A stretch of DNA of 58,517 nucleotides, taken from positions 1,411,952-1,470,468 of the forward strand of contig KV454012.1 in NCBI GenBank assembly GCA_001661245.1, given 5' to 3'. The notes beneath the pieces are model-generated. The model was not told the DNA's origin. It ran no database searches and worked only from the letters and a program-made list of their open reading frames with translations. Of this stretch, positions 1 to 58,517 are shown piece by piece. Source of the stretch: Pachysolen tannophilus NRRL Y-2460 (taxonomy: Eukaryota). Made by a program: the position numbers and the translations under genes. Positions within the stretch are counted from its first letter, which is position 1, and every line of letters starts with the position of its first letter.

Positions 1-218
1 AGTATTAATAAATAAATAAAAAGAGTTTTTATTTTTGAACAGCATCTAGGTTTAAAACAAAGCAAAATTAAATTAAAATAAAATAAATACAAAAGATAGA
101 ATAAAAAAATGTATATATAAAAAAAAAATAGCAACAAATTAACCACATTACAACGACTGACTGACTACTTTATTATTGTAGCTTTCTTTCTTTCTTTTTT
201 TTTTTTTCTCTCTCGTTC

Positions 219-1838
219 CTAACGGCCAAAGTACTTGAGTTCAAATGGTCTTGCAACACAATGTCCGATAAATGTGAAAGCAATACATAATTCCCATCCA
301 ATATCACCTCCATAACTACCTATATGTTTTGCTATAGGACCAACATACCAGGTTTCAGACATACCCAAGACTGCACCTGCAATACCACAGCAGAATGCAA
401 ATGTACCTGCAATACCTAAAGGTAATTTATAGAAATTATCACAATCTTCTGGATTATAGCTATCTTCTTTACCTTTTCTAAATACAAAATGTTCAGCCAT
501 AGTCCCACCAATATAAATAGAAACAAAATAACTAATCATATCAAGAAAATTTTCCATTGCTTCTTCAAATACATAATATGCAGGAATACAAATACCTAAC
601 ATAACAAAGTTCCCAACAAAACACCATACAATTCTAGGAATCTTTGCAGAAAGTGGAGAAACAGCTTGAGCACAAATTGAAACAGAATAAGAACTTGGTA
701 AATTATTAGCAATTGTAGATAAACCCAAGATAACACAACAGAATTGGCCAAATCCATGTAAAGAATTTTCAACCAAGATACCGTATATGAGACCACCAAC
801 AGAACTATCATTCCATAATTCCAATAATCTTTCATTTGTTTGAACACCAGTACCACAAGCAGCACCTAACAATAAAGAGAAAAGACATGGGAAAACTATT
901 CCAGTATATACAGCAACAAAGATTTTCCAACCTGGAATGGATGGACTTTTATAAATAACATAATCACCACAACTTGGAACCCAACCAGCGGCAAATCCAA
1001 AAACTAACGAAGCATAAGTTATAGCACCAGAGATTTCAGATTCTCCAATACCCATTGGTGCATTATAAAATTCACCATTAATATGAAGTCTAGCAATAAG
1101 AATCAAAAAAATGATAAAATTTGGAATCCAAGAGTATTTTTCATAAACATGGATATAATCGTAACCTAACAATGCAATAAGTGCAGTGATTACAACTAAG
1201 ATTAAACATCCCAGCCATGGAGGTAATTTTTGGTCATTGACCATACTAAAAAAGAAGAAGTAAAAAACATAGTTAGTAAAAAAAAAATGTTGAATAAAAT
1301 TGGGTTTAAAATTTTTTCTTTTTAAAAAACAAATTTCAACTTACTGAAGTAATTCAACAGCAGGAATAACATTAATTGCACCCCAACCAACACAACTAAT
1401 AATATTTAATACTGAGTAAATCCTTGCACCAAAATTACCAGCCAAAAATCTTGTCAAGATCATTTGTCTAAGACCAAATTTAGCACACAAGACAGAATAA
1501 AGAGCCACTGGTAAAGCACCAATTAAAGTAAAAATGATAATAATGGCAACACTATCATACCAACCTAAACCAAAAGCAGCAGTACTTAATGCCCCAGTAC
1601 TTAAAGCTGCAATAACTAAATTAGAAGATAACCACATAGTACAAGCAGTCACAAGAGAAGTATCGGTACGATCTTCTGGAAGAACTCTTTCAATCCCTCT
1701 TGTTTCCACATCAAACATAGAAGCAAGTCTAGCTGTGAAATTTTTTTTCACATTGACAGTTTCACCAAACTCTTTCTCGGCTGAAACAGCCTCAACATCA
1801 ACATCAATAGCTGATATCTTGTCTTCTTCCAAACTCAT
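219..1838 (-). CDS. FCY2: Purine-cytosine permease (FCY2/NCS1 family), two exons: 1838-1345 and 1245-219
   Basis: ORFs 1341..1838 and 219..1244 join in frame (CA+T=His, giving ...ELLHMVNDQKLPPW...) across an intron with GTAAGT at 1344, TACTAAC at 1278-1272 and TAG ending at 1246. Family motifs: ETRGIERV, TMWLSSN, GLRQMILTRF, CVGWGAIN, WYVGPIA..IG..GGDIG. Paralog assignment (FCY2/21/22/TPN1) is uncertain. Confidence 0.88.
1246..1344 (-). other. Spliceosomal intron (99 nt) in the FCY2-like gene
   Basis: GTAAGT donor, TACTAAC branch point, U-rich tract, TAG acceptor; removal restores the reading frame. Confidence 0.92.
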
Positions 1839-2201
1839 TTTTTATATTTTATTTTTTATTTTTTTTCTCCCAGTCTTTCTTCCTACTATCACAAGATACA
1901 AGATATATTCATTCCTATATACATATATATATAAAGATTCGATTCAAAAACAATTACTGCACTAAATTGAAAAATTATTTTATTATTACCTTTATCTCTT
2001 GATTCAATTGAAGATGCATCTACATGTACCAAACTCTAAATTTTTCAGCATCTAAGACCCTCATCGGGCATCTGTTGTCAGCAGCTTCCCCTTTACACTC
2101 ATTTCAACCAGACATATTTATCTTTTGGGAAATTTCCCGCGACATGGCCCTCGCCTTATCAGGCAACATCATCAGAAGGCACTAAAAAAAAAACAATGAA
2201 A

Positions 2202-2248
<47 letters not shown>

Positions 2249-2522
2249 NNNNNNNNNNNNNNNNNNNNNNNNNNNNNNNNNNNNNNNNNNNNNNNNNNNN
2301 NNNNNNNNNNNNNNNNNNNNNNNNNNNNNNNNNNNNNNNNNNNNNNNNNNNNNNNNNNNNNNNNNNNNNNNNNNNNNNNNNNNNNNNNNNNNNNNNNNNN
2401 NNNNNNNNNNNNNNNNNNNNNNNNNNNNNNNNNNNNNNNNNNNNNNNNNNNNNNNNNNNNNNNNNNNNNNNNNNNNNNNNNNNNNNNNNNNNNNNNNNNN
2501 NNNNNNNNNNNNNNNNNNNNNN
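2249..2522. other. Assembly gap (N run)
   Basis: N run flanked by poly-T tracts. Confidence 1.
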
Positions 2523-3035
2523 AAGTTTTAAAAATTTTTTTTTTTTCTTTTTTTTTTCTTTTTCTCTGATAAGCGAAGCGGTACTTAACTTTGGGGATAA
2601 TAATTAGTTCCCTAAAATTACCTTTAAGAAAACCAAAAAAAAGTTGTCATTCTTTTTTTTTTTTGTTTTCTCTCTTCTCTCTAAAGAGGTTTTAAAATCA
2701 AGTGTTTGGTATTGGTATCTAGACTTGAAATAATCTTTTTTTAATTATGATTAGGATGTTCTCCGAGGGAATCTAATTACAGACATGCCAATAAACGGCT
2801 TTTCCCAGCGGGTGTGAATGTGATTTTTTAGTGTGTATGCACGATTTGTAGCCCGGAATAAGGCCATCGGTTCCGCGCATAGATATGCGTATTTTCAAAC
2901 ACTTTTACAGGAAATCAAGAACGAAGTAAACAAGTCTTACATGAAAGTATAAGGGAGGTGGTGGTGAGTAGTTGATGCGTATTTTTCATTTTCTATATTT
3001 TAAATTTTAAATTTTGAATTTCAAATTTTAATTTT

Positions 3036-6000
3036 TTAACAGTCATAATAAACTGTTTCATTACTTTTAACATGAGATAGGACCCTTGCAAAATTATTAT
3101 TATTATTAACATTGTCCTCTATATTTTCAGTTGAATTTGAATGGTTTGGATCAATGGCAATTTCAGAAAAACTATCATTTATTCTGTAATCAACCAATAG
3201 TTTAAGACTTGTATTTGTAAAATTTCTTGATAAATCACTTTTAACAATGCTTTCATCATCGTATTCATCAACAATATCATCTGCAGTTGTATCATGCGTG
3301 ATATCTTGTAATTCTTGTTGTGATAATTCATATTTTAAAATTTTCATAAATGTTCCATTTTTAGTTAATTCAAACCAACACCAACTTAATTTTGAATTTA
3401 ATAATTTTGCAGAATAAATTAAATTTTCTTTAGTTTTATAATTGAAAGGTGTTAAATTTTGAAAATTTTGACATAATTTAACTAAATCTCTTAATGCATT
3501 TTTTGAATTTTTAAAATTTTTACCAAGTTTTAATAATCTATCAGACAGTGATGAATTACAAATTAATGACATTTCATTTAAATGATTATTAATATCCATC
3601 AACTGTGGTGGTTTATTTAAAATCGAACCACTCAACAGAGAAAGATAATTAATGTTTAATATCCATGAACGTGAATCATTTCCATTTGGAACAGAATAAA
3701 CTCCTTTGGAGTTTTTACCAAATATAATAAATTTATTTAAATCCAATTTATTCTTATGATTTCCTCCTGTATGAGAATCAGAATCTTTGTAATAATTATC
3801 AAATTCATTTTGTTTTATTCTTGTTGCAAATAAATTACATGAATTATTATATAACATCATATTTGGTTCGTTATCAAATACAATATTATTATTTTGTGAT
3901 TCTTCCAATATAATAATTTCATGATTATTTGTTTCTAAAAAGGGTTTCGAAATTTTGAAAAAATTAATATCTTTATAAAAAATTAAACCAAAAGATGTTA
4001 AAATAACAAAATAACGTTTCCAAAATTTTTTAGTACTAGTTAATTTCTTAGATTCTTCTTTATACATTATCCCCATTTTGAAAACTCTTGTGATATACAT
4101 CAAATCATCATTATCATTTTGATCTAAACCTAATTTATCATGATTATTTGGAAGTAAGGCTATCTTCTTATTTTGATTTGTTAAAAATGAAATTTTAGAT
4201 TTCGATAATTTTAACAATATCTTTGGTTCTGAAGATAACAAATTATTTTTCAAATTTTGGAAAATATCAACATCAATTTCATCAGTATTTTTCCAAAAAT
4301 TATCAAAGTACTCGTCATCAAATTTCCGGATTTGTTGTTCATCAGATATTTTAACATTTGTTATATCTTCTCTCGCATTTAAATAAGGGTTATCCAATTG
4401 AAAAAATTGTCCAAGTGCCAATTCTTTCTTATTTTTAGAATCTAATACATATTCATAAACACTTTCACGATCAATAGATATTGGCAAAGAAAAAAAACTG
4501 CTTGCTCTTCTTCTACTAGTCGAAGTCATACTAGAATTGCTGAGATTAGATCTAATGATCGACCTGGTTATTTCTTCTTCATTTTTGTTGACATTAGTAT
4601 TTGTAAATTTGTGATTAGAATCTTTCATTAAGCTATCTTTTTGTGACTTTGATAAATTCTTGTCATTTTTCAAAAGTTCTAAACCTTTATTATTATTCGA
4701 TCTTAACAATAAATTTAACAAGTTTTCTTCAAATCTTTTAAATGGAGTATATGTAATATTATCATAATAATATTCCAAAATTTCCTTTGATATCAAGTTT
4801 TTCATTAGTAATTCATTGCTATCCTCCAATTTTGAAAATTCTTCATGATCCTTATAATGATTTTCCAAATTGTCAATAATGATCTTAACAAAATCAAATT
4901 TAGACATTTTTTTCTTATTATTTGGATTAAAATAATCGGTATGTAAAACCAATAAAGAAAACGTTAATATGTAACAAAGTTCCACACTATAAACAATTTC
5001 TTGGTTTTGGATATAAAAATGGTTTGCAAATTCTCGTATAACACGATCAATTTGTTGAGTTTCCTTAGGTAATTCATTTAGAATCAAAAATTTCCTTAAA
5101 GACAAATCAATCACTTCATTTTTAAAATCATAGTAGTTGAAATAATAATCCAAAGCTGATTTATTGAATTCCGAGTCTTTGGTAGTTATTAGCTGAATTA
5201 TTTTTTGAATTTTATTATTGATCACTAAACGGTTGATATAAGTTTCAGGTGTCTCATTTTCTAAAGGAAATTGTGAGGTTAAAAAACTAAGAGAATTATT
5301 TGAACCAGATGAAGGTGTTATAGGTAATGAAGCCGTTGCAGAAGTCAGCATGTTAGGACTTGGAAATGTAAAATCATCTACCAAAACATCTTCTTGAATA
5401 AACCCATGATCACTACTTGGTGTTGGGAGATTAGGATCTGGAGAGAAAGTATGACTGTTTTCCATATCCAAAAATGAACTTGCTCTCCTCAATCTGATAA
5501 AAGTTGTTATAGCGTTTAATACACCTGAATTAGTTGTGGTAGTCGCCCTCAGACTATTTGAAGAATAATTACTTCCAAAACCAGGAAATAAATTGCCCGT
5601 TGCAGTTGTTTCAGAAGACGAAGGATTTTCATTGTTTAATCTCAATGGTGATCTTTCATTACCATCCTGGGATATGAATTTGTTCTTCACGCTTCCACTA
5701 TTACTTTTGTTGGTGTGATCCAAAGCACTAACAGTTCTGCTTCTTTGCCTTGAAACCAACTTACTTGGGGTATTTGCATTACTGCTAACTGTGGAGGTTG
5801 TTGGTGAGTTTGGAGATTGTTTGGATCCTGGACGAGACAAAAATGTGGCAGTGGTGGCTTTCTCTGCTTTTGTTGGTGCCTTAGTAGTTGGTTTTGAAAG
5901 CGTCGAAGAATAGACTGACGAGTCCGAGGATGTATCCTCATCTTTTTCAGTATCGTATTTGACAGATTGAAAAGATACTGATCTATGATACGGTATTCTT

Positions 6001-6977
6001 GAGGTTGTTGGAACTAATTTCGTTAGATCCTTTCCAGCAGTTGTATCAACTGCAACCTGTTTATGTTTATCTGAAGCTTGTAGTGCTCCGTTTGTATTTG
6101 GTGGTGAAATCGTTGGGCTTTTCATGGAAGTGGATGGAATTTTCTGGAAACCAGATGCAAGGGTATCGGGAGAAACTGATAAATTGAACGATCCTTCTGG
6201 GGAACTGATTACTGGTAATGAACCGGAAATGTCTATATCTTCCTTCATTTCACTATTTACACGCCTTGAGAATGTTCTTTGTATTTTAGCTAATGGATTG
6301 AACAACGATAATGATGAGGTAGAAGAATTTTTCTTATGTAGGGTGGTACGATTATTGATAACAGTAGTCTTTGATTCCTTGTCTATCTTGGTTCCTGTTC
6401 CTAAATTTGGAGAGCTTACTTCACTATCAGGTGAATCCAAATCGGTAATTGACTTATTTTCCTTATTTTCCTTATTTTTCTTTTTCAAATCCAATAATGA
6501 CTTTACCCTTTTACCATTTTTCAGTCCAGAAAGTTTCAAAGGTGCTTCAGATTTAAATGTCACATGTGAATTTGAACTATTTCCTTCTGCAGCAACACCA
6601 CCAAGCAAAGATGAAAATTCAGAAACAGTGGGGGAACCCAAGCTATTAGCAGTGGATCTAGAAGGTATAGGATTGCTTGATCGTGAAATGGAGATATGAA
6701 AATTAGTGGTTCCATTACCAGTACCAGTACCATTACCAGTACTTGCATTACTACCAATATTACTACCAGCGTCAACGAGAACCTCACCAGAACTTATTGG
6801 GTCAGTCCCACTATTGCTCCTTATCAAGTGATTTGAAGTTAAAGAGGATGATTTTTTATGATTACCATAAAACTTTGAAGGTAGAAACTTGAATGAATTT
6901 CTGCGGGTATCATTTAAATTATTATTCGTATTATTATGTACCGGAGGTCTTTGTTCATCTTTGTTCCCACTATTCAT
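3036..6977 (-). CDS. SYT1: ARF guanine-nucleotide exchange factor, Sec7 + PH domains (Syt1-like)
   Basis: Sec7 motifs LRKFL..NELPKETQQIDRVIREFA and YILTFSLLVLHTD..NPNNKKKMSK.DF; PH-like WKRYFVILTSFGL..Y; long Ser-rich N-terminus. Adjacent to RDS3 and ASR1 as in S. cerevisiae. Confidence 0.88.
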   Translation of the reverse strand: MNSGNKDEQRPPVHNNTNNNLNDTRRNSFKFLPSKFYGNHKKSSSLTSNHLIRSNSGTDPISSGEVLVDAGSNIGSNASTGNGTGTGNGTTNFHISISRSSNPIPSRSTANSLGSPTVSEFSSLLGGVAAEGNSSNSHVTFKSEAPLKLSGLKNGKRVKSLLDLKKKNKENKENKSITDLDSPDSEVSSPNLGTGTKIDKESKTTVINNRTTLHKKNSSTSSLSLFNPLAKIQRTFSRRVNSEMKEDIDISGSLPVISSPEGSFNLSVSPDTLASGFQKIPSTSMKSPTISPPNTNGALQASDKHKQVAVDTTAGKDLTKLVPTTSRIPYHRSVSFQSVKYDTEKDEDTSSDSSVYSSTLSKPTTKAPTKAEKATTATFLSRPGSKQSPNSPTTSTVSSNANTPSKLVSRQRSRTVSALDHTNKSNSGSVKNKFISQDGNERSPLRLNNENPSSSETTATGNLFPGFGSNYSSNSLRATTTTNSGVLNAITTFIRLRRASSFLDMENSHTFSPDPNLPTPSSDHGFIQEDVLVDDFTFPSPNMLTSATASLPITPSSGSNNSLSFLTSQFPLENETPETYINRLVINNKIQKIIQLITTKDSEFNKSALDYYFNYYDFKNEVIDLSLRKFLILNELPKETQQIDRVIREFANHFYIQNQEIVYSVELCYILTFSLLVLHTDYFNPNNKKKMSKFDFVKIIIDNLENHYKDHEEFSKLEDSNELLMKNLISKEILEYYYDNITYTPFKRFEENLLNLLLRSNNNKGLELLKNDKNLSKSQKDSLMKDSNHKFTNTNVNKNEEEITRSIIRSNLSNSSMTSTSRRRASSFFSLPISIDRESVYEYVLDSKNKKELALGQFFQLDNPYLNAREDITNVKISDEQQIRKFDDEYFDNFWKNTDEIDVDIFQNLKNNLLSSEPKILLKLSKSKISFLTNQNKKIALLPNNHDKLGLDQNDNDDLMYITRVFKMGIMYKEESKKLTSTKKFWKRYFVILTSFGLIFYKDINFFKISKPFLETNNHEIIILEESQNNNIVFDNEPNMMLYNNSCNLFATRIKQNEFDNYYKDSDSHTGGNHKNKLDLNKFIIFGKNSKGVYSVPNGNDSRSWILNINYLSLLSGSILNKPPQLMDINNHLNEMSLICNSSLSDRLLKLGKNFKNSKNALRDLVKLCQNFQNLTPFNYKTKENLIYSAKLLNSKLSWCWFELTKNGTFMKILKYELSQQELQDITHDTTADDIVDEYDDESIVKSDLSRNFTNTSLKLLVDYRINDSFSEIAIDPNHSNSTENIEDNVNNNNNFARVLSHVKSNETVYYDC

Positions 6978-7247
6978 AATGCTGAAAAATCTGAAATAAT
7001 GCCTATTAATGATATAATATACAGTATATAACTAGAAGAACAGCCGTGACTTATTCATTTACAGCAATTTGACTGATTCCAGTAATATTCAATTCTTCAT
7101 CTGGCAGTCCTGCTTTACAACAAATACATTTATCATGTAGAAACTTCTTTATTAACTAGAAATTTAACCCGACAAAAAGCGACGCCAAGGTAGTGCTAAA
7201 TATTGCTAAGTTTCCTATTCAGGAATTATAGCTTAAAAAAATACACA

Positions 7248-7343
7248 CTGCACCATTCACACCACTCACACCATTTATACAACCTGCACCACTTACACCA
7301 CTTGCACCATCAAAATAACACACTACACCACACACTACACCAC
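7248..7343. repeat. Degenerate CA-rich tandem repeat: seven 9-bp units (consensus YYRCACCAY) then two 12-bp ACACACTACACC units
   Basis: ctgcaccat tcacaccac tcacaccat ttatacaac ctgcaccac ttacaccac ttgcaccat, read directly from the sequence. Confidence 0.8.
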
Positions 7344-7677
7344 TGATAAAATACTTTTTTTTTTTTTCTAACACTTATATTTATAGCTTTTACAACCACC
7401 ATCATCACCACCATTACTACTATGACTACGGCTATTACTGCTACTGCAACCACCAGTGGCAAATGTAAATTCGAAACAAAAGTTTTGCATCAAATTTTTT
7501 CTCCCCCCCATTGATCTATTTTTTTTTTTTTCTTTTTTGGGCCTAATTTACTTTATTGTGATAAATAATAAATACATACATGAATTAAATTTAGTTAATC
7601 ATAATTTATATACTGAAAAAATTCTAATTATTTTAACTGTTTGACAAGAAGAAAATCTCTTTTTTTCCCTTTTGATT

Positions 7678-8031
7678 TCAAAATCCAATACCTGCACCAT
7701 TCCTAGTTACATTAGTTTGTTTTTTCTTTTCATAAAACAAATCTGTTCTTGCAGTACCTATATTGATAATTCTAGGACATCCATCTCTATCCTTCTCCAA
7801 TTTACAACATTCCTTACAATAATAAGCATCGCTTATACCTTTATTCCCACATATTATACATTTCCCGCTATTTTTACCAAATGAACATTCATCACAAATT
7901 CTTACTTTCGATGCAGGATTAACATATGAATCACAAACGGGACATTTGCCATCACATTTTATACATAGTTTCCCCACGGTAGTACCAGGTTGCTTATAGC
8001 ACATCACTAAATCAAGTTGGTGGCGGGACAT
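7678..8031 (-). CDS. RDS3: Pre-mRNA splicing factor Rds3/PHF5A (SF3b subunit)
   Basis: [33 protein letters not shown]...[10 protein letters not shown]...[14 protein letters not shown] is the PHF5A signature. Confidence 0.97.
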
Positions 8032-8263
8032 CTCTGATCTATTCTTTCTCTATCCCTTTCCTTATCCTCAATTCCTAAGTTCTCTTTTAACAATAATTTA
8101 TATATAAATATTCTTTATGATATAAAAATTTTTTTTCTTTTTTTTTTTTTTTTGCTTGTATTTTAGATGATGATTAGATAAAGTGTATTAAAATAATTAG
8201 GAATTATTTTAAAAAATGCTCAAAAATACTTATTAAGCACGTATCAAGAAATAGTAGAATAAA

Positions 8264-9803
8264 ATGGAAGAACGAGAAGAGGCCAGTGAGCTACAGAAAG
8301 ACGTTATTACCAATGGAGATGTAGTTCCTGGTGTTGAAACGATAGATCACCGGCTTGAAATTGTTAACGATTGGGAGGTTGAAATACCAATACTGGCAAA
8401 AGAAGAAATAATCGAAGAAAATACAGAAGAAGAGGACTTGTGTTCTATTTGTTTGGATGCTTTACCGAGTTCACTAGAGACGTTGGTTAGAACGACTAGA
8501 AATTCGCAAGTAACAGCTGCTGTTAGACCTTGTGGTCATATTTATCATGATTTTTGTATTAGATCATGGTCAGAAAGAGCAAATAGTTGTCCTAAATGTA
8601 GAACAAAATTTAACAAGATTGAATTACTCTCACAAAATAAAGTTATTGATACTATAAAGGTTAAGGATAAAAAATTACCCATTGAAGTGGATACAGATGA
8701 TGGATGGTTACCAGAAGAAGAACAAGGTTATTACTATGAAGGTTATGATGAAGATTATGATCCAGATTATTATCCAAGAAATAGAATTGATTCATCAGCA
8801 GTGGTTCATTCTATATGTATATTATGCGATGAACGATCTTCTCCTTTGACTGGATTAGCTGTTTGTAATAGTTGTTCAGGGAGTTATCATCCCAATTGTC
8901 TTGGAGGATTAACTGGCTTAGAAAATTGGAATTGTCCTATGTGTGATTCATTACAGTTAAATGAAAGTATTATACGTCCTCAAAGTGATGCTGGTTTTTT
9001 GACAAGGAGAGGTCAGAGGAGTAGTATTTTCCAAACAACTTCAAATTCGTTTATATCGAATTTGAGAAGAGAAATAAGGACAAGTAGAAGAACTGTACTA
9101 GGATTACCTATTAATGTTTCACCACAACGTACTAGAAGAAGTCCAAGAGTTAGAAGAAGGACAAGAACTAACAATAACAACATCAACAGTAATAATAATA
9201 GTGTCAATACAAGATATAGAAACACGGATGGAACAATTGATGGTGTGGTAGGCGGAATGTTTCCACCATTAAGTCCCGTATCAGTTGCTCCACCTGTAGA
9301 AGAACCAAAAGTTACAAGAGAAGAAGCAGATGCTTGGAAATTATATGATTTAGCCAAGAAGAAAAAAGAAAATGAAGATGAATTAGAGTTAGTTGCTGAG
9401 TGTTCGACCTCTAAGAAGAGGAAATCTCCTGCACCAAGTAGAACTTTGACACCCATAGAAAGTGGAAGCAACACTAATTCGAGACTTGAATCAATATCTA
9501 AAGTAGAGAAAAAAATTAAGAGACCAGTACGAAGAAAACATAATGATGATATACTGAAATGTAATTCCAAAGAGAGTGCATATTCCAAAATTGCTGAAAC
9601 AGAGGCAGATTCAACATTTAAATCATTATTATCTAATATTCGAAGAAGTTCAACTAGTAGCACAGATAGAACTGTGTCAACAAGTTTTCAATCAGTGAAT
9701 AAACCATTATTCGATAATAACAATATCAACAAAACTATTTTACCAATTTCTCCCACCTCTCTTTCAGCATCTCCAGAATTAAGTCCACATAATAACAATA
9801 AGA

Positions 9804-9846
<43 letters not shown>

Positions 9847-10423
9847 AAGTGATGACGAGCTAGAAGTTGTTGATGATAAAGGAACACCCATAAAGGATCG
9901 TATTGTTAGTAAGATGTTAGTTGACAATAGCTTTAAGATGACAAAACTTACTGTGGATGCATTAGAGAGACATAATATTGAAACTTTGCCTACACTTTCA
10001 ACTACATCGACAATAGAAGATATTCCAGGCCATAAATCAGAAAAGATGAAAAGAGAAAATTCTGGTTTGTCACTTGAACAAAAACAATTTGTTCAAAAAA
10101 TCATTGTGAGATCTAAATTAAAACCTTTTTTCCAAAAGGGTAAGATAAATTCATCACAGTACACAAGTATAAATAAAAATGTTTCGAGATATCTATACAA
10201 GATAATAAACGATAACGAAGATACACAAAAGGGTGACTCAATTTTCCTAAATAAAGTGAATCATTTAGTTGAACTAAGAGAAAGATATGACGTTGAAGAT
10301 TTTGATGAATTTATAAAAAAATTCCATTACAATGACAAAAATGATTACGGATTCAAAAAATATGAAGATATTGTGGAAAAATTAGTAAGAGAAGAAATCA
10401 AATCTTTAAGCAAGCAAGAATAG
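8264..10423 (+). CDS. ASR1: RING + PHD finger E3 ligase (Asr1/PHRF1-like)
   Basis: RING-H2 CSIC...CGHIYHDFCIRSW...CPKCR; PHD CILC...CNSC..SYHPNC...WNCPMC; C-terminal LKPFFQKGKINSSQYTSINKNVSR. Divergent from RDS3 as in S. cerevisiae. Confidence 0.85.
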
Positions 10424-10518
10424 TTCAATCTCCATCCCCATCTCCATCATTACTAATAAACTAATATTTGAAATGTTTTTTTATTCTATGATATAAAAGT
10501 AATCAAGTATCTAGAGTT

Positions 10519-10549
10519 CGGATATCGGATCCCGGATCAAGGATCTCGG
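10519..10549 (+). promoter_or_regulatory. CGG-N4-CGG direct-repeat array (Zn2Cys6-type, DRE-like) upstream of the MFS transporter
   Basis: CGGatatCGGatccCGGatcaAGGatctCGG, 7-bp period, about 430-460 bp before the ATG at 10978. Confidence 0.55.
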
Positions 10550-10929
10550 CAGCAACTAACTGGTTTTTTTTCCCCTTTCCGAACTCCTTATAAAAATTTC
10601 ATTTCTTGCTTCCATCCTGCCCAAAATGGGCGGGGAAAGACGTGTAGAAGCTCAAAGGGATTCACCGCTGAAAGCCGCTCTTCGGCTAAGAGAAATTCTT
10701 TGGAAAAAAAATTTAAAAGAAAAAAAATTTTTACCTTTATGCATAACTACTAAGGTAAACACATTTATATTGACGGTATATATAATATAAGTGTAGTCAG
10801 CCGTAAGGAATTAGTAATCCTTTTAATGGTATATATAAGTTATTAAGTTCTTCAGCTTAAATACTCTGCTTCTTTTTCTGTTAATCATTTTTGTTATAGA
10901 TTGTGTAAGGGGAGAAGGAAAAGGAAAGG

Positions 10930-10963
<34 letters not shown>

Positions 10964-10977
10964 TTGTGTATTAAGAA

Positions 10978-12759
10978 ATGAGTGAGATTTCTAGTACTAG
11001 TTCGCGGACTTCTTCGTCATCGAAACTGGTATCTACCAGTAATGTTGCAGGTTCTGAGACTGATCGGGAAAATAATGAAGAGAAATTGGACAGAAGGTCG
11101 TCATCATCTTCATCTATTTCTAGGGTTTCTTTGAAAGATGTTGATGATCCTGAAGCATTTTGTCCAGGTTCAAAGGTAAGAGATGAAGATACATCTGCAC
11201 TGGGTGAATCTCTTTATGATGCTAATAGAACTGTTTCAAGGATATTGACGAATGCAGAAGAAATTGAACTGAATACTGTTAAATGTCAAAATGAAGAATT
11301 ACCATTTGGTATGGGATTTAATAAACCGTTTCCTCCTGAATTACCTGATAAGAAATTATACTCAGTTACATTTGATGGACCTAATGATCCTTTACACCCT
11401 CATAATTGGGCTTGGAGTAAAAAAATTACATTTTTTTTCCTCTTAGTTATGTATACTTTTTCACTTGCATTCTCTTCAGCAGCATATTCTCCTGCTGTAG
11501 ATGTCTTGGCTGAAAAATATCATGTTAATGAAGTTGTTACTACATTAGGTGTTAGTTTATACGTGTTGGGATTTGCTAGTGGTCCTGTCATTTATGCTCC
11601 ATTATCAGAATTATATGGAAGGAAACCAATTTTAATTATTTCTTCATTTTTATTTACAGTTTTCCAATTTGCCGTTGCTACAGCTGAAAATTTACAAACA
11701 ATATTGATTTGTAGATTTTTTGGTTCATTTACAGGATCTTCTGCATTGGTAGTAGTTCCAGCTGCATTTGCAGATATGTTCCCAAATAAATATCGTGGTA
11801 ATGCAATTAATTGTTTTGCTATGGTGGTATTTGTAGGTCCATTGATTGCACCTATTGTTGGTACTTTTATTACAGAAAGTTATTTAGGTTGGAGATGGAC
11901 TTCTTATATTACTGGTATCATGGGAGGTTTTGCTTCTTTATGTATATGTTTATTCTTTGAAGAAACTCATCATCCAATAATATTAGTTAATAAGGCAAGA
12001 TATTTAAGAAGAAGAACAGGTAATTGGGGAATATATGCTCCTCAAGAAGAAGCAACTTTAACTTTTAGAGAAATTCTTGAAAATAATATTTCTAGACCAG
12101 TTAAACTTTTATTTACAGAACCAATTATTTTTTTGTTAAGTATTTATAATGCTTTCATTTATGGAATATTATACTTATTTTTAACTGCATACCCACTTGT
12201 GTTTTATGATGGTTATAAGATGAAAGCAGGTGTTTCCGAATTGCCATATTTGGGTTTAGTTATTGGAATGTTAATTGGTGGGTTATATTGTATGTACGTT
12301 GAAAAAAGTTGTAACGAAAAAATGAAAGCTAATAATAATAAACCTGTTCCAGAAGCCAGATTACCTCCAATCATGGTTGGAGGTATTGCATTTCCAATTG
12401 GTTTATTCTGGTTCACATGGTCAGGTAACTATCATGAGTCAGTACATTGGATGGTTCCAACTGCTTCTGGTCTCTTTTCCGGATTTGGGTTGTTAACAAT
12501 TTTCATTCCTTCATTGAATTATATTGTTGATTCTTATTTAATTTTAGCAGCTTCTGCTTTGGCTGCAAATACTTTAGTTAGATCAGCTTTTGCAACTGCA
12601 TTCCCTCTTTTCGCAAAATTCATGTTTGTCGGAATGGGTACTAATTGGGCAGGTTTGTTGATTGGTTTAGTCGGTGTTGCATTAGCTCCAGTTCCATTTG
12701 CATTCTATATATATGGTAAAAGAATAAGAGAAAAGTCTAAATATGCTTTTGTTTTATGA
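10978..12759 (+). CDS. TPO1: MFS drug:H+ antiporter, DHA1 family (Tpo1/Flu1-like)
   Basis: FDGPNDPLHPHNW, GPVIYAPLSELYGRK, YLGWRW, EETHHPIIL, LLFTEPI and PEARLPP motifs; about 12 hydrophobic segments. Confidence 0.85.
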   Translation: MSEISSTSSRTSSSSKLVSTSNVAGSETDRENNEEKLDRRSSSSSSISRVSLKDVDDPEAFCPGSKVRDEDTSALGESLYDANRTVSRILTNAEEIELNTVKCQNEELPFGMGFNKPFPPELPDKKLYSVTFDGPNDPLHPHNWAWSKKITFFFLLVMYTFSLAFSSAAYSPAVDVLAEKYHVNEVVTTLGVSLYVLGFASGPVIYAPLSELYGRKPILIISSFLFTVFQFAVATAENLQTILICRFFGSFTGSSALVVVPAAFADMFPNKYRGNAINCFAMVVFVGPLIAPIVGTFITESYLGWRWTSYITGIMGGFASLCICLFFEETHHPIILVNKARYLRRRTGNWGIYAPQEEATLTFREILENNISRPVKLLFTEPIIFLLSIYNAFIYGILYLFLTAYPLVFYDGYKMKAGVSELPYLGLVIGMLIGGLYCMYVEKSCNEKMKANNNKPVPEARLPPIMVGGIAFPIGLFWFTWSGNYHESVHWMVPTASGLFSGFGLLTIFIPSLNYIVDSYLILAASALAANTLVRSAFATAFPLFAKFMFVGMGTNWAGLLIGLVGVALAPVPFAFYIYGKRIREKSKYAFVL

Positions 12760-12970
12760 ATTTCCATTTTTTTTTTTTTTAAATCATTTTAAATAATTTC
12801 TTTTATAATCGCTTAATACAATTTACTTTTTAATAATATTCTTTATTAACTATAGTAAGGAAATGAAAGATAGAAAAGTTGAAAAAAAAAAAAAAAATAG
12901 TATTATTAAATTTATTTATATCCAAAATATCCAATTTGTATTATACTGTTTGCTATATCTTTATATCTAT

Positions 12971-14188
12971 CTATTTTTTGTCAAATATCTTGTTTCCAAG
13001 TTTATAAACTTGTTTCACGTTTCCATTTATATCTAAAATTGTTAAATCTGCATCACATCCAGGGTTGAGGTACCCTTTCTTTTTTTCTAGACCTAAAGCA
13101 CTAGAAGGGTGATTTGTTACACATTTGACTGCTGTGGCTAAATCCAATGAAGACCATTGCATCAAATTTCTTAAACATTGAGGTAAATCTGTAGCTGAAC
13201 CTGCAATAGTGTCTGTTCCCTTCATATGTAAATAATTGTCAGTTTTCTCTATAAACCTACCTTCCCATTGATAGATTCCATTTGGTAAGCCTATGAGCAT
13301 CATTGCATCTGTTACCAATATACACTTGTCTTTTGAAGTTTGGTATGCAAAATTTACTGCAGCAGGATGAACATGTATACCATCAGCAACAATTCCAAAA
13401 AATGGATTTTGCAAACCGTTTGAATCAGCTGTGGATGGCATACCAACTAGTCCTACTACGCCAGGTTCCCTATGATGAGGTTGAGGCATAGCATTATACA
13501 AATGTGTTATCATTGTAGCACCTCTCTTCAATGCATCTTTAGCTTCTTCATACGTTGCCATTGTATGACCAATTGAATAAGTTACACCTCTTTTAGTCAA
13601 TTCCGGTATACATTCCATGATACCTTCAACTTCTGGAGCTGCAGTCACTATAGATATATTATCAAATGCAGCTTCACCTCCATATACTTCAATCATTGTA
13701 TCAAAACCATCTTTAGCAGTTCTAATGGCCGTGGGAATATGACAACCTTTCTTTTGAGGTGAAAGAAAAGGTCCCTCAATATGAGCACCTAAACTATCTG
13801 TTGTAGTTGAATTTCTTGATTTCTTCAAGATTGGTAAGGCAACTTTGTAAATTTCAGGGAAAGTTGATGGTAAAGTTGGACATATACTGGTAACACCAGT
13901 TTGAATCATTTCTTTCATCATCTTCCCATAATTCTTACTATACTCTTTTGAATCCTGAGAACAGGAAAAATCAAACCCAAAGGCACCATTGATCTGAATG
14001 TCAATAAAACCAGGTGCAACAATTAAATTTTGTAAATCAACCGTATCATAAAAAATTTCATCTTCTAAACTAGGTGCAGAAACAATAATACCTTCTTCTA
14101 CATTGACCCATAATTCACTATTAGATATCAATTTTCCCTTATCGCATAACGAACAATTGATAAACTTTAATAATTTTTTAACAGTCAT
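12971..14188 (-). CDS. DAC1: N-acetylglucosamine-6-phosphate deacetylase (NagA family)
   Basis: PGFIDIQINGAFG, GAHIEGPF, GHT, THLYNAM, ADGIHVHP, LVTDAM and IAGS motifs intact. First ATG is at 14188. Confidence 0.95.
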   Translation of the reverse strand: MTVKKLLKFINCSLCDKGKLISNSELWVNVEEGIIVSAPSLEDEIFYDTVDLQNLIVAPGFIDIQINGAFGFDFSCSQDSKEYSKNYGKMMKEMIQTGVTSICPTLPSTFPEIYKVALPILKKSRNSTTTDSLGAHIEGPFLSPQKKGCHIPTAIRTAKDGFDTMIEVYGGEAAFDNISIVTAAPEVEGIMECIPELTKRGVTYSIGHTMATYEEAKDALKRGATMITHLYNAMPQPHHREPGVVGLVGMPSTADSNGLQNPFFGIVADGIHVHPAAVNFAYQTSKDKCILVTDAMMLIGLPNGIYQWEGRFIEKTDNYLHMKGTDTIAGSATDLPQCLRNLMQWSSLDLATAVKCVTNHPSSALGLEKKKGYLNPGCDADLTILDINGNVKQVYKLGNKIFDKK

Positions 14189-14800
14189 TTTCAAATCAAG
14201 GCAAACAACTGAGTTACAAATTCGAAATAAAGAATTCTCTTTTCATCTACAATTATATATATATATATATATATATAAATATATATTCGTAGATACTGGC
14301 TAACGGTATGCATGTGCCGGTCGGTTGGTTGTATTAAAAAATGCAACCCAAAAAAGAGTATTAAATATTTCAATGTTACATTTTGGGTGATGTTACATTT
14401 CGGTAAGTACTTTGAATGGCACTTCCCATGGCACTTTCTATGATATTTCCGATAGCAGGTCATAATCTATCTTTACTTATCTCATTATAAAGAGAAATCA
14501 CACTATATAAAGAATAGAAAGTTGTATTAATATTATTTATTAAGAAGTTTGCAGCTTGTTTTTTCTGTTTTTTTTTTTACCAGAAAATACTGTGATATCG
14601 TGAGATAGTAGGTGATGTTATAGATCAAGTCATCTATCAATCTCTATACGGATATCAAGCTTCCTTTTTGTCAAACTTTAATATAGAAGAGTGTTAGATA
14701 TATAACGATTTTTTGATTTTGTTTTTTCTTTTTGGATTTAGTATTCACATTTTATAAATATTTTACAACATATAACAGATTTTTAAGTTAGCAAAGAAAT

Positions 14801-16417
14801 ATGTCGGGTTCTGGGCTAGATTTAAATGGTTGGGAAGATTGTTTGAAAGGGTTGAATCAAGTTTCAAATGCATTAGTATCACCTGCCAGTCTTACTGTAT
14901 CAGCAAACTCTGATGATTTATCCGATTCGAATGCGATATCAAGATCTTCAACTAATATTTCATTGAATTTAACTGAAGCAGAATTAGAATTACAAGATTT
15001 GAAAATTGGTTTAATACAACAAAATTTTGATGATATAACTAAAGAATTTGAAGAATGTTTAATAGATGCTATTTATGAATCTAAAAATTCAATGATACCG
15101 TCATGTAATATGATTCCTAAAGGTCATGAAGTTGGTAGGTATTTGATTATTGATATTGGAGGTTCTACATTAAGAATTGCCATTGTTGATTTAACAGGTG
15201 ATAAATCTACAAGTAAGTCACTTATAGAAGAATCTTGGAAAATATTACAAAAAGGAAAAATTATTGATGCTTTTTTCTTTGAAAATATTCTGCAAAAAGC
15301 AAAAATAATTTTAGAAAAATCCAATTTTTTCAATAATCATGAGAAAATAAATGTTGGTATTACATGGAGTTTCCCAATAGTTCAAAAATCACCAAGTTCT
15401 GCATTAATTTCAGATCTTGGGAAAGGTTTTACCGTGTTAGAAGATTTTAAAAATAAAGATTTAAAACAATTATTTGAAAAATATTTTAAAAAACAAGATA
15501 TTGATATTGATGTGCTTGCTATAGTTAATGATTCAATTTCTGTATTTATTGCAGGTTCTTATTTTGATAATTGTAAGCTAGCATTGGTTTTAGGAACAGG
15601 TCTAAATGCAAGTTTTTCTGTAAAACGTGATATGTTAAGCAATAGGAAAAAAAAATTGATAATTTCACTAAATAATAAAGAAAATGAAGAAGTTTTATTA
15701 AATTCAGAACTTTCGCTTTTTGGATATAACATTCAAAAATATATTACAAGATTTGATGAGGAAATGTGTTCGACATGGAAATCGAAATTTGATGAGTTTG
15801 AAAAAGAAAATTTACCTCACATGTCTTCAATTTATGGTGTTTTCCAACCACTGGAAATGCTAACTTCTGGTAGATATGTTCCAGAAATTTCAAGGTTAAT
15901 GATGGTAGATTTGATTAAAAGGAAAAAATTATTTTGTGGGAACTTACCAAAAAATTTTAATAGAGAATATGAAATTTCTGGGAAATTAATTTGTGATTTT
16001 TATGAATCTAGATCAACTGATAGCTCATTAAAGATTTTTAGTAATACATTTCCAGTTGATGAAAATGATTTACCCTTACATGTTACAGAAAAGGATATTG
16101 AAACAATGAAAGAAATTATCAACTTGGTCATCTCTAGAGCAGCTATATTATTTACTTCATTATTAGTTGCTATAATAAGAGTACTAAAGATAAATGAAGA
16201 AAACGATCAGAATCAAGTTTTAAATATTGGATACGTTGGATCTGTTCTACAATATTTCACCAGCTATAGGAGAAAATTGGAAAGTTGTCTACTTTCAGAA
16301 CATGAAAAAGGAAACATCCCAAAAATACATTTTCAATATGTCGATAATAGTAGCATATATGGTGCTGCAATTGCAGCTTCTATTGTCGAATACGCTGCAA
16401 CACATGAAACAAACTGA
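14801..16417 (+). CDS. HXK1: N-acetylglucosamine kinase (hexokinase family, C. albicans HXK1/NAG5 type)
   Basis: Hexokinase motifs IDIGGSTLRIA, GITWSFPI, NDS, LGTGLNA, TSGRY; divergently transcribed from DAC1. Confidence 0.85.
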   Translation: MSGSGLDLNGWEDCLKGLNQVSNALVSPASLTVSANSDDLSDSNAISRSSTNISLNLTEAELELQDLKIGLIQQNFDDITKEFEECLIDAIYESKNSMIPSCNMIPKGHEVGRYLIIDIGGSTLRIAIVDLTGDKSTSKSLIEESWKILQKGKIIDAFFFENILQKAKIILEKSNFFNNHEKINVGITWSFPIVQKSPSSALISDLGKGFTVLEDFKNKDLKQLFEKYFKKQDIDIDVLAIVNDSISVFIAGSYFDNCKLALVLGTGLNASFSVKRDMLSNRKKKLIISLNNKENEEVLLNSELSLFGYNIQKYITRFDEEMCSTWKSKFDEFEKENLPHMSSIYGVFQPLEMLTSGRYVPEISRLMMVDLIKRKKLFCGNLPKNFNREYEISGKLICDFYESRSTDSSLKIFSNTFPVDENDLPLHVTEKDIETMKEIINLVISRAAILFTSLLVAIIRVLKINEENDQNQVLNIGYVGSVLQYFTSYRRKLESCLLSEHEKGNIPKIHFQYVDNSSIYGAAIAASIVEYAATHETN

Positions 16418-16582
16418 AAAATTTTTTTTTTTTTTTTGTTTTATAGCCACTTGCTTGCATTTTTATAGGATCAAAGGATCAAACTCTTGAAATCATAAAC
16501 TCTTGATCTAACCTTGTAGTCCAATCGAGTAGCATCTCTCTGTAGGCTTTCTTCACCAAGTTCCCTTATCACTATGTCTTTC

Positions 16583-16636
16583 TTGACATTTTTGACATTT
16601 TTGACATTTTTGTCGTTTTTGACGTTTTTGTCGTTT
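16583..16636. repeat. Six 9-bp tandem units TTG(A/T)C(A/G)TTT
   Basis: ttgacattt x3, ttgtcgttt, ttgacgttt, ttgtcgttt. Confidence 0.85.
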
Positions 16637-16791
16637 TTTCTTTCGGTGGTGTCATGTCACCCTTTATTTCTCTTTGAGGGACACAATTTTATCTTGGGTT
16701 TTTTAAGTAAACGGAATTATTATTCTATATGATTCATTGTTAATTGTGGAATCAGCAACTTGGAAAGGGAAATAGTGTTTTGGAGCTGATT

Positions 16792-19700
16792 ATGGGAGGT
16801 CTGAAAGAAGAATTGGTTAGTTTGACTCCCAGTCAAGAACATTATTTGAAAAAAGAGTTACTTAATTTGGAATTGAATGATGAGTTTAATAAATTATCTA
16901 CAACTTATAAAGATAACACTGGGTTACGTAAATTTGGGCCGCCATTTGCTCCGTACGATCCAACAAGCTCAAATCTGAACTATAAGGAGTCTATGAAGAT
17001 GTTGGAGCTTTACCGGGATCAATTCAATATGGAATTCCCTTTGTTGAGGCATTTTTTCACAAATTTCATAATGACTTTTCCATTTATATTACAGTATCAA
17101 CAGTTAGGAGATAAGAATAGTGATGAGAATTTTTGGGTAAACAAAGTTCAAACATTTTATGAGATTTGGAAAACAAAAAAAATTAGTAATTCAGATGATA
17201 GGGGGCAACTTTCTAAAAGAAAATTGGCATTGTTCAAATTTGTAAAGCTTTTACTTATGCTCTATAACTCAAGTATATTGGTTTATGGTGATGAGATTTA
17301 TTTTGAAGAAAATGAAAAGGCAAATAAGAATGCATATAAGAAAGTGAACCTGGTACTACCATTAGCTGACTTGGAAGCTGGATTGGAAGATGTATTGAAT
17401 AAGGACAATTATATTAATGGTATAGATGTAAATGTTTGTGGCGTAAGACGATCAAAAGAATTGAAAGTTATCAAGAGTTTTAACAATAATTTTCAAAGAT
17501 TTTGGAAAGGTAATGATTCTGGTTTAGAGAAAGGTTACTCATCATTTTATGAATTTATTATAAGAGTCAAATTGGATGATGAAAAAAAAACTACTTATTA
17601 TATTGCAAGGAGATATTCAGAATTCAAGCAATTAAATCAAGATTTAAGAAATATTTTCCCAGTTAAAGAACTTCCAAAACTTCCTTCCAAGATAAAACAC
17701 AACTCAAATATTGATTATCAAGACGATTCTCGAGACAGCTTCGAAATTGATGATGTTGATGATGCCGATAATGTAGATGCTGATAATGATGATGATGATA
17801 GCTCATCTCTTGTCACAGCTTCTACTTACAAGATTGAAAATGATTTTGTGAATGCTTTGAGAATGTCTTCATCCACTTCTGCACCAAAGCCTTCTTCATC
17901 TTCTTCTCAGTCATTGAACTCAAGCCCATATCCATCTATCTCTAAAAATTTCTTACCTACAATGAAGAATAATGGTTCAAAAATAGATGATAATGATAAA
18001 AAGACTCAATCATCATCCAAGACATCATTGAATTCCACAGCCTCAAGTATTTCAAATGTACAGCAAAATCACTTAAATGTTAAATTACCTAGAGAAAAAC
18101 TAAGAGTTCCTCTAAGAGGATATTTACATCAGTTATTGAAAATTCCAGAGGTGAAAAACTCTGTAGTTTTCAAACTGTTCTTGGAAAAAAATAAATTTGA
18201 AAAAATAGAATCCCAGGTTGAAAAAAATGACATTGAATTAAGATTAAAATTGGATGATTTGATAATTTCTCAGCAATTGAAGTTTCAACAAGAAACTATT
18301 AAATCAATTAATATTCTACAAGAAAACATCAAAGAATTGAAACATGATATTTTGAATAAAGATGGCTCCTGGGGTTTATCTCCATTGTTTAAAGAAATTG
18401 AAACAAAGGAAAAAATTGAAGATTTACCACTGCCGTTACGATCATTTGTAGATTTGTCTAAAATTGAAGTTGCTTCCACTCTATATGAAGTCTTTGTTGC
18501 AAATGATCAGTCAGCTGAGCTTTTAAAAATAATGAAAAAATTGCATCTGTTTTTCCCTTATAAGATAGTCGCCACAATCATGAGATTTACAAATCCGATG
18601 CTGATAGTTAAGAAATTAATTGATTTATTTTTGATTCAATCTCCGAGTTTCAATGGAAATGGAAAGTCCTTGTTACAATATATATTCACGCTTATTTTAA
18701 ATGATGATGTTAAACAGTTGACAAAAGAAACGGAGAACTTAGTTGAGAAAATAAAATCTGATGGTACAAAATATGGTCTACTTGTCGATAAAATCAAATT
18801 GTATATTAATACTAATGATGATAATCTTGTACTCGATATTAAAAAAAATTCAGCTCAACTAGGGATTGATTTGACTTTGTCAATACTATTGAATAATAAT
18901 GACTTGCCGATTAAGATAGAAAATAATTTATTGGAAGAATTGATAGAGTCTTACAGAAATTTTAAAAGGGTTGAGAAATTAAACAAAGATCAAAAGAAGG
19001 TAGATTCGCAACAGGAATATAATAAGTTATCTAAAGATTCTTCATTGTATTTCAATTTAAATGAATTATTTAGAGCAATGTTAAGGAGAAGGGATAAAGA
19101 TCACTTAAAGGAACTTTGGGATGAACCTGAATTGACTAGATTGATTAAAGAATTAATTGCTATATTTTTCCAACCGCTAATCAAAGTTTTCACTCAAGCT
19201 GATATATATATTTATATTCCAATTCTTAAAAATTTTGTGAGTGATTTGATTAAATTAGTCGAAGACTATCGGAATAATTATTCAATGTTACTGACTAATA
19301 GTCTGAGCAATAACATTGTTGTTAAATTTATTTCGTTATTAACAAATTATGAAAATTATCTTTATAAATTTATTCATAATTTATACGTAAACGATATTCA
19401 TGCTGATGCAAAGTCCCAAATATTTGTTAAATTAATCGATTGGCTTAATAGTTTTATTGTACTATTAAATTATGTCAAAAGCGATAGACCAGATTTAAAA
19501 ATTGATTTGAATGCTTTGATAAAAGATTTAACATTGGATGGTACAGTTAATAGGGAAGAACTTATAAAAGAAATTGATGGAATAATCGACAAGATTAATG
19601 ACAGAAGACAGTTATATCAAGAGATTTTAGAGTCTCAAAATGCTGATCTGGATGAAGGTACAAGAACTTCAAAGATTAATGAAAATTGGAATAAAATTAA

Positions 19701-20019
19701 TAAAAACTTAACAAGTTTATTTGAACTTGACGATGGTTCTCCTTTAACGAATCTGACAGCACTACCAAGTTCTGAAATTGACGAATTGAATATGGAATTT
19801 ATTGACTTTGAAGAAAAAAATGAGAAACATCAGATTATTGATAAATTTACTGATAATAAGGAATTATTAAAATATATCAATGAAAATAAGTCATTTACCC
19901 AAGAGATTGATTTTGAAGATGACGATAGCAGATACTATAAAAAAGAGAATATTAAAAAATTACAGAAAACTTTTAAATTAAAGCTATACGACGTCTTAAA
20001 AGATTACAAAAAGCAGTAA
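16792..20019 (+). CDS. LEC1: PX-domain protein, Ypr097w/Lec1 family
   Basis: N-terminal LTPSQEHYLKKELL; PX motifs ARRYSEFKQL..L...FP..ELPKLP.K and PREKLRVPLRGYL; FTNPM. First ATG is at 16792. Near SYT1/RDS3/ASR1 as in S. cerevisiae. Confidence 0.85.
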   Translation: MGGLKEELVSLTPSQEHYLKKELLNLELNDEFNKLSTTYKDNTGLRKFGPPFAPYDPTSSNLNYKESMKMLELYRDQFNMEFPLLRHFFTNFIMTFPFILQYQQLGDKNSDENFWVNKVQTFYEIWKTKKISNSDDRGQLSKRKLALFKFVKLLLMLYNSSILVYGDEIYFEENEKANKNAYKKVNLVLPLADLEAGLEDVLNKDNYINGIDVNVCGVRRSKELKVIKSFNNNFQRFWKGNDSGLEKGYSSFYEFIIRVKLDDEKKTTYYIARRYSEFKQLNQDLRNIFPVKELPKLPSKIKHNSNIDYQDDSRDSFEIDDVDDADNVDADNDDDDSSSLVTASTYKIENDFVNALRMSSSTSAPKPSSSSSQSLNSSPYPSISKNFLPTMKNNGSKIDDNDKKTQSSSKTSLNSTASSISNVQQNHLNVKLPREKLRVPLRGYLHQLLKIPEVKNSVVFKLFLEKNKFEKIESQVEKNDIELRLKLDDLIISQQLKFQQETIKSINILQENIKELKHDILNKDGSWGLSPLFKEIETKEKIEDLPLPLRSFVDLSKIEVASTLYEVFVANDQSAELLKIMKKLHLFFPYKIVATIMRFTNPMLIVKKLIDLFLIQSPSFNGNGKSLLQYIFTLILNDDVKQLTKETENLVEKIKSDGTKYGLLVDKIKLYINTNDDNLVLDIKKNSAQLGIDLTLSILLNNNDLPIKIENNLLEELIESYRNFKRVEKLNKDQKKVDSQQEYNKLSKDSSLYFNLNELFRAMLRRRDKDHLKELWDEPELTRLIKELIAIFFQPLIKVFTQADIYIYIPILKNFVSDLIKLVEDYRNNYSMLLTNSLSNNIVVKFISLLTNYENYLYKFIHNLYVNDIHADAKSQIFVKLIDWLNSFIVLLNYVKSDRPDLKIDLNALIKDLTLDGTVNREELIKEIDGIIDKINDRRQLYQEILESQNADLDEGTRTSKINENWNKINKNLTSLFELDDGSPLTNLTALPSSEIDELNMEFIDFEEKNEKHQIIDKFTDNKELLKYINENKSFTQEIDFEDDDSRYYKKENIKKLQKTFKLKLYDVLKDYKKQ

Positions 20020-20271
20020 TACAATCTTTAAATTATTTTTCCATCATTATATATATAGTTTGATATCATAAACCTAAATTAAAAAAAATTCTTTGCAATC
20101 AACTCTTTGAAATATCTGTAGTTATCATCATCTATAAGGTTAATAGTAAAATAGATAAGAAAAGTAGTGAAAAATAAAATCGTTTAAAATCATCATATAA
20201 TATATGAAAATCGATGAGCTTCAAGTAATTCAAATAATGATTATATATGAACAAATTGAATATTTTTGAAA

Positions 20272-21049
20272 ATGCCTCCAATGTGAGTATTCTGATTTTT
20301 GAAAAAGTGATTATTTGGTTTTATTTACTAACAGTTTGCATTATAGAACATCGTTTGTAAAAGTTTCTAATCATTCAGCTTTACCTGTTCGAATATTTAT
20401 TAGTAGGAAAGCAATATTGAACAATAATTTATTATTACAACATGCAATAGCTGCAAGTGCTGCTCATAATAACAAAGCGATTGTTAGATTACACAAGACT
20501 TCACGTATAACTCTATCAAATCTGGATACTAAAGATTTATTGGATGATTGTAAAGAAGAGATATTGAAGATTTGTTTTGATATATCTATTGAAGAATTAT
20601 TAAAAGATTATAGTATGAATAATAACGAGGAACATCAAGATTTGAAGTTAAGTAATTCTTCAATGAATAAGAATAAACTAGTGATACCGATAAAATCTTC
20701 TAAAGGCTGGAAGACTGTATTAGTTGTTCATATTAAATATTTAGAAATGTTAAGATTTGCTATAAGTAATAATGTTGATTTTCCAAGAGAGAATAGATTT
20801 GGATCTAGTGCACAGCTTTTAGTTAAGGATACAAAATTAATTTTACCGAAGAATTCTAGTCAAGATGATGAGTTTTTAATAGCACAAGAAGAAAATGAGG
20901 AAGAACAACTTAGAATACCTGAAGAAGGAGAAATTGTTGATCTTGAATTAAATGATAAAGATACTAAAAAAGGTTATATGAAAACAACTTATAGTAGTAA
21001 AATAATTTTAGGTAAAGGTGTTGACTTGATGGTATTATCTAGAGCTTAA
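20272..21049 (+). CDS. SAW1: Single-strand annealing protein Saw1, two exons: 20272-20282 and 20347-21049
   Basis: Spliced N-terminus MPPITSFVKVSNHSALPVRIFISRK aligns, as I recall it, with Saw1 MAPSIATVKIARDMVLPLRIFVNRK; C-terminal Y..KIILG..VDLMVL.R also matches. Intron has GTGAGT, TACTAAC and TAG. Confidence 0.78.
20283..20346 (+). other. Spliceosomal intron (64 nt) in SAW1
   Basis: GTGAGT at 20283, TACTAAC at 20326-20332, TAG ending 20346. An alternative in-frame CAG ends at 20334. Confidence 0.82.
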
Positions 21050-21367
21050 TAATATATCTTTTTCATAATAGTACAAAGTTGTTAAACCATTATTACTATA
21101 CAATTGTAAGAATAGTAAAAGAAAGAACATAAAAATAAAAATAAAAATAAAAAATCACTTGTCATTTTCTCAAAACGACAATCACCTTCTCTTTCTTTTT
21201 TAAATTAAAAAGAAAAGCAAAACGAAAGTTTCAATCTTATAAAAAGGGTTTAAGAAAAAACATTATATACTCAGCCGACAAATAAAAAGTTCCCTTTTCC
21301 TAAACAAATAAAATAAAAAAATAAAAAACAAAAATAAAAAAAATCTAAATTAGTTTTGATTTTCATC

Positions 21368-22303
21368 TTAAGCAGCAACTTCTTGTTTATCATGTTCCCA
21401 ATCTTGTTCTGTGAGAGCCATATGTTCGGTATCTTCAGCCAAATCGTTTTCATCGTAAACATCTTCAGCAGCTCTTCTAATTGATAAAGTTGGTTTAACT
21501 TGTGCGGTTTCAAAAGTCCAAGAAGCCAAAGAGTTTTCAGCATCAATGATAATTTGTTTTGAAGCTTCATATCCATCATAAGCAGGTCTTGTTTCACCTG
21601 GAGTAACTGGAGAATCATCCAATAATTCCAACAAGGCTTTACCATAACCAGCAATCAAAGCCAATTTTTCCGAATGTTCTCTTAAAGAATCAAAATGATA
21701 ATTGAAAGCAGCTTTTAATTTTTCTCTTGTAATATTTGATAATTGTGCTTCAGCAACCAAAGATTCAGCTTCTGCTCTAACCAATTCTTGTTCCAAGACA
21801 ACAATTTTTGGAGACAGAGGATCTTTATATTTCAAGTAAGCAATTTGATCTGTAATTTTTTGTTTTCTTTCTCTTGAAGGTTGAACAGAACCTTCAATAT
21901 CTCTAATACCTTTCAAAGTAATACGGTATTGATCATAACGATCAATGAATTGATCTTCCAATTCACCAATTTCATAAATTAAAACACCCAATTTATCGGT
22001 AACATCAGATACATCATCATCATTTTCTTCTCCCCAAAGTGACAATTGCTTTGCTGCTAATTTTCTTTCAGAAGAAGTTAATTCAATTGCTCTCATTACA
22101 TTTTTTTCCATCTTAACCAATTGTGACAATTTCCTAGCCATTTCAGGACCAAAAGAACCCGCGGTAGATCTTCTTAAAGTATTTGTAATTGAACCTTTAC
22201 CAAAAAATCTATTTGTCTTGGTACTTGAAGGTGGTGGTGGTGGACTTTGTAACTGAGAAGCAGTTGGAGCCCTTGAATTTCTCAAAGAATAAGTACGGTG
22301 CAT
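21368..22303 (-). CDS. PIL1: Eisosome BAR-domain protein Pil1 (Pil1/Lsp1 family)
   Basis: MHRTYSLRNSRAPTASQLQ.PPPPPS, IRDIEGSVQPSR, ELVRAEAESLVAEAQLSNITR. The NSR, DIEG and AYLKY residues favour Pil1 over Lsp1. True ATG is at 22303. Confidence 0.9.
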   Translation of the reverse strand: MHRTYSLRNSRAPTASQLQSPPPPPSSTKTNRFFGKGSITNTLRRSTAGSFGPEMARKLSQLVKMEKNVMRAIELTSSERKLAAKQLSLWGEENDDDVSDVTDKLGVLIYEIGELEDQFIDRYDQYRITLKGIRDIEGSVQPSRERKQKITDQIAYLKYKDPLSPKIVVLEQELVRAEAESLVAEAQLSNITREKLKAAFNYHFDSLREHSEKLALIAGYGKALLELLDDSPVTPGETRPAYDGYEASKQIIIDAENSLASWTFETAQVKPTLSIRRAAEDVYDENDLAEDTEHMALTEQDWEHDKQEVAA

Positions 22304-22651
22304 TTTTCTTTTCTTCTTTTCCCCTGTTTTTCTTGTTTTTTTATTTTTTAAAAAATAATAAAATTTAAAACAATTTCTTCTTTTCAATTGATTGATTGAT
22401 TTTTTTTTTAATAAATATATATATTTATATATATATTAATGAATTTCCAATATTAAAATTAATTTCAATTAACTTATTATTAGGAAACAACAATTTTTCT
22501 TTTAAAAAGGGCAATTTGAGTGATACTTATACTTTTTTAAGATTTTCCTGCAATTTCCAAAGAGCAAAAAATAATTTGATAAAACACGCCCCCTCAGAGC
22601 AAATGGGATATCAGGACAATACACAAAGTGTGACCTTTGGGCATGTGGAGC

Positions 22652-22718
22652 GCATAATATAGGCATAATATAGGCGAAACGCAGGCAAAAAGTAGAAAAA
22701 ATCGTAGGCAAATCGTAC
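22652..22718. repeat. Degenerate tandem repeat, six 11-bp units (GCAWAAYRTAG-like), upstream of PIL1
   Basis: gcataatatag gcataatatag gcgaaacgcag gcaaaaagtag aaaaaatcgtag gcaaatcgtac. Confidence 0.7.
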
Positions 22719-23634
22719 TATGTGGAACTAGGAATGTTTTATCCAATGAGGTCATTGTTACAAGCGGTAGCAACAAGAGAGATAGAAAAATATATAATAA
22801 ATATCTAAGATTAATGAATTTTTTTTGCGCAAGTAATAAGTTTTTTAAATAACGTTAATCATTAGGATATAAATTTTGAAACAGCGGTTAACAATTGAAA
22901 AATTTTTTTTTGAAAAATTTGTAGATTGGTTCAACATCCAAGATTAAGCGCCGATGTTTTTTTATGTTAAATATATTATTCCTCTGTGCATTTTAATAAG
23001 GGAAAGAAAAAATTAAATTAAATTGTGTCTTGCCGAATTTGGAAGCTTATCTCTTAGATAGGAAATTGCATAACAAAACTCTTATCTTACCCGGACGCGA
23101 CTTGCCGTTATTTTTTTTTTAAACAAACTAGGTCGTGCGCAACAAGTAGAAAAAAGAACAATAAATATGATTTGACTTGTATTGGGGCAAGAAAAACAGT
23201 TTGCAGCAGCAACAATAAAAAAATATAGAAAAAGTAGTGAACTAAGTGTTGAATTTAGTTAGTTAGTTTTTTAATTTTTTTTTGGTGCATTAGTTTCTTA
23301 GTGCATTAATGCATCAATAATGTAAAGCACCTATTGTATTGTTGATTGCTCTTTTGAATACAAGTGGAGTAGTTAGAAAAAGAAGAAAAAAGAAAAAGGA
23401 AAAAGGTGGTCGTGCGCGCGCCACTCAACTCCAGAAAATGCGGTAATTTAATAGATAAACGTAGGCGAATACTTATAATAGCAAGCGTAGTGCAGTTTTT
23501 CACCATTTCGAATCAGGTTTCTATCAGGTTCTTTGACTTCCATCAACCGCTCCATATATATTTATATATATATATATATATATTTATGAGAGTATTTCTT
23601 TATTGATTCTATTCAAAGTCAATTGATGATAAAT

Positions 23635-24368
23635 ATGTCAAAGTTTTTAAAATTCTACGAATCATCAGTACAAAGAAAACCTCTCTTGACAAATTCTCTA
23701 ACTACAGCAGTAAGTTAAAAAAAAAATTTTTTTCAGGTATTAATTGTGCGTAATATACTAACTAAAATTTATAATGTTTTTTATATTAGTTTTTGTTTGG
23801 TTCTGGAGATGCAATTGCACAACTTTTTTTCACTGAAAATAAACCATTTCCATCATCAGATGCACCAAAACCTTCGATTCTAGCACATTATGACTATCAT
23901 CGAACTTTAAGAGCAATAATATATGGAGGTGCAATTTTTTCATTTATCGGTGATAAGTGGTATAAATTTTTACCAAAAATTAAATTTCCTTCTAAAAAAA
24001 TTAATAATAATAGATTAAATTCAATAAGAGATACAATAACAAGAGTTATTGTAGATCAAACTGTTTTTGCACCAATTGGTATTCCATTATATTATTCTTG
24101 TATGTCAATAATGGAAGGTCAATCTTTTGAAAAATGGCAAGAAAATTTAAAATTAAATTTTTTACCAACTTTATTAACAAATTGGCTGGTTTGGCCATTT
24201 TTCCAATTTTTAAATTTTTCATTAATTCCAGTTCAACATAGATTATTAAGCGTAAACATAGTAAGTATTGCTTGGAATTGTTTCTTAAGTGTTAGAAACG
24301 CAAAAGGTAATGTAAAAGAACCTGATAGTACTAGTCATCCAGTTTATTTCCCACCAGTTCCAGAATAA
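23635..24368 (+). CDS. SYM1: Mpv17/PMP22-family mitochondrial inner-membrane protein Sym1, two exons: 23635-23709 and 23790-24368
   Basis: Exon 1 MSKFLKFYESSVQRKPLLTNSLTTA joins FLFGSGDAIAQ. Motifs PTLLTNW.VWP.FQ..NFS.IP.QHRLL.VN and C-terminal PV.FPPV.E. Confidence 0.93.
23710..23789 (+). other. Spliceosomal intron (80 nt) in SYM1
   Basis: GTAAGT at 23710, TACTAAC at 23756-23762, TAG ending 23789; phase 0. Confidence 0.93.
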
Positions 24369-25553
24369 AAAAGAAACAATATATATATATATATATACAA
24401 CTAATCTACTTCAAACTTATTTTTTTTTTTCTTTTTTTGTTTTTGCTTTAGTTAGTATTACCATCAAAAACTAATATTAATGAAGACATTTATTTCTTAC
24501 AAGATCAAAATCTAATAAATTCAGAGTAGCGGTTCTTTATGTAATTCCTCATATAAAATAGGGCCAAAAGGCAGGAAAAGAATCATCACAATAAAAGATT
24601 TTGAATACATTGTAAAAAAAAAAAAAAAAAAAAAAAAAAGACTTCAAATCATATTTTTTTAAAACTCAATACATACCTTCTATAACCATAAATCCAATAG
24701 TCTTATAAGGAAGAAAAATTCCACTCAATTCAAGAAACAATAAATAAGGAAAAGAAAAAGTAAAAAAAAAGTAAAAAGTAAAAAGATGAAAAGTGAAAAC
24801 TTTTCAACTGAAAAATTTTGGAAACTTCTCTTTTAGTGTTAAGAGAATAGAAAGAGAGAATGAAAAATTATCTTTGAAACAAAGGTAGTGCTCAAAAATA
24901 ACAAAATTATTTGTTTATTCAAATTCTAAGCAGAATGGTGAGCACGACGATTTAACCGCTGTTAAAACAGTATATATTTTTTTATAAGTTTAATATAAAT
25001 ATATATATATATATAATTAATATCATAGTTAAAGCATTGATTTGTCAATCAAGTTAATCAATTGATCAATAATTTTCCAATTTTTGGTTGACTTTTGGTT
25101 TAATTTTATTGTCATTAGTACTAATTTTTATTTTATTTTTTATTTTTTTTTTTTTTCTTTTTTGTTTTCTGGTTTCAACAATCAACACACACAGTCTTTA
25201 TATTTTTTTTTTTCTTTTTCTGGTTTTCTTTTGTTTTGCTTGCAATAATAAGTACTAGTTTTAAAATTCTCATAAAAGTTCAAGGTTTATAATATACCGA
25301 GTGAGAGTGATTAGATTAGAAGAAGTTAATCAATAGTCATTTTGAATTGCAATTGTGGGTTTTTATTTTGATTTCAACTTCTTTTTTTTTTTTTTTTTTT
25401 TTTTTTTCCTGTCCTTAGTGTATTCTTTGTCGGAATTATATTAGCATCATCATCAACATATTAAATATATCAATCAACTGTGAATTTGACGGTTGCTTAA
25501 ATCAAAAAAAAAAAAAAAAAAAAAAAAACAAAATAATACGTACCTGCTGAGGA

Positions 25554-27962
25554 ATGAAAGGTTTCAAAAGCAGATTTACAAGAACAAAGAGTCAGTCTTC
25601 TGGATCCAAGAAGAAGGAAAAGGAAAAGGAAACTTCGGTGCAGCCACATGTTTCATCATCATCACCATCATCATCAAGAGATTCTCTTCCAAAATCAAGC
25701 GGTAAGGCAAATTTTAATGTTAACGCGAATTCAAATTCAAATTCAAATGTAAATTCAAATTCAAACATGAACGCTTCTGTTGCAACGCCAGTTTCACCTT
25801 CGTCAACATCGATCAAAACCTCGCCTTCGTCAACATTGATATCTCCATCTAAAAAATATTCATCTTCATCAGCATCGATTTCTAGCTCGCATTCGTCAAA
25901 ACCAATAACATCATCCCCTTTGGACTCTTCAAATGCTTCTTCCCTGGTGTCACCTGGCTCGTCATCAAATTCCTTAACCACAACTACTCCATCAAAACAG
26001 TCGCCGAAACAACTGTATAGAGTTGCGCCGGCTGTAAACGTTACACCACCAGCAGTGCAACAACCTGTTCCCGTCTTTGGAAGTGGTATGACCACAGCTA
26101 ACAGCAATAGTAGCAGCAACAGTAACAACAACAACAATAATAATAATAGCAATAATAATAATAATAATAATAACATTGGAAATATAGGTAATGGACTATC
26201 ACCAGGAGATGATATAAATATCCCAAGAGCATCACATTCATTTGAAAGATTACCAACACCAACAAAGGAAAATGATATTGATTTTGTAAAATCACCAAAA
26301 AGACATTCTTCTTCAAGGTTTGAACCATCTTTACATGCAACAGATATAGAAAAATTACCAACTTTTGAAGAAGTTGTACCAGAAGAACAAATTGAATTAT
26401 TCATTAGGAAAGTCGATCAATGTGATATCATGTTTGATTTTTATGATCCATCATCTGATATTCGTGGTAAAGAAATTAAAAGATTAACATTACAGGAGTT
26501 AATTGAATTCATTACCACAAATAGTTTTACATATACAGAAGAAATGTATGAACATGTAGTTCATATGTTTAAAGTTAACTTGTTTAGACCAATACCCCCT
26601 CCAGTTAACCCTGTTGGAGATATATATGATCCAGATGAAGATGAACCTGTAAATGAATTATCATGGCCACATATGCAATTAGTTTATGAATTTTTTTTAA
26701 AATTTGTTGAAAGTAGAGATTTTAATCATACAGTAGCGAAACAATACATTGATCATGAATTTGTTTTGAAACTTTTAGAATTATTTGATAGTGAAGACCC
26801 AAGAGAAAGAGATTGCTTAAAGACAACACTTCATAGAATATATGGTAAATTTTTAAGTTTAAGATCATTCATTAGAAAATCAATTAATAATGTTTTTTTA
26901 CAATTTGTTTATGAAACTGAGAGATTTAATGGTGTTGCAGAATTATTAGAAATTTTAGGATCAATTATTAATGGGTTTGCTATTCCTTTGAAAGAAGAAC
27001 ATAAAATATTTCTTTGTCGAGTTTTAATTCCATTACATAAGGTAAAATGTTTATCATTATACCATCCTCAATTGGCTTATTGTACAGTTCAATTTTTGGA
27101 AAAAGATCCACAATTAACTGAAGAAGTAATAATGGGATTGTTAAGATTTTGGCCAAAAGTCAATTCTCCTAAGGAAATAATGTTCTTAAATGAAATTGAA
27201 GATATATTTGAAGTTATGGAACCTTCTGAATTTGTTAAAATTCAAGTTCCTTTATTTGCACAGTTGAGTAAATGTATTAGTTCTCCACACTTTCAAGTTA
27301 GTGAGAAAGTGTTATGTTACTGGAATAATGAATATTTCTTGAATCTTGTTGCCGATAATGCTGATGTTATACTACCCATTATCTTTTCGTCATTATACGA
27401 AATAACTAATCCTCCAAATAGTGATTCGCTTGCGCCACAAGAATCACATCATGAAGTTAGTGGCCAAGTTCCTTTTGATCAATTACCGGAATCTCAGCAG
27501 CAACAGAAATTTGATGAAGAAAATGAAGATATAGTTATGGCTACAAATAACATTAGTATTCATAATGATGTTACTGCGGAATCAGATTTAAATAACAACA
27601 TGGTAAATGATTATTATACGAACCAAGATGAATTTTATGACTTAAACAATGGAAATAATTGGAATAGAACAATACATTCATTGGCTTATAACGCTTTAAA
27701 AGTTTTCATGGATACGACTCCTGCATTATATGATCAGTGTGCCGTTCTCTATCAACAGCAATTAGAAGAACAAAAAGAGAGAATGAAATTGAGAAAGCAA
27801 AGTTGGGCAAAGTTGGAAAGTTACGTAAAGAATTTGAAAGAAAATCAAAATCTTGAGTATCCTCAATCTTCTACAAATAACGAAACTACGGTAGACCTGA
27901 AGAATATCAACAAAGATGATGCTAATAATGAAAACAATGGACATAAGACTGAGAGTGAGTAA
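25554..27962 (+). CDS. RTS1: PP2A B' (B56) regulatory subunit
   Basis: B56 core [56 protein letters not shown]; Ser/Asn-rich N-terminus. Confidence 0.96.
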
Positions 27963-28054
27963 TGAGGTGAAAGAAAAAAAGAAAAATAAAGGAACAACTT
28001 TTGTTCATTTCTTCTATAGGGTACGATCTGTAAATGCCCAGTATTTTTTTTTTC

Positions 28055-28087
<33 letters not shown>

Positions 28088-28396
28088 TTCTTTTTTTTCG
28101 GCAATATTTTTTAACCAGGATTGCCAAGTATAAATGGTTCGAAAAAGCTGCACACGATTGTTTTCTCCCCTAGTCAAAAGATCTCTTTCCTTTTTCTTAC
28201 TGATAAAAAATACCCTATACTATATATATATATATATATATTCACTTGATATAAAGTTTTTACAACTCCTATTTCTATATCAAGAGAGTCTTGAAGAAGC
28301 TGTAAACTTGAATATCGAGAAGAAGAAGAAATAAGTGAAAGGAAGATTGAAATAGTGGGGAATTTTTTCTTTAATTTTCAGGCATTTTGTTGTATA

Positions 28397-30961
28397 ATGC
28401 TGCATTCGAAATTATTAGTGTCAAATAAAAAAGTATTACTAGTCAAGACAGGAATAACGGTATGTTTATTGTTGTTGATACTAGTTATTTCCTCACTTAT
28501 AGTCAACTCTGAATACGAGACTTCTGTTGTATTTAAATTTGCAAGTTCAAGTTCTTATGATGAATTAATTAATAGCGTGGGGTTGGGGGATAATAATGAA
28601 GTTGAAGAAGGGAAAGAAAAAATTAAACAATCAGTGATACCTATAACAAGAGAAGAAAGATTGAAAACTTTTTTATACCCTGAATTATATAAAAATTTTA
28701 AAGAAAATGGTAATAAAGCTTTAACACAAGTGATAAATAATAGTAAAAGTTTTGGGAAATTTGATAAAAGACTTTTACCTGCTCTTTGGCTTCATTCAAT
28801 TAATAAATACCTTACATTTGATACCCTGGATAAAACAATTTTACCAAAAGATTTTTCATTACCTTTTAATTGGGATTTATTATTAGATGTTTCTAATAAT
28901 ATTCAAAAAAGTGAATATTTTGAAAAAATTATTATTAAAAAAATGAATTGTAAAAATTTTAAAGATATTGCTCCAAATAATCAACCAGAAACTTTTTTAG
29001 ATTTTTTTTGTAATGATTATAATTATGAAAATCCAAATTTTGTCAATGAATATAATTTACCCTTTTCAATATCAAGAAAAGTTGATCAATATTTGTCAGA
29101 TGTTACTTGGAGAAGAATTCATGGTATGATTTATCTGTTAACAGATTTCCCAATTCCTGAAAATGTTGTATTTTTAGGAGCAATAGGTCAAGAGGGGAAA
29201 TTGGGTAAAATATCAGAAAATAGAGCATTGATTATTCCTTTAGAAAAAGTTTCAAATGGACTGAATGATTTAACAAATTTAGAAAAAGTACCTTTACAAA
29301 GTTATTATGAAACATTATCTCAAAATTATATTGATGATCAGTTGGCTAAATCTTCAAAAATGTCTATAGAAGATGTCTTGGCTAATGGTATATCAGTTTT
29401 TGATCAATTAGAAAAATTAAATAATCAATTGAAAAAACTTATTAATAAGAAATCATTGTTAAATTTAGAAAATCCAATTCCTTCATATAAGCCAACAAGA
29501 CCTACATTGATGGGTAAAAATATTGAACTTTTACCTAAAGAAAAACCTGTAAATCTTAATTCATCAGATTTTCAATGGTATTTACCAGAAGTACTTGAAA
29601 ATTTGAAAAATGAAATTGAAACTGCATCAGAATTTGAATCAGTTGATCAGTTAAAACATCTACTTGAATGGGGGGAACTCATTCTGGATAAATCTTTTGA
29701 TTTACCATGGTATTTTGGTGTCGCAAGTGTTGAAAATGAAAACTTGGATCATTATGATTGGAGATTTTTCAATAATTTTACATTTTTAGATAATGATAAG
29801 GTTTTCCATACCCAGGTATTACACAGATTGTCAAGAACTTGGTTTAGACTTTGTCAACAATTTGATATCCCGACATGGCTTAATCACGGTCCCTTAATTG
29901 GTTGGTACTGGAATGGTCTTAGTCTACCATATGATTTTGATTTGGATTTACAATTACCAATTCAATCATTGCATAAACTTTCCAAACTTTTGAATAATAC
30001 GTTGGTTTACGATTTCACTGATGAAACTGATTATGTCAATGAAGCTCATAGAATTGATAACAAGGCTGAATTAGGAGTTACCTCTTATTTATTTGACGTC
30101 AACCCTACTTATTTCGACAGAAATGGAATCCGCAGTGACAAAAACAATATTGATGCAAGATTAATAGATACAGAAACTGGTATATACATTGATATTACTG
30201 CAGTTGCAGATTTCCTTAGTGAAACTGAGTATGATATCGAACAACAAAGGAAAGTTCTCGAAAAAGCCGGAGATAACGGTTATAGAATGATGATTCCACC
30301 AAAGATTGATCAATTTTTTGATGAGACGGGTGATTTTTACAGAGATATTGGGAAAGCAGATATTTTAAGAGATGAATTATATGACAATATTGAAACTTTT
30401 ATGGAAAGTAAAGGAACTGATTCGAGATCGGAAGATTCACCAACGAAAAAACTTTTCACAGATTACGTTCATTGCAAACATTACCATACTTATAAAATTA
30501 GTGAATTATCACCATTGGTTCCTGTATATTTTGAAAACACATTAGCTTACTTACCGTCAAACTGGTACAGAAACATTTTGATTGAGTATGGTTCAACTCA
30601 ACCAATGAAAAACAGGTACTTCAAGGAAAACAAGTTCATCGATGATTTGAGAATGTGGGTAGACTATAATAGCTGCCCTGAATGGGATCTTGATACAGGT
30701 AGCTCATTAGGGGTTTTAGAAGAGTATGAAGTTGCTCAAGAATGTATTAGCATAAATAGAAAGATCTACGATGAATACGATAGGACAATCAACTACACAA
30801 CAATTCATAGTGTCTTCAGAGATCTGATAAAACCAAAAGATTTAAGTACCAAAGGGGTTTCAACTGCTGATTATGAAACTGAATTGAAACCGATTTTAGA
30901 CAAATTTACAGGAAATATTTTGAAACCTAACCCCTGGGTTGCTGAAAACTTATTTAATTGA
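28397..30961 (+). CDS. Mnn4/Mnn14/Pno1-family mannosylphosphate transferase (LicD domain), type II membrane protein
   Basis: N-terminal TM segment; HYDWRFF, WLNHGPLIGWYWNGLSLPYDFDLDLQLPI, NNIDARLIDTETGIYIDITA, VHCKHYH.Y...ELSPL. First ATG is at 28397. Confidence 0.88.
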   Translation: MLHSKLLVSNKKVLLVKTGITVCLLLLILVISSLIVNSEYETSVVFKFASSSSYDELINSVGLGDNNEVEEGKEKIKQSVIPITREERLKTFLYPELYKNFKENGNKALTQVINNSKSFGKFDKRLLPALWLHSINKYLTFDTLDKTILPKDFSLPFNWDLLLDVSNNIQKSEYFEKIIIKKMNCKNFKDIAPNNQPETFLDFFCNDYNYENPNFVNEYNLPFSISRKVDQYLSDVTWRRIHGMIYLLTDFPIPENVVFLGAIGQEGKLGKISENRALIIPLEKVSNGLNDLTNLEKVPLQSYYETLSQNYIDDQLAKSSKMSIEDVLANGISVFDQLEKLNNQLKKLINKKSLLNLENPIPSYKPTRPTLMGKNIELLPKEKPVNLNSSDFQWYLPEVLENLKNEIETASEFESVDQLKHLLEWGELILDKSFDLPWYFGVASVENENLDHYDWRFFNNFTFLDNDKVFHTQVLHRLSRTWFRLCQQFDIPTWLNHGPLIGWYWNGLSLPYDFDLDLQLPIQSLHKLSKLLNNTLVYDFTDETDYVNEAHRIDNKAELGVTSYLFDVNPTYFDRNGIRSDKNNIDARLIDTETGIYIDITAVADFLSETEYDIEQQRKVLEKAGDNGYRMMIPPKIDQFFDETGDFYRDIGKADILRDELYDNIETFMESKGTDSRSEDSPTKKLFTDYVHCKHYHTYKISELSPLVPVYFENTLAYLPSNWYRNILIEYGSTQPMKNRYFKENKFIDDLRMWVDYNSCPEWDLDTGSSLGVLEEYEVAQECISINRKIYDEYDRTINYTTIHSVFRDLIKPKDLSTKGVSTADYETELKPILDKFTGNILKPNPWVAENLFN

Positions 30962-31272
30962 AAAAATAAAAACATTATAAAATTTATCATAAATACTGCT
31001 CACGTTTTCTGACATGTTTCGTTATGCTTTTTTTTTCAATTTTTTTTTTTTTTGTTATCAGTTGAATCTTATTTGTATTTTTTGTAACTTGGTTTTGTTA
31101 ATGGTATGTCATTTGAATTTTAATTAGCAATTTGTTTTTTTTTTTTTTTTTTTTATTATTTTTCTCTTTCTTCTTTATGGAAGTCCTAATTTTCATTTAC
31201 TGTTGTACGATTAAATGTTCTATAATTTAGAATATCAATAGCATGTTTTAATAATTATTATGATTATGAATA

Positions 31273-32487
31273 TCATTCTAAAGGCTTGTAGTAGTTTATA
31301 TGTCTTTCTTCAATATTGATACGGTATCCAACTTTTAACTCATAATTCACATCCAACTGAATACCGTGGACTCCTAAAAAGAAGAAATTTTTTTGGCCAG
31401 GATCTATTCTTCTGTATTGGGCCAATTTTCTTGAGATCCTGTTTAATTTATCAGTTATACCAGTTTTGCAATTGATATTTGGAATTGTACATCGTGGACA
31501 TTTGGATATTATTAACCATTTTTTATTAATTGGTGTTATATTTATTGTTGACCAAGTATCTATTTGATAAGGATCTTCCCCTGTAACTACTAAGTTTGGT
31601 CGAAAATTTTCATATGATACTTGGAAACTTGATGAATCATTATCATCGTCCTGGTTTATCCTACATTCCAAATCTCTGATATCCGCTTCATTCATAATCA
31701 ATGATGGGAAATATTCTTGAAATCTTGTTGATAATTGTTTGAAATCTTTATTCAAAGTTAAAGATTTTGGTACATTTGTCTTAACAAATTTTCCCTTTTG
31801 TGAATAAAGGAAATTGATTTTTTTAGAAGATTGGAAATTGATAAATTTAATAAAAGAATCTGGAATTTCAAATTTATCCAATACAAATGTTGTAAAATTA
31901 ACCCCCCATAAATGAGCAGGAAACTCTCCATGAGAGCTACAATTATTTTTTAAAAAATTTTCATCCATTACAGTTGGTAATTTAAAGCTTTCATTACCGT
32001 CCTCCCAACTTATTTTGAAAAAAAAATCACCATCAAATTCTACTTTACATAAACATAACTTAGGGCATTCTCGTTGTGTTATTGACTTGTATTTTTGTAA
32101 CTTCTCATCCCATACCCCTAACATGTACATCCGATCATACTGAAATCCAAACCCATCTATCACACATTTATCAACAATTATTCCTTTAAAAGACTTTATC
32201 GGATATATGATAATCTTTAAAATCTTGATCTCCTTAAATTTGTCTTTATTTAAAATTTCTTCAAATTTTCTTAAAGGAGGAAACATAAAACTGCATACCG
32301 ATAAAATTGGGAACAAAAATCTGGATTGTAATTTATATTTTATATTTATCAATTTTATAAAAACAAAAGTGAAAAATGTTGGTTTATTCAATTTTAACTT
32401 CAACACATCTTCCACTATATAAGATGCTAAAAACACAAAATTTACAACAACTAGCACAAGATAAAAGCCCAACGTAATAAATCCCAT
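31273..32487 (-). CDS. MOSC-domain protein (mARC-like) with N-terminal membrane anchor
   Basis: MOSC_N motifs IYPIKS, YDR.YM, TQRECPKL; MOSC motifs FRPNLVV.G, C.RC.IPN, YRRID.G. First ATG is at 32487. Confidence 0.85.
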   Translation of the reverse strand: MGFITLGFYLVLVVVNFVFLASYIVEDVLKLKLNKPTFFTFVFIKLINIKYKLQSRFLFPILSVCSFMFPPLRKFEEILNKDKFKEIKILKIIIYPIKSFKGIIVDKCVIDGFGFQYDRMYMLGVWDEKLQKYKSITQRECPKLCLCKVEFDGDFFFKISWEDGNESFKLPTVMDENFLKNNCSSHGEFPAHLWGVNFTTFVLDKFEIPDSFIKFINFQSSKKINFLYSQKGKFVKTNVPKSLTLNKDFKQLSTRFQEYFPSLIMNEADIRDLECRINQDDDNDSSSFQVSYENFRPNLVVTGEDPYQIDTWSTINITPINKKWLIISKCPRCTIPNINCKTGITDKLNRISRKLAQYRRIDPGQKNFFFLGVHGIQLDVNYELKVGYRINIEERHINYYKPLE

Positions 32488-32519
32488 TACCACTTATCAC
32501 CATTATAATATCCTTTCAT

Positions 32520-32556
<37 letters not shown>

Positions 32557-32583
32557 ATTAGTAACATCTCTATATATATATAG

Positions 32584-32851
32584 NNNNNNNNNNNNNNNNN
32601 NNNNNNNNNNNNNNNNNNNNNNNNNNNNNNNNNNNNNNNNNNNNNNNNNNNNNNNNNNNNNNNNNNNNNNNNNNNNNNNNNNNNNNNNNNNNNNNNNNNN
32701 NNNNNNNNNNNNNNNNNNNNNNNNNNNNNNNNNNNNNNNNNNNNNNNNNNNNNNNNNNNNNNNNNNNNNNNNNNNNNNNNNNNNNNNNNNNNNNNNNNNN
32801 NNNNNNNNNNNNNNNNNNNNNNNNNNNNNNNNNNNNNNNNNNNNNNNNNNN
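32584..32851. other. Assembly gap (N run)
   Basis: N run; both flanks carry similar (AT)n-TCACATT..AACATCTCTATATA sequence. Confidence 1.
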
Positions 32852-32882
32852 CTACTACTACTACACTATATATATCTTCTAT

Positions 32883-32916
<34 letters not shown>

Positions 32917-33491
32917 TCACATTGAACATCTCTATATACTATATAGCCATATAGCTATTTATGTCCTCATCTTCATATTTAATACCCACATTACCCGCCG
33001 CACACAATACTCACTCAATAAGGAGTCATCATGACTCAACAGAGGCGCTGGAAATATTTGAAAAAATATTTATTTTTCTAGGGCTGTTTGTATGTGCTTG
33101 TGTGTGTTTGTTTTTTTCTCTTTTTTTATTTTTTCCCCCTCCTTCCCGTTTTGAATAAACTAGCGGAACTTCAAGGGTTCAGAACGGGTCCACTGCGGAC
33201 AAATTTTTTCCATTTTCTAATTTTTTCCCCCCAAGGGTAGTGCGAGCGGGCCCCCAGTTAAATTGTCAAGGTGATGAGGAAGATGAAAACGATTAGATTA
33301 CAATTACGAAATGATTAGATACCAGAATCTAATTTCTCTAGTCTTTATAGTCTCTTGAGTTCTTATCTTTATAAAAATTGATAAGCTAATGTATGCGTCC
33401 GTTATTATCGGTTGTTATTTTGGGGACAATATAGATTAGTTAGTTAATCAGTTAATAAAATTAATTCGGTGCGTTTCCTAAATAGTTAATC

Positions 33492-33511
33492 GGAATGTTC
33501 TGGAAGGTTCC
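33492..33511. promoter_or_regulatory. Perfect four-unit heat-shock element (Hsf1 site)
   Basis: gGAAtgTTCtgGAAggTTCc = nGAAn-nTTCn-nGAAn-nTTCn, about 220 bp upstream of HSP104. TATATAAA at 33619-33626. Confidence 0.9.
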
Positions 33512-33731
33512 GGTATTTTATAGTATAATCTGGAATACTTTTATTATATTGCGATGACTACTCTTTAATTGAAATTTAATGAAAACCTTACGATATTTAA
33601 TTATTAGCAATTGATTGTTATATAAAGATAGATGAACATCATATTGAGTTGAAGAATTGTTATTTTAATTTTTTTTTTTTTTATTAAATTTAAATTTAAA
33701 TTTATATACTTAAAATATATAATATTAGATA

Positions 33732-36434
33732 ATGGATTCGACGCAGTTTACTGATAACGCATTGGAAATTATTACCAATGCTAAAAAATTAGCAGAGGAT
33801 TTCCAACATCCTCAAATCAATCCAGTGCATATACTTGCTGCTATGACACCAACTGATAATTCTCCAAATGTTTATTTAAAAACATTGATTGAAAGAGGTA
33901 GGTTTGATTGGACCAAGTTCGAAAGAAATGTTAATAGTCACTTGGTTAGGATAGCGGCACAAAATCCACCGCCAATTGATGTTCAGCCAAGTGCTGCGTT
34001 TGCTAAAGTATTACAACAAGCAAATAAGATTAAAGCACAACAAAAAGATAGTTTTATAGGACAGGATCATCTTTTATTGGCTTTACTTGAAGATTCAACT
34101 GTTGAAAGAATTGTAAAAGATTCAGGAATAACCATTGAAGCTTTAAAAACTCAAGTTACGGAATTAAGAGGAAATCAAAGAATTGATTCAAGGCAAGCTG
34201 ATTCTTCTTCAAAATATGAGTTCTTAAATAAATATGCAGCTGATTTAACACAACAGGCAATAGAAGGTAAAATTGATCCAGTGATTGGTAGAGAGGAAGA
34301 AATTCGTCGTACTATAAGAATTTTAGCAAGAAAGAAGAAGAGTAATGCCTGCTTAGTAGGTGATCCTGGTGTTGGTAAAACTTCGATCGTTGAAGGTGTT
34401 GCTCAAAGAATCATAGATAATGATGTCCCAACAATTTTACAAGGCTGTAAATTATATGCCTTGGATTTAGGTGCGTTAAAAGCAGGTGCTAAATATCAAG
34501 GTGAATTTGAAGAAAGAATTAAAGGTGTCTTGAATGATATTAAAGAATCAAAACAGCTTATCATCTTATTTATTGATGAAATTCATATGTTAATGGGTGA
34601 TGGTAAGAGTGATGCTGCAAACTTATTAAAACCAATGTTGGCTTCTGGTGAATTGACAGTTATTGGTGCAACTACAGCTGAAGAGTACCGTAAATATATA
34701 GAAAAAGATGGTGCTTTTGAAAGAAGATTCCAAAAAGTTGAAGTTAAAGAGCCAAGTATCAGAGAAACAGTTACTATTTTAAGAGGTTTACAACCAAAAT
34801 ATGAAATTCATCACGGTGTTAGAATATTGGACTCTGCATTGGTTGCTGCTGCACAATTAGCTTCAAGATATTTAACTTATAGAAAGCTTCCAGATAGTGC
34901 TGTCGATTTAATTGATGAAGCTGCAGCCACTGTGGCAGTTGCAAGAGATTCGAAACCTGAAGAATTGGATACAAAGGAAAGAGCATTGCAATTACTTGAG
35001 GTAGAGATTAAAGCTTTAGAAAGAGATCAAGATGCTGATGCATCTACAAAAGAAAGATTAGATCATGCTAAGCATCAATTACAATCATTGCAAGAAGAAT
35101 TACAGCCTTTGAGAGAAAAATACAAGAGTGAAAGAGAAGGTCACGAAGAATTGACCTTAGCTAAGAGAAAATTAGATGAATTGGAAGTTAAAGCCCAAGA
35201 TGCCGAGAGAAGGCACGATACTGCTACTGCAGCTGATTTAAGATATTATGCTATTCCAGGTATTAAAGAGAGAATAGCAAAATTAGAAGAGAAAGTTGCA
35301 GAGGAAGAAGAGAATCTTGGTGATGACTCCTTGATGGTTAAGAACGTTGTTGATGCGGAGATTGTTGCTGAGACAGCAGCAAGATTAACCGGTATTCCAG
35401 TTTCTAAATTGACTCAAGCAGAAAATGCTAAATTAATTAATATGGAAAAAGAATTGTCGGCTTCTGTTGTTGGTCAAGGTGAAGCAGTTAAAGCTGTTTC
35501 AAACGCTATAAGATTGACGAGATCTGGTTTAGCTAATCCAAACCAACCGGCTTCATTTTTATTCTTAGGTTTATCTGGTTCAGGTAAGACTGAATTAGCT
35601 AAGAAATTAGCTGGATTTTTATTTTCAGACGAGAAAGCAATGATCAGAATTGATTGTTCAGAATTAACTGAGAAATATACTGTTTCTAAATTGTTGGGTT
35701 CAACTTCTGGTTATGTTGGTTATGAAGAAGGTGGTATGTTAACAAATCAATTATTACGTCATCCATACTCTGTTGTATTATTTGATGAAGTTGAAAAAGC
35801 TGCTCCAGAAGTATTGAATGTCTTATTGCAGATGTTGGATGATGGTCGTATCACTGCAGCTAACGGTAAGTTAGTCAATTGTTCCAACTGTATTGTTATT
35901 TTAACTTCAAACTTGGGTGCTGAGTATATTAATGCTGCTAAGGGTTCAAAGATTACTCCAGAAACCAAAGAATTTGTTATGTCTTCTGTAAGATCACATT
36001 TCAGACCAGAATTTTTGAACCGTATCAGTGCAACGGTTATTTTCAACAGATTGTCTAGAAAGGCAATCACTAAGATTGTCAGGTTACGTCTTAAAGAGAT
36101 CCAAGATAGATTTGAAGCTAATGGTAAGTCAATCAAATTAGATGTTAGTGATGAAGCAGTTGAATATTTGTGCAAGAATGGTTACTCTTCCGATTTGGGT
36201 GCTAGACCATTAAACAGATTAATTCAAAATGAAGTATTAAACCATTTGGCAGTAATGGTATTGAAAGGTCAAATCAAAGATAAAGAAACTGCTAAGATTA
36301 CATTAGGTGAGAAAGGATTAGTCGTTCATCCAAACCATGAAGTTGGTGATGACATGGATGTCGATGTAGAGGATTGGACAGATGCTGCTGATAGTGATGA
36401 CAGTGGAATCCCATCCGCTGAAGAAATAGACTAA
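33732..36434 (+). CDS. HSP104: Hsp104/ClpB disaggregase
   Basis: Two AAA+ domains: GDPGVGKT/LFIDEIH and GLSGSGKT/LFDEVEKA; GKIDPVIGREEEIRR; coiled-coil middle domain; GARPL; upstream HSE. Confidence 0.98.
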   Translation: MDSTQFTDNALEIITNAKKLAEDFQHPQINPVHILAAMTPTDNSPNVYLKTLIERGRFDWTKFERNVNSHLVRIAAQNPPPIDVQPSAAFAKVLQQANKIKAQQKDSFIGQDHLLLALLEDSTVERIVKDSGITIEALKTQVTELRGNQRIDSRQADSSSKYEFLNKYAADLTQQAIEGKIDPVIGREEEIRRTIRILARKKKSNACLVGDPGVGKTSIVEGVAQRIIDNDVPTILQGCKLYALDLGALKAGAKYQGEFEERIKGVLNDIKESKQLIILFIDEIHMLMGDGKSDAANLLKPMLASGELTVIGATTAEEYRKYIEKDGAFERRFQKVEVKEPSIRETVTILRGLQPKYEIHHGVRILDSALVAAAQLASRYLTYRKLPDSAVDLIDEAAATVAVARDSKPEELDTKERALQLLEVEIKALERDQDADASTKERLDHAKHQLQSLQEELQPLREKYKSEREGHEELTLAKRKLDELEVKAQDAERRHDTATAADLRYYAIPGIKERIAKLEEKVAEEEENLGDDSLMVKNVVDAEIVAETAARLTGIPVSKLTQAENAKLINMEKELSASVVGQGEAVKAVSNAIRLTRSGLANPNQPASFLFLGLSGSGKTELAKKLAGFLFSDEKAMIRIDCSELTEKYTVSKLLGSTSGYVGYEEGGMLTNQLLRHPYSVVLFDEVEKAAPEVLNVLLQMLDDGRITAANGKLVNCSNCIVILTSNLGAEYINAAKGSKITPETKEFVMSSVRSHFRPEFLNRISATVIFNRLSRKAITKIVRLRLKEIQDRFEANGKSIKLDVSDEAVEYLCKNGYSSDLGARPLNRLIQNEVLNHLAVMVLKGQIKDKETAKITLGEKGLVVHPNHEVGDDMDVDVEDWTDAADSDDSGIPSAEEID

Positions 36435-37038
36435 ATTTAAATCGCTTTTCTTTTTAATTTTTAATTTTTAATTTTTCATTTCTTCAAGTTTACGTTATAG
36501 GTTTTTAGATTTTTTTTTTTAATTCAATTAATTATATAATAAATACATTTTGTAACATAAATGTCGGCATCGTAGGTACTGCTTTAGCAGACACAGTTTT
36601 AGACCAACTGCAGTGACCCAAAAATGAGATTTTCGGTCACTTTATGACCCTTTCCCAATTTGGAATTTTGTGTTTTTTGTGACTACTTTTGTATGCTAAA
36701 GGTTTATTTTAAAAAGGCTGAATTGTATATTGTAATAATAGTAATTCAGTCAAATTAGATTAATTCAATTAAATTTGATTATAGAAATAATTTCAATATA
36801 GATTATAGATTTCAGAGCTTTGATTGGCATAATTTATAAATTGGAGTGTGATATTCGGGGGGAAAACCATAAAAAAAGAAGGAAAAGAAAAGGGGGAAAA
36901 AAATAAAAAAATAAGAAAATAAAAGAAAAGAAAAGAGACAAAGAGATTGATTGATAATTGGATTTTCTTAGCTTTAGGCAGATTTGATCCCACTATTTTT
37001 ATTTTTAAAGTGTTCAGCTCAATATTTCAATTGTAAGA

Positions 37039-39966
37039 ATGTCGTTTTTGGGGAATTTGAAAGATAAGGTGTCTCAGGCTATTTTGGAGAAATCTTCTGC
37101 TAATTCCAAGAAGTTGACGAAAGATGAGTCTTTTAGATTAGAATATAATTTACCAGATACAGAGACAATAATAGATGAAAGTGCAGCAGAAATATCAATT
37201 GTATCACCATATACATCGAAAAATTCCATATCTGATAATACGTTACCATTTTTTTCTGGAAAGATATATTTAACACAAAGATTCCTTGTATTCCGAGATG
37301 TATATGATAAGAGAACATGTTCATTTGTGTTGCATATTTCCTCAATTAAAAAAGTTGAAAGAGTGCCTTCAAATTCATATATTTTTGCCTTATCTATAAC
37401 TGCATATTCAGGATTACAATATATAATTCAATACGTTGGTATTAGATCGAGATCTGAACAGTTCTCTCATAAATTTAAGATAATGTTAAAGGAAAATTTA
37501 CCAAATGTAAAACATTTAAGACCTTTTTTGGAAACATGTTATTCAGAATACTTATTATCTAAAAATCATTGCAATGTTGAAGAATTTCAAAATCAACCAC
37601 TGGGTGGTCTAGGATTGAAATTTAAATTTCCAGGAGATGCAAGAAAACTCAAAGATAAATCCAAGATGAGATTATGGTTCGAATACTTTAAAGCACATGG
37701 ACGTAACATAACTTTAAGCCGTGATCAAATGTTTTACAAATTGATAAGAGTAGGTTTACCAAATAGGCTTAGAGGAGAAATTTGGGAATTATGTTGTGGC
37801 TCAATGTATTTGAGATTAGACAACAAGGATGAATATAGTTCAATTTTGAAATTAAATGAAGGTAAACACTCCTTAGCAATTGATGAAATTGAAAAAGATT
37901 TGAATAGATCATTACCTGAATTTCCAGCATATCAAACTGAAGAAGGAATAAACAGATTACGTAGAGTGTTAACTGCTTATTCGTGGAAAAATACAGAAGT
38001 TGGTTATTGTCAAGCAATGAATATCGTTGTGGCGGCATTATTAATTTATATGTCTGAAGAACAAGCATTTTGGTGTTTAAGTATTATCTGTGATAGATTA
38101 GTTCCTGGTTATTACTCAAAAACAATGTATGGTACTTTATTGGATCAAAAAGTGTATGAGTCTTTAGTTCAAAAGACAATGCCCCTTTTGTGGGAACACA
38201 TTACCAAAAATGATATACAATTATCAGTTGTATCCTTACCTTGGTTCTTATCGTTATTTTTAAGTTCAATGCCATTGGTATTTGCTTTCAGAATTGTTGA
38301 TGTTTTCTTTTTAAATGGACCAAAGACTTTGTTTCAGGTGGCATTGGCTATCCTAAGAATAAATGGGGAAGAATTGTTGAGAACAGAGGATGATGGAACT
38401 TTTATTTCAATTTTGAAAGATTATTTTTCTACGCTTGATGATTCAGCCCACCCAAACTCTCCAAATGAACATTATAGATCAATTACAAAATTCCAAGAAC
38501 TATTGGTAGTCTCTTTCAAAGAATTTGCTATTGTAACAGATGAAATGGTTGAAAATTTTAGAGCCAGAAATAAAAATGAAGTTTTTCAAGGAATTGAAAA
38601 TTTTATCAAGAGAACTCAACTACGTAATTTTCCTAGAACACGCAACTTGACACCTGAAAATTTGTCCAATATTTATGATAGATTTTATCAAATAGTTCAA
38701 TCCAGTGATGTTAAGATGGGTGGTGGTACTTCTTTGATGGACTTTGAGTTATATAAAGTATTCATGTCCGAAATAACTGATTGGGTAAACTTGAATAATC
38801 AATATGAGGATAAAAATCAAGATGCATTCTTGAAAAGATTGTTCAACAATTGGGATGTAGAAAAGAGGAATGCTCTAACTTTAGAAAATATTGTTGTTGG
38901 CTTGAACAAATTGGTTGAAATTGATCTAATGGAAGGCTTATCCAACTTTTTTGAACTATATGATGTTGATGGTAATGGAAAAGTCAATAAAGAAGGTATG
39001 TTATTAATTTCTGAAGATCTTTTATACTTGACGACACCATGGAGAGATGGTTTTAAGTTGGATTCCATTACGAACAAGGCAATAGAGTCTGCTATTGCAG
39101 ATGAAATCATCAAACAGCAACAACTAGCGGAAAAGATCAATAAAGAACGTGAAGATAATGCAAACGGAAATTCTAGCTCGAACGAGAATCTACCTGAAAT
39201 CAAAATCCCAACTGAAATTGATATCGACAGAGAAAAATTAGAACGCCAGCAATCAGAAAGATATCTTTCAGCAGCAAGTATGTTTATTCAAAGATCATTT
39301 GAATATGCCCAACCTGAGGAAAACCCAGAAGTGCCATTAATTGATTTAGATGATAATGGAGATGAAGCTGACAGGATGACTAAATTAATGGCAAATGCGG
39401 CACTAGATCCTACACATCCAAAATATTTGAACTTGCCGACTTTCAGAATGGTTATTTTGGCTGATGAAACTTATGAACTATTTTTCTCTGAAACTTTCCG
39501 TGATTCCTTCCATATTGATAGCAAGATCAATAGCTTGAATAAGAATTCTCGTAATTTACGTGACATGTTCGATGGATTATTAGCCGATGGAAGACGTGTA
39601 GCAAATGAGGTTCGTCGTCGTATGGATACTCAATCAGCATCTTCAGCAGCTTCAGTTTCATCTAGAGTTCAACAGAATGACAACACGTCTATTAAATCGA
39701 GAAGTCATACAATTTCTTCATTCAATGATGAAGAGGATGATGATTTCAGAGGTACGCCATTAGAAGAAGACCTTTTGGACAATGCTGAAGCTCAAGTTCT
39801 AAGTGAAATTGTTCCATCAGAAGGGAGAGATAAATTGGAACTAGCTAACAATTCCATTGTTGATCATGATGTGAAGATTTTGGAAAGTTTCAGTAATGAG
39901 AATAAAAATAGTACGACGACTAATGGAAAGAAAAATGATCCTGCTATAATAGAATTCGAGACATGA
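37039..39966 (+). CDS. MDR1: Rab/Ypt GTPase-activating protein (GRAM + TBC + EF-hand), Mdr1/Gyp2
   Basis: TBC motifs GLPNRLRGEIW, EIEKDLNRSLPE, GYCQAMN; EF-hand YDVDGNGKVNKE. Symbol is in the S. cerevisiae sense, not the C. albicans drug pump. Confidence 0.92.
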   Translation: MSFLGNLKDKVSQAILEKSSANSKKLTKDESFRLEYNLPDTETIIDESAAEISIVSPYTSKNSISDNTLPFFSGKIYLTQRFLVFRDVYDKRTCSFVLHISSIKKVERVPSNSYIFALSITAYSGLQYIIQYVGIRSRSEQFSHKFKIMLKENLPNVKHLRPFLETCYSEYLLSKNHCNVEEFQNQPLGGLGLKFKFPGDARKLKDKSKMRLWFEYFKAHGRNITLSRDQMFYKLIRVGLPNRLRGEIWELCCGSMYLRLDNKDEYSSILKLNEGKHSLAIDEIEKDLNRSLPEFPAYQTEEGINRLRRVLTAYSWKNTEVGYCQAMNIVVAALLIYMSEEQAFWCLSIICDRLVPGYYSKTMYGTLLDQKVYESLVQKTMPLLWEHITKNDIQLSVVSLPWFLSLFLSSMPLVFAFRIVDVFFLNGPKTLFQVALAILRINGEELLRTEDDGTFISILKDYFSTLDDSAHPNSPNEHYRSITKFQELLVVSFKEFAIVTDEMVENFRARNKNEVFQGIENFIKRTQLRNFPRTRNLTPENLSNIYDRFYQIVQSSDVKMGGGTSLMDFELYKVFMSEITDWVNLNNQYEDKNQDAFLKRLFNNWDVEKRNALTLENIVVGLNKLVEIDLMEGLSNFFELYDVDGNGKVNKEGMLLISEDLLYLTTPWRDGFKLDSITNKAIESAIADEIIKQQQLAEKINKEREDNANGNSSSNENLPEIKIPTEIDIDREKLERQQSERYLSAASMFIQRSFEYAQPEENPEVPLIDLDDNGDEADRMTKLMANAALDPTHPKYLNLPTFRMVILADETYELFFSETFRDSFHIDSKINSLNKNSRNLRDMFDGLLADGRRVANEVRRRMDTQSASSAASVSSRVQQNDNTSIKSRSHTISSFNDEEDDDFRGTPLEEDLLDNAEAQVLSEIVPSEGRDKLELANNSIVDHDVKILESFSNENKNSTTTNGKKNDPAIIEFET

Positions 39967-40479
39967 TGATAACGATATATTAGTGAAAGACCAATTTGAA
40001 CTATAGAATTTGATTTCTTTATGATTCACATTGGCAAGTATTAGAAACGTATAAACGGCTTTCTAAATATTATATTATATTTTATTTTATTTTATTTTAT
40101 TTTTATTTTTTTTTTTTTTTTTTTTTTTTTTTCTATTTCTCTTTTCTCTTTGGATGTTATATACTCGAGCATATAAATCAGTAAACACAAATGATAACTT
40201 GTATATATCGTTCGTGTAATAAGATTAATAGGATAATAATGACTGTTATATACGCAAATTCCATTTTAAGCAGGAGAAAAGTGATTATTATTATATCAAA
40301 ACTAAATATGTATGAAATCTAAAGTAGCTTAAAAAGAAAGCAATTAAAATAAGAAAGCTTTATATATAAATACACTGGAATAAAAGTAATTGCTCAAAAT
40401 ATACTCTAGAAAAAAAAATCATTGATAAACCTCTCTTATCAAAAATAGTGCACTCCAAAAACATGCAAATACTCCATTT

Positions 40480-43440
40480 TTATGGTTTATTCTTTTTTCC
40501 AAATAGTTTTTTCAATTTACTAAATTTTTTCTTTTTATCTGGAATAGCTTCACTAGCTCCATCTCTATATTGGGCTCCAGAGAAGCCTTGATCCCTCTCC
40601 TGAATAAGTGGCATCACATTTTCTGGCGACTCAGAAACAACGGGATTGGTACCAGTTCTTTGTTTCGTAGGACTAACATCTTTGGCGAAATTATTTCTCT
40701 CCCTGAAGTTTGAAGTCGACTTTGCCAAATTAGTTCTCAAATTAGGTGATGTGGTTATTTCATCCTCAGAGTCCGAATCAGCAAATCTTGATTTAAATCC
40801 CAGATTTATATGCTGACGAGAGCTTCCGTAACCTTTAACGTCATTAACACCATTTACATATTGTTGCTGCTGTGGTTGCTGCTCTTCAAAAGTACCCACT
40901 CTCAAAGTCATGTACTTCAAATAATCTTCATGATCGCCTTGTTGCTCTGGGATTTGTTTCTCAAAGCTGGATTTTCTGACAAGCGGAGGCAAATTAGCAG
41001 CCAATTCCAGCTGGGATTGTCTTGGTTTATTATTCAGCTGAGCGAACAAAGCATCGGCACGAAGCTTTGCTTCCGATTTAGGTAAAACAAATTTACCAGG
41101 TGATACCTGTTTTGGCATCGAGATCGCTATCGATGAAGGCCTAGTTGAAGATTGCAGTGAGTGTAATTGTTGGGGTTGTTTAGATCTAAATTCTGACTGT
41201 GGTCTCAATGACAATCTGTAATTATTATTTGCTGGACTGCGATGCTGCAGTTGAACGTTCGATGTCACAGCCAGGGTCTTATTTGCCGCACTATTAGACC
41301 TTGATCTTTGTTTAGAGATTGCTTTGGAAGGTGTATACAGCAGTGGTGTCGCCTTTGGAAACTGTTCCTGAGGTGGAGCAGTTAATTTTGAATTTAATCT
41401 GGTATTTTCAGCTGTTGTCAAAGAAATATAAGCACTTGAGGCTGCCGAATCTTCTGAAGGCGAAAACTCACCAGTTGCAACATTTTTCTTTCTGGACGAT
41501 GACTTTAAAGCCGACTTCTTTCTAGTTAACGCAGCTCCGGCTTTTTCGCTTGGCGCTGACGGAATCACCGGTGGATTTGATAATCTTCTTTCTGACCTTG
41601 GAGGTATATTTAACGAATCATTTTGAATATTATCTTTTATCTCAGAAGTATCACTAGGTTTCAAGGAGGGTATCAGTGAACGAAGCAGTTTTGCCATGGT
41701 CATCTCATTATTAGGTTCAGAAGATAGACCTGAATTTTTGTTTTCATCCTCTTCATCAGGAACAGAAATTGAGGTCGTTGTAAAATTTATATTTTTACTA
41801 TCTTGATCTTCTCTTTCTGTTTCTTCTTCAACTTCTGTGATCTCAGAAGCAATTTCTGCATTGTAAATATCTGAAGCAGCAGAATTCAACCCAGATTTTG
41901 ATGAATCATTCGTATTTGTTATATCAGAAGAATCATTTGTATCTGGTGCTTTACCAACGTCAGAGTTCTCGACGATGGGTTTACTTTCAGAAGGTAAATT
42001 AGATAAAATTTGATTGGGATACTGATCTTCCAAGTTCAGTTCTGGTAATGAACCATTCGACTTGATATTATTGGAAGTTAGCTCTTCCGTACTTAAAGAC
42101 TTGTCATTGCTTTGAAAGTTCTCATCATCTTTTGATTTTGAAAATTTGTCATTTTTTTCCTCTTCTTTTTCTTTTGCTAAATGTTCAGCTTTTTCAGTCT
42201 CTAATAGCTGCTGTCTAGCAACTTCTTCTTCGTATTCTTTTTTCAAACGTTCTTTTTCAGCAGCTTCTAATTCAGTTCTTTCTTTCTCCATTTTTTCTTG
42301 AACTAGTCTTTCCTCTTCTAATTTATTCAAATATTCTTGTTCTAATAATTCTCTTTCACCTTCTAATCTTTGTTTATCAAGTTCAATTTTCTCCAATTCT
42401 CCATTTTGATCTTTAGTTGTTTCTTCTGTAATAGGGCGGTAATATTTTTGATCGCTTTTTAATTGTCTTCGTATAGATGGAGTCCTCGATATCTTTGTAG
42501 GATTTGGATTTCCAATATGAATCAGACTCTTAGTATTTGGAGTTACATAACCACTTCTAAAAGATGACTTTCTAGAAAAACTTGTTAATGAATTAGTTCT
42601 GCTTCCATTAGTAGATTTCAGTTCATTTATTGGAACATCGACTGCAACTAATCCATGCACTGAAGGAACATATTTTCTAACAGTTTTCGGAGTTTGTTGC
42701 AGAAAAGATGGGGACGAAGAAGTAGAACCCATATTATTTTTTTGAACTCTTGAACCATATTGCAGTTGACCTATTCTTTTCATCTTGGATGAATTCTCAG
42801 AAGACGTATCTGAAAATGAAACTTTATTTTTAGAGGACAATTTAGGAGTAAACAGAGTCTTTTGCTCTTGATTAGTAGAGATTGAAGTCTTTTCATTCAG
42901 CTTTTCCAGATCATCTTGCTCAAAATCAAACTCGTTAATTTTTTCTAAATCAGTATTTGTATTCGTATTTGCAACTGGTTGTTTTAAACCATTTTCATGT
43001 TGACTATTTAACTGTTTTAATGATTGAGGAGTTAATGAATGTTGTTGTTGAGAAACAAGAGACCTACTTCTTGTGGAACCATCATCTGTACCACCATTTG
43101 TCACTGCAACCGGAGATGATCCATTATATTGAAGACTACTTGAACGAGAAGAACTGCGTTGTTGTTGATAATGTTGAATCATTGGTGATAAGCGCCCATT
43201 ATTATTAGTTAATGAACCTCTTAAACTATTTGCCCTTCTTGTAAAACTATCAGTTCTTTGAGAGGTTGGTGGAACAGATAAATTGGAAGCCGAACCATTA
43301 TTTTTCCGTAAAGCGGCACCAATTGCCGAAGCAGCAGCATAAGCGCCAGCGCTAGCTCTATTTGTTCCTGGTTGTATACCGTTCACTCCAGTATAAGAAG
43401 CGTCAGAAACATTACGGCGGCTTTTTGATCTCGAAAACAT
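40480..43440 (-). CDS. SEG1: Eisosome scaffold Seg1/Seg2-like protein
   Basis: N-terminal AAASAIG.AL, repeated R.SL motifs, KYVPS.HGL..V.VP, central E/K coiled coil, basic C-terminus KKKFSKLKKLFGK. Confidence 0.7.
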   Translation of the reverse strand: MFSRSKSRRNVSDASYTGVNGIQPGTNRASAGAYAAASAIGAALRKNNGSASNLSVPPTSQRTDSFTRRANSLRGSLTNNNGRLSPMIQHYQQQRSSSRSSSLQYNGSSPVAVTNGGTDDGSTRSRSLVSQQQHSLTPQSLKQLNSQHENGLKQPVANTNTNTDLEKINEFDFEQDDLEKLNEKTSISTNQEQKTLFTPKLSSKNKVSFSDTSSENSSKMKRIGQLQYGSRVQKNNMGSTSSSPSFLQQTPKTVRKYVPSVHGLVAVDVPINELKSTNGSRTNSLTSFSRKSSFRSGYVTPNTKSLIHIGNPNPTKISRTPSIRRQLKSDQKYYRPITEETTKDQNGELEKIELDKQRLEGERELLEQEYLNKLEEERLVQEKMEKERTELEAAEKERLKKEYEEEVARQQLLETEKAEHLAKEKEEEKNDKFSKSKDDENFQSNDKSLSTEELTSNNIKSNGSLPELNLEDQYPNQILSNLPSESKPIVENSDVGKAPDTNDSSDITNTNDSSKSGLNSAASDIYNAEIASEITEVEEETEREDQDSKNINFTTTSISVPDEEDENKNSGLSSEPNNEMTMAKLLRSLIPSLKPSDTSEIKDNIQNDSLNIPPRSERRLSNPPVIPSAPSEKAGAALTRKKSALKSSSRKKNVATGEFSPSEDSAASSAYISLTTAENTRLNSKLTAPPQEQFPKATPLLYTPSKAISKQRSRSNSAANKTLAVTSNVQLQHRSPANNNYRLSLRPQSEFRSKQPQQLHSLQSSTRPSSIAISMPKQVSPGKFVLPKSEAKLRADALFAQLNNKPRQSQLELAANLPPLVRKSSFEKQIPEQQGDHEDYLKYMTLRVGTFEEQQPQQQQYVNGVNDVKGYGSSRQHINLGFKSRFADSDSEDEITTSPNLRTNLAKSTSNFRERNNFAKDVSPTKQRTGTNPVVSESPENVMPLIQERDQGFSGAQYRDGASEAIPDKKKKFSKLKKLFGKKNKP

Positions 43441-44297
43441 ACTAAATCTAATAAAAAAAAGCGCTGAGTAAACGTGTGCTAAAGCTCTTGAATCACCAAA
43501 AAAAGATAGATTTTAATAAAATTCCTCGATAAAGAAACTTTTAAATCAACTATCTATTATTTATTTGATTTCAAACAAAAAGTGAAAGCGAAACAGCAAA
43601 CGACAGCGCTAAAAAGACAAAGAAGAAAAAAAACAAAAGAACAAAAAGAAAAAAAACAAAAAGAAGTAAAGAAAAAAAAAAAGAAATAAAAGTAAAAAAA
43701 AATAGATTAATTCACCTAATCTCAATCAAGAAAATAAATGGTTCAAATTTATCAACTATAGATAGATCAATTGATTCAAATTTAGATACAATATAATTAC
43801 TACTACTACTATTACTACTACTTTAACCTGATTATCGGTACCTAAGTATTTTTTTTTTTTACTGATTTGACGACCATATTACAGCAAGAAAAGAAGAAGA
43901 AGGCATAAAAAAAAATCAAAATTACCGTTTTGGGAAACATAATATTTCTGGCCACGACCATTGGCTCTTTAAAATAAAAAATAAATAAATCACGTGCTAC
44001 AAAAGAAAGTAGTGTTGAGTGCTAAAAAAATATATATATAAATAAAAGAAACCAAAAATGGCAGAACTTTACCCGTGTATTATTTTTTTTTGATTTATAT
44101 ATAATACACCCCGGGGGACGGAATTTTTTATAGGCTAGCGTCCGTGGAGCTAAAGAAATGGTATAAAACTTAATTGAGAACTAATAGTTCAATAGCAAGC
44201 ATAACTAATTACCTTATTTTATAACTAGACTAAATTTTGGCTAAATAGGAAGAGAATGAGATGGATATTGAAAACCTGTTTCAGCCATTTTGTATCT

Positions 44298-44334
<37 letters not shown>

Positions 44335-44584
44335 NNNNNNNNNNNNNNNNNNNNNNNNNNNNNNNNNNNNNNNNNNNNNNNNNNNNNNNNNNNNNNNNNN
44401 NNNNNNNNNNNNNNNNNNNNNNNNNNNNNNNNNNNNNNNNNNNNNNNNNNNNNNNNNNNNNNNNNNNNNNNNNNNNNNNNNNNNNNNNNNNNNNNNNNNN
44501 NNNNNNNNNNNNNNNNNNNNNNNNNNNNNNNNNNNNNNNNNNNNNNNNNNNNNNNNNNNNNNNNNNNNNNNNNNNNNNNNNNNN
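44335..44584. other. Assembly gap (N run)
   Basis: N run flanked by poly-T/poly-A on both sides. Confidence 1.
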
Positions 44585-44625
<41 letters not shown>

Positions 44626-45750
44626 TTCTTAAAAAAAAAAAAAATTTAAAATTTCAATCTGCAAAGCAACGCAACTCAAGATGACACATATAGTTTACAG
44701 AAAGGAACAATAGAAGATAAAATTGACTTTTTTTTATTTTAAAAAAAAAAAAATTATTTTTTTCAGGTTACATAATACATGCAATCTATGTATTTATAGT
44801 GAGTCATTATGGGAAACAATAGGCGCTTCTCCCTATTAGTCCGTGGAATAGTCTTGAATAGTCAATAACGTCCCAGGTTAGATGCTGCTAGATAACTACT
44901 ATTGACTGATTGATTTATTGATTTATTGATTGATGGAGATGCTGGTGTTGGTGGCGCTCTAGCAATCATTTTGGAATCCAAAAAGAGAAAAGTATACGCG
45001 CAATTATTAGGTCGAAAACTAACTAAAAGAGTTAAAACAATATTGTTATTTTCCAAATTGAGCAAAGCATTGGGGAAAGTAAAGCAAAGATTTATTTCTA
45101 GTGCATTACATGAGTTTCAAATGGATTTAAGCTGATATATATAACTTTTTATATGGCAAAGAAACAAAAAGAAAAAAAGTTTTATATTGTATATTGTGTA
45201 GTATAATTTTACTCCCGCTTTAGTTTTTGGAGTACACGTGAGAGAAAAGTCCGGGAAATGGGAATATTGCCTTTTTTTTATTTAATTAAAAAAAAACAAA
45301 TAATTATTCTCTTTGGTTCTTCATAATCACCTCCAATCTCTTGGTCTTTTAAAAGGAAAAGAAGAAAAGATAAAATAAAAAAAAAAAGCGCTAGTTATAT
45401 TGTCTTGATTAGCGTATCTAAACCATATTTAGTTATCTGCAGGCCAAGTGTGGCTATTATGCAGCAACAAATCGGACATTATTAAGCTACGTCTGGCCAT
45501 TTTCATCAAATTCGCGGAACTCCAATCAGTAACTTTTTTATTTTTTTTTATTTTTTTGGCTTCGTCATTTTTGGCAAGTAAAACTGGATGATCGGTTTGA
45601 ATTCATTTAGTTCCATCCAAGACTCATCTGAGTGACCATCTAGCATTAAAAACATTGTTGCTAGATATGATTCATCACTATATTATGCACTAGTAATAGG
45701 CAACTAACTGGACTAGGAGTGTAAGTAGCACGTATGTAACGCAAAAGTAA

Positions 45751-45798
45751 AGATCTCTGGCTATAGATCTATGGCCAGATCTATATGGCCAGAGATCT
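45751..45798. repeat. Nested inverted repeat containing four AGATCT palindromes
   Basis: agatctctggc tatagatct atggcc agatctata tg gccagagatct: 11-bp and 9-bp arms, 2-nt bulge, 6-nt loop. Confidence 0.85.
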
Positions 45799-46394
45799 GG
45801 CTCCACTTTGCCTTTTAGTTTGTGAATAACAAAGAGTTTTTGAAAACCTTATCTTTATACGCATAATTAGGGAAAGATGATAAAAATTTGGAGAACTATA
45901 CTTAACTTTGCGTACACAATCTTAATCGGCCAACCTCAACCGACATGAATAGAAATAGCAAAAAAAAAAAAAAAAAAAAAAAGAACTCAATACTTTAAAC
46001 ACTTTGGCTTTAGGCTCAGTTTTGAGGTTTTTTTTTAGATAAAGTAAATAATTTTAACAAAGCTCCATATATTATTGAGAGAATTAAAAGAAATACTTAG
46101 GAAAAAATAAAAGTAATAAAAAAATAATTAGACATTATCTTTAGAAATAAAAAATCACAAAAAAAAAAAAACCAAGTACTAAAATAAAATAAAAATAAAA
46201 TAAAAATAAGAATAAAATAAAATAAAAATAAAGTAAAATAGTAAAAAAAGCTAACCTAACACAGATATAAGAATTATAAGCTGAAGTGAAAGTTCAAAAA
46301 AACACCCTTTAAATAAAATACAGCAAAAGAATAAAAACATAATAAGATAGTTATTAAAAGGAAAAAAAGAAAAAAGAAAAAAAAAAATAAAAAT

Positions 46395-47705
46395 TCAATA
46401 AACAGAATGGAAACGTTTGTTCATGATGCGAGTTTGTTTTCTAACTCTTCTGCTTCTTATCTTTTGGTCAGGTCTAGTGTTTCTCCAGGAATCCACTGCC
46501 CTTTGTATTAATCCTCTTTGATTTCTAATGATAGGATTCAAATATGCCAACTTCCATCCAATATAATTACATTCTCTTTCGTATTTTCCTCTATTACCTT
46601 TATACTCTTCAGGGGGGACCATTGCACCTGGGTATATGCAGTTTTCTGCTATGAAATGATCACCGTAATCAAGAGTATCTTTGAAATCTATCTTTGGACA
46701 TTTCAAAGTGAATTTTCTTATGATTTTTTTCTTTGAATAATAAAAGGTCAAATTCTCTTCACCTGTTAATTCATCTCTAGTTAATTCTGGTGCCGCAGCA
46801 GGTATAGGACCTGGTTGAGAAGTATATTTTTCCAGGTTATCTGAAATATTACCAACAGATTTTGATTTGCGATGACTAATGTCTTTAAATTGAACACCAC
46901 TTTCAGTATCGTATTCTGGAGTTTCTAACGGTGAAGTTAAATAGTTTTGCTTGAATATAAGAGATTCATAACTCAATGAATTTCTAAAAGTGGATCCTTG
47001 TTGAGCTGCTGCTGCTGCTGTCATACTTGTAGTTGCTCCAATTTGTTGATTATTTTCGACCAAAGATGAAGATGGGAAGTAAGGGGAAACAGGAGTCGTA
47101 ACTTCTTCTAATTGTCTCATGCCGTTATATGATTCATCTTGGTCATTAGTTGTATTTTGGAAATTCATTACTTGTGCTGGAAATACATTAGGATTTATCT
47201 GTTGTGGTAATTGATCATGCTGAGGCTGCGTGAAAGGGTATTGCATCAGATGTTGCGGCAGCGGCACCAGTGCCTGTGACAGTTGCGTCGATGGCTGTAA
47301 CTGTTGACCTGAAACTAATAAGTTATTATATATGGACATAGTTTGTTGTTGTTGTTGTTGTTGTTGAGACCCCATAGATAGGAACCCATCTTGTGCACTC
47401 ATCAGTGGTGCTGGCACTCGATCCATGAGGAAACTACTTTCAGCTGTCTTTCCCTGCGAGAAACCCGCATTTTCTTCAGGTAAAAATTGTTGAGAATTTC
47501 TAGGTGTTATGTAGTTGTATGAATTTCCAGGTAGAACATAGAGTTGTTGTTGATTATATAGATTCTGTGATTGGAAAAATTGTTGTTGTTGCTGTTGTTG
47601 TTGTTGTTGTTTTGGTTGGCCCAACGAAAAACTTGGATTTGAAGCATCTATATTGGTCAAAAGGAAATCCGGACTTTCAAAGGTCGAAATATGATTAGCA
47701 TTCAT
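46395..47705 (-). CDS. Gln-rich protein with a conserved-looking fungal C-terminal domain of unknown function (putative transcription regulator)
   Basis: 436-aa ORF with poly-Q N-half. C-terminal NCIYP.A..P.EEYKGNR.KYE.ECN.IGW.LA.LNP.IR..RGLIQRAVDSWRN followed by basic RSRRVRK. Confidence 0.85.
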   Translation of the reverse strand: MNANHISTFESPDFLLTNIDASNPSFSLGQPKQQQQQQQQQQFFQSQNLYNQQQLYVLPGNSYNYITPRNSQQFLPEENAGFSQGKTAESSFLMDRVPAPLMSAQDGFLSMGSQQQQQQQQTMSIYNNLLVSGQQLQPSTQLSQALVPLPQHLMQYPFTQPQHDQLPQQINPNVFPAQVMNFQNTTNDQDESYNGMRQLEEVTTPVSPYFPSSSLVENNQQIGATTSMTAAAAAQQGSTFRNSLSYESLIFKQNYLTSPLETPEYDTESGVQFKDISHRKSKSVGNISDNLEKYTSQPGPIPAAAPELTRDELTGEENLTFYYSKKKIIRKFTLKCPKIDFKDTLDYGDHFIAENCIYPGAMVPPEEYKGNRGKYERECNYIGWKLAYLNPIIRNQRGLIQRAVDSWRNTRPDQKIRSRRVRKQTRIMNKRFHSVY

Positions 47706-47983
47706 TATTCAGCTCAGTTTATAGAAGAAAGTAAAAAAAAATAAAAAAACAAAACAAAATAATAAGATGTTCTTGAGTAAAAAAATACTAGAACTGTACC
47801 CTATAAGTGTATCAAACTTTCTGAATTGAAGGAATTAAAAACAGTTGTGACAAGAAAACATCAAAACGTTAAAAACAACTAAAATAAAAATAATAATTTA
47901 CCAAGATAAGGGAAAACAATAATTTTAAAAAAGTTTGGATTAAATGGTAAATATATAGCTCTCGTTGTAGGAACTTTAAAATT

Positions 47984-48090
47984 CTGACAAAAAGCAATAA
48001 AATTAGTCAAGCACAGATACAGTGTGCGCAAGATGATGATCAGACACAGTTAACTTAACATAATACTGTAGTGATTATGATTAAACTTAC
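47984..48090 (-). other. Probable 5'-UTR intron (107 nt) of the Q-rich gene
   Basis: Minus strand: GTAAGT at 48090, TGACTAAT at 48009-48002, then TTTATTGCTTTTTGTCAG ending 47984. Length and spacing resemble the coding introns in this window. Confidence 0.55.
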
Positions 48091-49689
48091 GTACTGTACT
48101 CAAGTAAAGGCCATATCAGTGCATATGCTTGCGTCAGAAAAAAATTTTGAGATTCAATATATGTGCATGTTACGATTTGGAGACTGCATTAGAAAAAGAT
48201 CCACTTTTAGATTGAGTGAGAAAATGTTGTTTTCTACCCATCTCAGCATATGTTGAAAAACATATAGGGAGAGGTGGGTATAAATGCTTTCCTTTTCTTC
48301 ACGATTGCATTACATATTTAAAATTAATAAAAAAAATAAAAAAATTTTGAACTCCACTCCAAATCTTGCTAGTTATTTCAAAAAGATATTATACGTTACT
48401 TGCTCCCCCAATATACTAGAAAAGACTTGATATAGGTAATATACCTTGAAAAATACGCTGCGTAAACCTCTTTACAGAAATATAAGAAAAGTTTAAAAAA
48501 AATACAATGAAATTTCAATCTATTTTTTTTTTCTTTTTCTTTTTTTTTTTGTTTCTTTTAATTCTTCTTCTTCTGTTTCTTCCTTTACTTTTTTTGTCTT
48601 ACGTCTAAGTAGGCTATACTTTTATCATTTCAACCGTAAAAAAAAAAAATTTTTTTTCTCAAAGAACTTTTTAAAATTTGTCTTGTCTGTTTATAAGCTG
48701 GTATATAAAAAAAAAAGGTAATAACATGGAGAACTCTAAAACCGATATGAATAGGAAGAAGGTTAATTAAAAAAAAAAAAAAAAAGGTAATTAAATACCA
48801 TAGGAACCAATTTGGTAATTGTGCAGATTATTATTCTGTATCATGCAGCTATTGCATTTAATTATTAATATTAAATCTTAAGTGATAGTTAAACTTTGCT
48901 TTCGAGATCCACTTAAGGATAGATTCATGTTTCTTAGATCCAAAAAAAAAAATAAAATAAAAAAGTTAACTATATTTTACTAAATAGTACTTGTTTAGCA
49001 AAAAAATTAACTATATCTTATAATACATCTTATCTAGTCTGATACAATATATACATATATATATTTTTTTTTTTATTATTTTTAGCCTTATCAATTTGAA
49101 TAATAGATTGACCACCACGCGTGGTAAAAGAAACGGAAACGAAACTTTACTTTAATGTTCATGTAAAAAAAAAAAAATTTCAAGGAATTAATGAAGAATA
49201 ATTTACCACATAGTGCTTATTGTTCCTTCTATTTTTTAGATAGAAAAAACTTTTTTGAAACATGCTTTTTACCTCAAAAAAAAAAAAAAAAAAAACAAAA
49301 CAAAAACAAAAACAAACATGAAAAACAAGAAAAACTAAAAAAACAATTATGAATTCTCTAGAAACCAGAGAAAAAATATTAAGCATCTTGTTTGAATTCA
49401 AACGCCATCGTCAAAGGTAACTCGTCCGGTATATCTTCCCAAACAAGATAACATGTTTACAACTACATGTGGGACTAATGAAGTAATATTGACTTTGCAT
49501 TAAGTATGTTGCAGATGTCTCAAAGTAGAAATATTGTGCATACTCACGTATTAATTCGGTCTCAAAAGAAAAGATTTATTCCAATTCGGTAGTTTCTATG
49601 TATTTCACCTTTCGAAAACATGGTTTACTAATAGATTATTTAACGAAACAATTGAAATAAGCAAGCCTGAAAATTATAAGGTACACCAT

Positions 49690-49734
49690 ATGCATTCCTC
49701 AAGTGCATTCGTCAAATGCGTTCGTCAAATGCAT
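49690..49734. repeat. About 3.5 tandem 13-bp units (RTGCRTTCSTCAA)
   Basis: atgcattcctcaa gtgcattcgtcaa atgcgttcgtcaa atgcat. Confidence 0.85.
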
Positions 49735-50937
49735 AGCTTGAAGTTTAATGAAAACCGGGAGTACCGTAAGATTTTTTTTATTTTTATACCTAATTACAAA
49801 ACAAAACAAAAAAACAAAAAAAACTAAATAAATAAAAAAAAAAAAAAAAAAGGTAAGGACATATTTAAAAGATAAAGAAGGAGGGGAGATTCACCCCTCT
49901 TTGTTAAACAATACCTTGCCGAAGACTTTCCAAGAGTAGCTTAAAAATGATTTGTTTAAGTTAAAAATTTCAATTTGAAGTGGTGTTAAAACAGATTTGT
50001 GAAAATTGAACTTAACGGTTTTATTAATTGAATTTTGTCGATCAATTTTATTAAAACCAGTCTAAAGATAACCATAGAAATTTCTTCAGGTCATTCTTTA
50101 AAGAAAGTTATTAAATTATATGTGTATATGTATGTCTGAACACTCATACACACACACACACACACAAACACACATGGAATTCTACAAACTGTTAAAAACT
50201 TATTGTAATTCGCGGTCAAGAAAATCGTTGCAGCAGTAGCAAATTATAAAATTAAGGTCACTTCTATTGTATCAAATCTCATACCTCAAAACAAGCCATT
50301 GATAAAAAATCTAAGATCTATCTTAATTAGAAATATCATCCCATTTTAAGTGATTGCTCATCAGAATAAGCTCTATTATTTGATTTTATTGTAGAGCAAG
50401 GAATATTATTATCTTTCCAATAAGATTAAATTAATTACAATAAATACGTACATATTATGTAATGAGGTACAATATGTCAAATTTTTAATTTTTATCAAAA
50501 AATAGGGTCATTAACGGGAACTTCTTTATCTCTTGGAAAAGACCCAATTGGTCCCAAATTTGAACCAATAATTATCACGTGCAAAAAAGAAAAGATAAAT
50601 AAAAAAAAAAAAAAAAGTAAAGTGTTGGTTTTTTTTTTCTTGTGCCTGTGAGTTTCTATTTCTGTTTTTAATTTTTTTTAAATAAATGCGGAGAAAATGC
50701 GGTCGTGTGTTTGCTCCTAAAAATAATTAAATTTGAGAAGGCAGGGCGCAGGAAGAAAAAAAAGAATCGAAATAAAAGTTCCATTTGTTTCAATTCTTTT
50801 TTAGTTTACATCACCTATAATAATTTTTAATAATCTATTATTACTTTTATTATTTTACCCGTTAAAAAGAGATCAATCAATTTAATTGATATTAACGAAT
50901 TTTTAACCATCAGGTGAATTGGTTATTAGAATTGATA

Positions 50938-51324
50938 ATGGCTGCTAATCAATTAAAAGGTACGGATGAAGTAGATACTTCCAAGTTATCTCCGCAAGAG
51001 CTTAAAATATATAAATTATATGGGAAGTTGCCGTCTAGGTCAGATTTACTTCATTCGAAATTAAAAGATCGGAAATATTTTGATTCTGGAGATTATGCAA
51101 TGAGTAAAGCAGGCGTTATTAAAAATGAAGGACCACTTGAGAATTTAAAGCATCCAGATTTGGAGAAAATTCAAAGAATTAATAGAAACTCTGTAAGTGG
51201 TAGTAATAGTAGAGGAAGCATATGTGGAGTTATAGGTTCTCAAAATGGAGGTAATGTTATGTTTAGTGGGAAATCCAATTTGGAGAAAGAGGTTAAAGGT
51301 GAAGATAACAATGAAGGCAAATAA
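50938..51324 (+). CDS. IGO1: Endosulfine (Igo1/Igo2, ENSA/ARPP19 family)
   Basis: LSPQELKIYKLYGKLP and RKYFDSGDYAM (Rim15/Greatwall site). First ATG is at 50938. Linked to NSG and PGA1 as in S. cerevisiae. Confidence 0.92.
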   Translation: MAANQLKGTDEVDTSKLSPQELKIYKLYGKLPSRSDLLHSKLKDRKYFDSGDYAMSKAGVIKNEGPLENLKHPDLEKIQRINRNSVSGSNSRGSICGVIGSQNGGNVMFSGKSNLEKEVKGEDNNEGK

Positions 51325-51853
51325 AAAAAAAAAAATAAAAAAAAAAAAAAACTATATATGGAGATGAATTAAGTTATGTAATTTTTTGGATTCTTAGGTT
51401 TAGGCAAGAATCATAAATATATATAAAGGGCAATGAATATACGGAATATACAATGAATATGAATACATTGAATTGAATGCAGTTATTATTGACTTTAAAA
51501 TTTTTTGTCGCTTCTGATCTTGGAAAGAGTTTTCATTTTATTTAGTTTTAGTTTTTAGTTAGTTATTAGTTATTAATTATTAGTTATTAGCTATATCCCT
51601 AATTATATTATATTTATATTATATAAACCGTATATATAATATATAATATCCACTACCGCAATTTAATTCACCAAAATACCAAAAATAATAAATAAAACCC
51701 AAATAGCCCAAATATATATATAAAAAAAAAACCACTTTAGCTAAAAGAAAATAAAAGCGTATTACCTGTAACAGAAAACCGTAAAAAATAAAAAAATAAA
51801 ATAAAAAAAAAAAAAAGATTAAAAGCAATTAATGAAGAAACCCCTCTTTCACT

Positions 51854-53023
51854 TCATTTGAACCTAATAATACTTGGTTTTGCATTTCTAGCATTTCTAG
51901 AACCAAATAAAAATCCTAAGCTAAAACTAATTGAAGCTATAATAATTGATAAACAAGTAATTTGAAATAAGACATTATTTAATTTTTGAACGCTGCTTTC
52001 ATTATCATTATTTTTATTTTTATTTTTATGTTTATCTAAATTTTTTCTTTTTAAGACTCCTTTACTACCATTTCTATCATTAATATTATTCAATTTTTTT
52101 GACATACGATATGGTGATAATGATAAAGAATTTGATCTAAACCCATCATCTGTAACAGTGTAATCGCTATCACATATATCATTTAATATATGTTTACTAC
52201 CTGAAAATTTATTATTTTTCATAGAGGTATTATTAACCACTGTTGATGATGCTATTGTTGAATTAGAAAGCCTTCTTAAATTTGTCTTATATTGTTTAGT
52301 AGTGTTAGTGTTATTAGTAGTATTGGTAATGTTGTTTGTGTTTGTTTTCTTTGAAGAAGAAGTCAATAGTATTGTGGTTAAAGAATTATCAATATTAATT
52401 TCACTTGATTTTTTTCTTCCATCATCATAATGATTATCATCATGATATTCATTTTGATATTCATCATCACTATCCTTAAATAACCAATTTTGCAAATTTT
52501 TCTTTTTCTTTTTCCCCTTTTTATCTACCGCCAATGCCAGAATCTCACCCAAACCCGCACTATCATTCGACTCATCATCACCAGTCAATAAACCAGCATT
52601 ATCATCCGTATCTAAATAGTTGAAATATGACGCGACACGCGAATAATCCCCATAACTAATTCTATCTCTAGCTGTTAAATCAATCCATGAATCTTCTTCA
52701 GGCAATCCAGCGCCAGTACCAGTACCACTACTAGTACCACTACTAGTACCATTATTACTATTACTACTATTATTATTATTATTATTTTTGTTGTTGTTGT
52801 TTTTACTGGTACTAGTAGTAGTACTCTTGGTATTTAATTTCAAACCGCTCTTCCCATCTTCTTCACTTTGTAATGCCGCCTCTTCTTCCTCGTTCAATGA
52901 ATAACTTTGTTCCAAAAGTGATTGATCAGTCAAGTATACTTCTTTATTCGCGTTCTGAGTCCAATTTTTCAAATATTGAGAATTGTAACCTTGATTCTTA
53001 TTGCCGCCACTACTATTAACCAT
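51854..53023 (-). CDS. Uncharacterised low-complexity protein with a single C-terminal TM helix (tail-anchored)
   Basis: 389-aa ORF from ATG 53023, rich in N/S/D/K. TM VLFQITCLSIIIASISFSLGFLFG followed by a basic tail; EEDSWIDL motif. Confidence 0.8.
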   Translation of the reverse strand: MVNSSGGNKNQGYNSQYLKNWTQNANKEVYLTDQSLLEQSYSLNEEEEAALQSEEDGKSGLKLNTKSTTTSTSKNNNNKNNNNNNSSNSNNGTSSGTSSGTGTGAGLPEEDSWIDLTARDRISYGDYSRVASYFNYLDTDDNAGLLTGDDESNDSAGLGEILALAVDKKGKKKKKNLQNWLFKDSDDEYQNEYHDDNHYDDGRKKSSEINIDNSLTTILLTSSSKKTNTNNITNTTNNTNTTKQYKTNLRRLSNSTIASSTVVNNTSMKNNKFSGSKHILNDICDSDYTVTDDGFRSNSLSLSPYRMSKKLNNINDRNGSKGVLKRKNLDKHKNKNKNNDNESSVQKLNNVLFQITCLSIIIASISFSLGFLFGSRNARNAKPSIIRFK

Positions 53024-53788
53024 TGACAATTTTTATTTAATAATTATAGATCGATGGATTAATAGATCAATAAATTGATTATATATATATATATATATAG
53101 ATAATAATTATTTAGATAGAAAGATAGATAGATTATATATGTAAGCCATATTATATAGATTGCTTTCTTGTTCGGAATCCGGAAATCTCTTTGTTTTGTT
53201 TTGTTTTGTTTTACGTTTTTTTTTTTGTTTTTCTGTTACTGAGCACACGACTGATGTGTTTTCCGTTTTTTATTTTTCGCAGCGGAAAAGAAAGAAAGAT
53301 CAAAAAAAAAATTCTTTCCGTTATCACCACCAACACGGGAAGAAAGACATAAATATTATGCCCTCGTTTAGTAGAATCAAGTTAAGATTTCTTTCTTTCT
53401 ATATATATATATATTTAAATATATATATATATTACTATTTTTATATTAATTTTTTTTTTATCTTTTAAAGTTTTTTTTTTAAGATAAAAAAAGTTAAAGA
53501 TTAAAGATAAAAATAAGTTTATTAATCTATTGGAATTGTGATTTTTTATTTATTGATACATCAAGTTATTAGAAAATTAATAGATTAACTAAATAACAAA
53601 GAATAAAGAATAAAAATTTTGCAAATAGATACTTTAATACCCTTCATATCTATTGTGCTGCATTGATTGCATTTTTTTTTTTTTCTTTTTTTTTTTTGGC
53701 TAATTAATAAATAGTACTGCTAATCAAATAATTAATACCAATTTTTTATTTTTGGGTTTGTCAATCGCTTAGTGGTATATAATAAGAA

Positions 53789-54826
53789 ATGTCGGGGATA
53801 TTGAATCATAACAATGATTCAATAGTTAGTTTGATGAAACCGACTTTATATCAGATATATGGGAATGATGAAGTTGATTTGGATAATGAGAATAATGATA
53901 TTTATGTTAATTTGAATGAGAATATTAATAGGCATAATATTAATGCTGATAATGAAGGTTATTTTTTAGTCAATAGACATTTAAAGAAGAATGAAAAAAG
54001 ACCTTTATTACAAAAAATTATTATTACAATGTTAAAACTTTTAGTATTAGCAATAATGGGTAATTTATATTTTAAACTTTTAGAATCAATTAATTATAAT
54101 GATGAAGGTAAATCAACAAAATTACCAAACTTGAATGATTTTAAAATATTATTTTTATTTTCACATTTTTTAGGAAAATTTAATTTAATTAATTTTAAAA
54201 ATGAAAAATTTGGTGTTGCTCTTAATTGTTCATTAGAAGGAATACTGTTGGGATTAATCCAACCAGTGGTATTAGATAATTTATTAAAATTGGTTTTTGA
54301 AAAAAAACAAAACAAAACAAATTCTACATTGCACATTAAAATTCCAACTGGAACAGTATCAGCTGAAACAGTTATTTCTGAAGCTGAAAATTTATCAAGT
54401 GGAAATTTAAAAGTGGAAAAAAAATTATCAAAAAATAACAACAGTATTTCCAACAGTAAGAATTTGGCATCTTTTATAAATAAAAATTATGAAACAATTT
54501 TGAGATCAACAGTTGCAGTTATTGGTATTTCTTATGGTTTGAAAAAAATAGAATGGGAATCTTCCCTTCAAGCTTCTATTTCATGGTCATTACTAAACCC
54601 ATGTTTATGGCTATTGTTAGATGGAACTTGGTATGGATTCTTAAGCAATTCGTTTGTAAGTTGTACCATGATGGTCTTGGGTCTTGTCTTTGGAGATACT
54701 AACAAGAACCTAGTCGATTTATTTGATCTCGAAGAATTGAGCAAAATCTTATGGTTAGGTAGCTTTTCGTTTATTGGTATGTTGATTTTTAGCAAAGTTG
54801 GAAGATACTTGTTTGGTCGGGATTGA
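53789..54826 (+). CDS. NSG2: INSIG-family protein (Nsg1/Nsg2)
   Basis: S.VSL.KP.LY.IY, LRS..A.IGISYG.KKIEW.SSLQAS..W.LLNP.LWL.LDGT, GRYLF; neighbour of IGO and PGA1. Confidence 0.88.
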   Translation: MSGILNHNNDSIVSLMKPTLYQIYGNDEVDLDNENNDIYVNLNENINRHNINADNEGYFLVNRHLKKNEKRPLLQKIIITMLKLLVLAIMGNLYFKLLESINYNDEGKSTKLPNLNDFKILFLFSHFLGKFNLINFKNEKFGVALNCSLEGILLGLIQPVVLDNLLKLVFEKKQNKTNSTLHIKIPTGTVSAETVISEAENLSSGNLKVEKKLSKNNNSISNSKNLASFINKNYETILRSTVAVIGISYGLKKIEWESSLQASISWSLLNPCLWLLLDGTWYGFLSNSFVSCTMMVLGLVFGDTNKNLVDLFDLEELSKILWLGSFSFIGMLIFSKVGRYLFGRD

Positions 54827-55082
54827 AAATAATAGTTTTTTGAAAGAAAGAAAAAAAAAAATAATAATTTTAAACTGAATTTTAACAACAACGATAATAA
54901 AAAGAGAGACTTAATTATTTATTATAAACTATGGACTTCTTCTTCTTCTTCTTCTTCTTCTTCATTAATACAAGGCAATTTACCTATCTATATATATATA
55001 TATATTTAATACTATATCTTATAATAATTCGATAAATGACAGTATTACCTGGGATGTGTGTGTGTGTTGTTTTTTTTTTCTA

Positions 55083-55895
55083 TTACAATAATTTATCCTT
55101 TTGTTCTTCTAAATCAATCTTACTAAAAATAAATTTATAAATTATCCAACTGAAGCCAATTCCAAGAAAGATATAACAAAAGACAGATCCTATTAACCAA
55201 ATTAAATATGTTGAATCTATTTCTCCAATATCAAGTAATATTCCATCTAAATATTGATCCAAGTTTTCTACTTTATAATCATTGAATTTTGTAGAAAAAT
55301 AATAATTTGGAGTAATTTTAATAACTAAAAAATCTTTCCTATCATCATTTAAAATTAAACTTGAATAATCTGTATAATTATTATTAATAAATCTTTTAAT
55401 ATGCTTTTCATTTTGTTTTTTTTCCAAAAAAAAATCACTTGAATCACTATCTAAAGATATCACTTTATGATTTAAATCTATTTCAATTGGATTTAATGCA
55501 TTCCAACATACTTTAAAATTGAAATTTTTCCAACGGGAACTTTGATTTATCACTTCTAGCCAAAGTTCAATAATTATTAAATTTTCAGAATCATTTAAAT
55601 TTTTTTCCAAATCATTATTATTCAATTCATCAATAATTTCTTTATGTATACTCAATAAATCCAATATTATTCTTTGATTTTTAAATTTTGAATTTGGTAA
55701 TTCTAAAGTTGGTAATTTATTCAGTGAAATCAATGATGATGAAATATGTACATCATTCGATCTTAATTCAAAAGCATTTAATTTGTATATATCTCTAGAT
55801 GGTGGAATGGATAATGATATAGTTTCTGTATTGGCCAAAATTTTTTGGGGGTAAAAAACCAACAATAATAGCCAACTTATTAGTATTATTCTCAT
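55083..55895 (-). CDS. PGA1: GPI mannosyltransferase II co-subunit Pga1-like (signal peptide + C-terminal TM)
   Basis: Signal peptide ending ..LA/NTET, KVCW.A..P..I motif, C-terminal TM. Synteny with IGO1 and NSG2. Confidence 0.72.
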   Translation of the reverse strand: MRIILISWLLLLVFYPQKILANTETISLSIPPSRDIYKLNAFELRSNDVHISSSLISLNKLPTLELPNSKFKNQRIILDLLSIHKEIIDELNNNDLEKNLNDSENLIIIELWLEVINQSSRWKNFNFKVCWNALNPIEIDLNHKVISLDSDSSDFFLEKKQNEKHIKRFINNNYTDYSSLILNDDRKDFLVIKITPNYYFSTKFNDYKVENLDQYLDGILLDIGEIDSTYLIWLIGSVFCYIFLGIGFSWIIYKFIFSKIDLEEQKDKLL

Positions 55896-56084
55896 AATTA
55901 TCGTTTAATATATAATATTTATCTTTTTATTAATGATTTTTAATTTTTCTACAATTAATTTAAAATGATAAAATCGTTAAATTCAGTTATAGTAAAAAGA
56001 CTGAAATTTTAATAAATAAATAAATGAATAAATAAATAAATATAAATAAATAAAAATAAAATAAATAAATAAATAATTTTGAAA

Positions 56085-56760
56085 TCAATTTTTAGCTTCT
56101 GTAAAAATTCTAACCGGATAAGTCTCATCATACATACCATGTTCGTTTTCTGATAAAATTTTCCATTTGAATTTATTCAAGTTTGGAGCAACTACAGGTT
56201 CACCTTGAGGACCCAATATTTCACCATTAATAATCTTATCATTACCAGAAACTTTAACTAAAGTTGTATTTAATAAAGCCTTATCCTTTTCATATAATTC
56301 CAACTCTTTAATTCCTTTATTTCCAATAGATATTCTTGGATTCAGTAAACTTCCAAGAGTTAACAATCCTCCAAGTTTAACTTGATCTATTTTCGAAGTT
56401 TTTGGAAAACTTCTTCTAAAATCTCTATCAAAATAATTATTTTTAGCAATATCTCCAGATGGAATAGTAATCGGATCTTTATAATTGGCTTTAATTTCAG
56501 TATCGGTAGGTGATGGAACACGGAAATACTTCACCAATGGATTACCTGATGACCTATTTGGTACTAAAGTAAGAATTTGTCTTATCTTTTCCCAAATTCC
56601 AACAGAACCAGTGGTGTATTTCTATAATGGCAAAAAAAAAAATAATAATAATTATCATTCTTTTAGTAAAAATCCATATAAATTTGTACATCTCTTTATC
56701 TTGAATAAAAAAAATTAAAAATTTACTTACTTTAAAAACAGCAACAGGACCTCCAGACAT
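56085..56760 (-). CDS. Mitochondrial complex I accessory subunit (21.3 kDa / NUZM / NDUFA7-like), two exons: 56760-56731 and 56621-56085
   Basis: Spliced sequence MSGGPVAVFK|KYTTGSVGIWEKIRQILTLVPNRSSGNPLVKYFRVPSP...TIPSGDIA.N.YFDRD.RR.FP...YPVRIF matches the family. Confidence 0.88.
56622..56730 (-). other. Spliceosomal intron (109 nt) in the complex I subunit gene
   Basis: GTAAGT at 56730, variant branch point TACTAAA at 56668-56662, TAG ending 56622; phase 0 restores the conserved KKYT. Confidence 0.88.
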
Positions 56761-56808
56761 GATAGAACTAATCCGATTCCAATAGATTCAAAAAGAATAG
56801 AAACTTTA

Positions 56809-56846
<38 letters not shown>

Positions 56847-57039
56847 AGAAAGAAATTAATTAATATTGTATTGCGGAATTAATTGTAATTTGTTTTTTCG
56901 GTTTTCATATTAAATTTACCCTTTTGGATTCCTGGTATTTTTTACTTTAGTAATTAATATAAATATATATATATATAATATATAAATATATATTTTTTAA
57001 TCAATTAGAAACGGATAGGTTTATAGAGACGTTGGTAAA

Positions 57040-57111
57040 ATGCCATGGATTCTTAGTAGGTTACTATTAGGTGGGAATAGTACTGAAGCCGATACCCAAG
57101 TAAGTCTTGAG

Positions 57112-57143
<32 letters not shown>

Positions 57144-57780
57144 AGAAGTTCAACAAGGTCAAACAGAACATGTAGATATAGATTTACAGCAACAAGAAGA
57201 TAGAGTACTTGCACAATTAATATTACGTTTTTTGCAAACTGGACATGATCAATTAGAACAAGAGCAAAGGCGGCAAATCACAAGCAACAATACTAGTGAA
57301 GAAGATGCTTTAAATGCAGAAATAGATAGAGTCTTTAGAGTTCATAATAATGCTCATAGATATGGTTCATTTTTTTTACATTTGATCTTTTCAGCATGTC
57401 TGATTTTATTATTAGGATCTTTTTTAAAAATCACATTTTCATTTCTGACTTTCAGCGCTGATATAACAAAAGATTTAGATGATTTTACTTTTATTTTTGA
57501 TAATAATGGTACAGAAAAATTGGATGGTTCTAGGTTAATTGTTAAATTTAATAAAATAGTAGAAGAAGAATTGAATAGGTATTCTTTCCATGATTTTAAA
57601 GATTCAAGTAAATACTTGACTTTATTATTATTCTATATATATACAGGTATCACCTCTTTTATACTGCTTATTTTCTTCACAGTGGGGACAACTTGTTTAA
57701 CCTTAATCTTGGGTAAAAGATGGTATTGTCTAGATAAGTTCTTACTAACAGTCACTTCAGAATCGAACGGGATTTTTTAG
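57040..57780 (+). CDS. Membrane protein, possibly Gld1/Ypr109w-like (Dsc E3 ligase complex)
   Basis: Acidic N-terminus and hydrophobic segments. Recalled similarity to Ypr109w at LK..FS..TFS, L..KF..I, CL.....RW/RY and terminal G(I/V)F. Confidence 0.55.
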
Positions 57781-57858
57781 CACGAAAAAAAATGAAAAAA
57801 AAAAATTTTTTTTTTTTTTTTTCCTGACAAAAATATATCGAATACATCAGATAAATAG

Positions 57859-57890
<32 letters not shown>

Positions 57891-58061
57891 GCAGAAAGGA
57901 AAGTGATAGGGAACTTATATTGTTGGTTATTTGTATTTGAAATGAATGATGAGTGTTAGCGCATGATTAGGTAGTGTTATGCGGTTTGTTTTTTTCTTTA
58001 CGAATTTTCAATTTTTATAAAATTTCTATTTTTTTTTTTTTTTTTTTTCATTTTTATTGAA

Positions 58062-58457
58062 ATGTCTCATCATCATATACTGGCACTGATACCTTCATCT
58101 GTGAATTTTTATGGTGACTCAAGATTAGGATCCAAGTATCAATCGATCATAAGTTTGTTCAAGTATTCGATTTTATTTGTTTTAGGGTGTATAATCTTGT
58201 CAAGGTTAGATAGATCTGGTGACGGATTAAGATCCTTTGTACAATTTTTATGGAAATATTTAAATTCCTCGAATCCCTTGATGGATTATTTAATAATGCA
58301 AAATGATAGATTTGTTGGGAATAGTCACAATCATAATCAAAATCAATTATTTGGAGAGTTAATATTTGATCCTGGTGATAGGTTTCAAACTTTCAATAGT
58401 ATGGCTCTATGTTTAATAACTTTTTTCGGTTTAGGGTTCGTTGGGTTGCTAAGTTGA
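58062..58457 (+). CDS. Small hypothetical membrane protein with two hydrophobic segments
   Basis: 131-aa ATG ORF in good context (GAAATGTCT), more GC-rich than its flanks; no family recognised. Confidence 0.55.
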   Translation: MSHHHILALIPSSVNFYGDSRLGSKYQSIISLFKYSILFVLGCIILSRLDRSGDGLRSFVQFLWKYLNSSNPLMDYLIMQNDRFVGNSHNHNQNQLFGELIFDPGDRFQTFNSMALCLITFFGLGFVGLLS

Positions 58458-58517
58458 TAAGGTTTAAAAGGTAATTAAAAGATTTTTTTTTTTTTTTTTT
58501 TTATTTTTTATTTATTA

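What the first reader, a model, noticed from the sequence alone, without database searches (positions are those of the whole stretch)
51854..53023. Orphan tail-anchored protein with an acidic SWxxL motif and TM GxxxG: candidate BNIP3/NIX-like autophagy receptor
Seen: a mostly disordered 389-aa protein with EEDSWIDL (52699-52676), a typical Atg8-interacting motif of W-x-x-L preceded by acidic and phosphorylatable residues. It has one C-terminal TM containing GFLFG (GxxxG) and a short basic tail (SRNARNAKPSIIRFK), typical of mitochondrial or peroxisomal tail anchors. Established: BNIP3/NIX have this layout (SWVEL LIR, C-terminal GxxxG dimerising TM). Inference: an undescribed yeast mitophagy, pexophagy or ER-phagy receptor that I cannot recognise as Atg32. 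It lies between IGO and NSG, which are adjacent in S. cerevisiae. Short blocks (SW.., SLTT.L, ISFS.G...G) recall an uncharacterised filamentous-ascomycete family, from memory only.
Basis: partly seen in the sequence, partly recalled or inferred. Interest (0 to 1): 0.7.

Follow-up and report, generated by a model that had tools for sequence, protein, structure and literature searches.

The report
Yeast tail-anchored autophagy receptor candidate
A yeast gene with only one known relative encodes a floppy, membrane-anchored protein. It keeps a docking motif for the autophagy protein Atg8 unchanged while nearly everything around it has diverged, so it may be an undescribed tag that marks an organelle for recycling; this has not been tested in the lab.

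Summary
The ORF, the motif, the single C-terminal membrane helix and the basic tail are all as described. The host reads CUG as Ala. Searches up to 1.84 billion representatives found one relative (a 4-member cluster, about 196 aa) and no paralog. EDSWIDL is the only exact word of four or more residues shared between the linkers (1 of 5000 shuffles). Best reading (0.5): a lineage-restricted tail-anchored receptor that binds Atg8. The organelle is open: helix hydropathy is ER-like by a yeast rule, the tail charge mitochondrial or peroxisomal. It is not a BNIP3, Atg32 or Atg43 member by the features tested. A language-model search ranked BNIP3 clusters first among named families, at a score (0.77) that is a lead only. 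The recalled filamentous-fungus family was not found, and the gene is not a simple insertion between IGO and NSG. The scan noted similar layouts in two other fungal genomes, with no sequence look-alike.

The parts
51854..53023 (-). Whole coding sequence, 389 aa, intronless as read; single copy in the genome
   Evidence: homolog covers both ends; no paralog
52892..52987 (-). Conserved N-terminal block, residues 13-44; first half reads as an amphipathic helix (hydrophobic moment about 0.5 in both proteins); probable partner-binding site (inference)
   Evidence: 22 of 32 identical to the relative; low-confidence helix in both models
52676..52699 (-). EEDSWIDL, residues 109-116: candidate Atg8-interacting motif (W113, L116); S112 fits a CK2-type S-x-x-D pattern
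   Evidence: EDSWIDL exact in the relative; only W-type motif in either protein
52235..52276 (-). Weakly conserved Ser/Thr block, residues 250-263, opening with R-R-x-S (PKA-type consensus, recalled)
   Evidence: RRLS here, RRSS in the relative, aligned
51902..51973 (-). Single membrane helix, residues 351-374, with S366-x3-G370-x3-G374 small-residue stripe
   Evidence: 22 of 31 identical over residues 348-378
51857..51901 (-). Basic C-terminal tail, residues 375-389, net +5 (relative: 13 residues, +3)
52538..52540 (-). CTG codon read as Ala (residue 162) under NCBI table 26
50938..51324 (+). Neighbour: endosulfine (IGO); context only
   Evidence: PF04667, E 9e-28
53789..54826 (+). Neighbour: INSIG family (NSG), divergently transcribed from the gene; context only
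   Evidence: PF07281, E 4e-23

Best explanation
A lineage-restricted, tail-anchored selective-autophagy receptor or adaptor. Shown in sequence: a long low-complexity N-terminal region, one C-terminal membrane helix with a small-residue stripe, a short basic tail and three conserved blocks. Inferred steps: (1) the helix and tail insert after translation with the N-terminus in the cytosol; (2) EDSWIDL docks into the two hydrophobic pockets of Atg8, helped by the acidic residues and possibly by phosphorylation of S112; (3) the N-terminal block binds a second factor (Atg11, an Atg18/Atg21-type propeller or a regulator); (4) the S-x3-G-x3-G face dimerises or clusters the protein; (5) the organelle is tied to the growing autophagosome. 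Target organelle: mitochondrion or peroxisome about 55%, ER or nuclear envelope about 45% (judgement).
For: EDSWIDL is the only exact word of four or more residues shared between linkers of 301 and 117 residues; 1 of 5000 shuffles reach 7. It is the only W-type motif in either protein. The linkers around it differ greatly in length while order is kept, as expected for motifs on a disordered tether. The motif resembles proven ones listed in PMC7615515 (BNIP3 and NIX SWVEL, OPTN EDSFVEI, TEX264 SSFEEL). Anchor plus disordered region plus a motif far from the membrane is the general receptor plan (PMC12431859); the distance is 234 and 108 residues. The ten nearest named clusters by language-model features for the relative share the BNIP3 family (score 0.77, 155 of 256 features, lead only). 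Atg8 and Atg11 are in the genome. PMC7609059 argues that lineages recruit different membrane proteins as receptors.
Against: Conservation rests on two sequences (one here, one cluster of near-identical members), and the shuffle test was made after the motif was seen. Acidic aromatic-x-x-aliphatic motifs are common: 3-4 of 20 window ORFs. The best conserved non-membrane part is the N-terminal block, which matches nothing known, so the main function may lie there. The cytosolic region has net charge 0 here (-5 in the relative), whereas PMC12431859 reports net negative charge as a shared feature; the first 200 residues are -14. No I/V-L-S Atg11-type motif (recalled) is shared. An atlas score under 0.8 is reached by about a third of shuffled proteins, and all-ten agreement also by a third.
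Confidence: 0.5

Rival explanations
1. A tail-anchored adaptor or membrane-contact tether with no receptor role. The N-terminal helix and the acidic Trp motif bind other partners (trafficking, lipid-transfer or signalling proteins), or the motif only lets the protein itself be removed by autophagy.
For: The N-terminal block is four times longer than the motif and as well kept as the membrane helix. A conserved R-R-x-S site suggests kinase control. Helix hydropathy of about 2.0 is above the 1.75 that marks yeast ER anchors in PMC5450235. Net cytosolic charge is not negative in this protein.
Against: The one linker word under strict constraint is exactly the acidic-Ser-W-x-x-L pattern; no known non-autophagy family matches.
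Confidence: 0.3
2. A very diverged ortholog of an already named yeast protein (Atg32, Atg39, Atg36/Atg30 type, or a disordered tail-anchored protein) that current profiles cannot link.
For: Yeast receptors diverge fast; Atg32 is reported across budding yeasts including Pichia (PMC8700587). I could not locate this genome's own Atg32: none of the 11 ORFs listed around PAN6 resembles it, but synteny there is not kept.
Against: Atg32 has a folded pseudo-receiver region (200-341) and a C-terminal intermembrane-space part; this protein has neither a predicted folded domain nor more than 15 residues after the helix. No PDB sequence matches at E up to 10. An exhaustive profile search gave no third cluster.
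Confidence: 0.11
3. A true, very distant homolog of animal BNIP3/NIX retained in one yeast lineage (and perhaps in filamentous fungi beyond detection).
For: Same plan: S-W-x-x-L motif, disordered region, C-terminal L-G-x3-G helix, short tail; the relative is about 196 aa. BNIP3 clusters are the top three rows and all ten best named hits in the atlas.
Against: No PF06553 match at E up to 10 for three sequences nor a candidate in the genome (controls did not ring). BNIP3 domains were found only in animals in PMC5526904. The Ser eight residues before the first Gly is Ile here. The range found is two clusters, which would need many losses. Shared layout alone can explain the atlas ranking.
Confidence: 0.07
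4. Not a real gene, or a wrongly called frame.
For: No expression data were seen; composition is low-complexity.
Against: A relative matches at E 4e-14 with three collinear blocks from the start to the stop; the relative's matching start and stop bracket the same blocks.
Confidence: 0.02

Closest known systems
BNIP3 / NIX (BNIP3L), animal mitophagy and pexophagy receptors, PF06553
   Same: Tail anchor; S-W-x-x-L motif in a disordered cytosolic region; L-G-x3-G in the helix; short tail; nearest named family in language-model features (lead only).
   Different: No Pfam match; the Ser used for the dimer hydrogen bond is missing in register and the helix has no His (His partner recalled); the conserved non-motif block lies before the motif, whereas the MER of BNIP3/NIX is a separate region whose place after the LIR is recalled; family known from animals only.
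Atg32 (budding-yeast mitophagy receptor)
   Same: Single membrane helix, cytosolic N-terminus, S-W-x-x-aliphatic motif (Atg32 motif recalled).
   Different: No pseudo-receiver domain, no intermembrane-space domain, no shared I/V-L-S phospho-motif for Atg11; different gene neighbourhood (recalled for S. cerevisiae).
Atg43 (fission-yeast mitophagy receptor, PF08589)
   Same: Lineage-specific Atg8 motif in a poorly conserved N-terminal region on a single-pass anchor.
   Different: No PF08589 match; Atg43 has a C-terminal region conserved across fungi with a growth function; here the family is two clusters.
Organellophagy receptors in general (anchor plus disordered region plus LIR; TEX264, SEC62, FUNDC1, Atg39)
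   Same: Architecture and motif-to-membrane distance.
   Different: Net cytosolic charge is 0 in this protein; an extra conserved N-terminal helix; no sequence kinship.

Membership tests
BNIP3/NIX | Match to the BNIP3 domain (PF06553) | tested here: not met
   No hit at E up to 10 for P0002, P0005, P0006; 0 candidates in the genome (no positive control rang)
BNIP3/NIX | Ser-preceded W-x-x-L LIR in the cytosolic region | tested here: met
   SWIDL in both proteins against SWVEL (PMC7615515 table); pattern only
BNIP3/NIX | Single C-terminal helix with G-x3-G (L179-G180) | tested here: met
   L369-G370-x3-G374, kept in the relative (PMC10883272)
BNIP3/NIX | Ser172-type hydrogen-bond residue eight positions before the first Gly | tested here: not met
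   I362 here and Ile in the relative; Ser lies at 359, 364, 366, 368 instead; no His in the helix
BNIP3/NIX | Minimal essential region that binds WIPI2 | not testable with these tools
   Described in PMC12669772; no BNIP3 sequence could be fetched for a direct comparison
Atg32 | Folded pseudo-receiver domain before the helix | tested here: not met
   Residues 59-303 under pLDDT 50 with no fold, same for the relative; no PDB sequence hit; shallow alignments weaken this
Atg32 | C-terminal intermembrane-space region after the helix | tested here: not met
   Tail is 15 residues (13 in the relative) (PMC8700587)
Atg32 | CK2-phosphorylated Atg11-binding motif near the Atg8 motif | tested here: inconclusive
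   No shared I/V-L-S/T motif (consensus recalled); the N-terminal block could serve instead
Atg43 | Conserved C-terminal ATG43 domain (PF08589) | tested here: not met
   No hit; none in the genome (no positive control rang)
Transmembrane selective-autophagy receptor (functional class) | Membrane anchor plus cytosolic disordered region carrying a LIR/AIM well away from the membrane | tested here: met
   prediction from sequence
Transmembrane selective-autophagy receptor (functional class) | Net negative charge of the disordered region | tested here: inconclusive
   0 here, -5 in the relative; -14 over residues 1-200
Transmembrane selective-autophagy receptor (functional class) | Motif-dependent Atg8 binding and a cargo-specific turnover defect on deletion | not testable with these tools
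   Needs bench assays

The most novel reading that the evidence does not exclude
The protein is a fungal counterpart of BNIP3/NIX by descent: a compact tail-anchored, dimerising receptor that budding yeasts were thought to lack, using its N-terminal block to recruit the autophagy machinery without the Atg32-type Atg11 site. That would move the origin of BNIP3-type mitophagy to before the animal-fungal split and point to unrecognised members in fungi for which no receptor of this type is described.
Probability: 0.07. Interest if true: 0.8.

Novelty: new variant of a known kind. Interest (0 to 1): 0.45.

Why it matters
Organelle-autophagy receptors are known from few fungi, and they are hard to find because they share motifs, not folds. 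A tail-anchored receptor of the BNIP3 plan in a budding yeast would be a new yeast receptor family. It would test the idea that lineages build receptors anew by adding an Atg8 motif to a membrane anchor (PMC7609059), and the 196-residue relative is a minimal construct to test in S. cerevisiae. The reach is limited for now: two clusters, a non-model yeast and no functional data.

Tried and rejected
Complex prediction of the genome's Atg8 with residues 1-140, both without alignments: no answer (score 0.01 in two runs, controls not folded); it carries no weight either way. Homolog searches: whole protein, 2 hits of 6661 candidates; two-row profile, 2 of 7999 scored; residues 340-389, 1 of 7; exhaustive profile, 2 of 1.84 billion at E up to 0.001; metagenome scan, 0 of 210 pattern matches confirmed. 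Short-motif relatives could sit below these thresholds. Atlas with the full protein: three unnamed clusters, mostly Ascomycota, at 0.86-0.87, no sequences given, so the recalled filamentous family could not be tested that way; structure hits TM 0.27 or less. PDB sequence searches: 0 for the profile, 1 chance RecA hit for the tail region. Fold searches were not run because both models are low-confidence. MoAti1 was checked and rejected: it is a SUN-family protein. Synteny: no tblastn match to either protein at E up to 1 in 80 IGO loci; 5 of 80 hold NSG, and I read 3 of these 5; 7 of 414 ORFs had a single C-terminal hydrophobic window and none resembled the query (intron-split genes are invisible to this scan). 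The 464-aa ORF beside NSG in L005 is unrelated (hhalign probability 0.2%). Looking for Atg32 beside PAN6 was uninformative. The weak third match in the own genome (E 0.13) lies in a WD40 protein and is chance. Literature: nine searches listed no paper on this protein or on a fungal BNIP3-type receptor; the library lacks most subscription papers and I read no supplements.

Full report
Observation. The frame 51854-53023 on the minus strand is open and gives 389 residues. EEDSWIDL sits at residues 109-116, nt 52699-52676. One hydrophobic segment, core 351-374, holds GFLFG and is followed by 15 residues of net charge +5. An AlphaFold2 model from a 2-row alignment has pLDDT under 50 for 299 of 389 residues and helices only at 15-52 and 340-379. 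Pfam finds no family at or near a cut-off. The neighbours are endosulfine (IGO), INSIG (NSG) and Pga1.

Genetic code. The database copy of the protein has Ala where the standard code gives Leu162, and table 26 reproduces it exactly. In the nearby ECM14-like gene, 2 of 6 CTG sites face Ala in an ortholog and none faces Leu; three of the six lie in poorly aligned stretches. The host is a CUG-Ala yeast. The motifs are unaffected.

Chance. Taken alone the motif is weak. Acidic aromatic-x-x-aliphatic patterns appear in 4.6% and 5.2% of 20,000 composition shuffles (18% for a looser, recalled pattern), and in 3, 4 and 14 of the 20 window ORFs of 200 aa or more, this one included.

Relatives. One other cluster was found, P0003 (E 4e-14), with four members that differ only at their ends. 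Its probable start is the Met just before the first shared block, giving 196 residues (inference). A two-row profile, a search with residues 340-389, an exhaustive profile search of 1.84 billion representatives and a metagenome scan found nothing more. The own genome holds no paralog. It is unsupported, not excluded.

What is conserved. Three blocks in the same order: residues 13-44 (22 of 32 identical; first half amphipathic), EDSWIDL (7 of 7) and residues 348-378 (22 of 31). Between the first and last block the linkers are 301 and 117 residues long, and the only exact shared words of four or more residues are parts of EDSWIDL; 1 of 5000 shuffles of the relative's linker reached 7 and 29 reached 6. 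The test was made after the motif was seen and rests on two sequences. A weaker Ser/Thr block opens with R-R-x-S in both. SLTT is not kept.

Targeting. Helix hydropathy is 2.05 and 1.99 (1.76-2.16 over the boundaries tried); tails are +5 and +3; the 25 residues before the helix are +4 and +5. PMC5450235 (passages) says yeast ER anchors have hydropathy above 1.75, and gives mammalian mean tail charges of 6.0 (peroxisome), 2.5 (shared), 1.1 (mitochondria) and 0.2 (ER). The two signals disagree, so the organelle is open.

Gene order. Here IGO and NSG lie on the same strand with the gene between them on the other. Of 80 IGO loci from metagenomes, 5 hold NSG and none has a tblastn match to either protein at E up to 1. 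In the three I read, NSG is convergent with IGO: adjacent in L005, and separated by two other genes in L042 and L051. The adjacency in S. cerevisiae is recalled. The locus is rearranged and the gene is restricted to this lineage at this place; synteny gives no name.

Mechanism. The best-supported reading is a tail-anchored receptor or adaptor for selective autophagy (0.5). The sequence shows anchor, disordered tether and constrained motif. The motif resembles proven ones tabulated in PMC7615515 (passages), where acidic or phosphorylated residues before the aromatic residue strengthen binding. PMC12431859 (abstract and sections 16 and 17) defines receptors as anchor plus disordered region with net negative charge and a LIR more than about 10 residues from the membrane. 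The distance is met (234 and 108), the charge only partly (0 and -5; -14 over the first 200 residues). Atg8 and Atg11 are present in the genome. Insertion, Atg8 binding, the partner of the N-terminal block, dimerisation and cargo are all inferred. The main rival (0.3) is an adaptor or tether whose function lies in the N-terminal block.

Comparison with known families. BNIP3/NIX: same plan, and for residues 77-272 of the relative the ten best named atlas clusters share the BNIP3 family (score 0.77, 155 of 256 features). The tool calls this a lead only, reached by about a third of shuffled proteins, and I restricted that call to named clusters. Against membership: no PF06553 match; Ile where BNIP3 has the hydrogen-bonding Ser172, eight residues before Gly180 (PMC10883272, passages); and an HMM survey that found the domain only in animals (PMC5526904, passages). 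The WIPI2-binding region (PMC12669772, passages) could not be compared. Atg32: no pseudo-receiver domain, no intermembrane-space region, no shared Atg11-type motif (PMC8700587, passages); whether the genome has its own Atg32 is unresolved. Atg43: no PF08589 match (PMC7609059, passages). MoAti1 is a SUN protein (PMC10938464, first part of the text). Two reviews (PMC9980689 and PMC13757524, passages) name no such fungal receptor. It may work like BNIP3; it is not filed as one.

Earlier notes of the scan. No look-alike by sequence or place. Two notes describe membrane proteins with Atg8-type motifs in other fungal genomes; I did not test them and do not count them as support.

Verdict. A real, undescribed two-cluster protein family with a constrained Atg8-type motif on a tail anchor: a sound and cheaply testable receptor candidate, narrow in range and without functional data. 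Interest 0.45; new variant of a known kind. The bold case, descent shared with BNIP3/NIX, has probability about 0.07 and interest 0.8.

Noticed in passing
window 52538-52540; L086 2007-3428: The genome reads CTG as Ala (table 26), so standard-code translations of this window carry wrong leucines.
   Followed up: partly
L005 9846-11240 (-): A 464-aa ORF between NSG and a WSS1-like gene in another yeast: acidic N-terminal half with an S-D-F-E-F-I Atg8-type motif and several hydrophobic segments. Unrelated to the finding; another possible membrane-bound receptor.
   Followed up: partly
L042 7826-8308 (+); L051 8810-9331 (+): A short ORF next to IGO that looks like Atg10 (resemblance recalled, not scanned), followed by a complex I subunit-like gene, between IGO and NSG.
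   Followed up: no
window 219-1244 and 1341-1838 (-): Two ORFs 96 bases apart that read like the two halves of one purine-cytosine permease (recalled): a frameshift, sequencing error or pseudogene.
   Followed up: no
window 10978-16417: An MFS transporter, an N-acetylglucosamine-6-phosphate deacetylase-like and a hexokinase-like ORF side by side, like the known yeast GlcNAc cluster (recalled, not scanned).
   Followed up: no
window 46395-47705 (-): A 436-aa Gln-rich ORF with a basic, ordered-looking C-terminal region and no Pfam match at E up to 1.
   Followed up: no
window 57040-57780 (+) and 58062-58457 (+): Two membrane-protein ORFs with no Pfam family over cut-off; the first sits where ASI2 is expected beside PGA1 (recalled), and an ECM14-like gene follows beyond the window.
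   Followed up: partly
window about 44330-44590: A run of N (assembly gap) that produces a spurious ORF.
   Followed up: no
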